Shown here one piece after another: positions 1 to 64,000 of a DNA stretch of 64,000 nucleotides (positions are counted from its first letter, which is position 1; each line of letters starts with the position of its first letter). A program made the position numbers and the translations under genes. Source of the DNA: an uncultured Sphingomonadales bacterium (GTDB lineage: Bacteria > Pseudomonadota > Alphaproteobacteria > Sphingomonadales > Sphingomonadaceae); contig CAIPUN010000083.1 in the NCBI GenBank assembly GCA_903868245.1, forward strand, positions 3,385 through 67,384. Direction: 5' to 3'. A model generated the notes under the pieces. That model ran no database searches. It was not told where the DNA came from and worked only from the letters and a program-made list of their open reading frames with translations.

Positions 1-445
1 CATAAGTTGCGCTGCGTTCGGCAGGGTTTGACCCTGGCATGGCACCATCCCAGATGGTGCGGCCTTCAACCATGTCCATGATGTAAAACATCGAACCGAT
101 GACGCTGTCGTCGGTGCACAAGCCAAATGGTTTGGCGACCGGGAAACCAGTCGGATACAGGCCAGCAATCACCTTATATTCGCGGTCAACCGCGTGCGCG
201 CTGGGGAGTAAGACGCCAAAGGGTTTTCGCCGCAGGACGTAGGAACCGCTTTTCGCGTTCAAGCGGTAGGTCGGGTTTGACTGCCCACCAGCAAATTTCA
301 GAACCTCGACCGGGCCTACAAAGCCTTCAACATTTTCGGCCATCCATTGCGCGAGCTTATCGGCATCCAATATGTCCGCACCGCTTGGCGCAACGGTGCC
401 GGTAAAGGCTGTCTGCGCGTCAATCGGGGTTTGCGGCTTGCTCAT
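1..445 (-). CDS. Phosphotransferase (APH/ACAD10 kinase-like) family protein; 3' part lies outside the window
   Basis: Manual translation from ATG at 445: MSKPQTP...FAGGQSNPTY...YVLRRKP...LLPSAHAVDREY...FYIMDMVEG, typical of APH-like/ACAD10 kinase domains. ATGA overlap with the upstream ADH stop. Confidence 0.88.
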   Translation of the reverse strand, partial: MSKPQTPIDAQTAFTGTVAPSGADILDADKLAQWMAENVEGFVGPVEVLKFAGGQSNPTYRLNAKSGSYVLRRKPFGVLLPSAHAVDREYKVIAGLYPTGFPVAKPFGLCTDDSVIGSMFYIMDMVEGRTIWDGAMPGSNPAERSATY

Positions 446-1530
446 TGGTCAAAAACGATGACCGACCGCGCCGAATCGCCGCGTTTCATTTGGTCAAAGC
501 CCTCGTTGATCCGCTCCAGCGGAATGGTCTCCGAAATGATGGTGTCGAGGTCCAAAAGGCCGCGCATGTAAAAATCGACCAGACGCGGAATATCAACAGG
601 GAAGCGGTTGCCGCCCATGATCGCGCCTTGCAATTTCTTGCCGGACAAAAGGTCCATCGCTGACAGGCCAACCGAATGTTGCAACGGCATCATACCCAAG
701 ATGGTGGCCGTTCCGCCGCGCTTCAGCGATTTGACTGCGAGTGTGCCCGACGCCGGACGTCCCACAGCTTCAATCGCGTGATCAACGCCGCCTTTGGTCA
801 ATTCTTGAATTTGCGCAGCGGCATCATCGGCCAAAGCGTCGACGACATCGGTCGCACCCAGCTTCATCGCCAACGCGCGTTTTTCAGGCAATGGGTCAGC
901 AGCAATGATACGACCAGCGCCAGCAATCTTCGCCGCGTTAATGGTCGCAAGACCAACGCCGCCACAGCCTATAACCGCCACAGTTTCACCGGGCGTTACT
1001 TTGCATGCGTTGAAAATGGTGCCGGCACCCGTGGTCACGGCGCAGCCGATAACGGACGCTTGTGGCAACGGCATATCCGGATGGATGGCTACGCATGCAT
1101 GTTCGTGCACCAGCATCATTTCGGCATAAGCTGACAGGTTGAGCATCTGATTGACAGTGCTGCCATCAGGCCGCGTCAGGCGTGGTGCCTCACCCGCCTT
1201 GCGCCGCGTGTCGCCGCCAAGGCACAGGGACATACGCCCCGTAACGCAATATTCACAATGGCCACAAAAGGCGCTGAGACAGGTGACAACGGCGTCGCCT
1301 ACTTTGACTGTGCGCACTTCGCTACCCACGGCCTCAACAATGCCCGCCGCCTCATGCCCGGGGATCGCGGGGAGGGGATGCGGATATGTACCTTCGATGA
1401 AATGCAGGTCGCTATGGCAAAGCCCGCAGGCCGCGGTGCGGATGAGCACCTCATGCGGCCCTGGATTGGCAATGTTCACTTGCTCGATTTGAAGCGGCTT
1501 GCCCGCCTCAATCAGGACGGCAGCCTTCAC
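442..1530 (-). CDS. Zn-dependent alcohol dehydrogenase (class III-like)
   Basis: CHSD, GHEAAG, structural CxxCxxCx7C and GCGGVG motifs. GTG start at 1530 overlaps the upstream TGA; RBS GGGAG. Confidence 0.92.
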
Positions 1531-2810
1531 CGTGTTGCTCCCATATCGCCGCTGGATAGGCCGTCTTTGCCACGGCCGCCATGCTTGCCCAATTCCATAC
1601 GCGCGATGGCGCGGGCATGCACTTCGTCGGGACCATCGGCCAGACGCAAGGTGCGCTGATGTGCCCAAGCGGATGCGAGACCGAAATCGTCGGACACACC
1701 GCCGCCGCCATGCGCTTGGATGGCATTGTCGATGATGCTCAAGGCCATATTGGGTGCCTGCACCTTAATCATCGCGATTTCAGCGGCAGCCGCCTTGTTA
1801 CCGACCTTGTCCATCATATCCGCTGCCTTCAGGCAGAGTAGACGCGTCATTTCAATGTCGATACGGGCACGGGCAATACGCTCTTCCCATACGCTATGCT
1901 CGGCAACGGTCTTGCCAAAGGCGACGCGCGATTGCAGGCGCTTGCACATTTTCTCTAGCGCTTCTTCGGCGGTACCAATGGTGCGCATGCAATGGTGGAT
2001 ACGGCCAGGTCCAAGGCGCCCTTGCGCGATTTCGAACCCACGACCTTCGCCGAGCAACATATTCGATGCCGGAATGCGGACATCCTTCAATTCGATTTCC
2101 ATATGGCCATGCGGCGCATCGTCATATCCGAACACGGGAAGGTGACGCAGGATTTTAACGCCCGGCGAGTCGAGCTCCATCAGCACCATCGATTGCTGCG
2201 CGTGACGTTTGGCTTCGAAATCGGTCTTGCCCATGACAATCGCGATTTTGCAGCGCGGGTCACCTGCACCGGATGACCACCATTTCACACCATTGAGGAC
2301 ATATTCGTCGCCTTCACGGCGGATCGAGGTTTCGATGTTGGTAGCATCTGAAGACGCAACGGCTGGTTCCGTCATCAAAAACGCCGAACGGATTTCACCG
2401 TTCATCAAGGGGATCATCCATTTTTCTTTTTGCTCCGCCGTGCCGTAGCGCAGGAACACTTCCATATTGCCCGTGTCTGGTGCCGAACAGTTATAGACTT
2501 CGGAAGCAAAACCGATGCGGCCCATTTCTTCGGCGCACAGGGCATATTCCATGTTGCTAAGGCCGGGGCCATCGAACGATACGCTGTCATCGACATGTAC
2601 GCGGCCAGAGGTTGGCGGCATGAACAGGTTCCAAAGACCTGCGGCCTTGGCGCGCGCCTTTTCTTCTTCAACGACTTGCAGCACTTTCCAACGGTCGCCA
2701 ACGGCCTGCTCGGCATAATAATCGGCAACGCGTGGACGCAAAAAGCGTTCATTATGGTCGCGGATACGGTCCCGCCAATATGTTTGCTTATCGTTGAGAT
2801 CGAAATCCAT
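1527..2810 (-). CDS. Acyl-CoA dehydrogenase (ACAD10/11- or LvaC-like)
   Basis: [41 protein letters not shown] and LADGPDEVH motifs. Confidence 0.93.
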
Positions 2811-2842
2811 GGCTCATTCCTCTTTCAAATTTAATTGATTGG

Positions 2843-4258
2843 TTAACTGGCAGACTCTGCCGTCGTGTTCAAGGCGCGCAAGCGTTCATTATGACTTTCA
2901 CGCGAAATCGGGAAATGGCGCAGGATCAATATGCCGATAAAACCGACGACCAAGACCGTGCACATATAATATAATGCCAGCCCATCGAGTACGGCGACAT
3001 CCACTTCGCCCGGCTTCGCATCTTGCGGAAAACTGGCAAAGCTTAGGATCATTCCAGCGGCAAAGGTACCGATGCCAACGGCGCATTTTTGCATGAAGAA
3101 ATAGCCCGCGAAAAACAGCCCTTCGGAACGCCGGCCCGTTTCTTGCTGCGATGCTTCCACCACATCCGCCATCATTGAGGATGTAAGCATCATCATACTC
3201 ACAGCCGCGCTATTGGCGATGGTCATTAACGCAAACATGAACAGTATTGAGGGATTAGACGGTGCACCGGGCACAAGGTCGAGCAGCCAGCTTCCGTATA
3301 ACGCCGCCGTGAAGGTCAGTGAGATAACTGCGAACAGGATTGCAGCGCGTTTCTTGCCCAATCGCGCGGAGACGGGCGGAACAATGACGAAGGCGATGAT
3401 GACCGTCGAAAATAGGGTTAGCGCATAATAGAGCATTTCGATCTGTTGCAGCTGCCATAGAAAAGCGAGCTGGTAATTGGTGAGCGCAAAGGTCATCCCT
3501 TGGTTGATAAGCCCAAACAAAGCTGCCGAGACGAGCCACAGAAAGGCGCGGTTGGATAATGTCGCCTTCACTTCGGCAAAAGCATGGCCAAGGCCAGCAC
3601 CGCGCGGGGCAGGGGGCGAAGGCTTTGCGATGTGCCGATGTTGCCCAAGCGCGGAGATAAGCACCGCGCCGCTCATCATAAGCGCGCCCCACACCGAATA
3701 GGCATCATATCCCACAGGGTCACTCACGCCCTTTTCGCCCGTGAAGAAAATGCCATAGGCAAAGATCAGCATGAGCAATCCACCCGCCCAGCCAAACAGG
3801 AAACGGTACCGCATCAAACGCGTGCGCTCATCATAATCGCCGGTCAGTTCAGGCACGAGCGCGATGGACGGCACTTCGCACATCGCCACCAAGGTGCGCG
3901 CCAAGACCGCGGTGCAGAAAAGCCAGATGATTGTGCCTGTTTGCCCCATTGCGGGCGGATGCCACAACAGCAGCCAGATAATGCCAAGCGGAATGGCGGC
4001 GGCATATAGCCATGGCAGGCGCCTGCCCCATTTGCTTTGCGTGCGGTCGGACAATTCGCCAATGATCGGGTCGACAAAGGCATCAAAAATCAGCGCAGCC
4101 ATGATGACGGTGCCAACGATGCCTGCATCAATCCCAAGCACCTGATTATAAAAAATCAGCAGGAAAACCGAAAAGCCATTGTCCTTTACGCCATAAGCAA
4201 CGGAGCCAAGGCCATGCATGACTTTTAAGGATCGGGGAAGGGCGACAGCAGCGACCAT
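2843..4258 (-). CDS. MFS transporter, GPH (glycoside-pentoside-hexuronide) type
   Basis: About 12 hydrophobic segments; DPIIGELSDRTQSKWGRR and ELTGDYDERT motifs. Confidence 0.88.
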   Translation of the reverse strand: MVAAVALPRSLKVMHGLGSVAYGVKDNGFSVFLLIFYNQVLGIDAGIVGTVIMAALIFDAFVDPIIGELSDRTQSKWGRRLPWLYAAAIPLGIIWLLLWHPPAMGQTGTIIWLFCTAVLARTLVAMCEVPSIALVPELTGDYDERTRLMRYRFLFGWAGGLLMLIFAYGIFFTGEKGVSDPVGYDAYSVWGALMMSGAVLISALGQHRHIAKPSPPAPRGAGLGHAFAEVKATLSNRAFLWLVSAALFGLINQGMTFALTNYQLAFLWQLQQIEMLYYALTLFSTVIIAFVIVPPVSARLGKKRAAILFAVISLTFTAALYGSWLLDLVPGAPSNPSILFMFALMTIANSAAVSMMMLTSSMMADVVEASQQETGRRSEGLFFAGYFFMQKCAVGIGTFAAGMILSFASFPQDAKPGEVDVAVLDGLALYYMCTVLVVGFIGILILRHFPISRESHNERLRALNTTAESAS

Positions 4259-4469
4259 ATTGGCTTAAATCACAAAACGCGAAAAGGCGTGTTTTACGGC
4301 GAATCGCACGATGTTTCTCTCCTGTATCCTGCGCTTATGCTAGGCGCGCAGCCCAGCCTGTCAATCGAGATGCAAATGACGTTACGGCATGCATTGCTCA
4401 CCGATAAAGACTTGCGTTTCGGCGCGTGACCGCCCAAAAATTCATCAAGCAATTAAACAGGAGAGCGTC

Positions 4470-5630
4470 ATGTCTGAGCTTGAAACATTCCGCGCCGAGG
4501 CGCGCGCCTGGCTGGAGGAAAACTGCCCCGCCGAAATGCGCACACCGGCCAAAGGTGACGAAGACGTCTGCTGGGGCGGACGCAATTTTGTGTTTCAATC
4601 CGAAGCGCAAAAACTGTGGCTCGAACGCTGCGTGGCGAAGGGCTACACGGTACCCGATTGGCCCAAGGCTTATGGCGGTGCTGGCCTTTCCCCGCAGGAA
4701 ACCAAAGTCCTGCGTCAGGAAATGGCGAAGCTCGGTTGTCGCTCGCCGCTGAACAGCTTTGGCATCTGGATGCTTGGCCCGGCGTTACTGAAATTCGGCA
4801 CGGAAGAACAAAAAGTGCATTATATGGGCCAGATCGCCCGCGGCGAAATCCGCTGGTGTCAGGGCTATTCCGAACCGGGCTCGGGCAGCGACCTTGTGTC
4901 GATGCAAACCTTTGGCGAGGATAAGGGCGACCATTGGGTCGTCAATGGTCAGAAAATTTGGACTTCTTATGCCGACAAGGCGGACTGGATTTTCTGCTTG
5001 GTCCGCACGGACAAGACGAACAAATATCAGGGAATCAGCTTCTTGTTATTCGACATGGAGACGCCCGGCGTTTCGACCAAGCCTATCAAGCTGATCTCCG
5101 GCAATTCGCCCTTCTGCGAAACCTTCTTCGACAATGTTGTTGTACCCAAGAATCAGATAGTTGGCGAAATCAATCGCGGCTGGGATGTGGCGAAATATTT
5201 GCTGGGCCATGAACGCGAGATGATCTCCGGCATGGGCGGTGATGGCGGCGTGACCTCGATCGGTGCGGCGATGAAGGCGACCTTGTCACAAGAGCCTGTG
5301 CTTCGCGCGCAAATGGCGTTGTTCGATGTCGACAACCTCACCTTCCGTGCGCATGGCGAGCGGTTCATGGACGAATGGAAAACCGGTAAGGCGCATCCTG
5401 CGTATTCCAACCTGATGAAATATGTCGGGACCGAGCTGAATAAAAAGCGCAACGAACTGGTGATGTCGATCGGCGGAACGCAGGCGCTGGAATGGGAAAG
5501 TGAACGTTCCAACGGCGGGTCAAAGGCACGCAATTGGTTGCGGACCAAAGCGAACTCGATTGAAGGCGGTACCAGCGAAGTGATGCTGAACGTTGTATCC
5601 AAACGCATCCTCGAAATGCCGGGAGCTTAA
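4470..5630 (+). CDS. Acyl-CoA dehydrogenase (first subunit of a probable two-subunit ACAD)
   Basis: WCQGYSEPGSGSDL, NGQKIWTS, SIEGGTSEV. RBS CAGGAGAG before ATG 4470. Confidence 0.92.
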   Translation: MSELETFRAEARAWLEENCPAEMRTPAKGDEDVCWGGRNFVFQSEAQKLWLERCVAKGYTVPDWPKAYGGAGLSPQETKVLRQEMAKLGCRSPLNSFGIWMLGPALLKFGTEEQKVHYMGQIARGEIRWCQGYSEPGSGSDLVSMQTFGEDKGDHWVVNGQKIWTSYADKADWIFCLVRTDKTNKYQGISFLLFDMETPGVSTKPIKLISGNSPFCETFFDNVVVPKNQIVGEINRGWDVAKYLLGHEREMISGMGGDGGVTSIGAAMKATLSQEPVLRAQMALFDVDNLTFRAHGERFMDEWKTGKAHPAYSNLMKYVGTELNKKRNELVMSIGGTQALEWESERSNGGSKARNWLRTKANSIEGGTSEVMLNVVSKRILEMPGA

Positions 5631-5634
5631 GACC

Positions 5635-6771
5635 ATGGCAATGACTTTAACCGATGACCAGAATATGCTGCGCGACACCGCGCGGGATTTTATGGCGAGC
5701 GAAGCGCCCGTCACCCATTTCCGCAAGTTCCGCGACATGGGGTGCAAAGACGGTTTCAGCCATGGCTTGTGGAAGCAATTCGCTGAAATAGGCTTTACCG
5801 GCATCCTCATTCCCGAGGCCGATGGCGGCATGGGCATGGGCCAGATTGAGGCTGGAATTGTGCTGGAAGAAATTGGCCGCAACTTGTCACCATCGCCTTT
5901 CCTGACCACGTCGGTGGCGGCGGTTGAGGCGTTGAAGCTGGCGGACAAAGCCATGCGTGATCGTTGGTTCCCCGGCATTTTGGCGGGCGAAACGGTAATC
6001 GGCATCGCGATTGAAGAGGGTGTGAAGCACCGGCCCGAAAAAATTGCCTGCGTTGCCGAACGCAGTGGCAATGGCTTTAAACTGACAGGTCAAAAGCAAT
6101 TTGTCGTGCAAGGCGCGTCGTCGGACATGCTGATCGTCGCGGCGCGCACCGCTGGCGCGGCAGGCGAAACCGATGGCCTGACCTTGTTCGCGGTGGACAA
6201 AGACGCGGCTGGTCTTTCGATGGAGGCAGCACGGCTTGTCGATTCCGCTGTTTCCGCGCATGTGAAGCTGGACGGTGTTCAGGTGAATGCCGACGCTGTC
6301 ATCGGTGAGGTTGATGGCGGTTGGGCGGTGCTGTCCAAGATGCTCGACGCCGGACGGGTGGGCGCTGCTGCCGAAATGGTGGGCGTTGGCACAGGCGCGA
6401 TGGACATGACCTTTGAATATCTTAAGACGCGCAAGCAATTTGACCGAGTCATTGGCGAATTTCAGGCGCTTCAACACCGCGCCGCGCATCTGTACGGCGA
6501 AATGGAAGGCGCGCGTTCGATTGTGCTGAAGGCGCAATCCCTAATGGACGAAGGCCATGCCAAGGCTGAACTTTATGTCGCGGCGGCCAAGGCGAAGGCT
6601 GGGCTTGCCTGCAATCTTTCGGTGCGCGAAGGCGTACAAATGCATGGCGGTATCGGCATGACCGATGAATATGACATCGGCCTGTATATGAAACGCGACC
6701 GCAGCTTGAACGAATTTTTCGGCGACGCTTATTACCACGCAGACCGCGTGGCGACGATGAACGGTTATTAA
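5635..6771 (+). CDS. Acyl-CoA dehydrogenase (second subunit type)
   Basis: RKQFDRVIGEFQALQHR and QMHGGIGMTDEY; 4 nt after the previous stop. Confidence 0.9.
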   Translation: MAMTLTDDQNMLRDTARDFMASEAPVTHFRKFRDMGCKDGFSHGLWKQFAEIGFTGILIPEADGGMGMGQIEAGIVLEEIGRNLSPSPFLTTSVAAVEALKLADKAMRDRWFPGILAGETVIGIAIEEGVKHRPEKIACVAERSGNGFKLTGQKQFVVQGASSDMLIVAARTAGAAGETDGLTLFAVDKDAAGLSMEAARLVDSAVSAHVKLDGVQVNADAVIGEVDGGWAVLSKMLDAGRVGAAAEMVGVGTGAMDMTFEYLKTRKQFDRVIGEFQALQHRAAHLYGEMEGARSIVLKAQSLMDEGHAKAELYVAAAKAKAGLACNLSVREGVQMHGGIGMTDEYDIGLYMKRDRSLNEFFGDAYYHADRVATMNGY

Positions 6772-6784
6772 AAGGAAACCGCAG

Positions 6785-7579
6785 ATGGATATTCAAACCT
6801 TATTCAACCTCAATGGCCGCGTGGCGTTAGTCACCGGCGGATCGCGCGGTATCGGCAAAATGATCGTCGAAGGCTATCTTAAGGCGGGTGCAGCACGCGT
6901 GTATATCAGCGCGCGCAAGGTCGACCAGATTGAGGAAACTGTTGCGGAATTCGGCAATCAGGTCATCGGCTTGCCGTGCGACCTTTCGACTGTGGACGGT
7001 TGCCTGTCACTTGCCGAACAAATTGCGGCGCGTGAAGAAAAGGTCGATATTCTGGTGAACAATGCGGGCGCGGCATGGGGCGCCGATTTCGGGCAGTTCC
7101 CTGAAGCGGGATGGGACCGCGTGATGGACCTAAACGTCAAGTCCTTGTTTTTCTTGACGCAAGCTTTGCACCCGCAGTTGAAGGCAGCGGCCAGTTTTGA
7201 CCGCCCCGGTAAGGTCATAAACATCGCGTCGATTGACGGCCTGCGTATCAACCCGTGGCAAACTTATAGCTATCAGGCGTCGAAAGCCGCCGTCATCCAT
7301 TTGACGCGTCGCTTGGCGGCTGAACTCGTTAAGGACAATATCCTTGTTTCGGGTATTGCACCGGGCGCATTCCAGTCGGACATGAATAAGGCTGCGCGCG
7401 ACCATGCCGATGCCGTGGGCAAAAATATTCCATTCCCGCGTATCGGAACGCCGGAGGATATGGCGGGCCTTGCGATCTTCCTTGCCGCGCGTGCTGGCGA
7501 TTATATCGTGGGCGAAACCATCGCTTGCGATGGCGGTATCGTCAATGCGTCGCTGCCGGGCAATGGAATCGCGCCTTAA
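6785..7579 (+). CDS. SDR family oxidoreductase
   Basis: TGGSRGIG, NNAG and YQASK motifs; RBS AAGGA. Confidence 0.93.
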   Translation: MDIQTLFNLNGRVALVTGGSRGIGKMIVEGYLKAGAARVYISARKVDQIEETVAEFGNQVIGLPCDLSTVDGCLSLAEQIAAREEKVDILVNNAGAAWGADFGQFPEAGWDRVMDLNVKSLFFLTQALHPQLKAAASFDRPGKVINIASIDGLRINPWQTYSYQASKAAVIHLTRRLAAELVKDNILVSGIAPGAFQSDMNKAARDHADAVGKNIPFPRIGTPEDMAGLAIFLAARAGDYIVGETIACDGGIVNASLPGNGIAP

Positions 7580-7627
7580 TTGCTAATTTTGCTATCATTT
7601 TGGGAGCGCCATTAACGCGTTTCCAAC

Positions 7628-7672
7628 AAGAATGGGGCCAGTTGCAAAACATGCAACCGGCCCCATTCTTTT
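7628..7672 (+). terminator. Probable intrinsic terminator of the ACAD-ACAD-SDR operon
   Basis: AAGAATGGGGCC-A-GTTGCA-AAACA-TGCAAC-C-GGCCCCATTCTT followed by TT. Confidence 0.7.
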
Positions 7673-7721
7673 CGCAATTGCAGCAATTTCATCTTATCCC
7701 TATTTGTTTCTTAACGACATT

Positions 7722-7806
7722 GGCCGGGCGGCTCTCTCCTCCTCTCTCCCCCGCCCCCGGACAATTTTTACGGCCTCCATGCACTGCGTGGGGGCCGTAT
7801 CGTTTT
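7722..7806 (+). ncRNA. Candidate anti-SD (CU-loop) small RNA
   Basis: GC stem with a 19-nt pure C/U loop (CTCTCTCCTCCTCTCTCCC), then a 14-bp terminator-like hairpin with G-U pairs, followed by TCGTTTT. Confidence 0.55.
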
Positions 7807-7888
7807 GGGTGCATGGGATTGGCCAATTTGCGCTTAATCGCAACCAAACAGGCTAGATAAACACAAGCGGTCTCGCTAAGGCCATTGC

Positions 7889-10087
7889 ATGTCCGAAATC
7901 ACGCCCCAAATCGTCGCCGACCATGGTCTAAATGAAGAAGAATATGCGCGTATCTTGCACGCCATGGGGCGCGAACCCAATTTGGTCGAGCTTGGCATAT
8001 TCTCGGTAATGTGGTCGGAGCATTGCTCTTATAAATCCTCCCGTATCCATTTGAAAAAATTGCCGACTGAGGCCCCTTGGGTCATTTGCGGTCCCGGCGA
8101 AAATGCAGGCGTTATCGATATTGGCGATGGGCCAAATGGCACGAAGCTTGCCGCGATCTTCAAAATGGAATCGCATAATCACCCGTCATATATCGAACCC
8201 TATCAAGGCGCGGCGACGGGCGTAGGCGGTATACTGCGCGACGTGTTCACCATGGGCGCGCGGCCCGTGGCCAATATGAATGCGCTGCGTTTCGGGCGGC
8301 CCGACCATCCGAAGATGAAGCATCTGGTGCAGGGCGTAGTTGCCGGCATTGGCGGCTATGGCAATTGCGTCGGCGTACCGACCGTGGGTGGTGAAACCAA
8401 TTTTCATCCCGCTTATGATGGCAATATCCTTGTCAACGCGATGACCGTCGGCGTCGCCGACCAAGACAAGATTTTTTACTCGGCCGCGACGGGCCTTGGT
8501 AACCCCATCGTCTATGTCGGGTCAAAGACTGGCCGCGACGGCATCCACGGCGCCACGATGGCGTCGGCTGATTTCGGCGCGGATATTGAGGAGAAGCGTC
8601 CCACGGTTCAAGTGGGCGACCCCTTCACCGAAAAGCTTCTGATTGAAGCCTGCCTGGAACTGATGGCGTCGGATGCGATTGTCGCGATTCAGGATATGGG
8701 CGCCGCTGGTTTAACCAGCTCCAGCGTCGAAATGGCGACCAATGGCAAGGCGGGCATCATCCTCGACATGGACAAGGTGCCGTGCCGCGAAGAGGGCATG
8801 ACGCCCTATGAAATGATGCTGTCCGAAAGCCAGGAGCGCATGCTCATGGTGCTCAAGCCCGGCCGTGAGGAATTTGCCAAAGCCATTTTCGACAAATGGG
8901 AACTGGATTTCGCTGTCATTGGCGAAGTTACGGACACGGGCCATATGGTGCTGACATGGAAGGGCGAAATCGTTTGCGACATTCCGCTTGGCCCGCTTGC
9001 CGAAGACGCGCCTTTATACGACCGTCCCGCCGCGTCAAAGGAGGCGTATAAGGCATGGGCCAAGGTTCAGCCCTTAAGCGACATTCCCACCAGCCAAGAC
9101 CTTGGCGCAGACTTGCTTAAACTGATGGCTTGTCCCGATCTCGCCAGCCGCGCCTGGATCTGGCAGCAATATGATAGCCAAGTTGGCGGCGACACGGCGC
9201 AGCTTTCGGGCGGCGACGCCGCCGTGGTCCGCATCCACGGCACCAACCGCGCGCTGGCGATGAGCACCGATTGCACACCGCGTTATTGCTACGCCGACCC
9301 ATATGAAGGCGGCAAGCAGGCGGTGGCCGAAACCTATCGCAACATCAGCGCCGTTGGTGCAACGCCACTCGCGATCACGAACTGCCTCAATTTCGCCAAC
9401 CCGCAGCGCCCCGAAATCATGGCGCAGATAGTCGGCTGTCTGGAGGGCATGGGCGACGCCTGCCGCGCGCTTGATTACCCGATCGTGTCCGGCAATGTGT
9501 CGCTCTATAATGAAAGCAAGGCAACTGGCGGCGGCAGTGCAATTTTGCCAACGCCAGCGATTGGCGGCGTGGGCGTGCTGGAAGATGTCAGCAAAATGGC
9601 GACCATCGCGTTTAAGAACGAGGGCGACAGCATTTTCGTTATTGGCGATAGCCACGGGCATCTGGGCCAATCCTTATGGCTGCGCGAATTATATGGCCGC
9701 GAAGACGGCGCGCCGCCGCCTGTCGACCTTGCCAAGGAACGGGTCCATGCCGAATATGTGCGTCAGCTTATTCATGACGGCAAGGTGAACGCTGTGCATG
9801 ATGTTGCCGACGGCGGTTTGCTAGTCGCGTTGACCGAAATGGCGCTAGCCAGCGGTCGCGGCTGCGTACTTACGGACATAGGCGATGCCCTCACGGCCTT
9901 TGGTGAAGATCAGGCGCGTTTTGTTGTCACCAGCGCGCATGCCGACCACATTCAGGCGGCGGGTATTTCAGTCACGCAGATTGGCACGGTAAGTGGTAAT
10001 GCCGTTGTTGGCCCGGGCTTTTCCGTTGGTGTCGCAGACCTGCGTGCAGCGCATGAAAGCTTCTTCAAGGACTGGATGGAAGGCTAA
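7889..10087 (+). CDS. purL: Phosphoribosylformylglycinamidine synthase subunit PurL
   Basis: [47 protein letters not shown]. Confidence 0.98.
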
Positions 10088-10090
10088 GCT

Positions 10091-10118
10091 AAGCCGACGC
10101 CGCAGGCGGCGAAGGCTT
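10091..10118. terminator. Hairpin between convergent purL and the coq4-like gene
   Basis: AAGCC-GA-CGCCG-CAGG-CGGCG-AA-GGCTT. Confidence 0.45.
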
Positions 10119-10130
10119 TAAATCTTGTAT

Positions 10131-10919
10131 TTACGCCGCGGCAGCCAGCAAATTATACGGGTCAATACCTTCCGACCGCATCGCGGCGTGGGCCGCATGA
10201 TAGGTCTTGGGCGTTGCTATCCCTAGACGTTTGCGCGCATCGTCCAGAGGTTCGCGCAGCAAGGCGTTGATATCTTCATGCACAAGGTTTTTGGCGGCCT
10301 TACCAATACGGTAGCCCTCATGCACCGCGCCCATGATGGGAGCAGATGGCGCAACGCGGCGTTTCAATTCTATGCCGCCGGCATAAGCAATAAAGCCAAC
10401 GCCCAGATTGCGATGCTGCGCAAAGGTGAATGCCAGCACACATTGTTCGCCCAAGGCGTCGCGTCCATAGCCGGTCAATATGTGGTGCAAGTCATGCGTG
10501 TCACGCAGGCGGTCGCCATAACGGTCAATGCCATCTTCAAAGCGCATTCCGGCAGTTGTGAACTTGGCATATTCGGCCTCAAGCCCGGCGGCAGAAAGAC
10601 CCTCGCGTTCCATGAATTCCACATAGACACGGCCAACGGTTCCCGCCGGCAATTGCTTCAGCGTGGCGTGGTCATCGAGAATATCTATCAACCGCTCATC
10701 GGCTGTAAGCAGCCTTTGTCCCTTATCACTGTTCCAAAACCGTTGGGCAATGTCGCGGAATTTGCGGCCACGCAACGCGGCTATGATGTGAAACACCTGC
10801 TCGGTGTCTTCCTTGTCAGCTATCAACGCTTTAAAATGGCGCCATGCTTTCAGCGGGCGAAACTCGCTTCCCGGACGGTCGGGGTGATGAAAAGGAATAT
10901 CTGCGTGCAGCGCGGCCAT
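10131..10919 (-). CDS. Coq4 family protein
   Basis: HDLHH-x11-E (HDxxH...E) metal motif, plus LPAGTVGRVY and TGYGRDALGE. Confidence 0.85.
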   Translation of the reverse strand: MAALHADIPFHHPDRPGSEFRPLKAWRHFKALIADKEDTEQVFHIIAALRGRKFRDIAQRFWNSDKGQRLLTADERLIDILDDHATLKQLPAGTVGRVYVEFMEREGLSAAGLEAEYAKFTTAGMRFEDGIDRYGDRLRDTHDLHHILTGYGRDALGEQCVLAFTFAQHRNLGVGFIAYAGGIELKRRVAPSAPIMGAVHEGYRIGKAAKNLVHEDINALLREPLDDARKRLGIATPKTYHAAHAAMRSEGIDPYNLLAAAA

Positions 10920-11045
10920 CGGGAAACTCCAGCGAATCTGTATGCACTAAGAGTTATGGTTTACCTACACTGGTGTCAATAACAAAAATCCGCTGGACGC
11001 GCATGTGTATGAGCTGTATTAATAACGTAATACAGGGGGTTAGCC

Positions 11046-12275
11046 ATGCAGAATTCAGGACAACGGCACATCAGCTTGGACGCGATGCGTGGTTTTGCGG
11101 TGATGGGTATATTGGCGATGAATATCATCGGCTTTGCGATGCCCGAATGGGCCTATGTCACGCCTGCGGCTTATGGCACCGACACTTTGACGGACAAAAT
11201 TGCATGGGCATTTTCCTTCATTTTCATTGACGGCAAAATGCGTGGGCTATTCTCGCTTTTGTTTGGCGCGAGCATGATGCTGATCATTGACCGCGCTGCG
11301 GCAAATGGGGAAAGCGCCGCGCAGGTGCATTTTCGTCGTATGGCATGGCTCGCTTTATTTGGCCTCGCACATTATTTCTTCATCTGGCTTGGCGACATCC
11401 TGTTTCTCTATGCGATTATCGGCATGATCGCGTTTCGCTTCCGAAATTGGTCGCCAGAACGATTGATAAAGATCGCTTTAATCATTTTTGCACTTGGGTT
11501 GGCGCTCTGGGGCTTACAATTTGGGGGGCTTCAGGTTTTTCAATATTTTGCAACACGCGCTGACGCGAGCGCAGATATGGCGCGCGCGTTTCGCGAATTG
11601 ATGGCGAGTGCTGACCTTGCGTTTAACATTGCGCCTGACCTCGCGCTGCACAGGGGCAGCTATGTTGCGATAGTGATGGACAAATTTGACGAGTGGAGCA
11701 CACCATTTGTTATGGTGGTGCAGTCCATTGGCGAAACTTTGCCGCTCATGATGCTCGGTATGGCGATGCAAAAAAGCGGGTTCATGACAGGTAATTGGGA
11801 TTCGGCCGATTACCGGCGCTGGGCCAAGCGAATGGTGCCGCTTGGCTTGTTGCTGACGGCAGGCTTGGCAGTCTGGATGGCCGCAGTTGATTTTGACCGG
11901 ATCACGGCGCTCGCGGTATTTTACTTCTGGGGGGGAATCCCACGCTTGATGCTGACGATTGGCTATGCGGCACTATTGATCATGCTCATCGGCCATTATC
12001 ACAACCACCCGATGCTCTTACGGGTCGCCGCGGCTGGGCGCGCTGCGTTCAGTAACTATCTGGGCACGAGCATTATTATGACGACGATTTTTTATGGCTA
12101 TGGCCTCGGCTTGTTCGGCGATGTTGGTCGCGCTGGACTGTGGCTGTTTGTGCTGGGCGCCTGGGCGGTGATGCTGCTGTGGTCCAAGCCATGGCTGATG
12201 CAATATCATTACGGCCCGCTGGAATGGCTATGGCGGAGCTTGGCGCGCGGGAAAGTGCAATTGATGCGTCGCTAA
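11046..12275 (+). CDS. DUF418 (YeiB-like) membrane protein
   Basis: LDAMRGFAVMGIL, DGKMRGLFSLLFG and YGPLEWLWR motifs. Confidence 0.88.
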   Translation: MQNSGQRHISLDAMRGFAVMGILAMNIIGFAMPEWAYVTPAAYGTDTLTDKIAWAFSFIFIDGKMRGLFSLLFGASMMLIIDRAAANGESAAQVHFRRMAWLALFGLAHYFFIWLGDILFLYAIIGMIAFRFRNWSPERLIKIALIIFALGLALWGLQFGGLQVFQYFATRADASADMARAFRELMASADLAFNIAPDLALHRGSYVAIVMDKFDEWSTPFVMVVQSIGETLPLMMLGMAMQKSGFMTGNWDSADYRRWAKRMVPLGLLLTAGLAVWMAAVDFDRITALAVFYFWGGIPRLMLTIGYAALLIMLIGHYHNHPMLLRVAAAGRAAFSNYLGTSIIMTTIFYGYGLGLFGDVGRAGLWLFVLGAWAVMLLWSKPWLMQYHYGPLEWLWRSLARGKVQLMRR

Positions 12276-12299
12276 TGCTATTGCAATCAGTTCGCATTA
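12273..12299. promoter_or_regulatory. Probable iron-responsive (alphaproteobacterial Fur-type) box upstream of bfd
   Basis: TGCAATCAGTTCGCA (TGC-N9-GCA) nested in TAATGC-N15-GCATTA, about 30 bp before bfd. Confidence 0.6.
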
Positions 12300-12329
12300 A
12301 CGATAATAGGATCCCATAGGAGTTGATCC

Positions 12330-12500
12330 ATGGTCGTTTGCATCTGTAATGCTATCAAGGAAAAAGATCTGCGTGCTGCGGTGCGTTGTCCTTCCGAGCG
12401 TCCAAATGACGTCTATGCGCGCCTGGGACGTAAGCCAAAATGTGGCCAGTGCCTATCGTTCGCGCGAAACATTATCAGTGCCGGACCTGCAACCGCTTAA
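12330..12500 (+). CDS. bfd: Bacterioferritin-associated ferredoxin (56 aa, below the ORF-track cutoff)
   Basis: Manual translation MVVCICNAIKEKDL...KPKCGQCLSFARNII; RBS AGGAG; directly upstream of bfr. Confidence 0.93.
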   Translation: MVVCICNAIKEKDLRAAVRCPSERPNDVYARLGRKPKCGQCLSFARNIISAGPATA

Positions 12501-12600
12501 CAATAGCGTGTCGAAAAAATAAGCTTTTCTGCCGTTTTCCGCCTTCACGACGATCTATAAACGCGCTAACATATGCGCAAATAACCTAAAGGATATGGCC

Positions 12601-13080
12601 ATGAAGGGTGATGCAAAAGTCATCGATTTTTTGAACGAGGCGCTCAAGAATGAACTGACTGCGGTCAATCAATATTGGCTGCATTACCGCATGCTCGACA
12701 ATTGGGGCGTATCGCGGCTGGCGCATTTTGAACGACATGAATCGATCGACGAAATGAAGCATGCCGACAAATTGTCGGAACGGATCTTGTTTCTGGATGG
12801 CCTGCCCAATTTCCAAATGCTCGGCCGTTTGCGCATTGGCGAGACCGTTGAGGAAATCCTGAAAGCCGATCTTGAGCTTGAATATGAAGCTTTGCCTCTG
12901 CTCAAAGATGCCATCGCGCATTGCGAAAGCGTCCGCGATTATGTCAGCCGTGACCTATTCGCATCCATATTGGAAAGCGAAGAAGAGCATGTCGATATGC
13001 TAGAAAAGCAGTTCGATTTGATTGCACGCATGGGTATGGAAAATTACGTGCAGTTGCAGTCAAAACCAATCGAGGACTGA
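12601..13080 (+). CDS. bfr: Bacterioferritin
   Basis: MKGDAKVIDFLN...NELTAVNQYWLH...ESIDEMKHAD...SEEEHVD. Confidence 0.97.
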   Translation: MKGDAKVIDFLNEALKNELTAVNQYWLHYRMLDNWGVSRLAHFERHESIDEMKHADKLSERILFLDGLPNFQMLGRLRIGETVEEILKADLELEYEALPLLKDAIAHCESVRDYVSRDLFASILESEEEHVDMLEKQFDLIARMGMENYVQLQSKPIED

Positions 13081-13098
13081 ACCTAAAGCGAAACAGGG

Positions 13099-14502
13099 TT
13101 ATCCATTGTCCGCAAAAGGGTTCTTCGATGATCGGAAGTTGATTCGCACAGGCACGGCGCCGAAATCTAAATCGCGGCGAATACCGTTCAGCAAATAGCG
13201 CGCATAGCTGGCGGGTAACTCGTCAGTCCGATTGCCGAAGATGACAAAGGTTGGCGGACGGTTTCGTGCTTGGGTCATATACCGCAGCTTGATCCGCTTG
13301 CCGCCAGGCGCAGGTGGCGGGTTGGCCGAAATCGCAGCTTCGAACCAGCGGTTGAGAATGCCTGTTGGCACGCGCTTGTTCCAAGCTTCACGCGCATCGA
13401 ACGCGGCGGAAATCATTTGATCAAGACCCTTACCGGTCAATGCCGATACCGCGATCATTGGAACGCCCTTCAACTGCGACAGGCCTTCTTCTAATGCGGC
13501 ACGAATGCCTTTGAATAGCCCGCTGCCATCAACCGCCACATCCCATTTGTTGATCGCGATGATCAGCGCGCGGCCTTCTTGAATCACATGGTCAGCAATT
13601 TTCAGGTCTTGAACTTCCAAACCCTTGGTCGCATCCAGCAGCAGAACGACAACTTCGGCAAAGTCGATCGCGTGGCGCGCATCGGCGACCGATAGCTTTT
13701 CTAACTTGTCCTGCACCTTGGCGCGCTTGCGCATTCCGGCGGTATCGATCAAGCGCACCCGGCGCTCGGACAACAATGGCGGGATATTGCCTTCTTCATC
13801 GGGCTCGCCTTCTTTCGGGCTTGGATCTGTCCAGATCCAGTCCACCGAAATACTGTCGCGCGTAATCCCAGCTTCGGGGCCGGTAATCAGACGGTTTTCA
13901 CCCAATAACTTGTTGATTAGCGTCGATTTACCGGCGTTGGGACGACCGACGATCGCCAGCTTCAATATCGCGTCGGGCGCTTCAGGATCAGGCACTTCGA
14001 ACGCGCCGCCGTCAATATGTGGCAGCAAAGATTGAAACAGGTCGGCCATGCCTTCGCCATGTTCGCCGCTGATGGCGATGGGGTCGCCAAAACCCAGTGC
14101 ATAGCTTTCTAATATGCCATTATCGCCTTGCTTGCCTTCGGCCTTATTGACCGCAAGCACGACCGGCGTCGCACTGCTGCGCAGCCAACGGGCAATTTCT
14201 TCGTCGAGCGGGGTTACGCCAACACGGCCATCGATCAGGAACAGGGCAACTTGCGCCCCTGCAATTGCGGCCTCGGTTTGCATCCGCATTCTACCGGGCA
14301 GCGTGTCGGGATCTTCATCCTCATAACCCGCCGTATCGACAATGGTGAATTCCAAATCGAACAAGCGGCCTTCGCCTTCACGACGATCCCGCGTGACACC
14401 CGGCGTGTCATCGACCAAAGCGAGTTTCTTGCCAACCAGCCGGTTGAACAAAGTGGACTTGCCGACATTAGGCCGACCAATAATGGCTACCGTCGGCAAC
14501 AT
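13099..14502 (-). CDS. der: Ribosome biogenesis GTPase Der (EngA)
   Basis: Two GRPN(V/A)GKSTL G1 motifs, DTAG and NK(A/W) motifs, C-terminal KH-like domain. Confidence 0.98.
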   Translation of the reverse strand: MLPTVAIIGRPNVGKSTLFNRLVGKKLALVDDTPGVTRDRREGEGRLFDLEFTIVDTAGYEDEDPDTLPGRMRMQTEAAIAGAQVALFLIDGRVGVTPLDEEIARWLRSSATPVVLAVNKAEGKQGDNGILESYALGFGDPIAISGEHGEGMADLFQSLLPHIDGGAFEVPDPEAPDAILKLAIVGRPNAGKSTLINKLLGENRLITGPEAGITRDSISVDWIWTDPSPKEGEPDEEGNIPPLLSERRVRLIDTAGMRKRAKVQDKLEKLSVADARHAIDFAEVVVLLLDATKGLEVQDLKIADHVIQEGRALIIAINKWDVAVDGSGLFKGIRAALEEGLSQLKGVPMIAVSALTGKGLDQMISAAFDAREAWNKRVPTGILNRWFEAAISANPPPAPGGKRIKLRYMTQARNRPPTFVIFGNRTDELPASYARYLLNGIRRDLDFGAVPVRINFRSSKNPFADNG

Positions 14503-14523
14503 GCCGGCACTCTCCTTTAGGGC

Positions 14524-15873
14524 CTAGCCGCGAAACGCGGAAATGCGGCCGGAATCATCCAGAATATATAAAGTATTGTTGGCGACAATCGGCGCAAGCG
14601 ACACGTTGGATTTCAGGTCGGCAACTTCAGTCGCGGTGCCATCTTCCGGCGCTACTACCCAGATTGCGCCGCGTGAATTGGCAACGATCAAGCGACCGCC
14701 CGCGAGTATCGGACCATACCAGCTAATCGGGCCCTTTTTCTTCTTTTCATTCTCATAACGTTGCAGCTTCGAAATCCAGCGGATTTTGCCGCTGGAACGT
14801 GCGACGCTTAATAAACGTGCTTCGTCGGTCATGACGAACACCCATTCGCCTGCCGTCACCGGCGTTGAAATCCCCGCAATGTTGATTTCCCAAATGCGCT
14901 GGCCAGTTACGAGTTCATAGGACGCCATGCGTCCGCCTTTGCCCAACGCGAAGACGCGGCCACGGTCAATGACAGGGTCGGCATCAATATCGGTCAGCGT
15001 CGAAACCGACGTCGACATTGCGGTGCGCGACAAGGTGTCATTCCACAGGCTGCGGCCATTTTCATACCGATAGGCGGCCAGCTCACCGCTGGAATAGCCA
15101 GCGATGACCGTGCCTTGTGCTGCGGCAGGGGCACCAACGCCAAAAATGCCCGATGCTGCGACAGGGCCAGCTTCTTTCCATTGCGGTTCACCATCGCTCT
15201 GGCGCAGCGCGTAAATCTGGTTGTCCTGCGTCATCACATATAGATTGCCATTGGATAATGTAGGCGCACCACGCAATGGGCCAGCTGGACGCTTTTTCCA
15301 AACAAGTGCACCCGTATCTGCCGCAAGCGATGCGACATCGCCGACGCCATTGGTGGCGAAAACATTGCTGCTGGTGGCACTTACGCCGCCGCCATAACGG
15401 GATGGCTTGCCGTCGCTATCAACCTCAAGCGCGTTCGACCAAATTTGTGCACCCGTGTTCGCATCAAATGCAGTTACGCGTGCCGTGGTGTCGACGACAT
15501 AGACGCGACCATCGCTCATCACCGGGCTCGCGGCCAGGCGCGCGCGCGGGTTGGCACCCGTCACATCTGCGGTCCAAATACGCGCGAGGCCTTGACCAAG
15601 CGCGACATGGCCGGGCGATTTCGACGCATTGCCGCCGGGCTGTGCCCATGCTTCATTCACCATAGCTGGCGGTAAGGTGACAGCTACATCCGCCAAGGAC
15701 GCATCGACTTCGGTATCACGCTCTGTGCCCAAGATGCTGACGCGGGCGCCGACGGTTGGCGTATTGTTTTTCTTACCGGCATCACCGCGCACACCGTCAA
15801 GGACGGCGCAGCCACCAAGCGATGTTGTCGCGGCGAGCGCCAGAAGCAATTTGGATATGGTCTTCAAAGTCAC
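14524..15873 (-). CDS. bamB: PQQ-repeat beta-propeller lipoprotein, BamB-like
   Basis: Lipobox LGGC, repeated G...W PQQ blades, conserved yfgM-bamB-der order. The start may be TTG 15867, judged by RBS spacing. Confidence 0.82.
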   Translation of the reverse strand: MTLKTISKLLLALAATTSLGGCAVLDGVRGDAGKKNNTPTVGARVSILGTERDTEVDASLADVAVTLPPAMVNEAWAQPGGNASKSPGHVALGQGLARIWTADVTGANPRARLAASPVMSDGRVYVVDTTARVTAFDANTGAQIWSNALEVDSDGKPSRYGGGVSATSSNVFATNGVGDVASLAADTGALVWKKRPAGPLRGAPTLSNGNLYVMTQDNQIYALRQSDGEPQWKEAGPVAASGIFGVGAPAAAQGTVIAGYSSGELAAYRYENGRSLWNDTLSRTAMSTSVSTLTDIDADPVIDRGRVFALGKGGRMASYELVTGQRIWEINIAGISTPVTAGEWVFVMTDEARLLSVARSSGKIRWISKLQRYENEKKKKGPISWYGPILAGGRLIVANSRGAIWVVAPEDGTATEVADLKSNVSLAPIVANNTLYILDDSGRISAFRG

Positions 15874-16634
15874 TCTCCTTTGGCGGCGGTATCGCCAGCC
15901 TTCGATGCCGCATTGCGGGTTGCGTCAAGCTGAACGGTATCGACACCAAGCGCGCCGGCCATTTGCTGTGCACGGCTGCGCAAGGTCTGCGGTGCGTCCT
16001 CTTGCTTCGCAATCTGTGCGAAAATTGGGCCAGCCAAATTGTCCTTACCCATTTTCATATAGGCCAAGGCCGTCAATTCGCCTGCGCTACCGAAATAAGG
16101 ATGGCCAGCGGTGGCTAAGGGTTTCAGCCGGTCAATCACTTGCTGCGGCGGGATGGAATCAAACTCCGCGCTCACTTGACGTATCAGCGCCAGATCGCGG
16201 AATGTTTGTGGCAGGCTGTCGTCGCCTGCGACCTTAGCATAGAGGGCAATGGCCTTTTTAGTCTCGCCATCTTCGCCGAGGAGATTTGCCTCAACCAATT
16301 GCGCCATGGCGCGATATCCGGGTTGATCGGCTTTGGCGAGCACTGCCAATTTGGCGCGCGCCTCTTTTTCCTGCCCAGCGCGCAACTTGTCCATTGCGTC
16401 GACAAATTCTTCGCTTTGCAGGTCTGCTGCGGCCTGTACTTGGTTTTGATAGATTATCCAGCCGCCAAAGGCCAAAAGCCCGGCCACCAAAGTCGCCAAC
16501 AGCCAGCGGCCATAACGTTTCCAAAAACTGGTCAGATCACTCGCGCGGACGGCGTCGTCGACCTCCCGCAAAAATGCCTCGTCGCTGCCGCTCCGGTCTT
16601 TATCCGCGGGCTTTTCAGTCGGTGTCAAAGCCAA
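15870..16634 (-). CDS. YfgM-like TPR membrane protein
   Basis: FLREVDDAVR...FWKRYG followed by one TM helix and helical repeats; position upstream of bamB-der. Confidence 0.85.
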   Translation of the reverse strand: MALTPTEKPADKDRSGSDEAFLREVDDAVRASDLTSFWKRYGRWLLATLVAGLLAFGGWIIYQNQVQAAADLQSEEFVDAMDKLRAGQEKEARAKLAVLAKADQPGYRAMAQLVEANLLGEDGETKKAIALYAKVAGDDSLPQTFRDLALIRQVSAEFDSIPPQQVIDRLKPLATAGHPYFGSAGELTALAYMKMGKDNLAGPIFAQIAKQEDAPQTLRSRAQQMAGALGVDTVQLDATRNAASKAGDTAAKGE

Positions 16635-16711
16635 AAGGGCCTCCGAATTTGTTTAGTCAAAAATAGTCAGGCCAGTCCTTAGCCCGACTTGGCCCGATAG
16701 GCCAGCCTGCT

Positions 16712-17578
16712 TTATACAGGCTGATACAGCTGGTCGGGTCCGGGGAAGCTGCGGTCACGGACGCCAGCGGCATAAGCGCGCACAGCGTCCTCAACGCCGA
16801 CGCCCATGTCACCGAATTTCTTGACGAATTTAGGTACGCGGTCGAACAAGCCCAGCATGTCTTCGGCGACCAACACTTGCCCGTCGCATTGCGCCGATGC
16901 GCCAATACCAATGGTTGGGCAGGCGACTTTTTGCGTGATCTCTATGGCGATATGTTCCAGCACGCCCTCAATCACCATTGCAAATGCGCCTGCGTCGGAC
17001 ATGGCAATCGCGTCGTCGACGATGGATTTGGCTTCTTCCGGGCTTTTGCCGCGCACGCCATAGCCGCCCAATATGTTCACTGCCTGCGGGGTCAACCCGA
17101 CATGCGCCATAACTGGAATACCGCGTGAGGTCAGGAATTCCACCGTGGGCGCGAGCACTTTGCCGCCTTCTAGTTTCACCGCTGCCGCGCCGGTTTCTTT
17201 CAGCAATCGCGATGCGTTGACAAACGCTTGTTCTGGCGAGGCCTCATAGGAGCCAAAGGGCATATCGACGATGACGGCGGCGTGATAGCTACCGCGCACA
17301 ACCGCCGCGCCATGCGCCGCCATCATTTCCATCGTCACCGCAACGGTGTGCGGCAGGCCGTAAATCACTTGCCCCAGCGAATCACCGACCAGCAGCATGT
17401 CGCAATGCGGGTCCATCAACTGCGCCATGCGGACGGTATAGGCCGTCAACATCACCAGCGGCTCCTGGCCCTTTTGTTGCCGGATGCGCGGCACCGTTAG
17501 GCGCTTCATCGGCGACGGCGTTGGGTTCGCACGGCTGGTGGATGTGTCGAAAGTGAGCGTTTTGGGATGCGTAGACAT
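16712..17578 (-). CDS. panB: 3-methyl-2-oxobutanoate hydroxymethyltransferase
   Basis: MLTAY, LLVGDS, DMPFGSY, VKLEGG, HVGLTPQ, DGQVLV. Confidence 0.97.
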   Translation of the reverse strand: MSTHPKTLTFDTSTSRANPTPSPMKRLTVPRIRQQKGQEPLVMLTAYTVRMAQLMDPHCDMLLVGDSLGQVIYGLPHTVAVTMEMMAAHGAAVVRGSYHAAVIVDMPFGSYEASPEQAFVNASRLLKETGAAAVKLEGGKVLAPTVEFLTSRGIPVMAHVGLTPQAVNILGGYGVRGKSPEEAKSIVDDAIAMSDAGAFAMVIEGVLEHIAIEITQKVACPTIGIGASAQCDGQVLVAEDMLGLFDRVPKFVKKFGDMGVGVEDAVRAYAAGVRDRSFPGPDQLYQPV

Positions 17579-17645
17579 AGCGCAAGGGCTTAGCCGCTAA
17601 ACGCCTTGGGCAAAAGAAAGAACGGCAAGATGTTCGATTTTGTTG

Positions 17646-17675
17646 ACTTAATGTTAAAAATATATAACATTAAGT
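17646..17675. promoter_or_regulatory. 11-bp inverted-repeat operator overlapping a sigma70-like promoter
   Basis: ACTTAATGTTA-N8-TAACATTAAGT, overlapping TTGACT and TATAAC hexamers, upstream of the membrane protein + XRE pair. Confidence 0.75.
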
Positions 17676-17703
17676 ACGAATCACATAACATGGAGATGTC
17701 GTG

Positions 17704-18126
17704 ATGTCCTTTCGTGAGAAAATTCATTGGGTGGCTTTTCTAAGCCTCATATTGGGCTTTGGTTGGTATTTCATGTCTTACCCGTGGGCCGTCGCAAACA
17801 CGCGCGGCGGTATGTTGACCGCAGTATGGATGCTTATTCCGACGACAATCATTTTTCTGGTGCCGATGGTGGCCGGGACTGTTTGGTTCACAATCCGCAC
17901 ACCAAAAGAAGCAAATCTCAAGGAAGACGAGCGCGAAAAAACGATTCATCTGAAGGGAACCCATGCGGCATATTACCCGTTGGTTCTTGGGATATGGGCC
18001 AATATCTTTGCCCTCATTAATGGCCTCAGCTACGGTTGGTCGGTCAATATTTTGATGGCGACGTTGGTTTTGGCAGAACTGATACGTGTCGGATCGCAGC
18101 TATATCTTTACCGGCGCGGCTATTGA
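17704..18126 (+). CDS. Small multi-TM membrane protein with a DERE motif
   Basis: 4 hydrophobic segments, KEDEREKTI motif; 3 nt from the downstream HTH gene; RBS GGAG. Confidence 0.8.
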   Translation: MSFREKIHWVAFLSLILGFGWYFMSYPWAVANTRGGMLTAVWMLIPTTIIFLVPMVAGTVWFTIRTPKEANLKEDEREKTIHLKGTHAAYYPLVLGIWANIFALINGLSYGWSVNILMATLVLAELIRVGSQLYLYRRGY

Positions 18127-18129
18127 TCG

Positions 18130-18345
18130 ATGGCGCAGGCACCCTTTACCAACGACATTAAAACCTTACGCTTTTTGGCGGGCGAAATGACGCAAGCCGA
18201 TTTGGGCGACAAGGTGGGCGTCACGCGCCAGACCATTGCCGCCATTGAGCAGGGCAAATATTCTCCTTCGCTGGAGGTTGCCTTTCGCATCGCGCATGTC
18301 TTTGGCAAGCCATTGGAAGACGTATTTCGTTGGCAGGCCGACTGA
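18130..18345 (+). CDS. XRE/Cro-C1 family HTH transcriptional regulator
   Basis: MTQADLGDKVGVTRQTIAAIEQGKYSPSLEVAFRIA. Confidence 0.93.
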   Translation: MAQAPFTNDIKTLRFLAGEMTQADLGDKVGVTRQTIAAIEQGKYSPSLEVAFRIAHVFGKPLEDVFRWQAD

Positions 18346-18355
18346 GGCGCGCGTC

Positions 18356-19426
18356 TTAATCTGACCGCGCTGCGACCGCCTCAGTCACATTGTCGCTGAA
18401 AATGCCGTCAATGCCGGTGGCCAAGAAGGCTTTAATTTCTGTGTCCAAATCGCCTGTCCCACGCGGATCAACGCCGGATTTCTGCGCGAGCGGCAGGAAG
18501 TAATTTTCACGGCGAAATGTCCACGGGTGGACGGCAAGGCCGACTTTATGTGCGTCCGCGACAAGGCGCGTCGGATCGCCCAAATTGCCCAGCAACGTGC
18601 GCGGGATGACGAGCGCCTTATTGGGGCCGATGCCATCGGCATAAGTTGCGACGGTTTTCAGGCCCTCTGCTGTCGCCATTTGGGGATAGGTCAAATCGCT
18701 GCGGTCCGCCGGACTGCCCTTTTCATCCATTAACTGAATCAGCCGCAATTTGGTCTTGGGCCGCAAAGCTTTAAGATTTTCCACTTCGAACGACTGAATG
18801 AATATTGGCGCGCTTTTTTCAACATGGCCATATTGTGTGAGCGCCGCCAACAACGGCGCTTCATGCGGCAGGCCAATCGCGGTGAAATAGCTAGGGTGCT
18901 TGGTTTCAGGATAGACGCCGATCGTCCGACCCGTCGTGCTGCTTGCCTCTTTGGCCAGCGCGAGGATTTCGTCAAAGGTCGGTACCTCAAACTGCCCGTC
19001 ATAGGCCATATTGGGCTTGCGCAATTGCGGCAGGCGTTCTTTCGCGCGCAGCGTCTTCAATTCGGCAAGGGTAAAGTCTTCGGTAAACCAGCCCGTCATT
19101 TTCTGGCCATCGATGATCTTGGTCATTTTGCGGTCGGCAAATTCCGCTTTGTCCGCAACGTCAGTGGTTTCCGAAATCTCATTCTCATGCCGCGCGACCA
19201 AAATGCCATCCTTGGTGAGCACAAGGTCCGGTTCAATATAATCGGCGCCTTGTTCAATCGCGAGGCGGTAGCTGGCCAGCGTATGTTCGGGTCGCTCGCC
19301 GCTCGCGCCGCGATGGGCGATGACGATGACTTTGCCTTCTAGCGGTTGTTCCATGGCGTGGCTTTCCGATGTAAAACAGGCGGACAGACTATATGCGGCA
19401 ATGAAGAGGATATGTAAGAATTTCAT
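18356..19426 (-). CDS. glpQ: Glycerophosphodiester phosphodiesterase (exported)
   Basis: Signal peptide; IAHRGASGERPEHT, IEPDLVLTKDG, ETKHP, IQSFE, DGIFSD. Confidence 0.92.
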   Translation of the reverse strand: MKFLHILFIAAYSLSACFTSESHAMEQPLEGKVIVIAHRGASGERPEHTLASYRLAIEQGADYIEPDLVLTKDGILVARHENEISETTDVADKAEFADRKMTKIIDGQKMTGWFTEDFTLAELKTLRAKERLPQLRKPNMAYDGQFEVPTFDEILALAKEASSTTGRTIGVYPETKHPSYFTAIGLPHEAPLLAALTQYGHVEKSAPIFIQSFEVENLKALRPKTKLRLIQLMDEKGSPADRSDLTYPQMATAEGLKTVATYADGIGPNKALVIPRTLLGNLGDPTRLVADAHKVGLAVHPWTFRRENYFLPLAQKSGVDPRGTGDLDTEIKAFLATGIDGIFSDNVTEAVAARSD

Positions 19427-19451
19427 CCCGCTATCATGCCTGTGCGACGTT

Positions 19452-19805
19452 TCAATTCTGCGACAAAAGCGCGTCCCATTCGGGTTCCTTGAATCCTACG
19501 AGCAAAGTCTTGCCGCCTTCGACCAAAGGCCGTTTGATCATCGACGGGTTGGCGACCATCAATGCAATCGCCTTGGCCAAGTCAATATCTGCCTTGTCGG
19601 CATCGGGCAGCTTCTTAAACGTCGTACCTGCTTTGTTGAGCAGTCTCTCCCAACCCACAACGTCGCTCCACCGCGCCAAATCGGCCGCCGTCACGCCGGC
19701 CTTTTTATAATCATGGAAGTGATAGCTAAGGCCGCGCGCGTCCAAATAAGTGCGGGCTTTCTTGACGGTGTCGCAATTGGGGATGCCGTATAGGGTTAGG
19801 GTCAT
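19452..19805 (-). CDS. ArsC/Spx (YffB-like) family reductase
   Basis: LYGIPNCDTVKKAR, HDYKKAG, PSMIKRP. Confidence 0.92.
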   Translation of the reverse strand: MTLTLYGIPNCDTVKKARTYLDARGLSYHFHDYKKAGVTAADLARWSDVVGWERLLNKAGTTFKKLPDADKADIDLAKAIALMVANPSMIKRPLVEGGKTLLVGFKEPEWDALLSQN

Positions 19806-19833
19806 GTGCTCGGTCCGTTTACTGCCATAAGTG

Positions 19834-20043
19834 TCATTTATAATGCGCGCGCCGGTCGCCGAAATCGCGGACACGCTTGCGCCATGCGCGATAGCTTCCG
19901 GGTTTTAATTCGGTGCGCATGATGACTTTAACCTCGTCGGGCGTGATTCCGTGCTGTGCCGAAATCTGCGTGAAGCTGACATGGTCGGACAGTGCCATTT
20001 CGACGATCTCACTTATCTGCGCTGACGATAGCGGGGTGGGCAT
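19834..20043 (-). CDS. TIGR03643/DUF2805-like small protein
   Basis: IVEMALSDHVSF...I...G...EV..IMR..LKPGSYRAWRKRV; RBS-like spacing after the guaA stop. Confidence 0.75.
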   Translation of the reverse strand: MPTPLSSAQISEIVEMALSDHVSFTQISAQHGITPDEVKVIMRTELKPGSYRAWRKRVRDFGDRRAHYK

Positions 20044-20056
20044 TTCGGTTGAACGC

Positions 20057-21631
20057 TTATTCCCACTCAATGGTCCCTGGCGGTTTAGACGTATAGTCAT
20101 ACACCACACGGTTGATGCCCTTCACCTCATTGATGATGCGTGTCGACACACGGCTTAGAAACGCGCTTTCGAACGGATAAATGTCCGCGGTCATGCCGTC
20201 GGTGGAGGTCACTGCGCGCAAGGCGCAGACATTGTCATAAGTGCGGCCATCGCCCATCACGCCGACGGTGCGGACGGGCAAGAGCACGGCAAAGGCCTGC
20301 CAAATCGCGTCATACAGCCCTGCGTTTCGGATTTCCTCGAGATAGACCGCGTCCGCCTTGCGCAACACGTCGCACCGCTCCTTGGTCACTTCGCCCGGAA
20401 TGCGGATGGCGAGGCCGGGTCCGGGGAAGGGGTGGCGGCCGACAAATTGATCATTCAGGCCAAGCTCACGGCCCAGAACGCGGACCTCATCCTTGAACAA
20501 TTCGCGCAAGGGTTCGACCAGTTGCATATTCATCCGCGCGGGCAGGCCGCCGACATTATGGTGGCTTTTGATCGTAACCGATGGCCCGCCGGTGAAGCTG
20601 ACGCTTTCGATCACATCGGGGTAGAGCGTGCCTTGCGCCAAGAAATCCGCACCGCCGATTTTCTTCGCTTCTTCTTCAAAGACGTTGATGAATTCCGCGC
20701 CGATAAATTTGCGCTTCTTTTCGGGGTCCGTGACGCCCGCTAGGCCCGCCATAAAGCGTTCTTCGGCGTCCACGACAACGAGTGGTATGTTATAATGGTC
20801 GCGGAACAGCGTTTCGACCTGTGCACGTTCGTTCATGCGCAGCAAGCCATGGTCGACAAACACGCAGGTGAGTTGGTCGCCAATGGCTTCGTGAATCAGA
20901 ATCGCGGCGACCGAGCTATCGACGCCGCCCGACAGGCCGCAAATGACGCGGCCGGAGCCGACCTGTGCACGGATCTCGGCGATTTTCGTCGCGCGGAATT
21001 CCGCCATGGTCCAATCGCCGGCCAGCCCGCAGACCTTGTGCACGAAGTTGGAAATCAGCTTTGCGCCATCGGGCGTATGCACAACTTCGGGGTGAAACTG
21101 GATGCCATAATATTGCCGTGCTTCGTCGGCGATAAAAGCATAAGGCGCGCCATCGCTGGTGGCGACAACTTCAAAGCCCGGGGCAAGGCTAGTCACCTTG
21201 TCGCCATGGCTCATCCACACCTGATGCTTTTCGCCCGTCTGCCAAAGGCTATCGAACAAGGCGCAGGGTTTTTCGACCTCGATAAAGGCACGGCCAAATT
21301 CGCCGCCATCGCCTTCGCTGACATGGCCGCCCAGCTGCATCATCATCGTTTGCTGGCCATAGCAAATGCCAAGGATGGGAAGGCCGCTGTCGAACACGCA
21401 TTGCGGCGCGCGCGGGGATCCGGTGTGCGTGGTGGACGCTGGACCGCCGGACAAGATGATGCCCTTTGGCTGCATACGCGCGAACGCCGCCTCTGCATTA
21501 TTGAATGGGGCGATTTCGGAATAGACCCCCGCCTCGCGCACGCGGCGGGCGATAAGCTGGGTGACTTGCGATCCGAAATCGATGATCAGGATGGAGTCCG
21601 AAGGGCACGCTTGTGTTTTGGATTCTGGCAT
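20057..21631 (-). CDS. guaA: GMP synthase (glutamine-hydrolysing)
   Basis: [48 protein letters not shown]. Confidence 0.98.
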
Positions 21632-21703
21632 GCCCAGCCGATAGAGATACTGGCGCGCGCTGTCCAGTTGCCACCTTTGTCTTTGACGCGCTATGCTGCG
21701 CAC

Positions 21704-22228
21704 ATGAGCAAAAATGACACCCGCCGCGCGGAGATTATCCAGCGATTGACCGATTATGTCCTGGCAGAGGGATTGTCGGCGGCAAGCCTGCGTCCCTTGG
21801 CTAAGGCGGCGGGAACGAGTGACCGGATGCTGCTCTATTATTTTGCCGACAAGCGCGCGATTATCACCGCGGTGCTAGAGCAAATCTCGGCGCGGCTGGT
21901 GGGGCTGATGTCCGAACAAACCGCGTCTGCGCCGTTGCCGTTGGAAGATCTGCGCCGCCAACTATCAGAGCTTTTGTTTGAGGACGCGTTATGGCCGTAT
22001 ATGCGCATCTGGCTTCAGGTGGCGGCGCGTGCGGCGATGGGCGATGCCTTTTATCGCGGCGTAGGCGAACAGATAGGCCGTGGTTTTCTGGACTGGGGCA
22101 AAATGCAGTTGAAGGCAGACAGCGCGGCGCAGCTGGAGGTTGATGCCGCGCGCCTGCTGGTCAGCATGGAAGGCATGCTGTTCCTGAAAAGCATTGGCCT
22201 GGATGACGTAAACGCCAAGGCACTTTAA
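21704..22228 (+). CDS. TetR/AcrR family regulator
   Basis: [28 protein letters not shown]; start taken at MSKNDT. Confidence 0.9.
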
Positions 22229-22575
22229 CGCCGGTTTTCGGCCCTTGCTTTGCCCAACAATATAGCTGCGCTGTCGCCTTTATTTCGGATGCTTTCGACG
22301 AGCAAATAGGCTGCCAAAAACGGTGCGCCCAAGTTGAAGGCTGCAAATCCCAAGAGCAGCCCGCCCACCGAAAATGCATGCCGCCACGCGACCCAAACGC
22401 CGGACATGATGAGGAAGCCCAAAAAGTCGATATTAAACTGCCCGTTCCATGTCATGTCCGCAATGTCGCCGAAAAATATCGGATATAGTCCCATGCCATG
22501 ATTCATGATGACGATGGCAGTGTAGACACCGATAACGGCAATGATGGTCACGAGAAATATACGGAACAAAGTCAT
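22225..22575 (-). CDS. Small membrane protein of unknown function
   Basis: 116 aa, 3-4 TM segments, WNGQFNIDF motif; RBS AGGAG; stop overlaps the TetR stop. Confidence 0.82.
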   Translation of the reverse strand: MTLFRIFLVTIIAVIGVYTAIVIMNHGMGLYPIFFGDIADMTWNGQFNIDFLGFLIMSGVWVAWRHAFSVGGLLLGFAAFNLGAPFLAAYLLVESIRNKGDSAAILLGKARAENRR

Positions 22576-22612
22576 GGTTTGGCTCCTGAAACTAGAGCAT
22601 CACCATAACAAA

Positions 22613-22628
22613 TGTAGCGAGTGCTACA
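22613..22628. promoter_or_regulatory. Palindromic operator, probably for the neighbouring TetR
   Basis: TGTAGC-GAGT-GCTACA, about 40 bp upstream of the 22225-22575 gene. Confidence 0.65.
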
Positions 22629-22667
22629 AGTGCTGTTTTATATGCTGGCAAGATGCGGCCAACCATT

Positions 22668-22738
22668 CGTCATCCTGAACTTGTTTCGGGATAACGCACC
22701 GCCGTCGCCTGTCATCCTGAAACAAGTTCAGGATGATG
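22668..22738. repeat. CGTC-type REP doublet (REPIN), 71-bp class
   Basis: CGTCATCCTGAACTTGTTTCGGGAT, 21-nt spacer, ATCCTGAAACAAGTTCAGGATGATG. Confidence 0.9.
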
Positions 22739-22814
22739 ATGGGTTTTTGGAATGACGATGGGCTTTTGGGATGACGATGATTTTTGGGATAACGAAGTCG
22801 GTTCAGGGTAACAG
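22739..22814 (-). repeat. Tandem array of four truncated REP ends (about 19-bp period)
   Basis: GACG-like ends at 22738, 22757, 22776, 22794 and 22813; unit on the minus strand is about ATCGTCATCCCAAAAGCCC. Confidence 0.85.
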
Positions 22815-22831
22815 ATTGCGGCGGTTCATGC

Positions 22832-23620
22832 TTAGGAAGTGCGCATGTCGTCCGTCAGCTCCACCCAAGTCGGGGCATGATCGCTCGCCTTTTCGCGACC
22901 ACGATGGTCCTTGTCGATGCCACAACTGATGAGGCGGTCGGCGACGGCGGGGCTTAACAACAGATGGTCGATGCGAAAGCCATGGTCGCGTTGCCATGCG
23001 CCCGCCTGAAAGTCCCAAAAGGTCCACACTCCGCCTTGCGGATAATGCGTGGCGAGCGCGTCGGTCCAGCCTTGGCCAAGCAAGGCGCGATAGGCGGCTA
23101 TGCTTTCGGGCTGACGCAGCGCATCATCCAACATCGCACCAGGGGCCCAGATATCATGTGCGTGCGGGATGACATTATAGTCACCTGCCAACACCGCAGG
23201 AATTTCTGCTGCCAGCAGCTCCGCCGCGCGGGCATATAACCGCTGCATCCATGCGAGCTTATAGTCGAATTTGGGGCCGGGTTGCGGGTTGCCATTGGGC
23301 AAATAAATGCTCGCGACGCGGATGCCGAAAACATCAGCCTCCAAATAACGCGCATGTTCGTCCAACGGATCGCCGGGCAAAGTGCGCTGCGTCTCTACAG
23401 GCTGTGCGCCTTTGGCGAGAATGGCGACGCCATTGAACGATTTTTGTCCATGCCAGATCGCGCCATAGCCAGCGCGTTCAAACTCCGCGATGGGAAAGCC
23501 CTCATCTTGGGACTTTACCTCTTGTAAACAGGCAATGTCGGGCTGGGTTTCCTCCAACCATTCCAGCAATCGGGGCAGGCGCGCCTTGACGCCATTAATA
23601 TTGTAAGTCGCAATACGCAT
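22832..23620 (-). CDS. xth: Exodeoxyribonuclease III
   Basis: ATYNING, CLQEVK, YLPNGN, GDYN, RIDHLL, SDHAP. Confidence 0.96.
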   Translation of the reverse strand: MRIATYNINGVKARLPRLLEWLEETQPDIACLQEVKSQDEGFPIAEFERAGYGAIWHGQKSFNGVAILAKGAQPVETQRTLPGDPLDEHARYLEADVFGIRVASIYLPNGNPQPGPKFDYKLAWMQRLYARAAELLAAEIPAVLAGDYNVIPHAHDIWAPGAMLDDALRQPESIAAYRALLGQGWTDALATHYPQGGVWTFWDFQAGAWQRDHGFRIDHLLLSPAVADRLISCGIDKDHRGREKASDHAPTWVELTDDMRTS

Positions 23621-23672
23621 GAGGCCTCGTAGCGCAATACGCCTTCACGCTGAACCTACTTTCTCACCCTTA

Positions 23673-23761
23673 CGTCATGCTGAACTTGTTTCAGCATCCA
23701 TTGTGCAGCAAAGACCTGAGCTGATCGGCGAAATGGAACCTGAAACGAATTCAGGGTGACG
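23673..23761. repeat. CGTC-type REPIN, 89-bp class
   Basis: CGTCATGCTGAACTTGTTTCAGCAT, 39-nt spacer, AACCTGAAACGAATTCAGGGTGACG. Confidence 0.88.
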
Positions 23762-23801
23762 TTGTGTGTGGAGTTAACTGAGGCGTTAATGGGCCACGCC
23801 C

Positions 23802-24152
23802 CTAAACTGAAAAGCTGGATCCGCAGCCGCAACCCGCTTGCGCCTGCGGGTTTGTAACCTTGAAGCTTTTGCCGCCAAGCGATTCTACGAAGTCTACGGC
23901 GGACCCGCGCACGAGATCAAGGCTCATGGGGTCGACAACCAACGACGCGCCGTCGCCCTGCGCTTGAATGTCGTCGGCCTCAATCGAGTCGGCCAAGCCA
24001 AAGCGATATTGAAAGCCCGAACAGCCGCCGCCTTCAACCGACAAGCGCAGCACAGGGTCTTTGCCCAATTTGGTTGCGATTTCGGCCACGCGCCGCGCCG
24101 CGTTGGGCGTCATGGAAATATCTGTCATGGAGATGACTTCAGTGTCTGTCAT
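23802..24152 (-). CDS. erpA: Fe-S cluster insertion protein ErpA (HesB/IscA family)
   Basis: VEGGGCSGFQY and NPQAQAGCGCGSSF. Start 24152 (leaderless pattern) or 24128. Confidence 0.93.
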   Translation of the reverse strand: MTDTEVISMTDISMTPNAARRVAEIATKLGKDPVLRLSVEGGGCSGFQYRFGLADSIEADDIQAQGDGASLVVDPMSLDLVRGSAVDFVESLGGKSFKVTNPQAQAGCGCGSSFSV

Positions 24153-24180
24153 GAAGCTTATGTAGGCCATGCCACAGATA

Positions 24181-24216
24181 AAGAAAAGGGGCGGCAAAGT
24201 AACCTATGCCAGCCCC
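24181..24216 (-). terminator. Intrinsic terminator of the M23 gene
   Basis: Minus strand GGGGCTGGCA-loop-TGCCGCCCC-TTTTCTT. Confidence 0.65.
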
Positions 24217-24260
24217 CAAGATTACACCCTCTCCCAAAGGTGATGCGTTAGCCTGTCCGC

Positions 24261-24992
24261 TTACTCACCTTCAGCAGGACCGCCAATGGCATTGCTATCA
24301 GCAGATTTTGCAGCAAGCAAGAATTTTGCGCCGGTCGGGTCTGATTGCTGTGGGGCGAGGAAAGCAATTGGATTGATCGCTTCACCAGCGATGCGGACTT
24401 CATAATGCAGATGGCTTCCGGTGGAGCGGCCAGTTGAACCCATATAGCCCAAAATGTCGCCCTTGCGGATACGCTGGCCGGGCGCCACGTTCATCGCTGA
24501 CAAATGGCCATAACGTGTCTGCACCGCGTTGCCGTGGTTGATTTCAACAAATTTGCCATAGCCGCCAACCCATTCGGCACGACCAACAGTGCCATCTGCG
24601 GTTGCAAAAATGGGTGTGCCCACGGGACCCGGAATATCGATGCCCTTGTGATTGCGGCTTGCACCCCGTGTGGGTGCATTACGATAGCCAAACCCGCTGG
24701 AGAATTTCATAGTCTCAACAGGGTTGATCGACGGAACGGCAACGGCGACCTTATTAACGGCGCCGTTGATGCGGCCCCAGCTGTCGTTCAACGCGCGAAA
24801 TTCAGGGTCCGAAACGCCCAGAGCGGTTTGGTTTGCCTTCAAATCTTCGGGTGAAATACGGAAAGTGTCAGAAGAAGCGGCAGCTGAGTTTGCAACAGCA
24901 GGCGTAGCGACTGCAACAGCAACCAATATGCCGATCGCAGAGGCAGCTTTCAGGATCAGTGATTGGCACGAAGCCAAAGCGCTGGATACCAT
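24261..24992 (-). CDS. M23 family metallopeptidase (exported)
   Basis: Signal-like N-terminus; HKGID, YGHL and GSHLHYE motifs. Start approximate. Confidence 0.92.
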   Translation of the reverse strand: MVSSALASCQSLILKAASAIGILVAVAVATPAVANSAAASSDTFRISPEDLKANQTALGVSDPEFRALNDSWGRINGAVNKVAVAVPSINPVETMKFSSGFGYRNAPTRGASRNHKGIDIPGPVGTPIFATADGTVGRAEWVGGYGKFVEINHGNAVQTRYGHLSAMNVAPGQRIRKGDILGYMGSTGRSTGSHLHYEVRIAGEAINPIAFLAPQQSDPTGAKFLLAAKSADSNAIGGPAEGE

Positions 24993-25307
24993 GTGTGTCG
25001 TTACCTTGTTGTTGCGACCCGCACCGATTTTGGCGCAGCCCCGAAAATTGGACCAAGGCAGATAATCTGCCCACTTCTTATGAAAAGGGTGGTGTCCGAT
25101 GGCCCAAATGAATGCAAGTTCTGTGGGGTGAACGCGGGACAAGCCGCCGCTCAAACGCGTTGAGTCGTTGAATTGAGGCTATAGCGGCGGGTAAAATGAC
25201 GGTTTACCGATGTTTTTTAACGCGGCCGACGCCATATTGTTCCGGTCGTTCGGAAGGTGATGAACGGGATTCGCTTCGAATGACGGAGAGGCGTTTAGGG
25301 GCGGACC

Positions 25308-25766
25308 CTATAAAGCCTTAGCCGCAGCCAAAACTTCCGCTGCATGGTCTTTGACCTTCACTTTGCGCCAAATTTGCGCCACTTTGCCGTCCTTGCCGAT
25401 CAGAAAAGTCGACCGGTCAATGCCCATATAAAGTTTGCCATACATCGATTTTTCGACCCAGGCGCCCATTTGCTCGGTGGCATCACTCGATTCGTCGGAC
25501 AGCAAATGGACGTTCAGCGCATATTTCGCCGCGAATTTGGCGAGCTTGGCGGGCTTGTCTTTCGACATGCCGTAAACTGGGCACTTCAACGCTGCAAATT
25601 CAGCCGCCAATTCGGTGAAATCCTTCGCCTCATTGGTGCAGCCTGGCGTGTCCGCTTTGGGGTAGAAATAGAGTATGAACGGACCGGGAAGCGCCGCCAG
25701 ATTGACCGCATTGCCTGCGCTATCGGCGACGGTTACGTCGGGCAGCGTGTCGTTAACATCGGTCAT
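25308..25766 (-). CDS. bcp: Peroxiredoxin Bcp/PrxQ
   Basis: YFYPKADTPGCTNEAKDF, GIDRSTFLI; RBS AAAGGA. Confidence 0.94.
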   Translation of the reverse strand: MTDVNDTLPDVTVADSAGNAVNLAALPGPFILYFYPKADTPGCTNEAKDFTELAAEFAALKCPVYGMSKDKPAKLAKFAAKYALNVHLLSDESSDATEQMGAWVEKSMYGKLYMGIDRSTFLIGKDGKVAQIWRKVKVKDHAAEVLAAAKAL

Positions 25767-25779
25767 GTGTCGTTCCTTT

Positions 25780-29603
<3,824 letters not shown>

Positions 29604-29660
29604 TTAGGGGGGTTATGCGCTGGAGAAAACCAACTTTTCTGAACGCCCAATCACCGGGGA

Positions 29661-29754
29661 CATCGTCTCGTCAAAAACCGAAGCCCATCGTCATCCAAAA
29701 CCAAACCTATCGTCATCCTGAACCAAACCTATCGTCACCCGAAGCCAAACCCAT
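29661..29754 (+). repeat. Tandem array of four truncated REP ends (22-bp period)
   Basis: ATCGTC at 29662, 29687, 29709, 29731 and 29753; units CATCGTCATCCAAAACCAAACC / TATCGTCATCCTGAACCAAACC / TATCGTCACCCGAAGCCAAACC. Confidence 0.88.
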
Positions 29755-29825
29755 CGTCATCCTGAACTTGTTTCAGGATAACAAACCAATGTTGCCTGTT
29801 ATCCTGAAACAAGTTCAGGATGACG
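29755..29825. repeat. CGTC-type REPIN, 71-bp class
   Basis: CGTCATCCTGAACTTGTTTCAGGAT, 21-nt spacer, ATCCTGAAACAAGTTCAGGATGACG (perfect 25-bp inverted repeat). Confidence 0.92.
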
Positions 29826-29899
29826 AGGCGGAGAGGATTTACACATCATTGACGCAAATTGCCCTTTCAACCGCCGCCGCACCAGCCCATATAGACGCC

Positions 29900-31327
29900 A
29901 TGACTTATACAGACCCACGCTCTTATCTTTATCAACCTGGCCTGCTGGACCCCGACGCGGCGCAGCGCATTACGCGGGACGCTTTGAAAGCCTGCGATGA
30001 TGGCGAGCTCTACCTGCAATATAGCGCGACAGAGAGCTTTGGCTTTGACGATGGTCGCCTCAAAATGGCGGATTATTCGACGGGTTCGGGCTTTGGCCTG
30101 CGCGGTGTGTCGGGTGAGATGACCGGGTTCAGCCACGCCAATGACATGAGCGAGGCCGCGATCCGCCGTGCGGGGGAGACGTTGAAGCTGCTTGATCCCG
30201 CAAAGGATAAACCCGCGCCGCCACCGCGCCAGAACAACCGGCATTTATATACAGACGGCAATCCGCTTGAACTCGTGCCTTTCGCGCAAAAGGTTGCGTT
30301 GTGCCAACAGATCGACGCCGCAGCGCGGGCGCGTGACCCGCGCGTCGCACAAGTCAGCGTCAGCCTGTCGGGCAGTTGGAGCGTCGTTGAAATCGTCCGC
30401 GCCGATGGCTTTGTCGCCACCGACGTTCGGCCATTGGTCCGCCTGAATGTCTCCATCGTCGCGCAAGATGGCGATCGCCGCGAAACTGGAAATCATGGTT
30501 TTGGCGGGCGTTATCTGTACGACAAATTATTTGAAGAGCAGGAATGGGAACATGCCATTGACGTCGCCTTGGCGCAGGCGTTGACCAATTTGCGTTCGGT
30601 CGCGGCGCCCGCCGGCGAAATGACCGTGTTGCTTGGCCCCGGCTGGCCCGGCGTCTTGCTGCATGAGGCCGTTGGCCATGGCTTGGAAGGCGATTTCAAC
30701 CGCAAGGGCAGCAGTGCCTTTTCTGGAAAAATCGGGCAGCGCGTGGCCGCCCCCGGCGTTACTGTTGTCGATGATGGGACGATGCAAAATCGGCGCGGAT
30801 CCTTGTCGATAGATGATGAAGGCACGCCGACTCAGGAGAATGTCTTGATCGAAGACGGCATATTGCGCGCCTATATGCAGGACCGCATGAACGCCCGCCT
30901 GATGGGCGTGGAGCCCACGGGTAATGGCCGCCGCGAAAGTTTCGCCCATGCACCGATGCCACGCATGACCAACACCTTCATGCGCAGCGGCAATGATGAT
31001 CCTGCCGAACTGTTGAGCCGCGTCAAAAACGGCATCTTCGCCAAAAGCTTCGGCGGCGGGCAGGTTGACATTGTGTCGGGCAAATTCGTGTTTAGCTGCA
31101 CCGAGGCCTATTTGGTTAAGAACGGCAAGCTGGGCGACCCGATCAAGGGCGCGACCCTGATCGGCGATGGCCCGACGGCGCTTAACAAGGTCATTGGTCT
31201 TGGCAATGACATGGCGCTGGATGAAGGCGTTGGCGTCTGCGGCAAGGCGGGGCAAAGTGTGCCGGCAGGCGTCGGGCAACCCACAACTTTGGTGAGCGCG
31301 CTGACGGTGGGTGGAACAGCTGGTTGA
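29900..31327 (+). CDS. tldD: Metalloprotease TldD
   Basis: HEAVGHGLEGDFNRKG, GNGRRES...PMPRMTNT, CGKAGQSVPAGVGQPT. Start taken at MTYTDP, not at the REP-spanning ATG 29615. Confidence 0.95.
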   Translation: MTYTDPRSYLYQPGLLDPDAAQRITRDALKACDDGELYLQYSATESFGFDDGRLKMADYSTGSGFGLRGVSGEMTGFSHANDMSEAAIRRAGETLKLLDPAKDKPAPPPRQNNRHLYTDGNPLELVPFAQKVALCQQIDAAARARDPRVAQVSVSLSGSWSVVEIVRADGFVATDVRPLVRLNVSIVAQDGDRRETGNHGFGGRYLYDKLFEEQEWEHAIDVALAQALTNLRSVAAPAGEMTVLLGPGWPGVLLHEAVGHGLEGDFNRKGSSAFSGKIGQRVAAPGVTVVDDGTMQNRRGSLSIDDEGTPTQENVLIEDGILRAYMQDRMNARLMGVEPTGNGRRESFAHAPMPRMTNTFMRSGNDDPAELLSRVKNGIFAKSFGGGQVDIVSGKFVFSCTEAYLVKNGKLGDPIKGATLIGDGPTALNKVIGLGNDMALDEGVGVCGKAGQSVPAGVGQPTTLVSALTVGGTAG

Positions 31328-31381
31328 TTGGTGCCTTTATTCGGCCAGAACGCCGATATGGCCTGACCCTGTGACCGATAT

Positions 31382-32086
31382 ATGAGCCACGCGGTCAAGA
31401 TTGCGACCTATAATATCCGCAAGGCGGTGGGGTTGGATCAGCGCCGCAATCCAGCGCGAATCTTGTCGGTGCTGAATGAAATGGATGCCGATATTGTCGC
31501 CTTGCAAGAGGTGGACCGCCGCTTTGGTGCGCGGGTGAGCGCGATACCCTTGGCGATGCTGGCGGCGGATTCGCCTTATGTGCCCGTGCCGCTAAATGCC
31601 TATCCAGCGGCGATTGGTTGGCACGGCAATTTGATATTATTGCGCAAGGGCATTGAGATCCGCCATGCCCAGCCCATCGACATGCCCACGCTCGAACCGC
31701 GCGGCGCGGTAATGGCGGAACTGTCAGTAAGCGGGCATAGTTTGCGCGTCATTGGCGTGCATCTTGATTTGTCGGGGCTGTGGCGGCGTAAGCAAATTCG
31801 CGCTTTATTGGCGGCTGTGGATGCTAGCCCGCGCCATATGCCAACGGTGATGATGGGTGATTTCAACCAATGGTCGAACAAAGGTGCGCTCAGCGAACTT
31901 GCCTTTCACCATCACCGATTGGTGCAGACACCCAAAAGTTTCCATACGTCGCGCCCAGTCGCGCGATTGGACCGGATAATTGTCAGCCACGATGTGCGCG
32001 TCACCGCTGCGGACAGCCATATTTCGGCTTTGTCCAAACAATCATCGGACCATCTGCCTTTGTGGGCGACGATAGAGATTGGTTAA
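31382..32086 (+). CDS. Endonuclease/exonuclease/phosphatase family protein
   Basis: ATYNI, ALQEVD, VHL, GDFN, LDRI, SDHLP. Confidence 0.9.
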   Translation: MSHAVKIATYNIRKAVGLDQRRNPARILSVLNEMDADIVALQEVDRRFGARVSAIPLAMLAADSPYVPVPLNAYPAAIGWHGNLILLRKGIEIRHAQPIDMPTLEPRGAVMAELSVSGHSLRVIGVHLDLSGLWRRKQIRALLAAVDASPRHMPTVMMGDFNQWSNKGALSELAFHHHRLVQTPKSFHTSRPVARLDRIIVSHDVRVTAADSHISALSKQSSDHLPLWATIEIG

Positions 32087-32087
32087 T

Positions 32088-32133
32088 TGCCTAAATATTA
32101 GGCATCAAAAAATGACTGATTAAATAATAGGCA
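32088..32133. promoter_or_regulatory. Two tandem NtrC binding sites
   Basis: TGCCTAAATATTAGGCA (32088-32104, TGC-N11-GCA) and TGATTAAATAATAGGCA (32117-32133), about 75-120 bp upstream of a sigma54 promoter. Confidence 0.85.
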
Positions 32134-32207
32134 CTATTTACTTCCGCGTCGCGCGTGCGCCACTCCCCATAGCTGAATATGAACGCTTTTGCGTGATTTC
32201 TGCGTTC

Positions 32208-32223
32208 TGGCACGGCGTTTGCA
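32208..32223 (+). promoter_or_regulatory. Sigma54 (-24/-12) promoter of glnK-amtB
   Basis: TGGCACGGCGTTTGCA matches TGGCACG-N4-TTGC. Confidence 0.92.
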
Positions 32224-32254
32224 TATTGCAGTGCAACACCATCAGGGGGTCTGC

Positions 32255-32593
32255 ATGAAATATATTATCGCTGTGATTAAGCCGCACAAGCTGGATCCGG
32301 TGCGCGAGGCGCTGACCGCGCTAGGCGTGTCCGGCATGACGGTGAGCGAAGTCAAAGGCTTTGGCCGGCAAAAGGGTCAAACCGAAATCTACCGTGGCGC
32401 CGAATATGCGACCAATATGGTGCCAAAGGTAAAGATCGAGATTGCTTGCGCATCCGATCAAGCTTCTGCGGTCATTGAGGCCATTCAGCATGCTGCCGAA
32501 ACCGGAGCCATTGGCGATGGCAAAATTTTCGAATTCGATCTCGCTGGTGCGTTACGCATCCGCACCGGCGACACCAACGAAACCGCGCTTTGA
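32255..32593 (+). CDS. glnK: P-II nitrogen regulator
   Basis: IKPHKLD, GFGRQKGQTEIYRGAEY, IGDGKIF; directly upstream of amtB. Confidence 0.96.
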   Translation: MKYIIAVIKPHKLDPVREALTALGVSGMTVSEVKGFGRQKGQTEIYRGAEYATNMVPKVKIEIACASDQASAVIEAIQHAAETGAIGDGKIFEFDLAGALRIRTGDTNETAL

Positions 32594-32624
32594 CGCGATT
32601 ACATCAAGCTAGGGGAACCAGATA

Positions 32625-33989
32625 ATGTCAAAGACACTGAAATTTTTGGGCGCGGCGGGGGCGACACTGTTCGCCGCCTTGCCTGCCTTTGCGCAGGAGG
32701 TCGCGGTTGAAGCCGTCGCTGTTGCGACAGAATCGGCCGCTCCGGTTGCCGATAAAGGCGATACTGCATGGATGATGATTTCGACCGTGTTGGTCATGCT
32801 AATGATCATCCCTGGACTTGCGTTATTCTATGGCGGCTTAGTGCGCGGGAAGAATATGCTTTCGGTGCTAACCCACGTGCTGGGCGCAGCATCGCTCGCC
32901 ATGATCATATGGGTGATGTACGGTTATGGCCTCGCTTTTGGCGGTGATGCTAACCAATTCATCTCAAATGGTAAGTTTATGCTGGCTGGAGTCACGGCAG
33001 ATTCGACTGTTGCAACGTTCACCGACGGCGTTGTTATTCCGGAATATGTATTCATTGCTTTTCAGATGACTTTTGCCGCTATTACGCTGGCACTTGTTGT
33101 CGGCGGTCTGGTTGAACGCATGAAATTCTCGGCGATGATGGCCTTTGGCGTTATTTGGCTTACCATCGTTTACTTCCCCATCGCCCACATGGTTTGGTAT
33201 TTGGGGGCTGACGACGCATCGACTGGACTGCTGTTTGGCTGGGGCGCGCTTGATTTTGCTGGCGGCACCGTTGTGCACATAAACGCCGGTGTTTCCGCAC
33301 TTGTTGGTTCCATTATCCTAGGTAAGCGCCTTGGCTATCAAAAAGAAATCATGACCCCGCATTCCTTGCCCATGACACTCATCGGCACGGGCCTTTTGTG
33401 GGTGGGCTGGTTCGGTTTCAATGCCGGCTCGGCGCTTGAGGCCAATGGCGCTGCCGGACTTGCGATGATCAACACATTTGTTGCGACCGCCGCCGGTGTT
33501 CTCTTCTGGATGCTCACCGAGCGCGCTTTAGGGCACAAAGGCTCGATGCTCGGCGCCTGTTCGGGTGCTATTGCAGGATTGGTTGCCGTGACCCCTGCCG
33601 CAGGTAACGCGGGTCCATTTGGTGCGATTTTGCTTGGTGCCATTGCGGCTGCTTTCTGCTGCGTCTTCGTGATGAAGATAAAAGCCAAACTCGGCGTCGA
33701 TGACTCGCTGGACGCTTTTGGCATTCACGGTGTTGGCGGTATTATCGGCTCGGTTGGTACGGCCTTCACAATGCTTCCCATTTTGGGTGGTCCTGGTGCC
33801 GAAGATTACACTTTAGCTGCCCAATTGTGGATCCAAATTAAGGCAGTGCTGGTCGCTATCGCATGGGCAGCAATCGGTTCGGCCATTGCTTTCTACCTCG
33901 TCAAATTCACACTCGGACTTCGGGTTACTGAAGAGGTCGAGCGCGAAGGCCTCGACCTCGGTGAACATGGCGAGCGTGCCTATAACTAA
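32625..33989 (+). CDS. amtB: Ammonium transporter
   Basis: Signal peptide; LALFYGGLVR, FQMTFA, DFAGGTVVH, LWVGWFGFNAGS, DDSLDAFGIHG. Confidence 0.98.
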   Translation: MSKTLKFLGAAGATLFAALPAFAQEVAVEAVAVATESAAPVADKGDTAWMMISTVLVMLMIIPGLALFYGGLVRGKNMLSVLTHVLGAASLAMIIWVMYGYGLAFGGDANQFISNGKFMLAGVTADSTVATFTDGVVIPEYVFIAFQMTFAAITLALVVGGLVERMKFSAMMAFGVIWLTIVYFPIAHMVWYLGADDASTGLLFGWGALDFAGGTVVHINAGVSALVGSIILGKRLGYQKEIMTPHSLPMTLIGTGLLWVGWFGFNAGSALEANGAAGLAMINTFVATAAGVLFWMLTERALGHKGSMLGACSGAIAGLVAVTPAAGNAGPFGAILLGAIAAAFCCVFVMKIKAKLGVDDSLDAFGIHGVGGIIGSVGTAFTMLPILGGPGAEDYTLAAQLWIQIKAVLVAIAWAAIGSAIAFYLVKFTLGLRVTEEVEREGLDLGEHGERAYN

Positions 33990-34059
33990 TCGGGCGTGCG
34001 GCGGAAAAGTGGGAACCGGTTTTTCGCTTCGTCCGCACGATCCACCTAAAGATTTACGA

Positions 34060-34170
34060 CTTGGCGGCGGGGCATTTTCTCCTCTCCCTTAATGCCCCGC
34101 CCCCTCCCGATGTTCCTCCCGCGAACATCCAACTTACGGCCCGGACCCGATATGGTTCGGGCCTTTTTTT
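34060..34170 (+). ncRNA. Candidate multi-hairpin anti-SD sRNA (cuckoo-like) ending in an intrinsic terminator
   Basis: 11-bp stem with loop TTCTCCTCTCCCTT; linker CCCTCCC; 7-bp stem with loop CTCCCGC; 10-bp GC stem followed by T7. Confidence 0.68.
34138..34170 (+). terminator. Intrinsic terminator (first after amtB)
   Basis: GGCCCGGACC-CGATAT-GGTTCGGGCC-TTTTTTT. Confidence 0.88.
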
Positions 34171-34215
34171 GCGATGCGCGTCTGTGTGCGGGCTGTCATC
34201 CCCCCACTTCGTCCT

Positions 34216-34267
34216 CCTGAACTTGTTTGACCTGCGGTCATTTCATTCCAGGATAACAGGCGACGAT
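34216..34267 (+). repeat. 52-bp direct repeat, copy 1 (REP half with 20-nt insert)
   Basis: CCTGAACTTGTTT-GACCTGCGGTCATTTCATTC-CAGGATAACAGGCGACGAT. Confidence 0.92.
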
Positions 34268-34767
34268 GCGGAACTTAAAAAACCACTTTCCTACAAATAA
34301 CCATATAGGTTATCTGATTCGCGTCATGCAGGCCGCGGTCTAGAACGTGGGTCGGGATGATGGGAACGCTGGTGCGGGAACGCGCTGGCACGGCCGGCGC
34401 GAAAGGGTGTTTGCTTCTGCCTTATAAAAGGGCCTGTTGCATCAAGCTCTGAACAGCGCACAAAAGGCTGGGTGTAGCGGGCAACCGCCCCGTTCGTCAT
34501 GGACGGCCTTGGGGGCTTTAGGAACCTTCATCCCAAGGAAGCAGCCCAGCCAAGATAAAGGCGGCTCCTAGAATTAGACTGATGGAACAAACGAGCCTTA
34601 ATCAACCAACGCCATCAGCCGGAAGCAGCACCAGCGCTTCCGCGTCGGCCGTCCCCTTTTTTCTATGCGTGTAGACGCGCGCCAATTTTGTAGGAAATAA
34701 TGTTACATGTGTAGGAAATTATGGTGTTGGCTCCAACACCGTCACCCTGAGACACCTACAACGTTAC

Positions 34768-34819
34768 CCTGAACGTGTTTGACCTGCGGTCATTTCATTC
34801 CAGGATAACAGGCGACGAT
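34768..34819 (+). repeat. 52-bp direct repeat, copy 2
   Basis: Matches copy 1 at 51 of 52 positions (AACGTG vs AACTTG). Confidence 0.92.
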
Positions 34820-34853
34820 ATAGGTGGCGCGATGACGGCCGGCGTACTGCCGT

Positions 34854-35333
34854 TTAAGCGACCTTGGAATCGCTTGTGAGGATAAGGGGATCGCCATTCT
34901 TGCCGACATTCGCTGATGCGGCTGAACTGCTTTGCTTAGCCGTCGACTTGTGGCTGAACTTGCCTTCAATCTGGCCGCCGGGTGCAATGGTCAGGTTGCT
35001 ATAGATCACATCGCCTTTGACACGCGCAGAGGATTCAATGACCAAATCATTGGCCTCAATTGAACCTTCGACATGGCCCGAAAGCTTTGCTGATTCGGCG
35101 GTGACTTTGCCAATAATGATGCTGCCTTCGCCTTGCACCAGATTGCCGCAGGTCACGTCGCCATGGACCTTTCCGTCGATATGAAGGTCGACGCGCGCCG
35201 ACAGATTGCCGACGATTTCGACGTCGGATGCAATGATCGAGAATGTGTGACCGGAATTGTTGCGCACGCTCATATTATTCCTTTGCGGCAGAGTCGGCAC
35301 GGTTTCCGGCGACTGTTTGGACCTTGAGAACAT
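34854..35333 (-). CDS. Bactofilin (polymer-forming cytoskeletal protein)
   Basis: N-terminal MFSRSK; beta-helical core SII...IVGNL...LHIDGKVHGDVTC...IIGKV...GHVEGSI...VKGDV...IAPGG. Confidence 0.93.
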   Translation of the reverse strand: MFSRSKQSPETVPTLPQRNNMSVRNNSGHTFSIIASDVEIVGNLSARVDLHIDGKVHGDVTCGNLVQGEGSIIIGKVTAESAKLSGHVEGSIEANDLVIESSARVKGDVIYSNLTIAPGGQIEGKFSHKSTAKQSSSAASANVGKNGDPLILTSDSKVA

Positions 35334-36453
35334 CTGGATTTGCCTCCAAAAACTTACGTGGGTTAATCGCCTGACCGTTTAGGCGCACCTCGAAATGCAG
35401 ATGGCTGCCGGTCGACCGACCCGTGCTACCCATCCGTCCGATTTGAACGCCGCGTTCAACCATCTGACCCTGCCTGACATTTAAGCCCGACAAATGTGCA
35501 TAGCGTGTAACTAAGCCATTGGCATGTCTAATTTCGATCGTGTTGCCATAGCCGCCATTAAAGCCCGCCAACACGACCTTGCCTTTGGCTGCGGCAAGGA
35601 TGGGGGTGCCAACTGGGCCTTTAAAATCCAGACCAGCGTGCATCGCAGCGCCGCCCGTGAAGGGATCGCTGCGATAGCCAAAGCCGCTCGACATCATCAT
35701 CGAGGCTGCTGGCATTGCGGTGGGGATTGCGGCCAGAGCGCGTTCCATCGCGTCCATGCGGCCAAGCGCCGTGGCGAGTTTCAGGAAGCGCGGGTCGCGG
35801 ACATCCTTTTTACCTTTGCCGAAAAAGGGTTCGAACAGACCGCCCTGCGCATTGCGTGCTTGGCGGGCCAACACTTCGGGGTTGAGCCCGAATTGGCGGA
35901 TGGCGGCTTCTGCCTTCAATGTCCGGGCGTGCGCTACCTTCGTCATTTTTTCGGCGAACCGAATTTGCCGGGCCTCAACACGGACAAGGCCAGCGGCTTC
36001 GGGGACCATCGCGCTAATAGTCTTCACGGCCTTTTCTTCTTCGCGCCGCTCGGTTGATGGGGCAGGCGCTTGCGCTTCCGCCTCCGATAAATCACCCAGA
36101 TATTGGTCGCCCAGGCTTTCCAGCATTTCTTGCCGGCGTTCCAAATCCTTCGTCACTTCGTCGATAGAACCACGATAGCTGGCCACGCGCTCTTCGGCGG
36201 ATTCCACCTTTGCCTCTTGCTCGGTCAGCGCCAGGCGCTGTGCGCTGACGGTCATTTGATTGATGGCCATGCCAAAAGTGACCAATAACCAAACACCGAT
36301 CACGGACGCTAAGGTAAAAGCGGTGCGGCGTTGCAATTGCGCCGATATTTTCAAAAACCGGACTTGGCCATTGGCCCGCATGAAAAATTCGCGGTCAATA
36401 AACCATCCAGCTATCCGGTTTTTCCAACCAGACATTCTGATTTTTAGCGACAC
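35275..36453 (-). CDS. M23 endopeptidase with N-terminal TM and coiled coil (LmdC-like)
   Basis: TM segment, coiled coil, HAGLD, YAHL and GSHLHFE motifs; upstream of and overlapping the bactofilin gene. Confidence 0.92.
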   Translation of the reverse strand: MSLKIRMSGWKNRIAGWFIDREFFMRANGQVRFLKISAQLQRRTAFTLASVIGVWLLVTFGMAINQMTVSAQRLALTEQEAKVESAEERVASYRGSIDEVTKDLERRQEMLESLGDQYLGDLSEAEAQAPAPSTERREEEKAVKTISAMVPEAAGLVRVEARQIRFAEKMTKVAHARTLKAEAAIRQFGLNPEVLARQARNAQGGLFEPFFGKGKKDVRDPRFLKLATALGRMDAMERALAAIPTAMPAASMMMSSGFGYRSDPFTGGAAMHAGLDFKGPVGTPILAAAKGKVVLAGFNGGYGNTIEIRHANGLVTRYAHLSGLNVRQGQMVERGVQIGRMGSTGRSTGSHLHFEVRLNGQAINPRKFLEANPDVLKVQTVAGNRADSAAKE

Positions 36454-36507
36454 AAACCACCCCGTTATATTGGATGTCCGTATCTAGCAGAGGAGATGGG
36501 GCCCGGC

Positions 36508-36663
36508 GAATCAGCGAAAGCCGACTCGTGACGAGTCGGTTGAGTCGTGCGATGAGCTGTGGAAAACCCTCTCAAATGCCTCTCCAGATATGCCCGAATC
36601 GGCATTCATCATTCAATTTAAGTGCGTAAAATTACGTAAATTCAGATATATATGTGCGATTCG
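36508..36663. promoter_or_regulatory. Cluster of six GANTC (CcrM) sites between the M23 gene and proA
   Basis: GANTC at 36508, 36523, 36533, 36542, 36596 and 36658; each matches YGAKTCG on at least one strand. Confidence 0.7.
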
Positions 36664-36743
36664 TATTTGTTCCTAAGGCGATGCGCGCGAAAGGGGGACG
36701 ATCGCTTTCCCTTTTAGAGGCATTTCTCTACGAGTATCAGGCT

Positions 36744-37997
36744 ATGACAGACAGCAACAAATTGATGACCGAGCTTACGGCGAAGGCGCGCGCTGCGGCG
36801 CGACATTTGGCGGGCGTAACTGACGCGACAAAGGCGGCTGCGTTAACGTACGCGGCGCAGGCATTGCGCGATGGTATGGCAGATATCCTCGCGGCCAATA
36901 CCAAGGATGTGGGCGCAGCGGTTGCGGCCGGTATTTCGCCCGCAATGCTGGACCGACTGACGCTGGATGCAGCGCGCGTAACGGCGATGGCCTCTGCGGT
37001 CGAACAAGTCGCAACGCTGGACGATCCTGTTGGCAAAATCATTGACCGTAGCGAACGGCCCAATGGCCTTGTGATGCAGCGCGTCCGCGTGCCTGTCGGC
37101 GTGCTGGGTATTATTTATGAAAGCCGGCCCAATGTGACTGCAGATGCGGCGGCCTTGGGGTTGCGGTCGGGTAATGCGGTTATCCTGCGCGGCGGCAGCG
37201 AAGCGGTGCACAGCAATCACGCAATCCATGCTGCGATGGTGAAAGGTGCGACGCAGGCTGGCTTGCCTGCCGATAGTATTCAGCTTGTCCCGACGCAGGA
37301 CCGTGCATTGGTCGGCGATATGTTGCGCGCACAAGGGGCGATTGACATGATCATCCCGCGCGGCGGAAAATCGCTTGTGGCGCGCGTGCAGGACGAAGCC
37401 CGCGTACCCGTGCTCGCGCATCTGGACGGTATTTGCCATAGCTATGTGCACAAGGACGCCGATCCCGACATGGCGCAAGCGATTGTGGTCAACGCCAAAA
37501 TGCGGCGCACCGGTATTTGCGGCGCCACTGAAACCGTGTTGATTGATCAGGATTATCCTGCGCCTGCCGCTTTGATTGCCGCGCTACTTGATGCAGGTTG
37601 CGAAGTGCGGGCAGACGACGTGCTGATGGAGCTGGATGCGCGGACCGTCTCTGCCGATGCGCAAGATTGGGATACCGAATATCTCGACTCGGTCATTTCG
37701 GCTTGCGTTGTGTCCGGCCTAGATGAAGCCATGGCCCATATTGCCCGCCATGGATCGCACCATACCGACGCAATCATCACGCAGGATGCATCCGCCGCCG
37801 CCCGTTTCTTGGCAGAGGTCGACAGCGCGATTGTCATGCACAATGCCTCCACCCAATTTGCCGATGGCGGCGAATTTGGCTTGGGCGCAGAGATTGGCAT
37901 CGCGACAGGCCGCCTGCATGCCCGTGGCCCGGTCGCGCTGGAGGGGCTGACGACCTATAAATGGGTCGTGCGCGGACAGGGCCAGACGCGCCCTTGA
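36744..37997 (+). CDS. proA: Gamma-glutamyl phosphate reductase
   Basis: VPVGVLGIIYESRPNVT, LRGGSEA, IPRGG, GICGATE, NASTQFADG. Confidence 0.97.
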   Translation: MTDSNKLMTELTAKARAAARHLAGVTDATKAAALTYAAQALRDGMADILAANTKDVGAAVAAGISPAMLDRLTLDAARVTAMASAVEQVATLDDPVGKIIDRSERPNGLVMQRVRVPVGVLGIIYESRPNVTADAAALGLRSGNAVILRGGSEAVHSNHAIHAAMVKGATQAGLPADSIQLVPTQDRALVGDMLRAQGAIDMIIPRGGKSLVARVQDEARVPVLAHLDGICHSYVHKDADPDMAQAIVVNAKMRRTGICGATETVLIDQDYPAPAALIAALLDAGCEVRADDVLMELDARTVSADAQDWDTEYLDSVISACVVSGLDEAMAHIARHGSHHTDAIITQDASAAARFLAEVDSAIVMHNASTQFADGGEFGLGAEIGIATGRLHARGPVALEGLTTYKWVVRGQGQTRP

Positions 37998-38011
37998 AAA
38001 GAGACACGTCC

Positions 38012-38641
38012 TTGAAAACCATTGGACTCATGGGTGGATCATTCAATCCTGCGCATAAGGGGCACCGCGCGATCAGCCTGTTCGCGATGGATTCGCTTGG
38101 TCTCGATGAATTTTGGTGGATGGTCTCGCCAGGCAATCCGCTAAAGTCCAAAACGGACATGGCGCCCTTGCCCGCACGCATGGCATCGGCCAAGGCGCAG
38201 GCGCGGGGCACGCCGATTAAAGTCACTGCTATCGAGCGGGACCTTGGCACCGTTTATACTTCCGAAAGCTTACAAAAGCTGGTCGCCCGCTATCCCAAAA
38301 CCCGGTTCATCTGGATCATGGGAGCAGACAATTTGTTGCAATTTCACCACTGGCGGCGGTGGCGGGATATAGCGCGGTTGATGCCGATTGCAGTTATCTC
38401 CAGACCCGGCTATAAGGCTCAAGTCGTTGCGGGTCCCGCAATGGCCTGGTTCAGACGGTTTGTCCGGCGTCCGGAACAGCGTCATCACTGGACGAAATGG
38501 AGTACGCCAGCGCTTGTCTTTTTGCGCTTTCGTCCAGATCCGCGTTCGGCCACCGCTCTTCGGCGCGCTGACCCATATTGGTTTCACCGATATAAGGAAC
38601 TTGGAACGCGGGACGGCGTTACCCGAAATATTGTGCTTTAA
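38012..38641 (+). CDS. nadD: Nicotinate-nucleotide adenylyltransferase
   Basis: GGSFNPAHKGH, PGNPLK, MGADNL. TTG start at 38012 (alternative 37994). Confidence 0.93.
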   Translation: MKTIGLMGGSFNPAHKGHRAISLFAMDSLGLDEFWWMVSPGNPLKSKTDMAPLPARMASAKAQARGTPIKVTAIERDLGTVYTSESLQKLVARYPKTRFIWIMGADNLLQFHHWRRWRDIARLMPIAVISRPGYKAQVVAGPAMAWFRRFVRRPEQRHHWTKWSTPALVFLRFRPDPRSATALRRADPYWFHRYKELGTRDGVTRNIVL

Positions 38642-38650
38642 GGAGCCATC

Positions 38651-39049
38651 TTGATCGACACTGCTTCCGTTCCTGCGCCGACTGCAAAGTCCAAGGAACC
38701 CACATTGACCCCTGACGCGCTCCACGCGCTGGTTCTCCAATCGCTCGACGATGATCAAGCGCAAGAGGTGGTTACCATCCCGCTTGAAGGGAAAAGCAAC
38801 ATTGCCGACCATATGGTCGTCGCATCTGGCCGTTCGTCGCGCCAAGTTGCGTCCATGGCGCAGAAACTTGCCGAACGTATCAAAAAGGCTGGTCGTCATG
38901 CCCGTATTGAAGGTCTGCCATCGGCGGACTGGGTGTTGATTGATGCCGAAGATGTCATCGTGCATTTGTTCCGCCCCGAAGTCCGCAGCTTCTATAATCT
39001 GGAACGCATGTGGGCCTTTGGCGACGCGCCCGACGTCGCGTCACAATAA
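38651..39049 (+). CDS. rsfS: Ribosome silencing factor
   Basis: DDDQAQEVVTI, MVVASGRSSRQV, WVLID...VIVHLF...YNLERMW; RBS AAGGAG with TTG start. Confidence 0.95.
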   Translation: MIDTASVPAPTAKSKEPTLTPDALHALVLQSLDDDQAQEVVTIPLEGKSNIADHMVVASGRSSRQVASMAQKLAERIKKAGRHARIEGLPSADWVLIDAEDVIVHLFRPEVRSFYNLERMWAFGDAPDVASQ

Positions 39050-39073
39050 GATCGATTGCCCGCGCCGATGGCG

Positions 39074-39496
39074 ATGCGCCTGCACATCATCGCGCGCGGC
39101 AAAATTGGCCGTTCCCCGGAATCGGAACTGGTTGAGCGTTATTTGAAGCGGATTAGCTGGCCGACCAAGCATAGCGAACTGCCCGATAAGGGCGGAGACC
39201 TGCCCGCGTCGGATTCTCCCTACAAAACTATCATTTTGGATGAAAAGGGCGCGCAATTCAGCTCGGTTGAACTGGCGCGCTTGTTGGAACGCTGGCGTGA
39301 CGATGGCGTGCGCGAAGTGCGCTTTCTGATCGGTGCAGCCGACGGCTTTGATGATATAGCGCGCGCAGGCGCCGACCAGCTCATCGCCTTTGGCAAAGCG
39401 ACATGGCCGCATTTAATGGCGCGGGCGATGCTGGCCGAACAATTGTTCCGCGCGACATCGATTATTGCCAACCATCCTTATCATCGCGAGGGATGA
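39074..39496 (+). CDS. rlmH: 23S rRNA pseudouridine-1915 N3-methyltransferase
   Basis: LDEKG...SS, FLIGAADG, TWPHLMARAMLAEQLFRA, HPYHR. Confidence 0.95.
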   Translation: MRLHIIARGKIGRSPESELVERYLKRISWPTKHSELPDKGGDLPASDSPYKTIILDEKGAQFSSVELARLLERWRDDGVREVRFLIGAADGFDDIARAGADQLIAFGKATWPHLMARAMLAEQLFRATSIIANHPYHREG

Positions 39497-39566
39497 CGGC
39501 CTTGCGCGTTGCAAAGCTGCTTTCACACGGGGTTAAGGCGCGATATAGCAGCGACAATAAGATGAA

Positions 39567-40946
39567 ATGGAAATGTTTATGAAGAACCGTTTGCTGCTCG
39601 CCACCTTTGCCATTGGCGCGGCAATAGCCGTGCCTGGTACAGTGCTCGTTGCGCAAAATATGCAGCAACAACAATATCAGGCACAGCAGATTGAAGATCT
39701 TGACGAATTCCTTGCTGTCTACCGCAAGGTCAAATCCAGCTATGTCGACAAGGTCGATGACAAAAAATTGATGGAAGGCGCAATTCAGGGGATGCTGTCC
39801 AGCCTTGATCCGCATAGCGGTTTTCTGGATCGTTCTGACTTCAATTCGCTGCGGACGCAAATTGATGGTGAATATGGCGGTCTTGGGCTTTCGGTGACGC
39901 TTGAGGATGAAGCGGTGAAAGTCATCGCGCCGACCAAGGATACGCCCGCCGACAAAGCAGGTATCAAATCCGGCGACTTCATTACCCATCTGGACGGCAA
40001 GCTGATTGTCGGCGGCACCTTGGATGAAGCGGTTGAGGCCATGCGCGGCGCGCCGGGCACAAAGATTAAGCTCACAATTTTCCGCCCCGGTCGCGATGGG
40101 CCATTTGACGTCACGCTGACACGTGCGATTATCGATCTGAAACCCGTGCAATGGGAAGTGAAAAACCGCATCGGCATTATCTCTGTCACGGGCTTTTCCG
40201 AACAGACAGGTGCTGACGTTGTTGCTGCGGTCGCGGGCATCAAGAAGAGTTTGAGCGGCAATCCGCTGGGATATATTATCGACCTGCGCTCCAACCCGGG
40301 CGGCATATTGGATGAGGCGGTTGTCGTATCCGATGCGTTTTTGACGAAGGGGGAGATTGTGTCCGAACGGGGCCGCGACCCCCGCAATGTGGACCGCTGG
40401 TGGGCCGAACGTGCCGTTCCCGGTGACGTGACGGGCGGCGCCCCGATCATTGTGTTGGTGGATGCCGGGTCGGCTTCAGCCTCTGAAATTGTCGCGGGTG
40501 CCTTGCAAGACCATCATCGCGGCCTCGTGATGGGGGAACGCAGCTTTGGTAAGGGATCGGTGCAGAACGTCCTGCCCCTGACACGTGACACGGGCTTACG
40601 CCTGACGGTCGCGCGTTACCATTTACCATCAGGCCGTTCGGTGCAGGAAGGCGGTATCAAGCCCGATATTCGCGTGCCGCAGTTGACGGATCCGGATTAT
40701 AAAAGCCGCGTTTCGATCCGCGAATCCGATCTGCGCCGTCATTTGGTTAATGAATTGAAAGACAATAATAAGGATCTGGAACAAGACATCACGGACGATC
40801 CACGCTTTGCCATGACTGCTGAGCAGTTGAAGGCAAAGGGCATAGAGGATTTCCAGTTATATTATGCTATGGAAACGCTGCAACGGCTTGGCCCCCGGAC
40901 GATGAAACTGGCGGCAAAGCCCATGAAGGGCAAAGCTAAGAATTGA
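39567..40946 (+). CDS. ctpA: C-terminal processing protease (S41A)
   Basis: Signal peptide, PDZ domain (GGLGLSV), DLRSNPGG, SASASEIVAGALQD, GKGSVQ. Exact start ambiguous (three nearby ATGs). Confidence 0.93.
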   Translation: MEMFMKNRLLLATFAIGAAIAVPGTVLVAQNMQQQQYQAQQIEDLDEFLAVYRKVKSSYVDKVDDKKLMEGAIQGMLSSLDPHSGFLDRSDFNSLRTQIDGEYGGLGLSVTLEDEAVKVIAPTKDTPADKAGIKSGDFITHLDGKLIVGGTLDEAVEAMRGAPGTKIKLTIFRPGRDGPFDVTLTRAIIDLKPVQWEVKNRIGIISVTGFSEQTGADVVAAVAGIKKSLSGNPLGYIIDLRSNPGGILDEAVVVSDAFLTKGEIVSERGRDPRNVDRWWAERAVPGDVTGGAPIIVLVDAGSASASEIVAGALQDHHRGLVMGERSFGKGSVQNVLPLTRDTGLRLTVARYHLPSGRSVQEGGIKPDIRVPQLTDPDYKSRVSIRESDLRRHLVNELKDNNKDLEQDITDDPRFAMTAEQLKAKGIEDFQLYYAMETLQRLGPRTMKLAAKPMKGKAKN

Positions 40947-40965
40947 GGGTGCTTCCCTCTTTCTT

Positions 40966-41054
40966 CGTCATCCTGAACTTGTTTCAGGATCCATCGTGCA
41001 GCAAACCCATAACGTGAATGCCGAAATGGACCCTGAACCAAGTTCAGGGTGACG
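40966..41054. repeat. CGTC-type REPIN, 89-bp class
   Basis: CGTCATCCTGAACTTGTTTCAGGAT, 39-nt spacer, ACCCTGAACCAAGTTCAGGGTGACG. The spacer shares GTGCAGCAAA and CGAAATGG with the 23673 copy. Confidence 0.9.
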
Positions 41055-41128
41055 GTTTGGGGAAGAGTAGCACCGTAAAGTCACTTACAACTTGCTTCAG
41101 CATAACAGTTCTCTAGGGTTCACCGCAT

Positions 41129-41608
41129 ATGGCATCAAAATTTGATAAGGCTCATATTCTCGCATTTTTGTTACCCGCTGCGTTGCTGGGGGGCGCTTAT
41201 GGGTCGGAATATATTGGCGGGCTTTTCCCATGCGAAATGTGTTGGTGGCAGCGTTATCCCCATTTTGCTGCTGTTGCCATTGCGCTGGTCGCTTTTGGCG
41301 TCCGCGATACCGGTTTCCGTAAAGTCTTGGTCGCGTTGGCGGCCTTAGCGATCGCCACGAGCGGCTTCATTGGTGGGTTTCATGCAGGCGTGGAATATGG
41401 CTATTGGGAAGGGCTCACCGCCTGCACCGCGACGATTTCGGGTAGCGGCGATGATTTGCTCCAGTCGATTATGAACGCCCCCTTGGTGCGTTGCGACGTT
41501 GCACCTTGGACTTTATTTGGCATTTCTCTCGCGGGCTATAATTTCCTCTTGTCGTTCGGCGGCGCAATGCTCATCTTGGCAATGATATGGCGCAGCAAGA
41601 AAATCTGA
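41129..41608 (+). CDS. dsbB: Disulfide bond formation protein B family
   Basis: PCEMCWWQR, HAGVE, TAC...RCD, SLAGYN; TM segments. Confidence 0.9.
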   Translation: MASKFDKAHILAFLLPAALLGGAYGSEYIGGLFPCEMCWWQRYPHFAAVAIALVAFGVRDTGFRKVLVALAALAIATSGFIGGFHAGVEYGYWEGLTACTATISGSGDDLLQSIMNAPLVRCDVAPWTLFGISLAGYNFLLSFGGAMLILAMIWRSKKI

Positions 41609-42135
41609 AAACCTCCGCGCAGCGGATACGCGCAATCGAACGCATGATCCGCGTGAACCATGCGGGTGAGTTTGGCGCGAAACGGATTTACGCTGGGCAG
41701 CTTGCTGTGATGGGCGATCGCACGCCCGCGGCGCGCAGCATTGCGCATATGGCCGAACAAGAGGAACGCCATCTCAGCGCCTTTGACAAGATGATGACCG
41801 AACGCGGAGTCCGTCCCACGGCCTTGCACCCGGTCTGGAATGTTGCGGGCTTTGCGCTTGGCGCTGTCTCTGCGGCCATCGGGCCAGAAGCGGCCATGGC
41901 GTGTACTGTCGCTGTGGAGACCGAAATTGACCGCCATTATAGCGAGCAGCTGGCTGAAATTGGCGACAGCGATCCGGAATTATCAGCGATGATTTTGGAT
42001 TTTCAGGCCGATGAGTTGGAACATAAGGCCACGGCTTTGGAGCAAGGCGCCGAACGTGCGCCGGCCTATCCGTTGATGAGCGCGTTGGTCCGCATAGGTT
42101 GCCGGACAGCGATTGCTGTGTCGAAACATATATAA
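41587..42135 (+). CDS. coq7: Demethoxyubiquinone hydroxylase (Coq7/Clk-1 di-iron)
   Basis: RVNHAGEFGA, EQEERH, VETEIDRHY and DELEH di-iron ligands. Confidence 0.93.
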   Translation: MAQQENLKTSAQRIRAIERMIRVNHAGEFGAKRIYAGQLAVMGDRTPAARSIAHMAEQEERHLSAFDKMMTERGVRPTALHPVWNVAGFALGAVSAAIGPEAAMACTVAVETEIDRHYSEQLAEIGDSDPELSAMILDFQADELEHKATALEQGAERAPAYPLMSALVRIGCRTAIAVSKHI

Positions 42136-42199
42136 GCTTCATAAAGCATTCAGCCTGCTATGTTCAAAATCAGGCACACAGATATTTGGAGATGATCTC

Positions 42200-42787
42200 G
42201 TGAAAGCAATAACCAGAATTTCGCTCGCGAGCATCGCCTTGATGCTATCGGTTCAGGCACCAGCGCAGGATACGCCGGCTGCGAAGCCTGGCGATGAAAA
42301 AATCAATCAGCTCATCATTTATGGCAATGACAAATGCCCCGAAAGCGTTGGCGATGAGATCGTCGTCTGCGCGCGTATGGGGGAGGCGGACCGCTATCGT
42401 ATACCGACCAATTTGCGCGGCGACCCCAATGACCCGCGCAACCAAGCCATGTCCGAGCGGATTAAATCCTACGAATATGTCGCCGCTAGCGGCACAATGA
42501 GCTGTTCAGCATCGGGCTCTGGCGGTTTTACCGGCTGCGGCTTGGCGGAGATTAACAAGGCGTATGCCGAAAAGGCACAAGACCCCGGCATCACTTTTGG
42601 TCGTTTGATTGCCGCCGAGCGCGCCAAGCGTATGGCGGGCGTTGATGCCGAAGCCGCCGAAGTGGAAGCGCGTGTCGTCGAATTTGAAAAAGGCCGCGCC
42701 GAACGGGAAGCCAAGCTGCAGGCTGAGCTGGACGCGAAAGAAGCGGCCAGTGCAGAGGCCGAACCGCTTCCGCAGCCAAAAAGCTAA
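42200..42787 (+). CDS. Exported hypothetical protein with four Cys
   Basis: GTG start after RBS GGAG; signal peptide; KCPESVGDEIVVCAR...RYRIP and CSASGSGGFTGC. Confidence 0.8.
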   Translation: MKAITRISLASIALMLSVQAPAQDTPAAKPGDEKINQLIIYGNDKCPESVGDEIVVCARMGEADRYRIPTNLRGDPNDPRNQAMSERIKSYEYVAASGTMSCSASGSGGFTGCGLAEINKAYAEKAQDPGITFGRLIAAERAKRMAGVDAEAAEVEARVVEFEKGRAEREAKLQAELDAKEAASAEAEPLPQPKS

Positions 42788-42789
42788 AT

Positions 42790-44541
42790 TCAGCTTTTCG
42801 CTTTTTCGCCTGCGATCCAGTCCGTAATCTGCTGCTCAAGGACATCGAGCGGCACAGACCCTTGCCCGAGAACCGCATCATGGAACGCGGCCAGATCAAA
42901 TTTGGGCCCCAGCTCTTGGGCCGCCTTTTTGCGCAATTCGCGGATTTTCAGTTCGCCCAATTTGTAAGCGAGCGCCTGACCCGGCCAACTGATATAGCGG
43001 TTTACCTCTGCCTCGATATTGGCGGCGGACAAAGCGCTATTGTCGGTCATGAAGGCTATGGCCTGTTGTTTGCTCCACCCCTTGGCATGAATGCCCGTGT
43101 CGACCACCAAGCGGCACGCACGCCACATTTCATAGGACAGGCGGCCCATATCTTTGGCGGGTGTGTCATATAGCCCCATCTCGATACCAAGCCGTTCGGA
43201 ATACAGCCCCCAGCCTTCGGTAAATGCCGTGAAGGACGCGCCATATTTACGGAAATCGGACAAGGGCAGCTCCTGCTGCAAGGCGATCTGATGATGATGC
43301 CCCGGGACCCCTTCATGCACCGATAGCGCCGGAATTTCCCAGAACGGGCGCTGGTTCAATTTCGACGTGTTGACAAAATAGGTGCCGGATATCCCGATTT
43401 CCGGCGATCCCGGATTATAATAAGCCGTGGTCGTGCCCTCGGCAGTTTCCGCCGGAATTTCCCTTATGCCATAGGGTAGTCGGGGCAGGCGGCCGAACAG
43501 GCTGGGCATTTTGCCATCAATGATCTTGGTCACCCGCGCGACCTTCTCCATCAGCTCCTCTGGCGTCTTGGCGTAATATTGCGGGTCGGTACGCAGATGT
43601 TGGATAAAGGCTTCGCGGCTGGGATAGCCTGCCTTTTTCGCGACCTCGACCATTTCTGCCCGAATGCGCGATACTTCGCTAAGGCCAATCTGATGGATTT
43701 GCTCCGCGGTCAGGTTGGTGGTGGTCTCTTCGCGGATGCGAAAGGCGTAATAAGCCGCACCATTTGGCTGCGCTGACACGCCGGGGGCCTTAGCACAAGC
43801 GGGCTTGTAGCTTGCGGTGTACCACGCCAACTGCTTGGTCAGCGCAGGGTGTATGACGGTACTGATGGTCGCCTCCGCCTTGGCGGCGAGCGCCGCAAAG
43901 TCGCTTTCCGAAACGCCCTCGGGGCGCTTTGCTGCATAAGGGCCGTAAAAACGCGACTGGCGAATGTCGGATGTAATCAGCCCGCGCACTGTCCCTTCAA
44001 ATCCCGTCAGCGTTTCGCAAGGCTGCGTAAATTTGCCTTTGATGGCGACATTGGCGACCGCAATATTTTCGTCATTGACGCGGCCATATTGTGTCAGCCG
44101 GGCATTGTAGCTTTCAAAATCCCTCTTAGTCTTGAACGGCAAGTTGCGCGACATGCTGGCGAGTTGTTGGTGCCAACTTGAATAGGTCGTGAAGTTGATG
44201 GCGCGTTGCCCGAACCGATTGCCTTCGATCGTAGACACTAATGACCGCCTTAATATGCCGGCCTCCACCTTGGATGCTGCATTCAAAGCATTTTCAGGAA
44301 TGGCATCCAAGCGGGCGAGGAACTTTGCCGCATCGACGGCTCTGCGGTCCTGCGCCGCCAGCGTATAATCGCCAAGCTCATCGGCAAAGTCATTCACGCC
44401 CAGCGCGCTGGCGTAGACAGGCGCCTCTTTCAACGCCGTCGCCCAGACATCATCCACCAAAGCAGTGAGGTCCTTATTGGCGTCAGCATAAGCAGGCGCC
44501 GACAGCGCAAATAAGGATCCGGCGATTAACAGACTACGCAT
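42790..44541 (-). CDS. DUF885 family exported protein
   Basis: Signal peptide; HEGVPGHHHQ, AFTEGWGLYSE, EVNRYISWPGQALAYKLG. Confidence 0.92.
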   Translation of the reverse strand: MRSLLIAGSLFALSAPAYADANKDLTALVDDVWATALKEAPVYASALGVNDFADELGDYTLAAQDRRAVDAAKFLARLDAIPENALNAASKVEAGILRRSLVSTIEGNRFGQRAINFTTYSSWHQQLASMSRNLPFKTKRDFESYNARLTQYGRVNDENIAVANVAIKGKFTQPCETLTGFEGTVRGLITSDIRQSRFYGPYAAKRPEGVSESDFAALAAKAEATISTVIHPALTKQLAWYTASYKPACAKAPGVSAQPNGAAYYAFRIREETTTNLTAEQIHQIGLSEVSRIRAEMVEVAKKAGYPSREAFIQHLRTDPQYYAKTPEELMEKVARVTKIIDGKMPSLFGRLPRLPYGIREIPAETAEGTTTAYYNPGSPEIGISGTYFVNTSKLNQRPFWEIPALSVHEGVPGHHHQIALQQELPLSDFRKYGASFTAFTEGWGLYSERLGIEMGLYDTPAKDMGRLSYEMWRACRLVVDTGIHAKGWSKQQAIAFMTDNSALSAANIEAEVNRYISWPGQALAYKLGELKIRELRKKAAQELGPKFDLAAFHDAVLGQGSVPLDVLEQQITDWIAGEKAKS

Positions 44542-44655
44542 AAATAAGGCTTCTCCGTCACATAACCAAGTGACGATTAAAGCAGGGAAAGCCGCAATTG
44601 ACCAGTGGCGATTCCGTAAGCGCGACAGGCCCAGAGGCCTGCAGCACATTTCATT

Positions 44656-47600
44656 CTACTCGGCGGCTTCCAATGCTTCATGGTCGGACAATGGCTGGCT
44701 GAGCCGCGTGCGCATTTCCTTCGGGCAAATCTGCCAGAATTCGCCGCGCCGGCGATCCCAATCTTCAAGGATTGATTTCGACCAAGCGCTATCGGTTTTT
44801 TCGGCATGGGCGGTGATCAGGGCCTTAAGCTCTTCTTCCCAATACGCGCTTTCAAGGCGTTGCCAAATGATGCTGTCGGGGTTCGCCATGTCGCTAAAGT
44901 CGCCTGTGGTATCGAGCACGAACGCCATGCCGCCGGTCATGCCAGCGCCAAAATTGCTACCGACTTTGCCTAAGATAACCGCCATACCGCCGGTCATATA
45001 TTCAAGGCCATTGGACCCGCAGCCTTCCACCACAACATGCGCGCCGGAATTACGGACCGCAAAGCGTTCACCCGCTTGTCCTGCTGCGAACAAGCGACCA
45101 GATGTTGCGCCATAGAGCACGGTGTTGCCGATGATGCTATTTTGCTGGCTGGTCAGTGGGCTGCTGACTGTTGGGCGTATGATGATCGTCCCGCCCGACA
45201 GGCCCTTGCCGACATAATCATTGGCATCGCCAAAGACTTCGAGCGTAATCCCTTGGCACAAAAACGCGCCAAGCGATTGGCCAGCAGAACCACGCAAACG
45301 GACATGAACATGCCCTTCGGACAAGCCCTTCATGCCATATAACCGCGTGATTTCGGAGCTTAACCTTGTGCCCACAGCACGATGCGTGTTGCGAACATTA
45401 TAGGTCAGCTGCATCTTTTCACGCCGTTCGAACACGGGCCGTGCATCATGGATCATCTGCGCATCAAGGCTGTCGGGCACTTCATTGCGGAAAGTCGGGA
45501 TGCTGAAACGGCGTGCGCTGTCGGGTGCGTCCACCTTGGCCAAAATCGGGTTGAGGTCGAGATCGTCGAGATGCTCGGCCCCGCGGCTGACCTGCCGAAG
45601 CAGTTCGGTGCGGCCAATGACTTCATCAAGGCTGCGATAGCCCAGCTTCGCCAGTATCTCGCGCACTTCTTCGGCGATGAAGGTCATCAGGTTAATGACC
45701 TTTTCCGGTGTTCCGGTGAATTTCTTGCGTAAGGCCTCATCCTGAACGCACACGCCAACAGGGCAGGTGTTTGAGTGGCATTGCCGCACCATGATGCATC
45801 CCATGGCGACAAGGCTAAGCGTGCCGATACCAAATTCCTCTGCACCTAGGATCGCGGCGACCACAATGTCGCGCCCGGTTTTTAGGCCGCCATCGGTGCG
45901 CAATTTGACGCGGTGGCGCAGGCCGTTGAGCGTGAGCACTTGGTTCGCCTCGGACAGACCCATTTCCCATGGCGTGCCGGCATATTTGATGCTGGTTTGC
46001 GGGCTTGCACCCGTGCCACCGACATTGCCGGAGACCAAGATGACATCGGCATGCGCCTTGGCAACGCCCGCCGCAATCGTGCCAATACCCGCCGCACTGA
46101 CCAGCTTCACACAGACCCGCGCACGCGGGTTGATTTGCTTCAAGTCGTAAATCAGCTGCGCCAGATCTTCGATCGAGTAAATGTCGTGATGCGGTGGCGG
46201 AGAAATCAGCGTTACACCTGGTGTCGAGTGGCGCAGTCGCGCGATCATTTCGGTCACCTTGAAGCCGGGCAATTGCCCGCCTTCACCTGGCTTTGCGCCC
46301 TGCGCGACCTTGATTTCAATTTCCTCGCAAGCGCCCAGATATTCGGCGGTGACGCCAAAGCGACCACTGGCAATCTGCTTAATTACGCTATTGGCATTGT
46401 CACCATTTTCGTAAGGCTTGAAGCGTTTGCTGTCTTCGCCGCCTTCGCCCGATACGGCCTTTGCGCCGATGCGGTTCATGGCGATGGCCAGTGTTTCATG
46501 CGCCTCTGGCGACAGCGCGCCAAGCGACATTCCGGGCGTGACAAAGCGCTTACGGATTTCGGTGATCGCCTCAACCTCGTCAATCGCGACAGGTTCTTTA
46601 GCGAAGTTGAATTCCAGCAAATCACGCAAATAAATCGGCGGAAGTTCCTTAACGCCTTGCGCAAATTGCGTGTAGGTCGAGTAGCTGTCATTCGCGACCG
46701 CGCTTTGCAGCAAATGCATCAAGCCAGCGGAATAAGCATGTTCCTCTCCGCCGTCACGTTGCTTGTAAAATCCGCCTACTGGCAGGCGGGCAATGGCGGC
46801 ATCGAACGCATCATCATGACGGTCGCGGGCGTTGACATATAATGAGTGATATCCTTCGCCCGAAATTTTATTCGGCATGCCGGGGAAGAAGTCGTTGACC
46901 AACGCACGCGACAGGCCAACCGCCTCAAAATTATAGCCGCCACGGTAGCTGGAGATGACCGCAATGCCCATTTTGGACATGATCTTCAACAGTCCCTCGT
47001 TGATCGCGGTGCGGTAATTTTCAACCGCTTGCGTCAAGCTATAGCCATCGAGCAGGCCGCGACTATGCCGGTCAGCAATTACCGCTTCAGCAAGATAGGC
47101 GTTCACCGTGGTCGCGCCAACACCAATGAGTACGGCGAAATAATGCGTGTCCAAACATTCGGCGGAACGGACATTGATTGAAGAGTAACTGCGCAGGCCA
47201 TTGCGGACCAAATGCGTGTGCACAGCCGCCGCTGCTAGGATCATCGCGATACCGACGCGATCCGCGCTGATATTCTCGTCGGTCAGGAACAGTTCGGATT
47301 TGCCCATGCGCACCGCGGCTACCGCTTCTTCACGGATCCGCGCGATGGCAGCTCGAAGGCCCTCTTGACCGGTCGAGATATCATAGGTGCAATCAATCTC
47401 GGCACCAAGCGGGCCAAATGCAGCCTTCAGCCTGCACCAATCGTGCCTCGTCAGGACTGGACTGTCTAGCACCAAAACATCGGCATTTTGGCTCTTCTCT
47501 TCCAAGATATTGGCAAGGTTAGAGAAGCGCGTTTTCAGGCTCATCACATGCCGTTCGCGCAAGCTGTCGATTGGCGGGTTGGTGACTTGGCTGAAATTCT

Positions 47601-49182
47601 GGCGGAAAAATTGGCTGATCAGCCGAGGCTTGTCGCTAATGACGGCAAGCGGTGTGTCGTCGCCCATTGACCCAATGGCTTCCTTACCATCCTCGATCAT
47701 CGGCGCCAGGATCATTTCGACATCTTCCAATGTCATGCCCGCAGCGATCTGACGCTTGGTCAGTTCTGCACGCGACCATGCGGGGAGGCTGTCCTCGCCA
47801 GCGTCGGGCAGTTCGGTGATGCGGCGGAATCCGACGACCAATGCGCCATAATCCTGCTCCGCTGAGATGCGGTCCTTCAACTCGCCATCGCGGTATAATT
47901 TACCTTCATCCAAATTGACGGCAATCATTTGGCCTGGGCCAAGGCGGCCTTTTTCCAATATCGTCGTTTCGGGCAGGACAACCATTCCGGTTTCCGAGCC
48001 GATCACCAGCAAATTGTCCGACGTCCTGCTGTAGCGCAGAGGACGCAGCGCGTTGCGATCAACGCCAGCTACGGCCCATTGGCCATCGGTCATCGCCAAA
48101 GCGGCAGGGCCATCCCATGGTTCCATGACGCTGGACATATATTCATACATGGCGCGGTGGGTGGCGGGTAAATTGGGGTTCGACTGCCATGCTTCAGGGA
48201 TTAGCATCAGCTTTGCCGTCGGTGCTTCCTTGCCGGACCGGACTAAGGTTTCAAACACGGCGTCCAATGCGGCAGTGTCCGATGATCCGGCTGGAATGAC
48301 AGGCTTGATATCATCCGACTGCGCGCCAAAGGCGATGCTCGCCATTTTGATTTCGTGGCTCTTCATCCAATTCTGATTGCCACGAATGGTGTTAATTTCG
48401 CCATTATGCGCAAGGCCACGGAATGGCTGCGCCAACCACCATTGCGGGAAAGTGTTGGTGGAATAGCGTTGATGGAAAATCGCAACGCGACTTTCAAAAC
48501 GTTCGTCTTGCAGGTCTGGATAAAATACCGACAGCGATTCTGCGAGGAACAGGCCCTTGTAGACAATCGACCGGCACGAAAGCGAGCAGATATAGAAATC
48601 GCGAATTTGCGCCGCGATGATCTTCTTTTCGATCCGGCGGCGGACCAAGTAGAGATTCTTTTCAAACTCGGTCGCGTCAACGTCATCCGGCATTGGGCCA
48701 GCGATCATGATTTGCTCAATTTCGGGCCGCGTGGCTTGCGCCTTGTCACCAATCACTGACACATCAACGGGCACCTGACGCCAACCATAAATGGTGTAGC
48801 CAGCGTCGATAATCTCTGCCTCTACAATCGTGCGGCAATTCTCTTGCGCGCTGAGGTCGGTGCGCGGCAGGAACACCATGCCAACCGCAAGCCGGTTGGG
48901 CATTGGCCGGTGGCCGCTGTCCGAAATGGCATCGTCAAAGAAGCGGACGGGCAAGTCGATATGCAGGCCTGCGCCATCACCTGTCTTACCATCGGCATCG
49001 ACCGCGCCGCGATGCCAGACGGCCTTCAGCGCCTCAATCCCCGCCGCCACAACCCGCCGTGACGGCTTGCCATCGGTCGCCGCAATCAAACCAACGCCGC
49101 ACGCATCGCCTTCGGACTCCGGATGATACATGCCCTCACGGGCAAGACGTTCATGTTCGGGGGTGGGGTAGAATAGGGTCAT
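44656..49182 (-). CDS. gltB: Glutamate synthase large subunit
   Basis: DACGVG N-terminal nucleophile, HQRYSTNT, AHNGEINT, QGAKPGEGGQL, CHSNTCPVG; RBS GAAGG. Confidence 0.98.
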   Translation of the reverse strand: MTLFYPTPEHERLAREGMYHPESEGDACGVGLIAATDGKPSRRVVAAGIEALKAVWHRGAVDADGKTGDGAGLHIDLPVRFFDDAISDSGHRPMPNRLAVGMVFLPRTDLSAQENCRTIVEAEIIDAGYTIYGWRQVPVDVSVIGDKAQATRPEIEQIMIAGPMPDDVDATEFEKNLYLVRRRIEKKIIAAQIRDFYICSLSCRSIVYKGLFLAESLSVFYPDLQDERFESRVAIFHQRYSTNTFPQWWLAQPFRGLAHNGEINTIRGNQNWMKSHEIKMASIAFGAQSDDIKPVIPAGSSDTAALDAVFETLVRSGKEAPTAKLMLIPEAWQSNPNLPATHRAMYEYMSSVMEPWDGPAALAMTDGQWAVAGVDRNALRPLRYSRTSDNLLVIGSETGMVVLPETTILEKGRLGPGQMIAVNLDEGKLYRDGELKDRISAEQDYGALVVGFRRITELPDAGEDSLPAWSRAELTKRQIAAGMTLEDVEMILAPMIEDGKEAIGSMGDDTPLAVISDKPRLISQFFRQNFSQVTNPPIDSLRERHVMSLKTRFSNLANILEEKSQNADVLVLDSPVLTRHDWCRLKAAFGPLGAEIDCTYDISTGQEGLRAAIARIREEAVAAVRMGKSELFLTDENISADRVGIAMILAAAAVHTHLVRNGLRSYSSINVRSAECLDTHYFAVLIGVGATTVNAYLAEAVIADRHSRGLLDGYSLTQAVENYRTAINEGLLKIMSKMGIAVISSYRGGYNFEAVGLSRALVNDFFPGMPNKISGEGYHSLYVNARDRHDDAFDAAIARLPVGGFYKQRDGGEEHAYSAGLMHLLQSAVANDSYSTYTQFAQGVKELPPIYLRDLLEFNFAKEPVAIDEVEAITEIRKRFVTPGMSLGALSPEAHETLAIAMNRIGAKAVSGEGGEDSKRFKPYENGDNANSVIKQIASGRFGVTAEYLGACEEIEIKVAQGAKPGEGGQLPGFKVTEMIARLRHSTPGVTLISPPPHHDIYSIEDLAQLIYDLKQINPRARVCVKLVSAAGIGTIAAGVAKAHADVILVSGNVGGTGASPQTSIKYAGTPWEMGLSEANQVLTLNGLRHRVKLRTDGGLKTGRDIVVAAILGAEEFGIGTLSLVAMGCIMVRQCHSNTCPVGVCVQDEALRKKFTGTPEKVINLMTFIAEEVREILAKLGYRSLDEVIGRTELLRQVSRGAEHLDDLDLNPILAKVDAPDSARRFSIPTFRNEVPDSLDAQMIHDARPVFERREKMQLTYNVRNTHRAVGTRLSSEITRLYGMKGLSEGHVHVRLRGSAGQSLGAFLCQGITLEVFGDANDYVGKGLSGGTIIIRPTVSSPLTSQQNSIIGNTVLYGATSGRLFAAGQAGERFAVRNSGAHVVVEGCGSNGLEYMTGGMAVILGKVGSNFGAGMTGGMAFVLDTTGDFSDMANPDSIIWQRLESAYWEEELKALITAHAEKTDSAWSKSILEDWDRRRGEFWQICPKEMRTRLSQPLSDHEALEAAE

Positions 49183-50621
49183 GCGGCAACCTTCTCGCGG
49201 CTTGCTTTCGATTTCAGATAATTGTGCATATGTTGCGTGACATCGCGGCCATCGCGGATTGCCCAAACGACAAGGCTTGCGCCGCGCACGATGTCGCCAA
49301 TCGCAAACACCCCGTCGAGGTTGGTCATTTGCGTCGTGTGATCGACACGCACGGTGCCCCAACGGGTGACGTTCAGGTCTGGCGCGTTAAACATCACAGG
49401 TAGGTCCTCGGCTTCAAAGCCCAGTGCCGTGATCACCATATCGGCGTTCAGTGTGAAGTCGCCCTCAGGATCATTTTCCGGCGTCCGGCGGCCAGAGGCA
49501 TCAGGCGCGGCAAGCCGCATCTTGGCGACATGGACGCGCTCGATTTTTCCATCGCCGTCAAAGCCCTTAGGACCCGATAGCCAGACAAACTCGACGCCTT
49601 CTTCTTCGGCATTAGTCACCTCGCGTTGTGACCCAGGCATATTTTCGCGGTCGCGGCGATATAGACATTTCACTGATTTTGCGCCTTGGCGGATGGCGGT
49701 GCGGACGCAATCCATCGCGGTATCGCCGCCACCAATCACGACTACGTCTTTGCCATGCGCATTCATCGCGCCGCTGTCAAAAGCCGGCACGGCGTCGCCA
49801 AAGCCTTTGCGGTTGGATGTTGTAAGATAATCCAGCGCTGGGACAATGCCCTCCAGCCCAATACCCGGCGTCGCAATCGCGCGCGCTTTATAGACACCGG
49901 TCGCGATCAACACCGCGTCATGTTTTGCGCGCAAATCATCCAGCGAAGCATCGCGACCCACTTCGAAATTGGCATGAAAATGGATGCCCGCATCCTCAAG
50001 CCGCTTGACGCGGCGCATGACCACGTCTTTTTCTAGCTTGAAACCGGGGATGCCATAAGTCAGCAATCCGCCCATGCGGTCATAGCGGTCGTAAACATGA
50101 ACGTCATAGCCCGCGACGCGCAGATACTCTGCTGTCGTTAGCCCGCCGGGGCCAGCACCGATGATCCCCACGGACTGGCCGCGTGATGGCCCGACCTCGA
50201 CAGGTTCAACCCAGCCCTGCTCCCAGGCCGTGTCGGTGATATATTTTTCGACAGAGCCAATTGTGACCGCGTCATGGCCCGAAAATTCAATAACGCAATT
50301 GCCCTCGCACAGGCGATCTTGCGGACAGATGCGGCCGCAGATTTCGGGCATAGTGCTGGTCAGGTTTGACATTTCATAGGCTTCGCGCAAACGCCCTTCG
50401 GCGGTCAGGCGCAACCAATCGGGAATGTGATTGTGCAACGGGCAATGGACCGAACAATAAGGCACACCGCATTGTGAGCAGCGCGATGCCTGATCCGCCG
50501 CTGCGGCGGGCGCATAGCGATCTGCGATTTCGGCAAAATCCTCCGCACGCAATTCGGCTTCCCGCTTGTGCGGATAAGCCTGCGGCTTCGAAACAAATTT
50601 CAGCATCGGATCTTTTGCCAC
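49179..50621 (-). CDS. gltD: Glutamate synthase small subunit
   Basis: RCSQCGVPYC...CP, GRICPQDRLCEGNC, GAGPGG, GGGDTAMD. GTG start with RBS GAAGGAG. Confidence 0.96.
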   Translation of the reverse strand: MAKDPMLKFVSKPQAYPHKREAELRAEDFAEIADRYAPAAAADQASRCSQCGVPYCSVHCPLHNHIPDWLRLTAEGRLREAYEMSNLTSTMPEICGRICPQDRLCEGNCVIEFSGHDAVTIGSVEKYITDTAWEQGWVEPVEVGPSRGQSVGIIGAGPGGLTTAEYLRVAGYDVHVYDRYDRMGGLLTYGIPGFKLEKDVVMRRVKRLEDAGIHFHANFEVGRDASLDDLRAKHDAVLIATGVYKARAIATPGIGLEGIVPALDYLTTSNRKGFGDAVPAFDSGAMNAHGKDVVVIGGGDTAMDCVRTAIRQGAKSVKCLYRRDRENMPGSQREVTNAEEEGVEFVWLSGPKGFDGDGKIERVHVAKMRLAAPDASGRRTPENDPEGDFTLNADMVITALGFEAEDLPVMFNAPDLNVTRWGTVRVDHTTQMTNLDGVFAIGDIVRGASLVVWAIRDGRDVTQHMHNYLKSKASREKVAA

Positions 50622-50780
50622 AATACGCTCCTTCAGAAGCGCTGCGCGTAACGCGGCAAACAACTGCTGTCACGCAGAAAACCAACAATAGGGAAGCTTT
50701 ATTGACTAAATTAACCTATTTTGAGACGATAATTTACGCACACGCAATTATATTTCAAATTAAAAGGGCCGTTTCGGAAC

Positions 50781-51581
50781 TTAGCGCACTGTAAGCCATA
50801 TCAAGGCCGCCGTTCCCGCAATGATTCGGTAATAAGCAAAGGGTGCAAAACCATATTTGCCGACAATGGCGACAAACGCCTTCACCACAACGACAGCGAC
50901 CAGAAACGCCATGGTGAATCCAATGCCGATCATCCCCAGATCGTCCGCGTTCAAAAGCGCCCAGTCTTTCCACAAAGCATAGACCGTGGCCGCCATCATA
51001 GTTGGCACCGCCAAGAAGAAGGAAAATTCTGCCGCCGTTTTGCGCTCCACACCCATCATCAGGCCACCCATGATTGTCGCGCCCGAACGGCTCACACCCG
51101 GTAACATTGCCGTGCATTGAACAAGGCCGATGGACAAAGCGGTGCCAAAGGGAATTTCCTCAACCGCATGGAAACGTACTGTCTTCACCACGCGTTCCAA
51201 CACAAGGATAATGATGCCGCCAACAATAAGCGCGATGGCAACAATCTCTGGCGTCTGCATCGCGGCGCGAATAGCATCATACGCCACCACACCAATCACC
51301 AAAGCAGGGGCAAAGCCCAATAGGATGTTGCGCGTGAATGCGACGGGGCCAGCCTCCCGCTTCAGTAGCCCGGTTCCTACCGCCCAAAATCTGCGCCAAT
51401 ATACCAATAAAACCGCCAAGATCGCGCCGAGCTGAATGGCTATTTTGAAGGCGACGGAGCTATTGTCGGTAAAGCCAACTAGCTCACCCGCCAGAATAAG
51501 GTGCCCAGTTGACGATACTGGCAAAAATTCGGTTAGCCCCTCAATAAAGCCGAGGAGCAACGCGATCATTGTATCGCTCAT
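50781..51581 (-). CDS. uppP: Undecaprenyl-diphosphate phosphatase
   Basis: EGLTEFLPVSSTGH, IQLGAILAV, PGVSRSGAT, AEFSF. Confidence 0.96.
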   Translation of the reverse strand: MSDTMIALLLGFIEGLTEFLPVSSTGHLILAGELVGFTDNSSVAFKIAIQLGAILAVLLVYWRRFWAVGTGLLKREAGPVAFTRNILLGFAPALVIGVVAYDAIRAAMQTPEIVAIALIVGGIIILVLERVVKTVRFHAVEEIPFGTALSIGLVQCTAMLPGVSRSGATIMGGLMMGVERKTAAEFSFFLAVPTMMAATVYALWKDWALLNADDLGMIGIGFTMAFLVAVVVVKAFVAIVGKYGFAPFAYYRIIAGTAALIWLTVR

Positions 51582-52501
51582 GCTCTGGAACCGCCGCCAA
51601 AGCGACCATGCTTACGGTAAATATTCAACCAATCTTCGGCAATGACATCTAACGGCGTCGGCACGATGCCATAGGCAGCCAGACCGTCGGTGCCTGTCAC
51701 CACATTGTCGCTGCCCAGCATTTTAAGCTGGTCGTTGGTAATCGGCGCACCGGGCATCCAGCCAGTCCCCTTGGCGAGAATCTTTGCGGCGATATCGGGC
51801 ACTTCAATGAATAGAGGGTCATGGCCGATAGCCTTGGCGATCCAGCGGTTCAGTCCCATCATTGAGAAGATCTCCGGTCCACCAAGTTCTAGCACGCACC
51901 CATCCTGTTTCCCCAGCGCAGCGGCAACAGCATGTGCTACATCGCCGGCATATACTGGCTGAAACTTTGTGGCCGCGCCAATAACAGGCACGACCGGCAG
52001 CATGCGGATGAGCCCGGCAAAGCGGTTGATAAACTGGTCTTCGCGACCAAACACTATCGATGGACGCAAGATGACAGCCGATGGAAACGCCGCATGAACG
52101 GCAGCTTCGCCGCCCGCTTTGCTTTGGCCATATGCGGCGTCGCTATTTGCGTTCGCGCCTATAGCAGAGATGTGGACCAAAGCGCCGACGCCTGCCTCAG
52201 CTGCGGCCTGTGCCACGATGCCTGCGCCAATATTCTGAACCGCATCCATATCGGCAAAGCTGCCGACAAGATTGACGACTGCATCGGCATCCATCACCGC
52301 GCGCTTAACGCTGGCGGGCTTGCGAATGTCTGTTTCCATCAATTGCACTTGGCCCAAATTGCCCAGCGGCTTGATATGGTTGGCGCTATTGGCGTTGCGG
52401 CTCGCAATACGCAGCCGGGCGCCTTGACTAAGCAGTGCTTGCGCGACGTAGCGGCCTAAAAACCCGCCGCCACCAAAAACCGTTATCAACTTGCCTTGCA
52501 T
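51578..52501 (-). CDS. Complex I NDUFA9-like NAD(P)-binding protein
   Basis: FGGGGFLGRY, HISAIGA, YGQSK, LRPSIVFG, FQPVY. Confidence 0.9.
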   Translation of the reverse strand: MQGKLITVFGGGGFLGRYVAQALLSQGARLRIASRNANSANHIKPLGNLGQVQLMETDIRKPASVKRAVMDADAVVNLVGSFADMDAVQNIGAGIVAQAAAEAGVGALVHISAIGANANSDAAYGQSKAGGEAAVHAAFPSAVILRPSIVFGREDQFINRFAGLIRMLPVVPVIGAATKFQPVYAGDVAHAVAAALGKQDGCVLELGGPEIFSMMGLNRWIAKAIGHDPLFIEVPDIAAKILAKGTGWMPGAPITNDQLKMLGSDNVVTGTDGLAAYGIVPTPLDVIAEDWLNIYRKHGRFGGGSRA

Positions 52502-52695
52502 ATATGCTCCGTGATGCCGCGTTAAATCCTGCGCGCGCTTTGCACCACCGCCAAGCAGCTTTCAAGGCCGACATGTGTATGGCGCGCGCAGCAGTGACAT
52601 TTAATATACCGCGCATGGCGCAGACGTTGACAATATCACCTGATCGCTTAAAGGAGCGCCCCTACCCGACGCGCGGCAAAGCCTGCGTGTCTCGT

Positions 52696-52782
52696 GCCCG
52701 GATGGCGGAATTGGTAGACGCACCAGCTTCAGGTGCTGGCGCTGGCAACGGCGTGGAGGTTCGAGTCCTCTTCCGGGCACCA
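52696..52782 (+). tRNA. tRNA-Leu(CAG)
   Basis: GCCCGGA acceptor stem, GGCGGAATTGGTAGACGC D arm, anticodon loop TTCAGGT, long variable arm, GGTTCGAGTCC, encoded CCA. Confidence 0.97.
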
Positions 52783-52876
52783 TTTTTACCCCATGTTGCG
52801 TTCTTGTTTGCAACCTTTGCCTTTCGCACTATCGAATGTCCGCGGGCCAAGTGGAACCTTTTTGCATAAGGGGGCG

Positions 52877-55057
52877 GTGGTGCCGGGGAATGTCTGTGTG
52901 ATCCGAACAATTGCCATTTTGTATTTGAGCAGCGCAGCAGCGTCGTTGCTTGCCCAAAGCCCTGCGGATGCGAAAGCTAATAATGCGCCGCGCGCGCCGA
53001 TCATAACCGACACTGAATTTGATGCGGCCATCCCTTCGTTGGATGATGCCCCATTGGAAAGCATCGAGGCTTGGCAGGCCGATCAGGAAAATCGTGAGGC
53101 AGACGGTTCTGTCGCGCAGGCTGTTGCTGAACTAGATAATGATGTGGTGGAATTACTGCTCGATCCGCCAGCGACCGACCGACTAATGGACGATTCCTTG
53201 CCGCTGATCGAAAATTTTGATGCAGAACCGCCGCCTGAGCCAACGCTGGACGCGGAGCGCGACGCGGGTGCCGTGCGCTATATCCTGCGTCTTGATGGCT
53301 TGGATGCGATGAGAACGACTGATGTGGCTCAGGACGCTGACGGCATTGCGGTTGAGGCGGCGGCCTGGAATGACGTCCGCTCGCGTTTTTATGACCTTTC
53401 GTCGCTTAAGGATAATGGCGGCCGTGCAGATAGCCGCGCGGAGATTGGCCAACGTGCACGTGCTGATCGGCAACTGTTGCTGGATATTTTGAACGGGCAG
53501 GGCTTCTTTGATGCCGATGTTCAGGTGAAGATCGAAGCGCCGGTAACCGAAGGGGGGGCAGTCAATGTCGTCCTGACGGTATTGCCCGGTCGCCGTTATC
53601 ATTTGGGACCTATCGCTTTTGTAGCCCCAGCGGTGCAGCCTTCTGATCTTATCAGCGGTAACTTCGCACCAAAAACGGGTGATGCAATCGTTGCCGATGT
53701 GATTTTGGCGGCCGAGGCAAACATCTCTGTCGCATTGCCGCAAAATGGCTATCCCTTCGCCAATGTCGGCCAACGCGACATATTGTTGGATAGCAGCGCG
53801 GGAACGGGCGAATATACCTTGCCAATTGACCCCGGCGTACGGAGTTATTTCGGGCAATTGCGTACCGAAGGCACCGCAACATTTGACGCAGGCCATATCG
53901 CAATATTGCGACGTTTTAAAACCGGTGACCTCTACGACAGCCGCAAAGTGGATGACCTGCGCGCCGCGTTGATTGCCACAGGATTGCTTTCTACTGTTTC
54001 GGTCGAAGCCGTTCCGAGTGAAGGCGTGGCACCAGACGGAACGTCTTATGCCGATTTGCGCGTCCGGCAAGAGGCCGCACCGCCGCGCAGTTTGGCGGCA
54101 AGTGCTGGCTATGGGACGGGGCAAGGCTTTCGTGCGGAGGGTAGTTGGACGCACCGAAATCTGTTTCCTCCCGAAGGCGCATTGCGCGTGGCAACATTGC
54201 TTGGCACGCAAGAGCAGGCAGCAAGTGTTGTGTTTGACCGGGGCAATGCCGGACGGCGCGACCGCAATATTGAGATATCCTTGTCGGCACTACACAGCAA
54301 TTATGATGCGTTTGAGGCCTATACTGGTCGGTTGGCAGTTACGATGGCGCTGGTTTCGACCCCAATTTGGCAAAAGAAATTCACCTGGTCGATCGGGGCG
54401 GAAATCTTGGGTACGTCCGAAGATGCCTTTGAATTGGCACGCGGCGTTCGCGACCGGCAGATATATTATGTAGCGGCTTTGCCGGGGCAGATCGGCTTTG
54501 ATCGGTCGAATGATCTGCTGGATCCCGTAATGGGCTATCGTGTGAATTTACGCATATCGCCTGAGGCATCTTTAGGCACGGGCAAACAATTTTATGCGCG
54601 CGCCATATTGGATGGATCTTATTATTTTCCGGTGAAGGACAATATTGTGGTGGCAGCACGCGCCCGCGTTGGAACCATATCAGGCAGTTCACGGGATAAC
54701 CTAGCGCCATCACGCCGTCTTTACGGGGGTGGTGGCGGCTCTGTCCGGGGTTTTGGGTATCAGCGTCTTGGACCATTGGATCCGAACAATGATCCGATCG
54801 GCGGACGCAGCGTGAACGAATTTGCGCTGGAGGGGCGCTATCGCTTTGGAAACTTCGGCGTTGTCGGCTTTGTCGACGCGGGACAAGCCTATGAATCGAG
54901 CATCCCCAAATTTGACGACTGGCGCGTTGGTGCGGGTATTGGTGGCCGTTTCTACACCAATTTTGGGCCCATCCGGCTTGACCTTGCAACGCCCTTGAAT
55001 CGCAGGCCGGGTGACTCCCGCTTTAGCGTGTATGTATCGATTGGGCAGGCATTTTAA
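52877..55057 (+). CDS. tamA: TamA (Omp85 family autotransporter assembly factor)
   Basis: POTRA-like domains, YGGGGGSVRGFGYQ loop, GPIRLD, C-terminal YVSIGQAF. Start uncertain (GTG 52877/52880/52898). Confidence 0.9.
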   Translation: MVPGNVCVIRTIAILYLSSAAASLLAQSPADAKANNAPRAPIITDTEFDAAIPSLDDAPLESIEAWQADQENREADGSVAQAVAELDNDVVELLLDPPATDRLMDDSLPLIENFDAEPPPEPTLDAERDAGAVRYILRLDGLDAMRTTDVAQDADGIAVEAAAWNDVRSRFYDLSSLKDNGGRADSRAEIGQRARADRQLLLDILNGQGFFDADVQVKIEAPVTEGGAVNVVLTVLPGRRYHLGPIAFVAPAVQPSDLISGNFAPKTGDAIVADVILAAEANISVALPQNGYPFANVGQRDILLDSSAGTGEYTLPIDPGVRSYFGQLRTEGTATFDAGHIAILRRFKTGDLYDSRKVDDLRAALIATGLLSTVSVEAVPSEGVAPDGTSYADLRVRQEAAPPRSLAASAGYGTGQGFRAEGSWTHRNLFPPEGALRVATLLGTQEQAASVVFDRGNAGRRDRNIEISLSALHSNYDAFEAYTGRLAVTMALVSTPIWQKKFTWSIGAEILGTSEDAFELARGVRDRQIYYVAALPGQIGFDRSNDLLDPVMGYRVNLRISPEASLGTGKQFYARAILDGSYYFPVKDNIVVAARARVGTISGSSRDNLAPSRRLYGGGGGSVRGFGYQRLGPLDPNNDPIGGRSVNEFALEGRYRFGNFGVVGFVDAGQAYESSIPKFDDWRVGAGIGGRFYTNFGPIRLDLATPLNRRPGDSRFSVYVSIGQAF

Positions 55058-58000
55058 TGGTGTGGCGGCGGGTCGCCATTTGTGTAGCTGCTGTCGCGGC
55101 GCTGCTGCTGGTCCTATTGGCTGGCGCCATGGTTTGGTTGGATAGTCCCTCCGGACGCAATTTTGCCGCACGGCAAATTGCTGCCTTTGAATTTGAAAAT
55201 GGCCTCAATATCCGCATCGGGAAAATTGACGGGTCGATTTATGGCGATGCGACACTTTCCGATGTCCGCTTTCTTGACCCCAAGGGCGAATTTGCCCGTG
55301 CCCCCGCAATCCGTCTCGACTGGAACCCATTATCCTTTTTTAGCCGCGGCATTGCGATCCATGCCCTGACGGCGAAAGAGTTGCAGATAGCGCGCTTACC
55401 TGCGTTTCGTGCGGTCCCTGACCGTGGCGACCCGCTGCTCGCTGATCTTGATATACACATCCAACGGTTGCAGGTAGACCGCATCGTCTTTGCCAAGGCC
55501 ATTACGGGTGAAGAACACATCGCTTCATTGTCCGGCAAGTTACAGATTGCCGATAGGCGTGCGATTATCGACGCGACCACTGGCAGCCTGCGGGGTGACC
55601 GCATCATTTTGAAACTTGATGCCGTGCCCGAAAATAATCGCTTTGATATCGATGTGAAGTTCGATGCACCGGCCAAGGGTTTGTTCGCTGGGTTGGCGGG
55701 TCGCGAAGTCTCGATGAAGGCGAATTTGAGTGGTCGCGGTGACTGGCGCAAATGGGATGGCGCATTGACTGCGCAATTGGCGTCTGCCGACATTGCGGAC
55801 CTTGCGCTGACGGCGCGTGAAGGGACTTTTGCGTTGAAGGGCGCTGCTGCGCCTAACAAAGTCTTGGCCGACAGTTTGCTGATGCGGGCGTTATCGCCGG
55901 TTGCCATTGTAGATATCGCGGCGACTTTTGCTGATCGCGTTGCGAAGATTAGGGGTAATGTCCGTTCTGCCGCAGCGGAGGTTGACGTCGCCGGTGTCGC
56001 CGATTTGGGCGAAGGCAGCTTTGAGGACTTCGCGCTGGATTTCCGCATTCTTCGCCCTGGCATCATTGGGTCAAATGTTAGTGGCGCAAATATTCGCGGC
56101 AAGGCAATGCTCAATGGCGCTTTTGTGGGTCCTACTGTCGCCTATTCCGCTAATACAGGTCGGTTGGCGTTTGATACCACAGCATTTGAGGACGTGACCG
56201 TCACCGGCGAAATGCAAGGAAAGGCAGATCGCTTCATTATCCCTGTTAACGCTAAAGCGCGCCGGGTCACGGGTATCAACCAAGTCGCTGGCGGCTTGCT
56301 GACCAATGTTCGCGTCAATGGCGATCTTGTCATCTCTGATGGGCGACTGCTCTCCGACAATTTGACTATCCGTTCCGACCGGATCAACGCAAAGGCGTTG
56401 CTGGTCGGGGACATCAACAAGGGCGTTTACAGCACGGCGTTAAACGGAAAGCTGGATGGTTTTCAGGTCAACTCGGTCGGCCTATTCAATGTGGTGGCCG
56501 ATGTCGATATCGAAACAAAGCGTGGTCGCGGCTATGCTTTGGTCGGCACCGTAAAGGCGCGTTCAACGCGGCTATTCAGCCCAGGTTTCCAAAATTTCCT
56601 TGGCGGCCAAATGTTCGTCAATGCCGGCATCCGTTATGGCAATAATGGCATTTTGCAGATTACCCGCGCTAGTTTGGTGTCGCCCTTATTTCGGCTCAAC
56701 AGCGGCGACGGCACTTATGTGTCCAACGGCGGACGCGTCCTGTTCAATGGTCAAGGTTATTCCAACCAATATGGCCCTATTCAGTTAGGCATGACGGGTA
56801 CATTCGAGCATCCAGAATATCGCATTACGGCAACCAATCCCGGGCTCGGCATCGGTATGTCGAATGTCGTTGGCATCGTGACGCGCAGCCCGCGCGGCTA
56901 TACCATCGCGATGACGGGTGCGACCGATTATGGCCTGATCAGTGGCGATATCGACGTGCTGTCAGCCAATGGCCCGCTGACGATTGACATCCTGCGCGGT
57001 AACTTTGGAGGCATCAGCGTGACGGGCCGTATCCAACAGGCCGCATCAGGACCCTTTGTGGGGACATTGATGGGTACAGGTTCAGGCTTTGACGGAACCA
57101 TCGCGTTGTCGGCGCAAGGCGCGTTTCAGCGTGCTGTAATCGATGCCACCGCATTCAATGCGGCGCTTTCCGGCGCGCAAAAAATCGCGATCGGGCGTGG
57201 AATGATGAACGCCGACATCATATTATATGATAGCCCGCAGGTCATGGCCGAGGTGCAAGTTGAAAGTGCATTGGTGCATGACATCTCGATCGCCGCAGCG
57301 CGCGTGAAGGTGAATTACAGGGCAGGTTCCGGCACGGCGCAAGTGCTAGCCGAAGGTCGAAACGAGGTGCCTTTTCGCTTAGCTGCCAATGCCGACTTCA
57401 CGCCGCAATTGTGGCGGATTGCCGCTAAGGGCCGCGCCAATAGTGTCAATTTCTCGACCGATGGCGCTTTGCGCATTGTTCCGCGCCGGAACAGTTTTGA
57501 TGTTTTGCCGAGCAATATCAATGTCGCCGATGGCAACTTGCGCATTGCGGGCAGCTATGGCGACGCCCTTGTCGTTCAAGCGCGCATCGACAAGGTCGAT
57601 ATTGCTGTACTCGACCCCTTCTTACCTGGCCTTGGACTTGGCGGGCGGGCTAGCGGCAGTTTGGATTGGTCTCAGTCGTCGTTGTCAGCGTTCCCAAATG
57701 CAAACATGCGGCTGGAGATAAGTCGCTTTGTCCGGGTAAATTTGGGGTCGCGATCACAGCCGGTGGATATCAGCATGATCGGAAGACTGTTGCCCACAGG
57801 CGGTAACGCAGGTTTTGTCATCCGGCGTCGGGGTGCGGCGGTGGGCCGACTTCAGATTGACTTGACAGCTTTGTCGACCGAAAATGCACACTGGACCGAA
57901 CGGTTGCTGGCTGCCCCTTTATCCGGTGGCATTCGTTATAATGGACCTGCCGATATATTGTTTTCCTTGGCTGGGCTTGCGGATCAAAGCCTGACTGGCA

Positions 58001-59217
58001 ATATCGGCGTTGCCGCCGATTTCTCAGGTAAGTTGCAGGCCCCGATTTTGTCCGGCGTCGTACGCGCCAATGATCTTGTGTATGAAAATGATAGCTATGG
58101 CACGCGATTGACCAATCTGCGTGTGCGGGGCGTATTCACAAATGACCAATTGGACGTGACGGAGCTAAGTGCAAAAGCGGGCGATGGCACCGTTACGGGC
58201 AAAGGCATCGTCAACTTAAGTGCAGCTAAAGGCTTCCCTGTGCAGCTAAACCTTGACCTTGATCGCGCCCGCGTTGCGCGCAGCGAATTGATTTCGACAA
58301 CCGCGACTGGCCAGGTCAGCGTCACCAAAACGCCCGATGGTCAAGCGCTGGTCAGCGGCACATTGCGCCTGCCAGAAACGCGGTTCAAGATTATCAGGCA
58401 AGGCGCGGCCAAAGTGGCAACCCTAACTGGCCTGCGCCGCAAGGCGCCGACGGGCCGGTCGCGTGTGTCCGGCGATGCCGATGCGATCAGAAGCCTTCCA
58501 AGCAATTGGAAACTCGACATCAGGCTGGACGCGCCGGACGAATTATATGTGAGCGGTATGGGGCTGGAGTCCGAATGGGGCGCGAATTTGCGGATCACAG
58601 GGACCAGCGACGCGCCGTTGATTTCGGGTGATATGCAACTTGTGCGTGGGACTTTGGGCTTTGCCGGTCGATCCTTTGAACTGGAAAGTGGACGCATCTC
58701 CTTCAATAGCGGACCTGCAAGCAATCCATCCATCCGCGTGACGGCCGCAAGCGAAGTGGATGGAACAACTGTGCGCGTTAATATTGCCGGCACTGGGCAA
58801 AATCCTGCGATTAGCTTTAGCTCAACCCCTGCCTTGCCGCAGGATGAAATCATGGCGCGGATCTTATTCGGTAACTCCATCGCTGAATTGTCGGCCATTC
58901 AGGCGGTCCAGCTTGCCGGGTCACTCAACAGCTTGCGCGGCGGATCGGGTGGAGTAAATCCGCTGGCTGTACTGCAATCGGCGACGGGTCTTGACCGCTT
59001 GCGCCTGCTGAATGCGGACGCGAATAGCGGGCGCGAAATGGCGGTTGCCTTTGGCCAGTATATAACCAATGACGTCTATGTTGAAATCGTCACAGACGCC
59101 CGCGGTTATACCGCGACGCAGTTGGAAATCAGCCTGACCCGTGCGCTTTCAGTTCTGAGCCAGATTGGTACAAGCGGAACATCGAACGTTAATATTCGCT
59201 ATAAAAAGGATTATTGA
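55057..59217 (+). CDS. tamB: TamB (DUF490) translocation/assembly module
   Basis: N-terminal TM, long beta-taenoid region, C-terminal FGQYIT..VYVE...YKKDY; coupled to tamA. Confidence 0.92.
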   Translation: MVWRRVAICVAAVAALLLVLLAGAMVWLDSPSGRNFAARQIAAFEFENGLNIRIGKIDGSIYGDATLSDVRFLDPKGEFARAPAIRLDWNPLSFFSRGIAIHALTAKELQIARLPAFRAVPDRGDPLLADLDIHIQRLQVDRIVFAKAITGEEHIASLSGKLQIADRRAIIDATTGSLRGDRIILKLDAVPENNRFDIDVKFDAPAKGLFAGLAGREVSMKANLSGRGDWRKWDGALTAQLASADIADLALTAREGTFALKGAAAPNKVLADSLLMRALSPVAIVDIAATFADRVAKIRGNVRSAAAEVDVAGVADLGEGSFEDFALDFRILRPGIIGSNVSGANIRGKAMLNGAFVGPTVAYSANTGRLAFDTTAFEDVTVTGEMQGKADRFIIPVNAKARRVTGINQVAGGLLTNVRVNGDLVISDGRLLSDNLTIRSDRINAKALLVGDINKGVYSTALNGKLDGFQVNSVGLFNVVADVDIETKRGRGYALVGTVKARSTRLFSPGFQNFLGGQMFVNAGIRYGNNGILQITRASLVSPLFRLNSGDGTYVSNGGRVLFNGQGYSNQYGPIQLGMTGTFEHPEYRITATNPGLGIGMSNVVGIVTRSPRGYTIAMTGATDYGLISGDIDVLSANGPLTIDILRGNFGGISVTGRIQQAASGPFVGTLMGTGSGFDGTIALSAQGAFQRAVIDATAFNAALSGAQKIAIGRGMMNADIILYDSPQVMAEVQVESALVHDISIAAARVKVNYRAGSGTAQVLAEGRNEVPFRLAANADFTPQLWRIAAKGRANSVNFSTDGALRIVPRRNSFDVLPSNINVADGNLRIAGSYGDALVVQARIDKVDIAVLDPFLPGLGLGGRASGSLDWSQSSLSAFPNANMRLEISRFVRVNLGSRSQPVDISMIGRLLPTGGNAGFVIRRRGAAVGRLQIDLTALSTENAHWTERLLAAPLSGGIRYNGPADILFSLAGLADQSLTGNIGVAADFSGKLQAPILSGVVRANDLVYENDSYGTRLTNLRVRGVFTNDQLDVTELSAKAGDGTVTGKGIVNLSAAKGFPVQLNLDLDRARVARSELISTTATGQVSVTKTPDGQALVSGTLRLPETRFKIIRQGAAKVATLTGLRRKAPTGRSRVSGDADAIRSLPSNWKLDIRLDAPDELYVSGMGLESEWGANLRITGTSDAPLISGDMQLVRGTLGFAGRSFELESGRISFNSGPASNPSIRVTAASEVDGTTVRVNIAGTGQNPAISFSSTPALPQDEIMARILFGNSIAELSAIQAVQLAGSLNSLRGGSGGVNPLAVLQSATGLDRLRLLNADANSGREMAVAFGQYITNDVYVEIVTDARGYTATQLEISLTRALSVLSQIGTSGTSNVNIRYKKDY

Positions 59218-59402
59218 TGCGCAGCCTCCTGCCTTTGCTAACACTGGTGATATCTTCCTTGCTAGCGGCGGGGTGTCAGCAGGACTTTAACAGCCAATAT
59301 GCGGAGACAGAGCGCAAGGTGAGAGCGACAGAAGCAAAAATCGATTCTGAAATGGCAAAAGAAGCCGAGCGCCAGCCTCATCAAAATGGCAAATCGGACT
59401 AA
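59217..59402 (+). CDS. Small lipoprotein of unknown function
   Basis: Lipobox LAAGC after a hydrophobic signal; helical charged tail; TGATG overlap with the tamB stop. Confidence 0.7.
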   Translation: MRSLLPLLTLVISSLLAAGCQQDFNSQYAETERKVRATEAKIDSEMAKEAERQPHQNGKSD

Positions 59403-59464
59403 TGCCCTTGCTTTTGGGACAACGCCCCCTTCACTTTCTGTGTAACCGGTCCTAACAGATAAAC

Positions 59465-60136
59465 ATGTGGCATCTCCATCAATATCCGCTCTGTCCCTTT
59501 TCGCGTAAAGTACGTCTGCTGCTTGGCGAAAAAGGCGTGCCATATAGCTTGGTACGGGAGAATCCGTGGGAGCAACGCGACGAATTTGTGCACATGAACC
59601 CGGCGGGCCGCACGCCCGTGATGCGCGATTCCGAACGTAATATTACTTTGTCCGATTCGGTGGCGATTTCGGAATATATTGACGAAACCGTCCCCACCAA
59701 CCCGATGATCAGCGGCACTGCGCAATATCGCGCCGAAATTCGTCGTCTCGTATCTTGGTTCGACGAACAATTTTATGGCGATGTGACGCAACCGCTTTTG
59801 CATGAACGCATGAAGAAACGACTGATTGATCGTCAGCCGCCAGAAGCCAAAATATTACGAGAAGCGATGAAGTTGGCCAACGGGCATCTCGACTATATTG
59901 ACTATCTCATCGACCACCGTGCGTGGTTGGCGGGATCAACAATGACGATGGCTGATCTGGCGGCAGCGGCGCAGATTTCGGTAGCTGACTATCTTGGCGG
60001 CATCGATTGGAATGGGCATGAACAGACCAAGGCGTGGTACGCCATGTTTAAATCGCGTCCCAGTTTTCGGCCCTTATTGTCCGAACGGATGGAAGTCATC
60101 GCACCTCCCAAGCATTATGAGCATGTCGATTTTTAA
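59465..60136 (+). CDS. fzlA: GST-fold FtsZ-binding protein FzlA
   Basis: LHQYPLCPFSRKVR, NPAGRTPV, EIRRLVSWFDEQF, KSRPSFRPLL and C-terminal PKHYEHVDF, characteristic of alphaproteobacterial FzlA. Confidence 0.85.
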   Translation: MWHLHQYPLCPFSRKVRLLLGEKGVPYSLVRENPWEQRDEFVHMNPAGRTPVMRDSERNITLSDSVAISEYIDETVPTNPMISGTAQYRAEIRRLVSWFDEQFYGDVTQPLLHERMKKRLIDRQPPEAKILREAMKLANGHLDYIDYLIDHRAWLAGSTMTMADLAAAAQISVADYLGGIDWNGHEQTKAWYAMFKSRPSFRPLLSERMEVIAPPKHYEHVDF

Positions 60137-60203
60137 GTCGCGAAAGCGTCTTATTTCCAATCTGCTTTCTGCCCGCGTTGCGTATTGATATCGCCAAATT
60201 GGA

Positions 60204-60222
60204 TATACCAACAGTTGGTATA
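60204..60222. promoter_or_regulatory. Perfect palindrome, possible GntR-type operator
   Basis: TATACCAAC-A-GTTGGTATA; also readable as two TTGGTATACCAA-like boxes. Confidence 0.5.
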
Positions 60223-60351
60223 CTAATCGCTAGCAGTTGCCATAGAGACCGTTCGCGGCGCAATTGTCCATGTCGACCACTGGACCGGTCGGCCGGACCT
60301 CCGCTGTCATGACATCCCAGCGCAGCGGAGGTCCATCCTTGGGGAAGCAAT

Positions 60352-61860
60352 ATGGTGTCGATTGTTTCCACAGTCGCATATCTCGGTTTGGAAGCCCGCA
60401 GCGTTGAAGTGCAATGCCAAGTTGCACCAGGGATGGTCGGCTTCGCGGTTGTAGGTCTTCCAGATAAGGCAGTCGCCGAAAGCCGTGAGCGGGTTCGCGC
60501 CGCAATCTCTGCGCTAGGCTTGGCTTTGCCGCCCAAGCGGATCACCATCAATCTTTCACCCGCTGACCTACCCAAAGAGGGTTCACATTATGACTTGCCA
60601 ATTGCGTTGGCTCTACTTGGCGCAATGGGGCTGGTGGATGCGGAGGCGCTGTCACAATTTGTGGTGGTCGGTGAGCTTGGTTTGGATGGCCGGGTGGCGG
60701 CCTCACCTGGTGTGCTTTTGGCGGCGCTGCATGCCTCGTCTCGCGGACTCGGGTTAATCTGTCCGGCGATGCAAGGGTCAGAAGCAGCTTGGGCTGGTGA
60801 AATCGAGGTTGTGGCTGCACCCGATTTGCTTGGCTTACTGAACCATCTGAAAGGGCAATCCTTGCTACGTCCGCCTGAGCCAGGTGTCGCCGAACCGCGC
60901 CAAACGGGCCCTGATCTGAAAATGGTAAAAGGGCAGGAGACCGCAAAGCGCGCGCTGGAGATTGCTGCTGCTGGGGGGCACAATTTGGCGATGGTTGGCC
61001 CTCCGGGCGCGGGTAAGTCTCTATTGGCGTCCTGCATGCCGGGTATCTTGCCAGAACTTTCGCCTGCTGAGGCATTGGAAGTGTCCATGATTGCATCCGT
61101 TGCCGGATCTTTGGACGGTGGCCGTTTGTTGCGCACACGTCCGTTCCGTGCACCGCATCATAGCGCGTCCATGCCAGCCTTGGTCGGGGGCGGTTTGCGC
61201 ATTCGTCCGGGCGAAGTCAGCCTGGCGCATCTCGGGGTCCTGTTCCTCGACGAACTGCCCGAGTTTCAACGCGGCGTACTCGACAGTTTGCGACAGCCTT
61301 TGGAAACCGGTGAAGTCAGCGTCGCACGGGCCAGCAGCCATGTGACCTTTCCCGCGAACGTCCAATTGGTCGCTGCGATGAACCCCTGCCGCTGCGGGCA
61401 TCTGGGCGATGCGGCTTTGGCGTGTAGCCGGGCACCGCGCTGTGCTGCGGACTATCAGGCGAAGATATCGGGGCCATTACTTGATCGGATCGACCTGCAT
61501 GTAGATGTGCAGGCCGTGCGCGCCGCAGACTTGGTCCTTCCGCCCCCTGCTGAAGGTTCCGCTGAGGTCGCGGCGCGGGTCCATGCCGCGCGCGTTCTAC
61601 AAAGCGCACGGTTACAAGGCACTGGCCTGCGGACCAATGCAGATCTCGATGGTGATGCACTCGCGGCTTTCGCCACGCCAGACGTTGCGGGGCAGAGTTT
61701 GCTATCTCAAGCGGCTGAGGCCATGCGTCTTTCGGCGCGCGGCTACACACGCATATTGCGGGTTGCCCGCACCATCGCCGATTTAGCAAGCGCCGCTGAA
61801 GTTAGTCGTATCCACATTGCAGAGGCGCTGAGTTACCGACGGCAACCCCCGCGTAACTGA
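60352..61860 (+). CDS. comM: YifB/ComM Mg-chelatase-like AAA+ ATPase
   Basis: VGLPDKAVAESRERV, PKEGSHYD, GPPGAGKS, LFLDE, AMNPCRCG, SARGY. Confidence 0.93.
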   Translation: MVSIVSTVAYLGLEARSVEVQCQVAPGMVGFAVVGLPDKAVAESRERVRAAISALGLALPPKRITINLSPADLPKEGSHYDLPIALALLGAMGLVDAEALSQFVVVGELGLDGRVAASPGVLLAALHASSRGLGLICPAMQGSEAAWAGEIEVVAAPDLLGLLNHLKGQSLLRPPEPGVAEPRQTGPDLKMVKGQETAKRALEIAAAGGHNLAMVGPPGAGKSLLASCMPGILPELSPAEALEVSMIASVAGSLDGGRLLRTRPFRAPHHSASMPALVGGGLRIRPGEVSLAHLGVLFLDELPEFQRGVLDSLRQPLETGEVSVARASSHVTFPANVQLVAAMNPCRCGHLGDAALACSRAPRCAADYQAKISGPLLDRIDLHVDVQAVRAADLVLPPPAEGSAEVAARVHAARVLQSARLQGTGLRTNADLDGDALAAFATPDVAGQSLLSQAAEAMRLSARGYTRILRVARTIADLASAAEVSRIHIAEALSYRRQPPRN

Positions 61861-61922
61861 GTAGCCATGCCAGATGCGTTTTGCATTCATGATCAGTGAT
61901 GAAAAGGGCGCCTAAGGCCAGT

Positions 61923-62008
61923 TGGTGCGGATGGCGGGACTCGAACCCGCACGCCCTTTCGGACAACAGATTTTAAGTCTGTAGCGTCTACCATTCCGCC
62001 ACATCCGC
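61923..62008 (-). tRNA. tRNA-Leu(TAA)
   Basis: Reverse complement GCGGATG...ACAGA-CTTAAAA-TCTGT...GGTTCGAGTCC...CATCCGCACCA. Confidence 0.97.
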
Positions 62009-62065
62009 TTAGCCATGCGCAGACAGCATTACGCCCGCAGGGTCAAGTGCCTTTACACAAACGAG

Positions 62066-62344
62066 TTATTTGTTGAGGCTTTCGCGGACTTCTTTGCCCG
62101 GTTTGAAATAGGGTACGCGCTTCGATGGCACATCGACCGATGCACCAGTGCGTGGGTTGCGGCCCTTGCGTGGACTGCGGTCGCGGGTCGAAAAGGCTCC
62201 AAAGCCGCGTAATTCAACGCGTCCACCGTCGGAAAGGCGTTGAATGATCTGGTCAAAAAACAGGTCGACGATCTTTTCGATTTCCTCTGTTTTGAGCTCC
62301 GGATTTTCGGCCTCAAGCTTTTTGATTAACTCGGAACGGATCAT
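62066..62344 (-). CDS. ihfB: Integration host factor beta
   Basis: MIRSEL, RVELRGFGAF, GRNPRTG, PYFKPGKE. Confidence 0.96.
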   Translation of the reverse strand: MIRSELIKKLEAENPELKTEEIEKIVDLFFDQIIQRLSDGGRVELRGFGAFSTRDRSPRKGRNPRTGASVDVPSKRVPYFKPGKEVRESLNK

Positions 62345-62488
62345 ATTATGTCCCTCTCTTACGGTTATCTCATAGGACGCTACGCGCTTATCAGATTTCG
62401 CTTTACAACGCTTTACAATAATCATGCACGCTGGCAGAAAATTTTCATTATTACAACGGTCTTGCAAATGTTTCGTGCCAAAGGCAGC

Positions 62489-62520
62489 AAAAAACCCGCT
62501 CCTCATGCAAGGAGCGGGTT
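62489..62520 (-). terminator. Intrinsic terminator of rpsA
   Basis: AACCCGCTCC-N8-GGAGCGGGTT followed by a T-tract on the minus strand. Confidence 0.85.
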
Positions 62521-62558
62521 TCTATTCCGCTATTTCGGATGTCGTTTTTAGCCGAAGC

Positions 62559-64000
62559 TTATTTCTTCACGCCCTTGAGTGCTTCACCCAAGATGTCGCC
62601 AAGCGATGCGCCGGAATCCGACGAACCATATTGCTCAACAGCTTGCTTTTCTTCCGCGAGCTGAAGCGCCTTGACTGAGAAGTTTGGCTTTTTCGAGCGG
62701 TCGAAACCGGTGACCATGGCATCAAACTTCTGACCAACCTGGAAGCGATCCGGACGCTGCTCGTCACGGTCACGGCCAAGGTCGGCGCGTTTGATAAAGC
62801 CAGTTGCGCCGTCTTCGCCCGCTTGCACTTCAAGTCCGCCATCGCGCACTTCAAGAACGGTCACTGTGGTGGTTCCACCCTTCTTCAAGCCGCTTACCGA
62901 AGCAGCGCCGGCTGCTGATGGGGCACCCTTTTCAAGCTGCTTGATACCAAGCGAAATGCGCTCTTTCTCGGCGTCGATGTCAAGAACGATTGCCTTAACG
63001 GTTTCGCCCTTGCGGTGAAGGTGCAAAGCTTCTTCGCCTGTGATGCCCCATGCGATGTCTGACATGTGGACCATGCCGTCAACGTCGCCGTCGAGACCAA
63101 TGAACAGACCAAATTCGGTCGCGTTCTTGACTTCACCTTCAACAGTGGAGCCAACTGGGAACTTGTCTGCGAACGATGCCCATGGATTGTCGTGCGCTTG
63201 CTTGAGACCAAGCGAAATACGACGCTTTTCCATATCGATGTCGAGAACGACAACATCGACTTCTTGTGAAGTCGAAACGATCTTGCCAGGGTGAACGTTC
63301 TTCTTTGTCCATGACATTTCCGAAACGTGAACCAAGCCTTCGATACCGGCTTCGAGTTCGATGAACGCACCGTACTCGGTGATGTTCGTGACTGCACCCT
63401 TGAGCTTTGTGCCCACTGGGTACTTGGCAACTGCTGCATCCCAAGGATCGCTTTCCAACTGCTTCATGCCAAGGCTGATGCGCTGTGTGTCCTTGTTGAT
63501 ACGGACGATCTGAACCTTGACGGTGTCACCAATGTTGATGACTTCGCTTGGGTGGTTGATACGCTTGTAGCTGATGTCGGTGACGTGCAGCAGGCCATCG
63601 ATGCCGCCCAGATCGACGAACGCACCGTAATCGGTGATGTTCTTGACAACGCCATCGATGATCTGACCTTCGGCGAGGTTCTGGATGAGGCCCGTGCGCT
63701 GCTCTGCGCGCGTTTCTTCCAATATGGCGCGACGCGATACAACGATGTTGCCACGCTTGCGGTCCATTTTGAGGATGACGAAAGGCTGGGCGATGTCCAT
63801 CAATGGCGCAACGTCACGGACGGGGCGGACGTCAACCTGGCTGCCGGGCAAGAATGCCACTGCGCCGCCAAGATCAACGGTGAAACCACCCTTCACGCGG
63901 CCGAAGATTACGCCGTCAACGCGGTTACCAGCGTCGAATTCGCCTTCAAGCACGTCCCAAGCGGCTTCGCGACGGGCGCGATCGCGGCTCAACATGGCTT
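62559..64000 (-). CDS. rpsA: 30S ribosomal protein S1; 5' part lies outside the window
   Basis: Repeated S1 domains (ITDYGAFVDLGG, ITEYGAFIEL, TEFGLFIGL); C-terminal SLGDILGEAL. Confidence 0.98.
   Translation of the reverse strand, partial: AMLSRDRARREAAWDVLEGEFDAGNRVDGVIFGRVKGGFTVDLGGAVAFLPGSQVDVRPVRDVAPLMDIAQPFVILKMDRKRGNIVVSRRAILEETRAEQRTGLIQNLAEGQIIDGVVKNITDYGAFVDLGGIDGLLHVTDISYKRINHPSEVINIGDTVKVQIVRINKDTQRISLGMKQLESDPWDAAVAKYPVGTKLKGAVTNITEYGAFIELEAGIEGLVHVSEMSWTKKNVHPGKIVSTSQEVDVVVLDIDMEKRRISLGLKQAHDNPWASFADKFPVGSTVEGEVKNATEFGLFIGLDGDVDGMVHMSDIAWGITGEEALHLHRKGETVKAIVLDIDAEKERISLGIKQLEKGAPSAAGAASVSGLKKGGTTTVTVLEVRDGGLEVQAGEDGATGFIKRADLGRDRDEQRPDRFQVGQKFDAMVTGFDRSKKPNFSVKALQLAEEKQAVEQYGSSDSGASLGDILGEALKGVKK

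What the first reader, a model, noticed from the sequence alone, without database searches (positions are those of the whole stretch)
22739..22814. Polarised tandem array of REP 'feet' (19-bp period) attached to one end of a REPIN
Outside the right REP, its terminal CGTC tag plus the first stem bases and about 10 nt of flank recur four more times (periods 19, 19, 18, 19). The units cannot form the REP hairpin, and the distal units look more diverged from their neighbours. This resembles iterative duplication at the hairpin base, such as repeated nick/strand-displacement or insertion-excision scars by the REP-specific nuclease, rather than a classical BIME of whole REPs (inference). I know of no description of this architecture, but could not search.
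Basis: partly seen in the sequence, partly recalled or inferred. Interest (0 to 1): 0.65.

Follow-up and report, generated by a model that had tools for sequence, protein, structure and literature searches.

The report
One-sided half-hairpin repeat arrays beside REPs
A small hairpin repeat of a known but unexplained bacterial family (CGTC-tagged REP) carries on its tagged outer end a tandem run of half-copies; this one-sided pattern is common across the family, varies between strains, and I found no description of it, so it may be a clue to how these repeats, which have no known enzyme, are processed.

Summary
Right of a 71-nt REP doublet (window 22668-22738), the motif [3' stem arm + GACG tag + 7-11 nt spacer] recurs. 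Tags lie at 22735, 22754, 22773, 22791 and 22810 (periods 19, 19, 18, 19), with a fifth decayed unit beyond.

The array is not a chance match or a one-off. In this genome 22 of 114 REPs carry at least one chained foot (null 6.75), and 10 carry two or more (null 0.2). All sit on the tag side.

The same arrays occur in 11 of 31 congeners. They also occur beside the identical REP in Patescibacteria, Bacteroidota and other phyla.

Units cannot fold and are too short to be decayed whole REPs. They are absent from the empty sites of sister species. At two other loci they gain or lose exact units between strains (19-bp and 25-bp steps).

No RAYT (Y1 transposase) exists in this genome or in any REP-rich congener.

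The REP is a known kind (CGTC-2 type, Di Nocera 2013). I did not find the half-REP foot array described in the literature I searched.

Best reading: a locally generated, mostly neutral minisatellite seeded at the hairpin and changed by slippage or unequal exchange. An unknown tag-reading enzyme remains possible (about 0.3).

The parts
22668..22695 (-). Left REP of the doublet: CGTC tag 22668-22671, arm ATCCTGAA 22672-22679, loop CTTGT, arm TTCGGGAT 22685-22692, tail AAC. There is no clear foot array on its outer (left) side.
   Evidence: the doublet folds at -23.6 kcal/mol, z = -8.3
22696..22710 (.). Inner spacer of the REP doublet (head-to-head dimer with the tags outside).
   Evidence: the same doublet geometry recurs genome-wide
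22711..22738 (+). Right REP: tail GTC, arm ATCCTGAA 22714-22721, loop ACAAG, arm TTCAGGAT 22727-22734, degenerate tag GATG 22735-22738.
22739..22813 (+). Foot array of four tag-to-tag units (19, 19, 18, 19 bp). Each unit is a C-poor spacer plus a partial 3' arm plus a GACG-like tag (GACG, GACG, AACG, AACA). It is unstructured on both strands.
22814..22849 (+). Decayed distal unit(s) (TTCATGCTTAGG at 22825-22836) and the end of the block that is absent from congeners. Positions 22832-22849 now supply the stop codon and the last five codons of the Exo_endo_phos gene (...DDMRTS* against ...AD* in relatives).
22641..22849 (.). Whole block (doublet, feet and biased flanks; about 209 bp) present here but absent from the orthologous site of seven congeners, where the intergenic spacer is about 55 bp.
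29664..29754 (-). Second, independent foot array in the window (period about 22, 3-4 units) on the tagged outer side of another doublet.
   Evidence: ortholog comparison
29755..29825 (.). Second REP doublet (71 nt): CGTC at 29755-29758 and GACG at 29822-29825.

Best explanation
The feature is a polar minisatellite made of tag-proximal half-REPs. Each unit is the 3' stem arm, the GACG tag and a 7-12 nt C-poor spacer (12 + 7..12 = 19-25 bp). The array is attached to the tagged outer end of a CGTC-type REP doublet. It is one instance of a family-wide behaviour of this REP.

Shown:
- The units are local duplicates, with a spacer specific to each locus.
- They are absent from empty sites of sister species.
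- They are always on the tag side.
- They cannot fold.
- Arrays with identical neighbouring units gain and lose exact units between strains. One such exchange involved the REP's own arm and a foot.
- Arrays decay by point mutation, and can outlive the REP as orphan feet.

Inferred:
- The first duplication is seeded by an event tied to the hairpin. This would be a break, nick or template switch at the loop/3'-arm boundary, rejoined 7-12 nt beyond the tag.
- After that, ordinary slipped-strand mispairing or unequal sister exchange expands and contracts the array, mostly at the REP-proximal end where units are most alike.
- The arrays look like neutral by-products. I saw no bias to gene orientation or replication strand.

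The array in the finding is an old, frozen example. Its units are about 82% alike and it is invariant in 10 contigs.
For: Anatomy and periods. Lack of structure.

Enrichment and polarity: 10 of 133 TRF arrays abut REPs, all on a tag-bearing side. 22/114 REPs have feet against 6.75 under the null, and 10 against 0.2 for two or more feet.

Locus-specific spacers. Flank pairs are no more alike than composition predicts, 9 observed against 14 expected.

Empty sites:
- Locus 1 against seven congeners.
- The type-2 doublet near window 23673 against G009.
- The C74 site against G009, G008 and G046.

Strain-level copy-number change:
- C74:37819 has REP +3, +2 (two compositions) and +1 feet, in exact 19-bp steps.
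- In L072 the foot variant TTCCGGAT sits in the REP's own arm.
- C8:8972-9043 loses one 25-bp unit in L266.

Between species:
- At locus 2, G000 has about 4 feet on one doublet.
- G044 has two tandem doublets with 1-2 and 2-3 feet.
- G002 has an orphan three-foot array without a REP.

Generality:
- Foot dimers occur in 11/31 congeners, with 0 hits for the reversed-pattern control.
- 21-bp arrays lie beside the identical REP in a Falkowbacteria MAG, an alphaproteobacterial MAG and Lutibacter.

No sign of selection for function: outer neighbour gene 13 tail: 7 head with feet against 54: 32 without; GC-skew strand 7: 4 against 35: 33.
Against: - No plain slippage model explains the first duplication. 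It needs a 19-25 nt back-slip on 1-3 nt of microhomology, yet it has happened at roughly 15-20% of REPs and in several phyla.
- Unit starts are very regular: TTCAGG, the first base of the 3' arm, usually preceded by G as in the loop.
- Spacers are strongly C-depleted. In 11 young arrays I hand-tallied about 6% C from the printed units. The median distance from the tag to the first C is 8.5 nt.
- The analogous half-REP dimer is rare in the one E. coli chromosome tested: 1 per 155 tagged REPs.

These points suggest a family-specific, directional process rather than generic hairpin instability.
Confidence: 0.6

Rival explanations
1. The feet are in-vivo footprints of an unidentified enzyme that reads the CGTC tag and hairpin from one side. 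It would cut at the loop/3'-arm junction and again 7-12 nt outside the tag, and rejoin the ends across sister strands or through a small single-stranded circle. This is the two-site cleavage and strand-transfer scheme proposed for TnpA_REP and tandem BIME amplification. Each event adds or removes one [arm + tag + spacer] unit next to the REP.
For: - Polarity is strict, on the tag side only.
- Unit boundaries are fixed at the arm start, and the spacer length is narrow at 7-12 nt.
- The spacer is C-depleted, as expected if a C-containing cut motif cannot lie inside it.
- The same unit design appears beside the identical REP in distant phyla.
- The REP-proximal units are the most alike, and all variable units in the C74 alleles are proximal.
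- The analogous structure is rare in the E. coli chromosome tested.
- The biochemical precedent, with cleavage at two kinds of site and strand transfer that builds tandem copies, is in PMC3333891.
Against: - No candidate gene. Y1_Tnp is absent from this genome and from all REP-rich congeners, and present only in five REP-poor ones.
- Genes flanked by REPs are housekeeping.
- The first C after the tag has no single context: GGC 19, TTC 18, GAC 12, AGC 11 of 85. No cut motif emerges.
- Di Nocera et al. also found no dedicated transposase for CGTC REPs.
- PF01797 aligns only partly with divergent TnpA_Y1 classes, so absence is not proof.
Confidence: 0.3
2. The arrays are functional. They could be iteron-like tandem binding sites for a protein that recognises GGATGACG at about two helical turns. 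Alternatively they could be an RNA element, for example a C-rich, G-poor rut-like tract ahead of the REPIN hairpin in transcripts that read into it.
For: - The part nearest the tag (GG-R-TGACG) looks, by eye, better kept in feet than the first four arm bases (units listed; not quantified).
- Periods cluster at 19-22 bp.
- At locus 1 and at C74 the C-rich strand lies in the 3' UTR of a gene reading into the doublet.
- The array is structure-free on both strands, as a rut site would be.
Against: - Only about 20% of REPs have feet.
- Unit number varies between strains and species, and distal units decay.
- There is no orientation bias toward gene 3' ends compared with REPs without feet.
- Locus 2 lies between divergent genes, so nothing reads into it.
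- Within one species the whole feet + REPIN block is replaced by an unrelated element.
Confidence: 0.07
3. The array is the decayed remnant of complete REPs once arranged head to tail (a BIME-like or HT cluster).
For: Whole REPs and REPINs do occur in tandem in this family (G044 locus 2; L122 downstream cluster). Such clusters are described in PMC3733652 and PMC3116915.
Against: - The period of 19-25 bp is shorter than a REP with its tag and tail (at least 28 nt).
- Young arrays with near-identical units (C74, L050, L115, L122) contain no trace of a 5' arm or loop.
- The pattern used (N7-16 between tags) excludes a whole REP between tags.
Confidence: 0.02

Closest known systems
CGTC-tagged REPs, family CGTC-2 (Di Nocera, De Gregorio and Rocco 2013, BMC Genomics 14:522; PMC3733652)
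   Same: Terminal CGTC tag, 8-bp stem starting with AT, 5-nt loop, short tail (AAC or CCA), mainly head-to-head dimers with the tags outside, high copy number, mostly in Alphaproteobacteria but also in other phyla, and no dedicated transposase.
   Different: [quoted passage not shown] It states that flanking DNA was not studied in detail. Half-REP (arm + tag + spacer) arrays, their polarity and their copy-number variation are not described.
BIMEs of E. coli and tandem REPIN/REP clusters of Pseudomonas fluorescens SBW25 (Bertels and Rainey 2011, PMC3116915)
   Same: Higher-order tandem arrangements of REP material in intergenic space. Some are over-represented and variable between strains.
   Different: Those are built of complete REPs or REPINs (periods of about 70-190 bp) and go with RAYT genes. 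Here the unit is less than one REP, cannot fold, lies on one side only, and no RAYT is present. The analogous half-REP dimer occurs once per 155 tagged REPs in one E. coli chromosome.
TnpA_REP (RAYT) cleavage and strand-transfer model for BIME amplification (Ton-Hoang et al. 2012, PMC3333891), and IS200/IS605 ends
   Same: A hairpin with a 4-nt tag at its foot is read in an oriented way. Cuts at two different sites near the hairpin, followed by strand transfer, can build tandem copies. IS608 cleavage sites lie 10-19 nt from the hairpin foot (my recollection of the IS608 literature, not checked here), a distance similar to the foot period.
   Different: The tag is CGTC rather than GTAG. No Y1 HUH gene was found. 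The duplicated segment starts inside the hairpin at the loop/arm junction. No enzyme activity is known for this family.
Iterons next to the origin hairpin of HUH-Rep replicons (circovirus hexamer repeats, geminivirus iterons)
   Same: Short direct repeats on one side of a stem-loop, partly repeating the stem arm (from general knowledge).
   Different: Those are replication origins of small replicons with a cognate Rep. Here there are dozens of chromosomal sites, variable and decaying units, and no Rep.
Bacterial minisatellites / VNTRs
   Same: Head-to-tail units of 19-25 bp that change by whole units between strains.
   Different: Ordinary VNTRs are not anchored to, or derived from, one half of a dispersed hairpin repeat, and do not recur with the same design at many loci and in many phyla.

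Membership tests
CGTC-tagged REP superfamily (CGTC-2 type) | Unpaired CGTC (or TGTC/CCTC) tetranucleotide at one end of the palindrome | tested here: met
   3' flank positions 1-4 after the core are G 107/114, A 114/114, C 110/114 and G 106/114.
CGTC-tagged REP superfamily (CGTC-2 type) | Stem of 8 bp beginning with complementary A-T residues, and a loop of 5 nt | tested here: met
   ATCCTGAA / ACAAG / TTCAGGAT; family description.
CGTC-tagged REP superfamily (CGTC-2 type) | High copy number, mainly head-to-head dimers | tested here: met
   114 hits in 1.97 Mb, most as inverted pairs with the tags outside and two spacer classes.
REPIN-RAYT system | A cognate RAYT (Y1 HUH transposase) gene, usually flanked by the REPs | tested here: not met
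   PF01797 gives no match in G000 (95% complete). In the genus it is found only in five REP-poor genomes. Genes flanked by REPs are housekeeping. Caveat: PF01797 covers divergent classes only partly.
REPIN-RAYT system | Two inverted REPs that fold into one long hairpin | tested here: met
   -23.6 kcal/mol, z = -8.3 for 22668-22738.
BIME / tandem whole-REP cluster | Units are complete REPs (each able to fold), alternating or head to tail | tested here: not met
   The period of 18-19 bp is shorter than a REP. The array has MFE 0 on both strands. No 5' arm or loop is present in the units.
Minisatellite (VNTR) | Head-to-tail units that change in whole-unit steps between strains | tested here: met
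   Met for the family: C74 in 19-bp steps with four alleles, and C8 with a 25-bp step. The array of the finding itself is invariant in 10 contigs.
Iteron-type protein-binding array | Specific binding of a cognate protein to each unit | not testable with these tools
   No candidate protein. The only supporting observation is better-kept GG-R-TGACG (judged by eye) and a period of about 2 helical turns.

The most novel reading that the evidence does not exclude
The half-REP feet are the in-vivo footprint of a still unknown, widely distributed DNA-processing activity. It would recognise the CGTC tag and hairpin directionally, and cut or rejoin at the loop/3'-arm junction and about 7-12 nt outside the tag. 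This activity, which is not a Y1 RAYT, would be what spreads the near-identical CGTC REP across phyla. Array phase and length would then map its cleavage points and record its activity.
Probability: 0.3. Interest if true: 0.8.

Novelty: new variant of a known kind. Interest (0 to 1): 0.55.

Why it matters
CGTC-tagged REPs are abundant in Alphaproteobacteria and occur in several other phyla. Since 2013 they have been described as lacking any dedicated transposase, so how they arise and spread is open.

A strictly tag-sided array with regular phase and varying copy number gives that question a handle. It defines two positions, the loop/arm junction and 7-12 nt beyond the tag, where DNA is repeatedly broken and rejoined or mis-replicated. 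Young arrays such as C74:37819 in this genome provide natural reporters whose gain and loss rates can be measured in mutants.

If the arrays are only slippage products, they still matter in practice. They are fast-changing strain markers. They break short-read assemblies, since several contigs end at them. They also add DNA to gene ends: here five codons were added to an Exo_endo_phos gene.

Tried and rejected
- **Rfam.** A scan of 22000-30500 gave only spurious microRNA hits on the doublet.
- **RAYT.** Not found in the genome or in REP-rich congeners.
- **Genes bracketed by REPs.** These are LeuB, RF1, BioB, GroES, Map, AccD, TrpA and the like, recognised by eye from the translations and not scanned against Pfam. 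None is a candidate nuclease.
- **Link to transcription or replication direction.** None found, though the ORF calling was rough and the skew was measured per contig.
- **'First C = cut motif'.** The contexts are mixed.
- **Flanks co-mobilised with the REP.** Flank pairs are no more similar than composition predicts. The ATGGGTTT spacer shared by loci 1 and 2 may therefore be chance within a biased composition.
- **Class-wide pattern scan (401 genomes).** Most single hits look like chance matches in coding sequence, so it says little beyond the genus.
- **FokI-like reading of GGATG in the foot.** Dropped because GGGTG-type and GCATG-type REPs have feet too.
- **Chi, G-quadruplex and telomere-like readings of the G-rich spacers.** Considered only; no test was available.
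- **Literature.** String searches for the REP core found no paper. Searches for slippage or tandem duplication at REPs found nothing relevant.
- **Sigma-70 promoters and terminators.** No promoter-like site in 22500-22900. The only terminator-like hits are the right REP followed by the T-run of the first spacer on the + strand (no gene is read on that strand here), and the TGTAGC..GCTACA palindrome.

Full report
**1. What is at the coordinates**

The intergenic space between a 116-aa ORF (22225-22575, minus strand) and an Exo_endo_phos gene (22832-23620, minus strand) holds a REP doublet.
- The left REP is CGTC-ATCCTGAA-CTTGT-TTCGGGAT-AAC at 22668-22695.
- A 15-nt spacer follows.
- The right REP is GTC-ATCCTGAA-ACAAG-TTCAGGAT-GATG at 22711-22738.

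From 22739 the motif [spacer + partial 3' arm + tag] recurs. My chained walk finds a fifth decayed unit (TTCATGCTTAGG, 22825-22836). TRF reports the array with score 88.

As single-stranded DNA the doublet folds at -23.6 kcal/mol (z = -8.3). The array has an MFE of 0 on both strands and is less structured than its shuffles. So the units indeed cannot form the hairpin.

The 256-bp spacer is identical in ten independent metagenome and MAG contigs that encode the identical neighbouring protein. It is therefore not an assembly artefact.

**2. It is a family-wide behaviour, not a one-off**

The assembly (1.97 Mb, 202 contigs, 55% GC, 95% complete) has 114 hits to the REP core. Most are head-to-head doublets of two or three sub-types.

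Enrichment and side:
- Of 133 TRF arrays in the genome, ten touch a REP. I estimate about 0.5 expected from the REP footprint.
- All ten lie on a side that carries a tag.
- The one apparent exception, at C22:38736, belongs to a symmetric singlet REP with a tag on both sides.

A chained search for copies of each REP's own arm + tag 12-mer (at most 4 mismatches, step 14-28) gives the following:

| Measure | Observed | Random starts (null) |
|---|---|---|
| REPs with at least one foot | 22 of 114 | 6.75 |
| REPs with two or more feet | 10 | 0.2 |

Periods run from 18 to 25 bp. A second array (period about 22) lies in the same window at 29664-29754, on the outer side of another doublet.

Spacers differ from locus to locus. 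Flank pairs are no more alike than column composition predicts: 9 pairs against 14 expected. Each array was therefore made where it lies.

**3. The flank is compositionally odd**

After GACG, position +1 is A in 65% of REPs. Positions 6-16 hold only 4-13% C, against 27% in the genome. The first C comes at a median of 8.5 nt. In eleven young arrays, including those from other phyla, I hand-tallied about 6% C in the spacers from the printed units. No single sequence context marks the first C.

**4. Comparison with relatives: empty sites, births and decay**

*Locus 1.* In seven congeners (93-96% protein identity) the orthologous spacer is about 55 bp. The whole block at 22641-22849 (doublet, feet and biased flanks) is missing. 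In the window genome the block replaced the stop codon, so the Exo_endo_phos protein ends ...DDMRTS* instead of ...AD*. Another congener has an independent doublet 3 nt away with, at most, decayed feet.

*Type-2 doublet near 23673.* A second filled/empty pair, against G009, again shows 31 and 52 nt of extra, biased flank containing decayed feet.

*Photolyase/SDR site (contig C74).* Sister species differ here:
- Some have an empty site.
- Some have other REP types.
- One (G002) has a three-foot array with no REP left.

*Locus 2.* G044 has two tandem doublets with 1-2 and 2-3 feet, where the window genome has one doublet with about 4. Within the window's own species, a second allele carries an unrelated palindromic element of about 140 nt instead of feet + doublet.

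**5. Copy number changes between strains**

At C74:37819 the units are 94% alike. Contigs encoding the identical SDR protein show four alleles:
- REP + 3 feet.
- REP + 2 feet, in two different compositions.
- REP + 1 foot.

The steps are exactly 19 bp. In the shortest allele the foot variant TTCCGGAT has replaced the REP's own 3' arm. This is what unequal exchange or slippage between arm and foot would give. All variation is REP-proximal, and the distal unit is constant.

At C8:8972-9043 one contig lacks one 25-bp unit.

Arrays with diverged units (locus 1, C143) are invariant.

Across ten arrays with at least 3 feet, REP-proximal neighbours are 0.91 identical and distal neighbours 0.73 (Wilcoxon p = 0.004). 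The walk's stop rule biases this comparison, so I count the gradient as only partly shown.

**6. Distribution**

Foot dimers (AGGRTGACG-N7-16-GGRTGACG, a spacing that excludes a whole REP) occur in 11 of 31 congeners. The reversed pattern gives none. Their number roughly follows REP abundance. One congener has five near-identical 21-bp units (L050).

The exact 25-mer ATCCTGAAACAAGTTCAGGATGACG is found in at least 120 contigs. These come from Sphingomonadaceae and also from:
- Bacteroidota,
- Treponema,
- Patescibacteria,
- a Heliobacteriaceae MAG,
- a Gastranaerophilaceae MAG,
- other groups.

Beside it the same design recurs:
- 21-bp units x4+ in a Falkowbacteria MAG,
- 21-bp units x6 in an alphaproteobacterial MAG,
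- shorter runs in Lutibacter, Treponema and others.

A class-wide scan added little, because single hits there are mostly coding-sequence chance matches.

As a control, one E. coli chromosome with 155 exact GTAG-tagged REP halves has a single analogous half-REP dimer. This is one genome and a slightly different pattern stringency.

**7. What it is, and what is known**

The REP fits the CGTC-tagged superfamily of Di Nocera et al. 2013. It has the CGTC tag, an 8-bp stem starting with AT, a 5-nt loop, a short tail and head-to-head dimers. Those authors state that the family lacks a dedicated transposase.

That paper and Bertels and Rainey 2011 describe tandem whole REPs or REPINs with flanks. Di Nocera et al. 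say flanking DNA was not examined in detail. I found no description of half-REP arrays in these papers, in Quentin et al. 2018 or in Ton-Hoang et al. 2012. Text searches also found none.

Earlier notes of this scan report similar one-sided half-copy arrays in other genomes. They are unchecked AI notes. My results agree with them but were obtained independently.

**8. Mechanism**

*Shown.* The units are duplicated locally. They are found only on the tag side. They arrive with or after the doublet. They change by whole units, they exchange with the REP's own arm, and they decay.

*Not shown.* How the first duplication arises. Plain slippage needs a 19-25 nt back-slip on 1-3 nt of microhomology, usually G|TT, as at the loop/arm junction. 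Yet the event is frequent, regular in phase and seen across phyla, and it was rare in the E. coli chromosome tested.

Two models fit the boundaries:
- (a) A nick or stall at the loop/3'-arm junction, with strand displacement and religation of the displaced flap, or a template switch. This uses host enzymes only.
- (b) Two-site cleavage and strand transfer by an enzyme that reads the tag, as proposed for TnpA_REP.

Against (b):
- There is no Y1 gene in this genome or in any REP-rich congener.
- No gene is bracketed by REPs other than housekeeping ones.
- No cut motif emerges.

Against a function:
- Only about 20% of REPs carry feet.
- Numbers vary and units decay.
- There is no bias to gene orientation or skew strand.
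- Locus 2 sits between divergent genes.

I therefore put about 0.6 on a locally generated, essentially neutral minisatellite seeded at the hairpin and driven by slippage or unequal exchange. I put about 0.3 on an unknown tag-reading enzyme, and under 0.1 on function. Decay of whole tandem REPs is excluded by unit length and by the young arrays.

**9. Verdict**

The REP is a known kind. The polar half-REP array is, as far as I could search, an undescribed variant of REP organisation, general to this family. It is useful as a lead to the unsolved question of how CGTC REPs are processed.

Limits:
- The copy-number alleles rest on short-read assemblies.

Noticed in passing
L080-L159 (genome-contig hits to the 25-mer): The exact 25-nt REP core + tag ATCCTGAAACAAGTTCAGGATGACG occurs in at least 120 contigs from very distant phyla: Sphingomonadaceae, Pedobacter, Roseivirga, Rikenellaceae, Treponema, Patescibacteria, Heliobacteriaceae, Gastranaerophilaceae and Sulfurovaceae. 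In the Rikenellaceae MAG it sits inside a longer conserved element. Such identity across phyla is unexplained.
   Followed up: partly
window 29594-29900 versus L218, L220, L222, L224, L227: Within the same species (identical Tgt protein, near-identical flanks) a second allele has an unrelated palindromic element of about 140 nt (GTCGAAGGG...CCCTTCGAC arms) exactly where this genome has feet + REP doublet. The site is a swap hot spot. Other congeners carry still other inserts there.
   Followed up: partly
window 22832-22849: The REP-associated insertion removed the ancestral stop codon of the Exo_endo_phos gene. The protein gained five residues (DMRTS) encoded by the decayed end of the foot block.
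   Followed up: yes
It looks like a second small element that targets the REP.
   Followed up: no
G000 C22:38779-38837: A symmetric singlet REP with a tag and one foot on both sides forms a 59-nt perfect palindrome (GTCACCCCTCATAACGTCACCCTGAA ACAAG TTCAGGGTGACGTTATGAGGGGTGAC). It looks like a doublet collapsed by exchange between its two REPs, and it is also present in G020.
   Followed up: no
L235 (G002), between the photolyase and SDR genes: An orphan three-foot array (CAGGGTGACG ... AAGTGACG ... AGAGTGACG, steps about 22-23) starts 6 nt after the photolyase stop codon with no REP hairpin left. Feet can therefore outlive the REP.
   Followed up: partly
G043:C1:818552-818581; L153 pos ~600; G231:C45:6-38: Next to some REPs the tag region itself forms a microsatellite of 7-8 bp units (GGATGAC x4; GGGATGAC x3; GGGGTGAC x3). 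This is a shorter-period version of the same tag-side amplification.
   Followed up: no
window 22613-22628 and orthologous sites in congeners (L012-L023): A conserved palindrome TGTAGCACTCGCTACA lies just upstream of the 116-aa ORF in all congeners checked. It looks like an operator or a small terminator. Both REP insertions at this locus landed immediately beside it.
   Followed up: no
G000, 3' flanks of all 114 REPs: The 15 nt beyond the tag are strongly C-depleted and G/T-rich even at REPs without recognisable feet. The cause is unknown: decayed feet, target preference or the way the flank is made.
   Followed up: partly
L264-L267 and other short contigs: Several metagenome contigs end inside or right next to the REP doublet or foot arrays, and one (L267) continues into a different doublet. 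These repeats therefore break or mis-join short-read assemblies.
   Followed up: no

What the first reader, a model, noticed from the sequence alone, without database searches (positions are those of the whole stretch)
29661..29825. Second, independent REP-foot array (22-bp period) between tgt and tldD
Same architecture with a different period: three 22-bp steps of (C/T)ATCGTCA(T/C)CC...CCAAACC plus a more degenerate distal unit (25 bp), running directly into a perfect 71-bp REPIN. The different period and flank imply local, independent generation. A shared flank CCAAA(A)CC(C/T)AT precedes CGTC here, at 22741 (minus) and partly at 41055-41061, hinting at a preferred target or an extended end. 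Single extra feet also occur at 34740 (22 bp before the next), 34194 and about 23645. Together these suggest a recurrent end-duplication process that keeps a record of past events, loosely analogous to repeat duplication at a CRISPR leader (speculative).
Basis: partly seen in the sequence, partly recalled or inferred. Interest (0 to 1): 0.65.

Follow-up and report, generated by a model that had tools for sequence, protein, structure and literature searches.

The report
Half-hairpin tandem array beside a REPIN
Between the tgt and tldD genes, the outer end of a perfect hairpin-forming repeat (its CGTC tag, the first half of the stem and about 10 flanking bases) has been copied head-to-tail three to four times. 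The same one-sided copying occurs at about one in seven such repeats in this bacterial group and varies between species. I found no description of it in the papers I searched, and it is most likely a by-product of copying or nicking DNA at the hairpin, not a working device.

Summary
There are three 22-nt units (29689-29754) plus a degenerate 20-nt unit (29669-29688). Each unit is CGTC + 4-9 nt of the 5' half-stem + a CCAAACCYAT linker. They run into a perfect 71-bp inverted REP pair (29755-29825).

The repeat is a CGTC-tagged REP, a known class. The whole genome holds about 120 copies. About 14% of them carry such tag-side arrays, against 3% at random places. Every non-coding tandem array of period 14-25 in the genome is of this kind. 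Arrays occur only on the tag side. They are found across the genus and in 8 of 86 genera of Sphingomonadales.

At the orthologous tgt-tldD site, relatives have 1, 2 or 3 extra units, or no element at all. Other arrays also differ from the closest relative.

Neither a RAYT nor an IS110 transposase was found in this assembly. The known partner of CGTC hairpins is the Ssn GIY-YIG single-strand nuclease. In three relatives a gene of that type lies between two of these REPs. Its presence tracks REP number, but this assembly lacks it.

Best reading: locally generated minisatellites, seeded by tandem duplication of the REP's 5' module and then evolving like any VNTR. The trigger (hairpin stalling or an Ssn nick) is inferred. 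The CRISPR-like 'ordered record' idea is not supported.

The parts
28467..29594 (-). tgt (queuine tRNA-ribosyltransferase), left neighbour, divergent
   Evidence: Pfam TGT, E 4.7e-156
29664..29688 (+). Distal degenerate units: overlapping tags CGTCT / CGTCAAAAACCGAAGCCCAT (U0). The AAACCGAAGCC part is older flank, shared with relatives that carry a different element here.
   Evidence: Sequence; G021, G045, G001 and G100 carry ...aaaccgaagcc followed by another repeat
29689..29710 (+). Unit U1, 22 nt: CGTC ATCC AAAAC + linker CAAACCTAT
29711..29732 (+). Unit U2, 22 nt: CGTC ATCCTGAAC (intact tag + full 5' half-stem + first loop base) + linker CAAACCTAT
   Evidence: 14-nt arm 29710-29723, 100% complementary to 29813-29826
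29733..29754 (+). Unit U3, 22 nt: CGTC ACCC GAAGC + linker CAAACCCAT. Shared with the orthologous array of G044 (catcatcacccgaagccaaacc).
29755..29782 (+). Left REP of the REPIN: tag CGTC, 8-bp stem ATCCTGAA/TTCAGGAT, 5-nt loop CTTGT, tail AAC
   Evidence: DNA fold -6.3 kcal/mol, z -5.0; about 120 copies in the genome
29783..29797 (.). REPIN spacer
29798..29825 (-). Right REP of the REPIN (tag on the minus strand, GACG at 29822-29825). No array on this side at this locus.
   Evidence: The whole 71-nt REPIN folds as one hairpin, -33.9 kcal/mol, z -15.5, with the tags at its base.
29855..29899 (+). Conserved tldD leader/promoter block, retained in species with and without the REPIN
   Evidence: Alignment of relatives
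29900..31327 (+). tldD (PmbA/TldD metallopeptidase), right neighbour
   Evidence: Pfam PmbA_TldD 1st/2nd/3rd domains
22710..22835 (-). Sister case in the window: right REP of the 22668 REPIN with three 19-nt tag units, plus older degenerate units reaching to about 22835
   Evidence: TRF 22731-22795, period 19, score 88. The closest relative G108 lacks exactly the three 19-nt units (56-nt gap).

Best explanation
The array is a locally generated minisatellite. It was made by tandem duplication of the 5' module of a CGTC-tagged REP. That module is the G-poor linker, the CGTC tag and at most the first 13 nt of the REP (the 5' half-stem up to the first loop base). It lies at the outer base of a REPIN.

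Shown:
- The units are copies of flank + REP start.
- The arrays are strictly on the tag side.
- Each locus has its own linker and period.
- Unit number changes between related species.
- Any unit in an array can be re-duplicated.

Inferred:
- The seeding event is a copying or repair error provoked where the replication or repair machinery meets the base of the very stable REPIN/REP hairpin. A single-strand nick that Ssn-type nucleases make a few nt 5' of the tag may contribute.
- After seeding, ordinary repeat slippage or unequal exchange adds and removes units.
- The array itself most likely has no function. It sits between the divergent tgt and tldD promoters, where relatives carry nothing or other elements.
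For: - Unit anatomy and perfect REPIN.
- In this genome, 21 of 149 REP ends carry at least 1 extra tag unit 10-32 nt upstream, against 3.2% at random places. Six carry at least 2 units, against 0.1%.
- Unbiased TRF over the 1.97-Mb genome: all seven arrays of period 14-25 (six not a multiple of 3, plus the 21-nt array at C151, whose consensus carries the tag) are REP-tag arrays.
- Polarity: 77 of 303 on the tag side, 12 of 303 (about background) on the tail side.
- The match of units to the REP stops at +8 or +13 and never goes further in this genome.
- The pattern CGTCAYCC-N9-18-CGTCAYSCTGAAC is found in 14 of 41 genomes of the genus and 8 of 86 genera of the order, with 0 hits for the reversed control.
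- Orthologous tgt-tldD REPIN: 1 extra unit (G044, G080), 2 (G100, G109, G110, G115), 3 (window, G066); an 83-bp empty spacer in G008, G009 and G046.
- Other loci against the closest relative G108: 3 versus 0 units of 19 nt (window array 1), 3 versus 4 (C74). Against G081 at C8: 2 versus 0 on the left and 2 versus 3 on the right.
- Seeding by plain duplication of pre-existing flank. G001 has ttcgCCAAACCTAT|CGTC with no extra unit, while G044 has the same flank repeated as the linker. At the C8 left array the linker CTAACGCCC... copies the flank present in G081.
- Duplication inside arrays: two identical 25-nt units at C8 that differ from the REP.
- As single-stranded DNA the array is unstructured (-1.9 kcal/mol, z -0.3). 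The REPIN is a -33.9 kcal/mol hairpin whose base is the tag.
- No Y1_Tnp or IS110 transposase in this assembly or in the REP-rich relatives searched.
Against: - No replication-strand bias was detected with local GC skew as proxy (4:10 in this genome, 19:23 in relatives, not significant). A purely lagging-strand hairpin model therefore gets no support.
- Hairpin stalling alone does not explain why the 12-15 nt 5' of every tag are G-poor.
- At window array 1 the new linker (CAAAAGCCCA) is not a copy of the flank seen in G108 (CCGCCT). Not every seed looks like a simple flank + REP duplication.
- Arrays are absent on the tail side even of solo REPs, which hints that the tag, and hence a tag-reading protein, matters.
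- No experiment or read-level data were available.
Confidence: 0.55

Rival explanations
1. Enzyme-made scars. The cognate Ssn-type GIY-YIG nuclease nicks the tag strand a few nt 5' of CGTC whenever it is single-stranded. Faulty repair or displacement synthesis from that nick re-copies linker + tag + half-stem. On this reading the arrays report nuclease activity.
For: - SsnA of N. meningitidis binds CGTC-tagged hairpins as ssDNA and cuts 3 nt upstream, in the variable flank, which is inside the duplicated module (PMC11893778).
- In G021, G008 and G020 a single-domain GIY-YIG gene is bracketed by this REP, tags outward. In G008 and G020 a tag array stands right beside it.
- The subfamily (at least 60% identity) is present in 17 of 41 genomes of the genus. 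Median REP count is 58 with it and about 15 without it (Mann-Whitney p 1.2e-5).
- The strict tag-side polarity fits this model.
Against: - This assembly lacks the cognate gene. The orthologous ruvA-adjacent site (C50:109-140) holds a solo REP.
- G045, G009 and G108 also lack it, yet carry arrays.
- Array hits per REP are no higher with the gene (0.022) than without it (0.034).
- The inferred left edges of duplicated segments lie at -5 to -14, not at a fixed -3.
- Our REP does not fit the published SRM search string.
Confidence: 0.2
2. Remnants of repeated REPIN arrivals at one site. A new copy lands in, or recombines at, the loop of a resident REP and leaves the resident 5' half behind. Units would then be successive half-elements.
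For: - The same site holds different REPIN classes, or a double-tagged solo REP, in different species (tgt-tldD site 1: G001 long class versus G044/G045 short class; loci B, E, H).
- In G108 at locus E a half-REP + 8-nt linker precedes a complete REPIN, where G009, G046 and G081 have one solo REP.
- Unit matches end at the loop.
Against: - Linkers within one array are near-identical and are copies of the local flank. This fits local duplication, not independent arrivals.
- No leftover 3' halves are seen on the other side.
- Linkers at different loci are not related.
Confidence: 0.08
3. Selected binding-site array. The CGTCAYCC units are iteron-like sites for a protein and tune the divergent tgt/tldD promoters, or local DNA structure.
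For: - A 22-bp period is two helical turns.
- Some arrays are conserved among three species (locus F: G000, G009, G081).
- The G-poor composition of linkers is maintained while their sequence drifts.
Against: - Periods range from 8 to 32.
- Neighbouring genes are unrelated from locus to locus.
- The tgt-tldD spacer is empty (83 bp) or filled by other repeats in many species with the same genes.
- No promoter-like or terminator-like site lies in the array, and there is no Rfam family there.
Confidence: 0.07
4. One reading: a polarised, CRISPR-leader-like process adds one unit per event at the REP end and so keeps a time-ordered record.
For: At window array 1 the three extra units lie between the REP and an older unit shared with G108. 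Distal units are often the most degenerate.
Against: - In the window array the REP-proximal unit U3 is the diverged one shared with G044, while the intact U2 is distal to it.
- At C74, G108 multiplied the distal unit type and G000 the proximal type.
- Identical internal units differ from the REP (C8).
- There are no spacers and no dedicated integrase.
- Decay at array edges is expected in any tandem array.
Confidence: 0.05
5. By-product of a REP-targeting transposase or recombinase (RAYT/Y1 or IS110/IS1111 family).
For: RAYTs cut beside GTAG REPs (PMC8266576). IS110-family elements land in REPs, and tandem expansion at their loci has been reported (bioRxiv 10.64898/2026.08.14.744561; I read only the outline).
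Against: - PF01797: no match in this assembly or in the REP-rich G045, G020, G044 and G043; one below-threshold hit in G021 (E 0.08). The Y1 genes of other relatives are not flanked by this REP.
- PF01548: absent from this genome and from all REP-rich genomes.
- The base after ...GAAC in units is T in only about 3 of 12 arrays, so there is no shared CT core.
Confidence: 0.03

Closest known systems
CGTC-tagged REPs (Di Nocera, De Gregorio & Rocco 2013, BMC Genomics 14:522; PMC3733652)
   Same: Unpaired CGTC tag at one end, 8-bp stem starting with A-T, 5-nt loop, 3-nt tail (CCA in the long class here), head-to-head dimers predominant, alphaproteobacterial hosts including sphingomonads, no transposase gene attached.
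   Different: That survey calls clusters 'rare' for CGTC families. It describes reiteration of whole REPs or dimers with flank, not one-sided arrays of incomplete (non-folding) tag + half-stem units. It does not mention a G-poor 5' linker.
NTS/SRM hairpin repeats with Ssn GIY-YIG single-strand nucleases (Nat Commun 2025, PMC11893778)
   Same: CGTCAT-tagged oriented hairpin repeat. A small single-domain GIY-YIG gene is bracketed by two repeats (seen here in G021, G008 and G020). Repeat number tracks gene presence. Sphingomonas and Rhizorhabdus are named as rich hosts. The nuclease cuts in the variable flank just 5' of the tag, inside the module duplicated here.
   Different: The REP here does not fit the published degenerate SRM string. 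The window's genome lacks the REP-bracketed subfamily. That paper does not mention tandem repeats at all (0 occurrences of 'tandem'). No activity has been tested for this subfamily.
REPIN-RAYT systems and E. coli BIMEs
   Same: Inverted REP doublets forming a long hairpin, dispersed in intergenic DNA, sometimes clustered; a tag that orients the hairpin.
   Different: GTAG tag and a Y1 (HUH) transposase define those systems. Both are absent here. BIME arrays alternate whole REPs in opposite orientation, not direct half-units.
Bacterial minisatellites / VNTR loci (e.g. MIRU-VNTR)
   Same: Short non-coding units in tandem, copy number differing between close relatives, internal units duplicating, edges decaying.
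   Different: Here the arrays are systematically anchored to one end of a dispersed hairpin repeat, and the unit includes part of that repeat.
CRISPR repeat duplication at the leader
   Same: Polar position next to a defined end; units of 20-odd nt.
   Different: No spacers, no cas genes, no fixed unit length, no strict proximal addition. This is an analogy only.

Membership tests
CGTC-tagged REP superfamily | Unpaired CGTC (or TGTC/CCTC) motif at one end of the hairpin | tested here: met
   109 of 262 strand readings of the palindromic hairpin carry CGTC, so nearly all of the ~130 hairpins do on one strand; the next most frequent 4-mers are the reverse reads of the tails
CGTC-tagged REP superfamily | 8-9 bp stem beginning with A-T pairs, 4-5 nt loop, 3-nt tail | tested here: met
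   ATCCTGAA / CTTGT / TTCAGGAT + AAC or CCA(T)
CGTC-tagged REP superfamily | Mostly head-to-head dimers (tags outward) | tested here: met
   Paired + / - hits 42 or about 60 nt apart throughout the genome list
CGTC-tagged REP superfamily | No associated tyrosine transposase | tested here: met
   PF01797 absent
REPIN-RAYT system | Single-copy RAYT (Y1_Tnp) gene flanked by its REPs | tested here: not met
   No match in G000. Five weak ~220-aa matches among 24 same-genus relatives; the one fetched from the genus (G016) and five from other genera show no copy of this REP.
REPIN-RAYT system | GTAG guide tetranucleotide | tested here: not met
   The tag is CGTC
Ssn / SRM system | Single-domain GIY-YIG (cd10448-like) gene bracketed by the hairpin repeat | tested here: inconclusive
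   Met in relatives G021, G008 and G020. Not met in the window's own genome, whose two small GIY-YIG genes are flanked by other repeats. cd10448 membership itself was not scored; Pfam GIY-YIG matches, and the PDB relatives are UPF0213 proteins.
Ssn / SRM system | Repeat fits the SRM search string HGTCWYN(0-2)YYVSBRH... | tested here: not met
   By hand against CGTCATCCTGAAC and CGTCACCCTGAAC, positions V and S fail (string)
Ssn / SRM system | ssDNA-specific cleavage a few nt 5' of the tag | not testable with these tools
   Needs purified protein and oligonucleotides
VNTR / minisatellite | Copy number differs among related genomes at the orthologous locus | tested here: met
   1, 2 or 3 extra units at tgt-tldD; differences at loci A, C and D
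CRISPR-like array | Repeats separated by unique spacers, with adaptation genes | tested here: not met
   Units abut directly. The linker is the same within an array. I ran no search for cas genes.
IS110/IS1111 target-site expansion | Resident DEDD (IS110) transposase | tested here: not met
   PF01548 absent from G000 and from REP-rich relatives

The most novel reading that the evidence does not exclude
The tag-side arrays are scars of the still unknown reaction by which Ssn-associated CGTC hairpin repeats are nicked, repaired and multiplied. A nick just 5' of the tag on the single-stranded hairpin strand would be mended by synthesis that re-copies linker + tag + half-stem. If so, array gain would be a natural read-out of Ssn activity in cells. 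It would also be a first mechanistic handle on how CGTC REPs, which have no transposase, spread, and on why every tag is preceded by a G-poor linker.
Probability: 0.17. Interest if true: 0.7.

Novelty: new variant of a known kind. Interest (0 to 1): 0.45.

Why it matters
CGTC-tagged REPs are abundant in alphaproteobacteria, Neisseria, Rickettsia and Wolbachia, yet how they arise and spread is unknown. The only partner enzyme, Ssn, was described in 2025, with a role shown only in Neisseria transformation.

A regular, polar rearrangement at the very place where that enzyme cuts gives a concrete phenotype to assay: unit gain and loss at REP ends. The conditions to compare are REP orientation, ssn, recA and sbcCD.

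Practically, these arrays are the main source of short non-coding tandem repeats in these genomes. They are therefore ready-made strain-typing markers and a predictable cause of assembly breaks.

If they turn out to be plain slippage next to a hairpin, the finding is a tidy natural example of palindrome-provoked duplication and nothing more.

Tried and rejected
- RAYT. Searched with PF01797 in the genome, 40 relatives and 14 further genomes. It is absent where REPs are many, and the Y1 genes fetched (one from the genus, five from other genera) are not flanked by this REP.
- IS110/bridge recombinase. PF01548 is absent, and there is no CT core at unit borders.
- Conserved flank motif. Column-permutation test on the 14 nt before 119 tags shows no excess of similar pairs; only a composition bias exists.
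- Replication-strand bias. Local GC skew at 14 + 42 arrays, not significant.
- A fixed 'ruler' of about 20-22 nt. Rejected once periods of 8, 12-16 and 25-32 turned up.
- Target-site duplication. One 19-nt direct duplication flanks the whole insertion at locus A in G108. None was seen at loci C and F or at tgt-tldD site 1, so this is not general.
- RNA gene. Rfam gives only sub-threshold miRNA-hairpin look-alikes on the REPIN.
- Promoter or terminator. None found.
- Raw-read check of unit number.
- Literature. No paper in the library combines REP, tandem duplication, hairpin and slippage.

Full report
**What is there**

The spacer between tgt (28467-29594, minus strand) and tldD (from 29900, plus strand) holds a perfect inverted pair of REP hairpins, a REPIN, at 29755-29825. 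Its arms are 30 nt long, 100% complementary and 13 nt apart.

Each REP reads CGTC-ATCCTGAA-CTTGT-TTCAGGAT-AAC. Directly 5' of the left REP, Tandem Repeats Finder reports a 22-nt period with 4.0 copies and score 113. Read in register with the tags, the array consists of:
- three 22-nt units, U1 29689-29710, U2 29711-29732 and U3 29733-29754
- a degenerate 20-nt unit, U0 29669-29688.

Every unit is CGTC, plus 4-9 nt that match the 5' half of the stem, plus the linker CAAACC(C/T)AT. As single-stranded DNA the array has no structure (-1.9 kcal/mol, z -0.3). The REPIN folds into one long hairpin of -33.9 kcal/mol whose base is the tag.

**Is it more than chance, and is it general?**

The window's genome is a 1.97-Mb draft of 202 contigs, 95% complete. 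It belongs to Sphingomonadales: the best Tgt relatives, at 82% identity, are Sphingomonas and Parasphingorhabdus MAGs. It holds about 120 copies of this REP in three stem variants, mostly as head-to-head pairs of 71 or about 89 bp.

Walking upstream from each tag gave these counts:
- 21 of 149 REP ends have at least one further tag unit 10-32 nt away, against 3.2% at random places.
- Six have two or more, against 0.1%.
- Periods run from 12 to 32 nt, with most at 19-23.
- The match of a unit to the REP stops at +8 (CGTCAYCC) or +13 (...CTGAAC, the first loop base).

An unbiased TRF run over the whole genome found 36 arrays of period 8-40 with at least 2.5 copies. Most have periods that are multiples of three, which would fit coding repeats (I did not check their positions). 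All seven of period 14-25 are REP-tag arrays: six whose period is not a multiple of three, plus the 21-nt array at C151, whose consensus carries the tag.

Arrays stand on the tag side only: 77 of 303 REPs, against 12 of 303 on the tail side. The tail-side figure is about background, and several of those cases are really tag-side arrays of double-tagged REPs. That sample was enriched for arrays.

In the window itself, extra units stand before the tags at 22738(-), 29755, 23673, 34216 and 34762.

**Distribution**

The REP family occurs in 40 of 41 sampled genomes of the genus, with 0-170 copies. A strict array pattern, CGTCAYCC-N9-18-CGTCAYSCTGAAC, hits 14 of these 41 genomes and never in the reversed control. 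In a sample of 301 Sphingomonadales genomes it hits 13 genomes in 8 of 86 genera, including other families.

Those genomes widen the picture:
- periods as short as 8 (CGTCATCC six times in G043)
- long arrays (G253:C59)
- a few units that run on to +19 to +22 (G394, G351).

I saw no unit that contains a complete hairpin within the 10-32-nt spacing I searched.

**Is unit number variable?**

Yes. At the tgt-tldD site:
- G008, G009 and G046 have an 83-84-bp spacer with no element.
- Other species have other repeats there.
- The orthologous REPIN (same right flank, gacgaggcggagaggattt...) carries 1 extra unit in G044 and G080, 2 in G100, G109, G110 and G115, and 3 in the window and G066.
- G081 has arrays on both sides.

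A second insertion site in the same spacer holds a long-class REPIN without extra units in G001. In G044 it holds a short-class REPIN with two units whose linker, CCAAACCCAT, is a copy of the flank that precedes the tag in G001.

Comparisons at other loci, the first two against the closest relative G108 (90-96% identity in flanks):
- Window array 1 has three 19-nt units that G108 lacks (a 56-nt gap).
- At C74 the count is 3 units against 4.
- At C8, against G081, it is 2 against 0 on the left and 2 against 3 on the right.
- The array at C6:34459 is conserved in G009 and G081.

So the arrays are real, heritable, locally made, and gain or lose units on the time scale of speciation. They are not hypervariable.

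**What the pattern says about the process**

- In two clear cases the linker is a copy of the pre-existing flank (tgt-tldD site 1 and C8 left). The seeding event there is a plain tandem duplication spanning flank + tag + start of stem.
- Later events copy any unit. C8 has two identical 25-nt units that differ from the REP. At C74 different unit types multiplied in the two lineages. In the window array the REP-proximal unit U3 is the old, diverged one shared with G044, while the intact U2 lies distal to it. This is ordinary tandem-repeat behaviour, not a time-ordered record.
- The 12-15 nt before every tag, with or without an array, hold only 5-10% G (genome 27.5%), about 40% C, and T at -1 in 61%. 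Their sequences are nevertheless no more alike than column-permuted controls. I cannot explain it.
- Local GC skew gave no significant strand bias (4:10 here, 19:23 in relatives).
- At window array 1 the new linker is not a copy of the flank seen in G108. At least one seed is not explained by simple duplication.

**Which enzyme, if any?**

None was found. PF01797 has no match in this assembly or in the 99-100% complete, REP-rich G045, G020, G044 and G043. G021 gave one below-threshold hit (E 0.08). The weak Y1 genes of a few relatives are not flanked by this REP. IS110-family transposases, which target REPs elsewhere, are absent too. This agrees with the published statement that CGTC REPs lack a dedicated transposase (PMC3733652).

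The literature search turned up the relevant family. Ssn proteins are roughly 95-aa single-domain GIY-YIG nucleases. They bind CGTC-tagged hairpins (NTS/SRM) only as single strands and cut three bases upstream of the tag, in the variable flank. Their genes are typically bracketed by the repeats, and Sphingomonas and Rhizorhabdus are named as rich hosts (PMC11893778).

I tested this here.
- One subfamily of small GIY-YIG genes is bracketed by this REP, tags outward, in G021, G008 (both beside ruvA) and G020. In effect it is a long-class REPIN with the gene inside. Tag arrays stand right next to the G008 and G020 copies.
- Across 41 genomes of the genus the subfamily (at least 60% identity) is present in 17. 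Their median REP count is 58, against about 15 in the other 24 (Mann-Whitney p 1.2e-5, not corrected for phylogeny).
- The window's own assembly lacks it. The orthologous ruvA-adjacent site holds a solo REP (C50:109-140). The two small GIY-YIG genes that are present (C20:31775-32065, and a fragment at the end of C59) are flanked by two other repeat families.
- G045 (170 REPs), G009 and G108 lack it as well, yet have arrays. Array hits per REP are no higher with the gene than without it (0.022 against 0.034).
- The REP also fails the published SRM search string.

The Ssn link therefore explains what kind of repeat this is and which nuclease should be tested. It is not shown to make the arrays.

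**Verdict**

The finding is a genuine member of a recurrent, polar and apparently undescribed arrangement of a known repeat class. I found no description of it in the REP papers I read or in the full-text searches.

Most likely the arrays are minisatellites seeded by a duplication error where replication or repair meets the base of the REPIN hairpin, or a nick just outside it. They are then maintained by slippage and have no function of their own. I put about 0.55 on that whole statement. I am much more confident in 'locally generated tandem duplication of the REP 5' module' than in the trigger.

The enzyme-scar version (about 0.2) is the interesting alternative and is directly testable. The CRISPR-like record, RAYT or IS110 action, a regulatory array and an assembly artefact are each unlikely.

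Earlier notes of this scan on half-unit arrays beside palindromes in unrelated phyla (unchecked AI notes) suggest the phenomenon may be wider than CGTC REPs. If so, that favours a general structure-provoked mechanism.

Noticed in passing
window 29600-29900 and its orthologues (loci L117-L147): The tgt-tldD spacer is a hot spot. Across species it is empty (83 bp), or holds one or two REPINs of either size class at two distinct sites, or a different palindromic element (ccctgagcagc...gtcgaaggg...cccttcgacaggctcaggg), or a 'cctccccatcgcaagtcgatggggagg' hairpin, or, in G010, an inserted pair of short open reading frames that I did not analyse.
   Followed up: partly
genome contig C20:31700-32300 (outside the window): A 96-aa single-domain GIY-YIG (Ssn-like) gene is flanked on both sides by a second repeat family (gtgataggcaccagcctgcgctggggcgac and its inverse). 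This is probably another nuclease-repeat pair in the same genome.
   Followed up: partly
genome contig C59:10425-10659 (contig end): A third small GIY-YIG gene is cut by the contig end (59% identical to one in G394). It is followed by the 'cccttcgacag...ctgctcagggc' repeat family seen in the tgt-tldD spacer of relatives.
   Followed up: no
window 34216-34290 and 34762-34820; relatives L148, L154, L165, L179: REP variants have a long insert in the loop, so the 3' half-stem is displaced. In the window: gtttgacctgcggtcatttcattccagg. In G020, G045 and G015: ttggctctgccagcctacggctcc. The REP loop looks like a preferred place for insertions.
   Followed up: no
locus L168 (G108:C19:3380-3620), orthologous to window 22640-22850: In G108 the whole ~165-nt insertion (REPIN plus older tag units) is flanked by a 19-nt direct duplication, GTCYGCCAGCTCCACCYAA, which is present once in the empty sites of G078, G020 and G008. 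The array at this locus also has a 19-nt period. No such duplication was seen at the three other filled/empty comparisons.
   Followed up: partly
genome loci C22:38794 and C24:4600, and their orthologues (loci E and H): At the same site some species have a solo REP tagged at both ends (CGTC-hairpin-GACG) and others a full REPIN. At C22 one flank-plus-tag unit has been copied symmetrically to both sides, giving a perfect 59-nt palindrome.
   Followed up: partly
genome contigs C191:2152-2660 and C50:190-369: The 3' end of ruvA is present twice. C191, where ruvA is joined directly to ruvB, encodes a RuvB N-terminus 99% identical to that of species G008. This suggests a second strain or contaminant contig in this metagenome-like assembly (contamination estimate 4%).
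   Followed up: no
all REP ends, e.g. window 22654-22667, 29741-29754, 40952-40965: The 12-15 nt 5' of every CGTC tag are strongly G-poor and C-rich, with T at -1. The sequence drifts between orthologues (for example GCACACTCTCGCT against CTCTCTCTCTCT) while the composition is kept. I have no explanation.
   Followed up: partly

What the first reader, a model, noticed from the sequence alone, without database searches (positions are those of the whole stretch)
33990..34170. Triple-CUCCC anti-SD RNA at the 3' end of the NtrC/sigma54 glnK-amtB transcript
Seen: the first terminator after amtB is 180 nt downstream. Before it come a non-terminating hairpin (33995-34039), a perfect 11-bp stem with loop UUCUCCUCUCCCUU, a single-stranded CCCUCCC linker, a 7-bp stem with loop CUCCCGC, and a GC stem + U7. 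A CTAAAG -10-like hexamer at 34046 could also give an independent TSS near 34059. Known: cuckoo/alpha-r14 sRNAs have serial hairpins with anti-SD loops, and Sinorhizobium NfeR1 is NtrC-controlled. Inference: a nitrogen-starvation-induced, 3'UTR-derived sRNA that blocks SD sites. SDs in this window are often GGAGAG-type (der, ACAD, ihfB), matching the CUCUCC loop. This may be an undescribed Sphingomonadales arm of the Ntr regulon.
Basis: partly seen in the sequence, partly recalled or inferred. Interest (0 to 1): 0.72.

Follow-up and report, generated by a model that had tools for sequence, protein, structure and literature searches.

The report
Conserved anti-SD RNA tail of amtB
The end of the ammonium-transporter (glnK-amtB) message carries a structured RNA tail with ribosome-binding-site-complementary loops. 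It is conserved across the whole order Sphingomonadales, is absent from Rfam and from the literature I could search, and is most likely a nitrogen-starvation-linked regulatory RNA whose function has not been tested.

Summary
After the amtB stop (33989) come an imperfect hairpin, an 11-bp hairpin with loop UUCUCCUCUCCCUU, a CCCUCCC linker, a 7-bp hairpin with loop CUCCCGC, and an intrinsic terminator with U7 (34138-34170).

It is a conserved RNA, not a chance feature:
- The hairpin GUUC-CUCCYGC-GAAC plus terminator follows amtB in 25 of about 30 other Sphingomonadales genomes sampled.
- In a metagenome pattern scan, 108 of the 111 genuine copies follow amtB. One contig has copies behind two different amt paralogues.
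- The 15-nt core is invariant while the stems covary (96-97% paired, 0 of 500 shuffles as good).
- The upstream hairpin carries a long CU-rich loop in about 60% of members.
- A sigma54 -24/-12 promoter precedes glnK in the window and in every relative whose glnK start is held.
- RNA-seq contigs join the amtB coding sequence to the element.
- Rfam 15 has no family for it, and I found no paper describing it.

Best reading: a 3'UTR-embedded, cuckoo-like anti-Shine-Dalgarno RNA made with the nitrogen-limitation transcript. It probably acts in trans after processing. Acting in cis on its own message is a serious rival.

Not shown: a stable small species, NtrC dependence, or any target. The proposed own promoter and the GGAGAG-type target claim are unsupported.

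The parts
32209..32224 (+). sigma54-type promoter (-24 TGGCAC / -12 TTGCA) of the glnK-amtB unit
   Evidence: Sequence TGGCACGGCGTTTGCA. The same TGGCAC-N5-TTGC element precedes glnK in every Sphingomonadales locus whose glnK start is held.
32255..32593 (+). glnK (PII protein)
   Evidence: Pfam P-II, E 1e-27. ATG at 32255 with SD AGGGGG.
32625..33989 (+). amtB (ammonium transporter)
   Evidence: Pfam Ammonium_transp, E 2e-111. 54-82% identical to Sphingomonadales AmtB.
33992..34043 (+). HP1: imperfect hairpin, an optional lineage-specific module
   Evidence: Fold. The core AAAGUGGGAACCGGUUU is shared only with L019 (Altererythrobacter), at the same place and with different outer stem sequences. 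It is absent from the other members.
34044..34062 (+). Single-stranded spacer ending in the family-conserved YUU that precedes HP2; candidate 5' processing zone.
   Evidence: UU(GGC) is conserved at 90% or more in 55 aligned members. No promoter-like site was scored here. Processing is inferred, not shown.
34063..34104 (+). HP2: GC-rich hairpin with the 14-nt pyrimidine loop UUCUCCUCUCCCUU (34077-34090)
   Evidence: Inverted repeat I3 and fold. In the 55-member alignment 8 of 12 stem pairs show compensatory changes. CU-rich loops occur in 81 of 130 distinct elements.
34102..34108 (+). CCCUCCC linker (third anti-SD-like motif; lineage-specific)
   Evidence: A similar linker occurs only in a few relatives such as L043, L001 and L040.
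34109..34129 (+). HP3: the universal core hairpin GAUGUUC-CUCCCGC-GAACAUC (family consensus N-GUUC-CUCCUGC-GAAC-N)
   Evidence: G9-C16, G18-G20 and A22 are invariant in the alignment of 26 genomes (the window and 25 relatives). The U-A pair becomes U-G in 10 of 26. The outer pair is CG 24, UA 23, UG 8 with no breaks in 55.
34130..34137 (+). A-rich spacer CAACUUAC between HP3 and the terminator (family: ACAAACUNAAA)
   Evidence: Alignments. A role as an Hfq contact is inference only.
34138..34170 (+). Intrinsic terminator: 10-bp GC-rich stem, 6-nt loop, U7
   Evidence: Terminator scan. Stem covariation. The covariance model scores 64.9 bits here.

Best explanation
The region 34044-34170 is the window's copy of an order-wide (Sphingomonadales) RNA module built into the 3' untranslated end of glnK-amtB (ammonium transporter) messages. 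The module has three parts: an optional GC-rich hairpin with a long CU-rich loop; an invariant small hairpin that displays UUCCUCCYGCG, which contains the 16S-like CCUCCU anti-Shine-Dalgarno hexamer; and an intrinsic terminator with a U tail.

Because glnK-amtB is driven by a sigma54 (-24/-12) promoter, the RNA is made when nitrogen is limiting. The most likely mechanism is as follows. The tail is cut from the mRNA just 5' of HP2, giving roughly 105-115 nt in this organism. It persists because of its stable hairpins and terminator. Through its exposed pyrimidine loops it pairs with purine-rich ribosome-binding sites of other mRNAs and lowers their translation. This would make it a nitrogen-regulon, 3'UTR-derived, cuckoo-like anti-SD sRNA.

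Shown here: the structure, its conservation and covariation, its strict linkage to amt genes, the sigma54 promoter, and co-transcription with amtB. Inferred: processing, stability, trans action, NtrC dependence and the targets.
For: (1) Anatomy and fold.

(2) Conservation. The element follows amtB in 25 of about 30 other Sphingomonadales loci, plus a variant in Polymorphobacter. In 49 non-Sphingomonadales amtB loci there are only terminator-level hits.

(3) Linkage to amt genes. The pattern GTTCCTCCTGCGRAC-N(2-30)-GGCCGG gave 120 metagenome loci. Of these, 106 have an amtB 3' end 7-136 nt upstream. Two more are cut contigs that still show the AmtB C-terminus. One follows a lone glnK. Two follow other or unidentified sequence. 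Nine are chance hits inside coding sequence without a terminator. L143 carries two copies, behind a 32%-identical amt paralogue and behind a 70%-identical amtB.

(4) RNA-level selection on the + strand. Paired cells are 96.1% and 96.9%, against 85.7% and 87.4% in shuffles. Covariation scores are 0.307 and 0.300, against 0.130 and 0.122. In both alignments 0 of 500 shuffles reach the observed values, and slid controls drop to 31-55% paired. U-A to U-G changes keep pairing only in the + strand RNA.

(5) The core GUUCCUCCUGCGAAC is invariant across an order in which AmtB itself is only 53-82% identical.

(6) The sigma54 promoter is conserved upstream of glnK.

(7) Co-transcription. RNA-seq or metatranscriptome contigs run from amtB coding sequence into the element (window: X1 33576-34215 and X2 33899-34122; Sphingopyxis-like isolates X53 and X59-61).

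(8) There is no room for an intergenic promoter in most members.

[quoted passage not shown] GlnZ is released from the NtrC-controlled glnA 3'UTR (PMC9731577). NfeR1 silences ntrB through anti-SD loops (PMC10746234).
Against: - No read-level data were available, only assembled contigs. So no 5' end, no size and no evidence of a separate stable small RNA. The contigs also continue past the terminator, which fits read-through or DNA carry-over.
- No target was found. The one strong complementarity in the window (54154, - strand) lies in a spurious antisense ORF. Scans of about 0.9 Mb of related loci for CGCAGGAGG found mostly the element's own reverse strand.
- The glnK and amtB SDs of these organisms (AAGGGGGC and GAAGGGGGAAA) are themselves complementary to UUCCUCCU, so action in cis is equally compatible with the sequence.
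- Invariance over 15 nt is more than SD pairing needs, and would also fit a protein-binding site.
Confidence: 0.45

Rival explanations
1. A cis-acting 3'UTR element. The anti-SD loops fold back onto the purine-rich ribosome-binding sites of glnK and/or amtB in the same mRNA. This would tune their translation or their ratio, or trigger decay, as the UCCCC motif of the Staphylococcus aureus icaR 3'UTR does with its own SD (from my own knowledge: Ruiz de los Mozos et al. 2013).
For: - The element is tied to amt operons, including a 32%-identical paralogue and one lone glnK, as expected if the partner is in the same transcript.
- The glnK SD AAGGGGGC and the amtB SD GAAGGGGGAAA are conserved across the order. 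They can pair with UUCCUCCU over 8 bp with one G-U.
- In several members HP3 begins right after, or 7-13 nt after, the stop codon, so these copies are minimal 3'UTRs rather than sRNA-like genes.
- RNA contigs show the element attached to the coding sequence.
Against: - The loop change U to C in the window and in L043 (CCUCCCGCG) is not matched by an obvious compensating change in their glnK or amtB SDs.
- The GCG part of the invariant loop has no counterpart in those SDs.
- The long CU-rich HP2 loops resemble multi-target cuckoo sRNAs.
- Any SD is complementary to an anti-SD, so the complementarity is not specific.
Confidence: 0.25
2. A protein-recognition or stability element. The invariant 5-bp / 7-nt-loop hairpin and the pyrimidine loop are bound by a protein (an RNA chaperone, ribosomal protein S1, an RNase adaptor or an N-regulatory factor). 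Alternatively they simply block 3' exonucleases. Either way they would set the lifetime or localisation of the amtB mRNA without base-pairing to other RNAs.
For: - Invariance of all 15 nt of GUUCCUCCUGCGAAC, including stem bases, across an order exceeds what a 6-nt SD-pairing seed needs and is typical of a protein site.
- The hairpin always sits at a short distance (about 2-16 nt) from the terminator.
- Sphingomonas proper keeps HP3 but has plain short-loop hairpins, or none, upstream.
Against: - The loop is exactly the anti-SD hexamer, and HP2 loops are repeatedly CU-rich with CCUCCUC-type motifs. That is a strong coincidence if pairing is irrelevant.
- Pure exonuclease protection would not constrain loop sequence.
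- No candidate protein is linked in the neighbourhood, and downstream genes vary.
Confidence: 0.17
3. An independent sRNA gene with its own promoter between amtB and HP2 or inside the amtB 3' coding end. It would be transcribed separately from amtB.
For: - In the window there are 73 nt (including HP1) between the stop codon and HP2.
- Type-I 3'UTR sRNAs with internal promoters are known elsewhere.
- A stand-alone hairpin of the same style, with a plausible sigma70-type promoter, exists at window 7716-7806.
Against: - No promoter-like site was scored at 34040-34060, and CTAAAG is a poor -10.
- The spacer is not conserved. In most relatives HP2 starts about 10-20 nt after the stop codon.
- Contigs link the coding sequence and the element.
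Confidence: 0.08
4. A DNA-level operator: GTTC-N7-GAAC is an inverted repeat bound by a dimeric transcription factor downstream of amtB.
For: The invariant core is a short palindrome.
Against: - Ten of 26 genomes have GTTC...GGAC. This keeps RNA pairing (U-G) but breaks DNA symmetry.
- Flanking stem pairs covary.
- The asymmetric spacer is invariant.
- Orientation and distance to the terminator are fixed relative to amtB, while downstream genes differ.
Confidence: 0.03

Closest known systems
Cuckoo RNA family (CcsR1-4/RSs0680, alpha-r14 including NfeR1; Rfam RF02791, RF02344)
   Same: - Modular hairpins that expose CU-rich anti-SD motifs in their loops. Many members' HP2 loops read (U)CCUCCUCUCCUCC.
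- An alphaproteobacterial RNA that ends in a terminator.
- CcsR RNAs are likewise co-transcribed with an upstream ORF (PMC4615179).
- NfeR1 is tied to the nitrogen stress response and silences ntrB through its anti-SD loops (PMC10746234).
   Different: - Different order. The cuckoo family was mapped only in Rhizobiales and Rhodobacterales (PMC4615179).
- Different context: the amtB 3' end, rather than a DUF1127 gene or a free-standing locus.
- The universal hairpin carries CCUCCUGCG, not CCUCCUCCC.
- Only one or two motif hairpins, and one is optional.
- Rfam scores are far below threshold (CcsR1 18.5 against 65.3; no ar14 hit at the amtB site).
- NfeR1 has its own sigma70 promoter, is activated by LsrB and is repressed by NtrC.
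GlnZ (enterobacterial sRNA processed from the glnA 3'UTR)
   Same: A regulatory RNA embedded in the 3'UTR of a core NtrC/sigma54 nitrogen-assimilation gene. It shares the mRNA's terminator and is therefore induced by nitrogen limitation (PMC9731577; bioRxiv 10.1101/2022.04.01.486790).
   Different: No sequence or structural relation. Different host gene (glnA rather than amtB) and different class of bacteria. The GlnZ seed is not an anti-SD loop motif. GlnZ processing, Hfq binding and targets (sucA and others) are experimentally shown; here none are.
MmgR / suhB RNA (alpha-r8, Rfam RF00519), the sRNA studied in Sphingopyxis granuli TFA as SuhB
   Same: An alphaproteobacterial sRNA with a small hairpin, a CCUCCC motif and a terminator. 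From my own knowledge, mmgR transcription in S. meliloti responds to NtrC. A weak Rfam hit overlaps HP3 and the terminator (19.9 bits).
   Different: The score is below the gathering threshold (41). The conserved UUUCCUCCCUAGACUU single-stranded block of MmgR is deleted in the alignment. MmgR is a free-standing gene, not an amtB 3'UTR. The TFA preprint does not mention amtB.
icaR 3'UTR anti-SD element of Staphylococcus aureus (from my own knowledge)
   Same: A C-rich anti-SD motif in a 3'UTR that can pair with the SD of the same mRNA. This is the model for the cis rival.
   Different: Unrelated organism and sequence. For amtB no 5'-3' interaction has been shown. The sphingomonad element is a conserved multi-hairpin module next to the terminator.

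Membership tests
Cuckoo RNA family (CcsR / alpha-r14 / NfeR1) | Two or more adjacent stem-loops (at least 6 bp) each carrying the CCUCCUCCC motif or an accepted variant in the loop (PMC4615179) | tested here: inconclusive
   The window's HP2 loop is UUCUCCUCUCCCUU and its HP3 loop is CUCCCGC. Neither contains CCUCCUCCC. Many relatives have CCUCCUCUCCUCC in HP2, but HP3 is always CCUCCYGCG. The paper's full list of accepted variants (its Fig. 3C) was not available to me.
Cuckoo RNA family (CcsR / alpha-r14 / NfeR1) | Scores at or above the Rfam gathering threshold for RF02791 (65.3 bits) or RF02344 (58.8 bits) | tested here: not met
   CcsR1 scores 18.5 bits at 34019-34105, and there is no ar14 hit at E up to 10 in 33900-34400. 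There are 0 gathering-level hits in the window (other than two tRNAs) and in 20 related loci.
Cuckoo RNA family (CcsR / alpha-r14 / NfeR1) | [quoted passage not shown] | tested here: not met
   The element is in Sphingomonadales and directly follows amtB in 106-108 of 111 genuine metagenome copies.
3'UTR-derived sRNA (processed type, e.g. GlnZ, CpxQ, CcsR) | Lies between the stop codon and the mRNA's own intrinsic terminator, on the same strand | tested here: met
   Stop at 33989; terminator at 34138-34170 (+), the first after amtB. The layout is the same in all relatives.
3'UTR-derived sRNA (processed type, e.g. GlnZ, CpxQ, CcsR) | Co-transcribed with the upstream gene and lacking its own promoter | tested here: inconclusive
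   RNA contigs span the coding-sequence/UTR junction. No promoter was scored. The intergenic space is too short for a promoter in most members. However, contigs cannot exclude an internal start site, and DNA carry-over cannot be excluded.
3'UTR-derived sRNA (processed type, e.g. GlnZ, CpxQ, CcsR) | A discrete, stable small species generated by RNase cleavage, which regulates other mRNAs by base-pairing | not testable with these tools
   Only assembled contigs of RNA runs were available, with flat depth and no read ends.
MmgR / suhB RNA (RF00519) | Rfam gathering score of 41 bits, with the conserved UUUCCUCCCUAGACUU block | tested here: not met
   19.9 bits. The block is deleted in the alignment.
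sigma54 (RpoN)-dependent nitrogen-regulated glnK-amtB operon | -24 GG / -12 GC promoter (TGGCAC-N5-TTGC) upstream of glnK, with glnK and amtB adjacent on one strand | tested here: met
   TGGCACGGCGTTTGCA at 32209-32224, 31 nt before the glnK ATG. The equivalent element is present in every Sphingomonadales locus whose glnK start is held. Dependence on NtrC itself was not tested.
Intrinsic (Rho-independent) terminator | GC-rich stem-loop followed directly by a U tract | tested here: met
   10-bp stem with 8 GC pairs, 6-nt loop, U7. The stem covaries.

The most novel reading that the evidence does not exclude
The amt-operon tail may be the founding example of a nitrogen-starvation 'SD-masking' RNA in Sphingomonadales. 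In this reading an NtrC/sigma54-driven transporter mRNA releases, or itself acts as, a broad anti-SD regulator that couples ammonium scarcity to translation of many SD-dependent mRNAs.

It may have dedicated partner RNAs. In Sphingopyxis a conserved small hairpin RNA that displays CAGGAGGGGAGAG, complementary to both loops, sits 165 nt to 2.7 kb downstream.

CU-rich anti-SD motifs also occur behind amtB in scattered Rhodobacterales, Hyphomicrobiales, Beta- and Gammaproteobacteria. So the link between amtB 3' ends and anti-SD RNA could be much older than the order.
Probability: 0.15. Interest if true: 0.8.

Novelty: new member of a known kind. Interest (0 to 1): 0.6.

Why it matters
- Sphingomonads are abundant freshwater, soil, plant-associated and pollutant-degrading bacteria in which only one sRNA (SuhB in S. 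granuli TFA) has been characterised (bioRxiv 10.64898/2025.12.09.693200).
- This element is an order-wide, covariation-supported RNA family physically wired to the sigma54 nitrogen regulon. It is easy to test in several cultured species.
- If it acts in trans, it would extend the GlnZ principle (nitrogen-assimilation mRNAs that shed regulators from their 3' ends) to Alphaproteobacteria and to the ammonium transporter. It would also extend cuckoo-type anti-SD regulation beyond Rhizobiales and Rhodobacterales.
- If it acts in cis, it would be a conserved bacterial example of 3'UTR-to-SD feedback on a transporter operon.
- Either way it merits an Rfam entry, and it would improve annotation of amtB 3' ends.

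Tried and rejected
- **Rfam.** I ran gathering-level scans of the window and of 20 related loci, and permissive scans of 33900-34400 and 7580-7890. These gave only sub-threshold hits (beta-proteobacterial toxic sRNA, VrrA, suhB, CcsR1, ar14), driven mostly by the terminator.
- **Read-level expression.** All RNA runs found were held as contigs only. Laying them shows presence and linkage to the amtB coding sequence, but no ends or relative abundance. X9 holds all the sRNA words but little of amtB; this turned out to be a single 151-nt contig at depth 2, so it is not evidence of accumulation.
- **Exact-protein lookup.** Looking up the window's AmtB sequence found nothing.
- **Targets.** Duplex energies against crude initiation regions of the window gave a best hit, 54154 (-), that is a spurious antisense ORF inside a tamA-like gene. 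Scanning about 0.9 Mb of related loci for GCAGGAGG or CGCRGGAGG returned mostly the element's own reverse strand. I claim no target.
- **Wider enrichment.** I asked whether anti-SD motifs behind amtB are enriched outside Sphingomonadales. The count is 22 of 49, against 16.8 +/- 3.0 in composition-matched shuffles (59 of 1000 shuffles reach it), and 5 of 49 on the reverse strand. This is suggestive only.
- **Minus-strand reading.** AGGAGG followed by a small ORF on the minus strand was rejected. The apparent ORFs are not conserved, the terminator and wobble pairs fit only the + strand, and the orientation always follows amtB.
- **HP1 as a repeat family.** No other copy is in the window, and only L019 among the 200 loci has one.
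- **Literature.** I searched for an amtB 3'UTR RNA, for sphingomonad sRNAs, and for the core sequence itself. No description was found in the held library.
Full report
**1. What is in the window.**

A PII gene (glnK, 32255-32593) and an ammonium transporter gene (amtB, 32625-33989) lie in tandem on the + strand (Pfam). Thirty-one bases upstream of the glnK ATG sits TGGCACGGCGTTTGCA (32209-32224), a canonical sigma54 -24/-12 element.

- an imperfect hairpin HP1 (33992-34043);
- a single-stranded spacer;
- HP2, with a perfect 11-bp stem (34066-76 with 34091-101) and loop UUCUCCUCUCCCUU;
- the linker CCCUCCC (34102-08);
- HP3, GAUGUUC-CUCCCGC-GAACAUC (34109-29);
- an 8-nt spacer;
- a 10-bp GC-rich terminator hairpin with U7 (34138-70).

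The minimum-energy fold reproduces these helices (-77.6 kcal/mol, z = -4.45). The next genes (bactofilin, M23 peptidase) are on the opposite strand, so the terminator closes the glnK-amtB unit.

On this window alone the motif statistics are unimpressive. Three CUCCC in 45 nt arise in 5% of simulated windows. The question therefore had to be settled by comparison with relatives.

**2. Comparative evidence in genomes.**

I fetched the 80 best amtB loci from one-genome-per-species contigs and read the DNA after each stop codon.
- In 25 Sphingomonadales genomes the stop codon is followed, on the same strand, by N-GUUC-CUCCUGC-GAAC-N and then a terminator. The genera include Sphingopyxis, Sphingomonas, Blastomonas, Rhizorhapis, Rhizorhabdus, Novosphingobium, Sphingorhabdus, Pelagerythrobacter, Aurantiacibacter, Erythrobacter and Altererythrobacter.
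- Polymorphobacter has a variant.
- About five Sphingomonadales or unassigned loci lack it.
- None of the 49 non-Sphingomonadales loci has it.

In the 26-sequence alignment, bases G9-C16, G18-G20 and A22 are invariant. Only the window and Sphingorhabdus buctiana read CCUCCCGCG instead of CCUCCUGCG. AmtB itself is only 53-82% identical across these genomes, so the non-coding core is better conserved than the protein.

**3. Linkage to amt genes.**

They break down as follows:
- 106 have the 3' end of an amtB homologue 7-136 nt upstream of HP3 (mode about 65 nt).
- Two more are contigs cut just upstream that still encode the AmtB C-terminus.
- One follows a lone glnK.
- Two follow other or unidentified sequence.
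- Nine are chance hits inside coding regions with no terminator.

So 108 of the 111 genuine copies follow amtB. Contig L143 has two glnK-amt operons in tandem, one with an Amt paralogue only 32% identical to the window's protein, and each ends with its own copy. The element therefore goes with ammonium-transporter operons as such.

**4. Structure is under selection, at the RNA level, on the + strand.**

For HP3 plus the terminator (26 genomes):
- 96.1% of cells pair, against 85.7% in shuffles.
- The covariation score is 0.307, against 0.130.
- 0 of 500 shuffles reach the observed values.
- Sliding the partner by 1-3 columns drops pairing to 31-51%.

The inner GUUC/GAAC stem never changes, except that U-A becomes U-G in ten Sphingomonas-type genomes. 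That change preserves an RNA helix only on the + strand and breaks the DNA palindrome.

For the 55 members with a CU-loop HP2:
- 96.9% of cells pair, against 87.4% in shuffles.
- The covariation score is 0.300, against 0.122, with 0 of 500 shuffles as high.
- Eight of the 12 HP2 pairs show double changes. One pair, for example, reads GC 15, CG 12, UA 10, UG 5, AU 2.
- The outer HP3 pair is CG 24, UA 23, UG 8, with no break.

**5. Which parts are universal.**

HP3 and the terminator are universal. HP2 is present in most members. Its loop is a long pyrimidine tract with CCUCCUC/CUCUCC-type motifs in 81 of 130 distinct elements (for example UCCUCCUCUCCUCC or CUCUCUCCUCUCC). In Sphingomonas proper it has a short ordinary loop or is missing, and HP3 then starts right after the stop codon.

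The CCCUCCC linker and HP1 are lineage-specific. The HP1 core is shared only with Altererythrobacter L019. 'Triple CUCCC' therefore describes this lineage, not the family.

A short single-stranded AGYUU immediately 5' of HP2 is conserved. It is a plausible RNase E context, which is inference.

**6. Transcription.**

The sigma54 -24/-12 element precedes glnK in the window and in every Sphingomonadales locus whose glnK start is held. Expression under nitrogen limitation is therefore a strong inference from the well-established NtrBC/sigma54 control of glnK-amtB, but it was not tested here.

Contigs from metatranscriptomes that match the window join amtB coding sequence to the element (X1 33576-34215, X2 33899-34122). 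Contigs from isolate RNA-seq of Sphingopyxis-like organisms run from amtB through the element to the U tract and beyond. This supports co-transcription.

It cannot show a separate small RNA. Only assemblies were available, their depth is flat, and some continue past the terminator.

It lies in a spacer that relatives lack. In most members there is no room for an intergenic promoter.

**7. Known families.**

Rfam 15 gives no gathering-level match in the window or in 20 related loci. The permissive scan lists only weak hits:
- CcsR1: 18.5 bits against a threshold of 65.3.
- suhB/MmgR: 19.9 bits against 41.
- Several others that align mainly to the terminator.

The cuckoo family is defined by two or more hairpins with CCUCCUCCC loops. 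It was mapped only in Rhizobiales and Rhodobacterales, mostly next to one orthologous gene (PMC4615179). The present element works like a cuckoo RNA on paper, but it fails the score, taxon and context tests.

NfeR1 has its own sigma70 promoter, is activated by LsrB and repressed by NtrC, and silences ntrB (PMC10746234). GlnZ is the closest functional precedent for an NtrC-regulon 3'UTR sRNA (PMC9731577).

Six literature searches, including one for the core sequence itself, found no description of an amtB 3'UTR RNA. A 2025 preprint states that SuhB is the only sRNA characterised in S. granuli TFA, and it does not mention amtB.

**8. Mechanism.**

I commit to this model: a 3'UTR-embedded anti-SD RNA, made with the nitrogen-limitation transcript, most likely processed 5' of HP2 and acting in trans on purine-rich ribosome-binding sites (confidence 0.45).

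The main rival is action in cis (0.25). The glnK and amtB SDs in this order are AAGGGGGC and GAAGGGGGAAA, which can pair with UUCCUCCU. The tight linkage to amt operons also fits a partner in the same molecule.

The other rivals:
- A protein-binding or stability role (0.17). It is suggested by 15-nt invariance, which exceeds what SD pairing needs.
- An independent promoter (0.08).
- A DNA operator (0.03).

I found no credible target. The only strong complementarity in the window is in a spurious antisense ORF. The GGAGAG-SD argument was not borne out by a crude count.

**9. Verdict.**

The existence of a conserved, structured, amt-linked RNA family in Sphingomonadales is very secure. Its being a trans-acting, NtrC-dependent sRNA is plausible but unproven.

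It is a new member of a known kind (3'UTR-embedded anti-SD regulatory RNA), undescribed as far as Rfam 15 and the searchable literature show. Interest is about 0.6.

Noticed in passing
window 7716-7806 (+), hairpin 7726-7756: A second hairpin of the same style: CAUUGGCCGGGCGG, a 19-nt loop CUCUCUCCUCCUCUCUCCC, then CCGCCC. It is followed by a GC-rich hairpin and UAUCGUUUU. It lies in the intergenic region after the upstream gene's terminator and before a purL-like gene. A sigma70-like TTGCAG-N16-CTATTT sits just upstream. The fold has z = -3.84, and the weak Rfam ar14 hit is 18.4 bits (threshold 58.8). This is a possible stand-alone cuckoo-like sRNA or 5' leader.
   Followed up: partly
window 34203-34267 and 34755-34819: A 65-nt direct repeat (89% identical) flanks a 552-nt segment between the amtB terminator and the bactofilin gene. 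A metatranscriptome contig (X1) joins 34215 directly to 34768, so a population variant lacks the segment (an indel through the repeats). Copy 1 also contains GUCCUCCUGAAC (about 34209-34222), a fourth anti-SD-like motif just past the terminator.
   Followed up: partly
L001 7134-7199, L003 4898-4963, L093 12335-12400, L102 1966-2031, L166 1043-1108, L139 4178-4243, L120 387-452: In Sphingopyxis-type contigs a conserved small hairpin, UUUCAGG-AGGGGAGAG-CCUGAAA plus terminator, lies on the amtB strand 165 nt to 2.7 kb downstream of the amtB element. Upstream of it is a conserved CAACAUGACAUUAAUAUGGCAUUCAUUG box. It contains CAGGAGG (complement of the HP3 loop CCUCCUG) and GGAGAG (complement of the HP2 loop). 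It could be a partner, sponge or target RNA.
   Followed up: partly
window 33992-34043 and L019 about 4220-4275: HP1 shares the core GAAAAGUGGGAACCGGUUU with Altererythrobacter sp. GH1-8 at the same position after amtB, with different outer stems. A similar GAAGUGGAUACCGGUUCG occurs after amtB in a Bradyrhizobium locus (L045). It may be an optional or mobile RNA module.
   Followed up: partly
L020, L023, L028, L033, L068, L042 (Rhizobiaceae/Phyllobacteriaceae amtB 3' regions): A different conserved layout follows amtB: a GC-rich hairpin, then a hairpin beginning CCCGUCGCGGC, then a terminator. This suggests that rhizobial amtB 3'UTRs carry their own conserved structured element.
   Followed up: no
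L066 4518-4591 (Tabrizicola), L060, L035, L051, L054, L057, L077, L080: CU-rich anti-SD motifs also occur right after amtB outside Sphingomonadales. Examples are two UCCUCCCC-loop hairpins in a Rhodobacterales genome and CCUCCUCCC directly after the stop codon in a Hyphomicrobiales MAG. The enrichment over composition-matched shuffles is only marginal (22 of 49 against 16.8; 59 of 1000 shuffles reach it).
   Followed up: partly
L143 3229-6917; L012 and L016 downstream of the element: Tandem nitrogen operons. L143 has glnK, a divergent amt paralogue and the element, then glnK, amtB and the element. In L012 and L016 a second glnK starts about 100-150 nt after the element.
   Followed up: partly
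L114 9031-9065 (-): A 13-bp hairpin with loop UCUCCUCCC followed by a terminator-like hairpin, about 4 kb from the amtB element in a Novosphingobium-like contig. This is another candidate free-standing cuckoo-like sRNA in Sphingomonadales.
   Followed up: no
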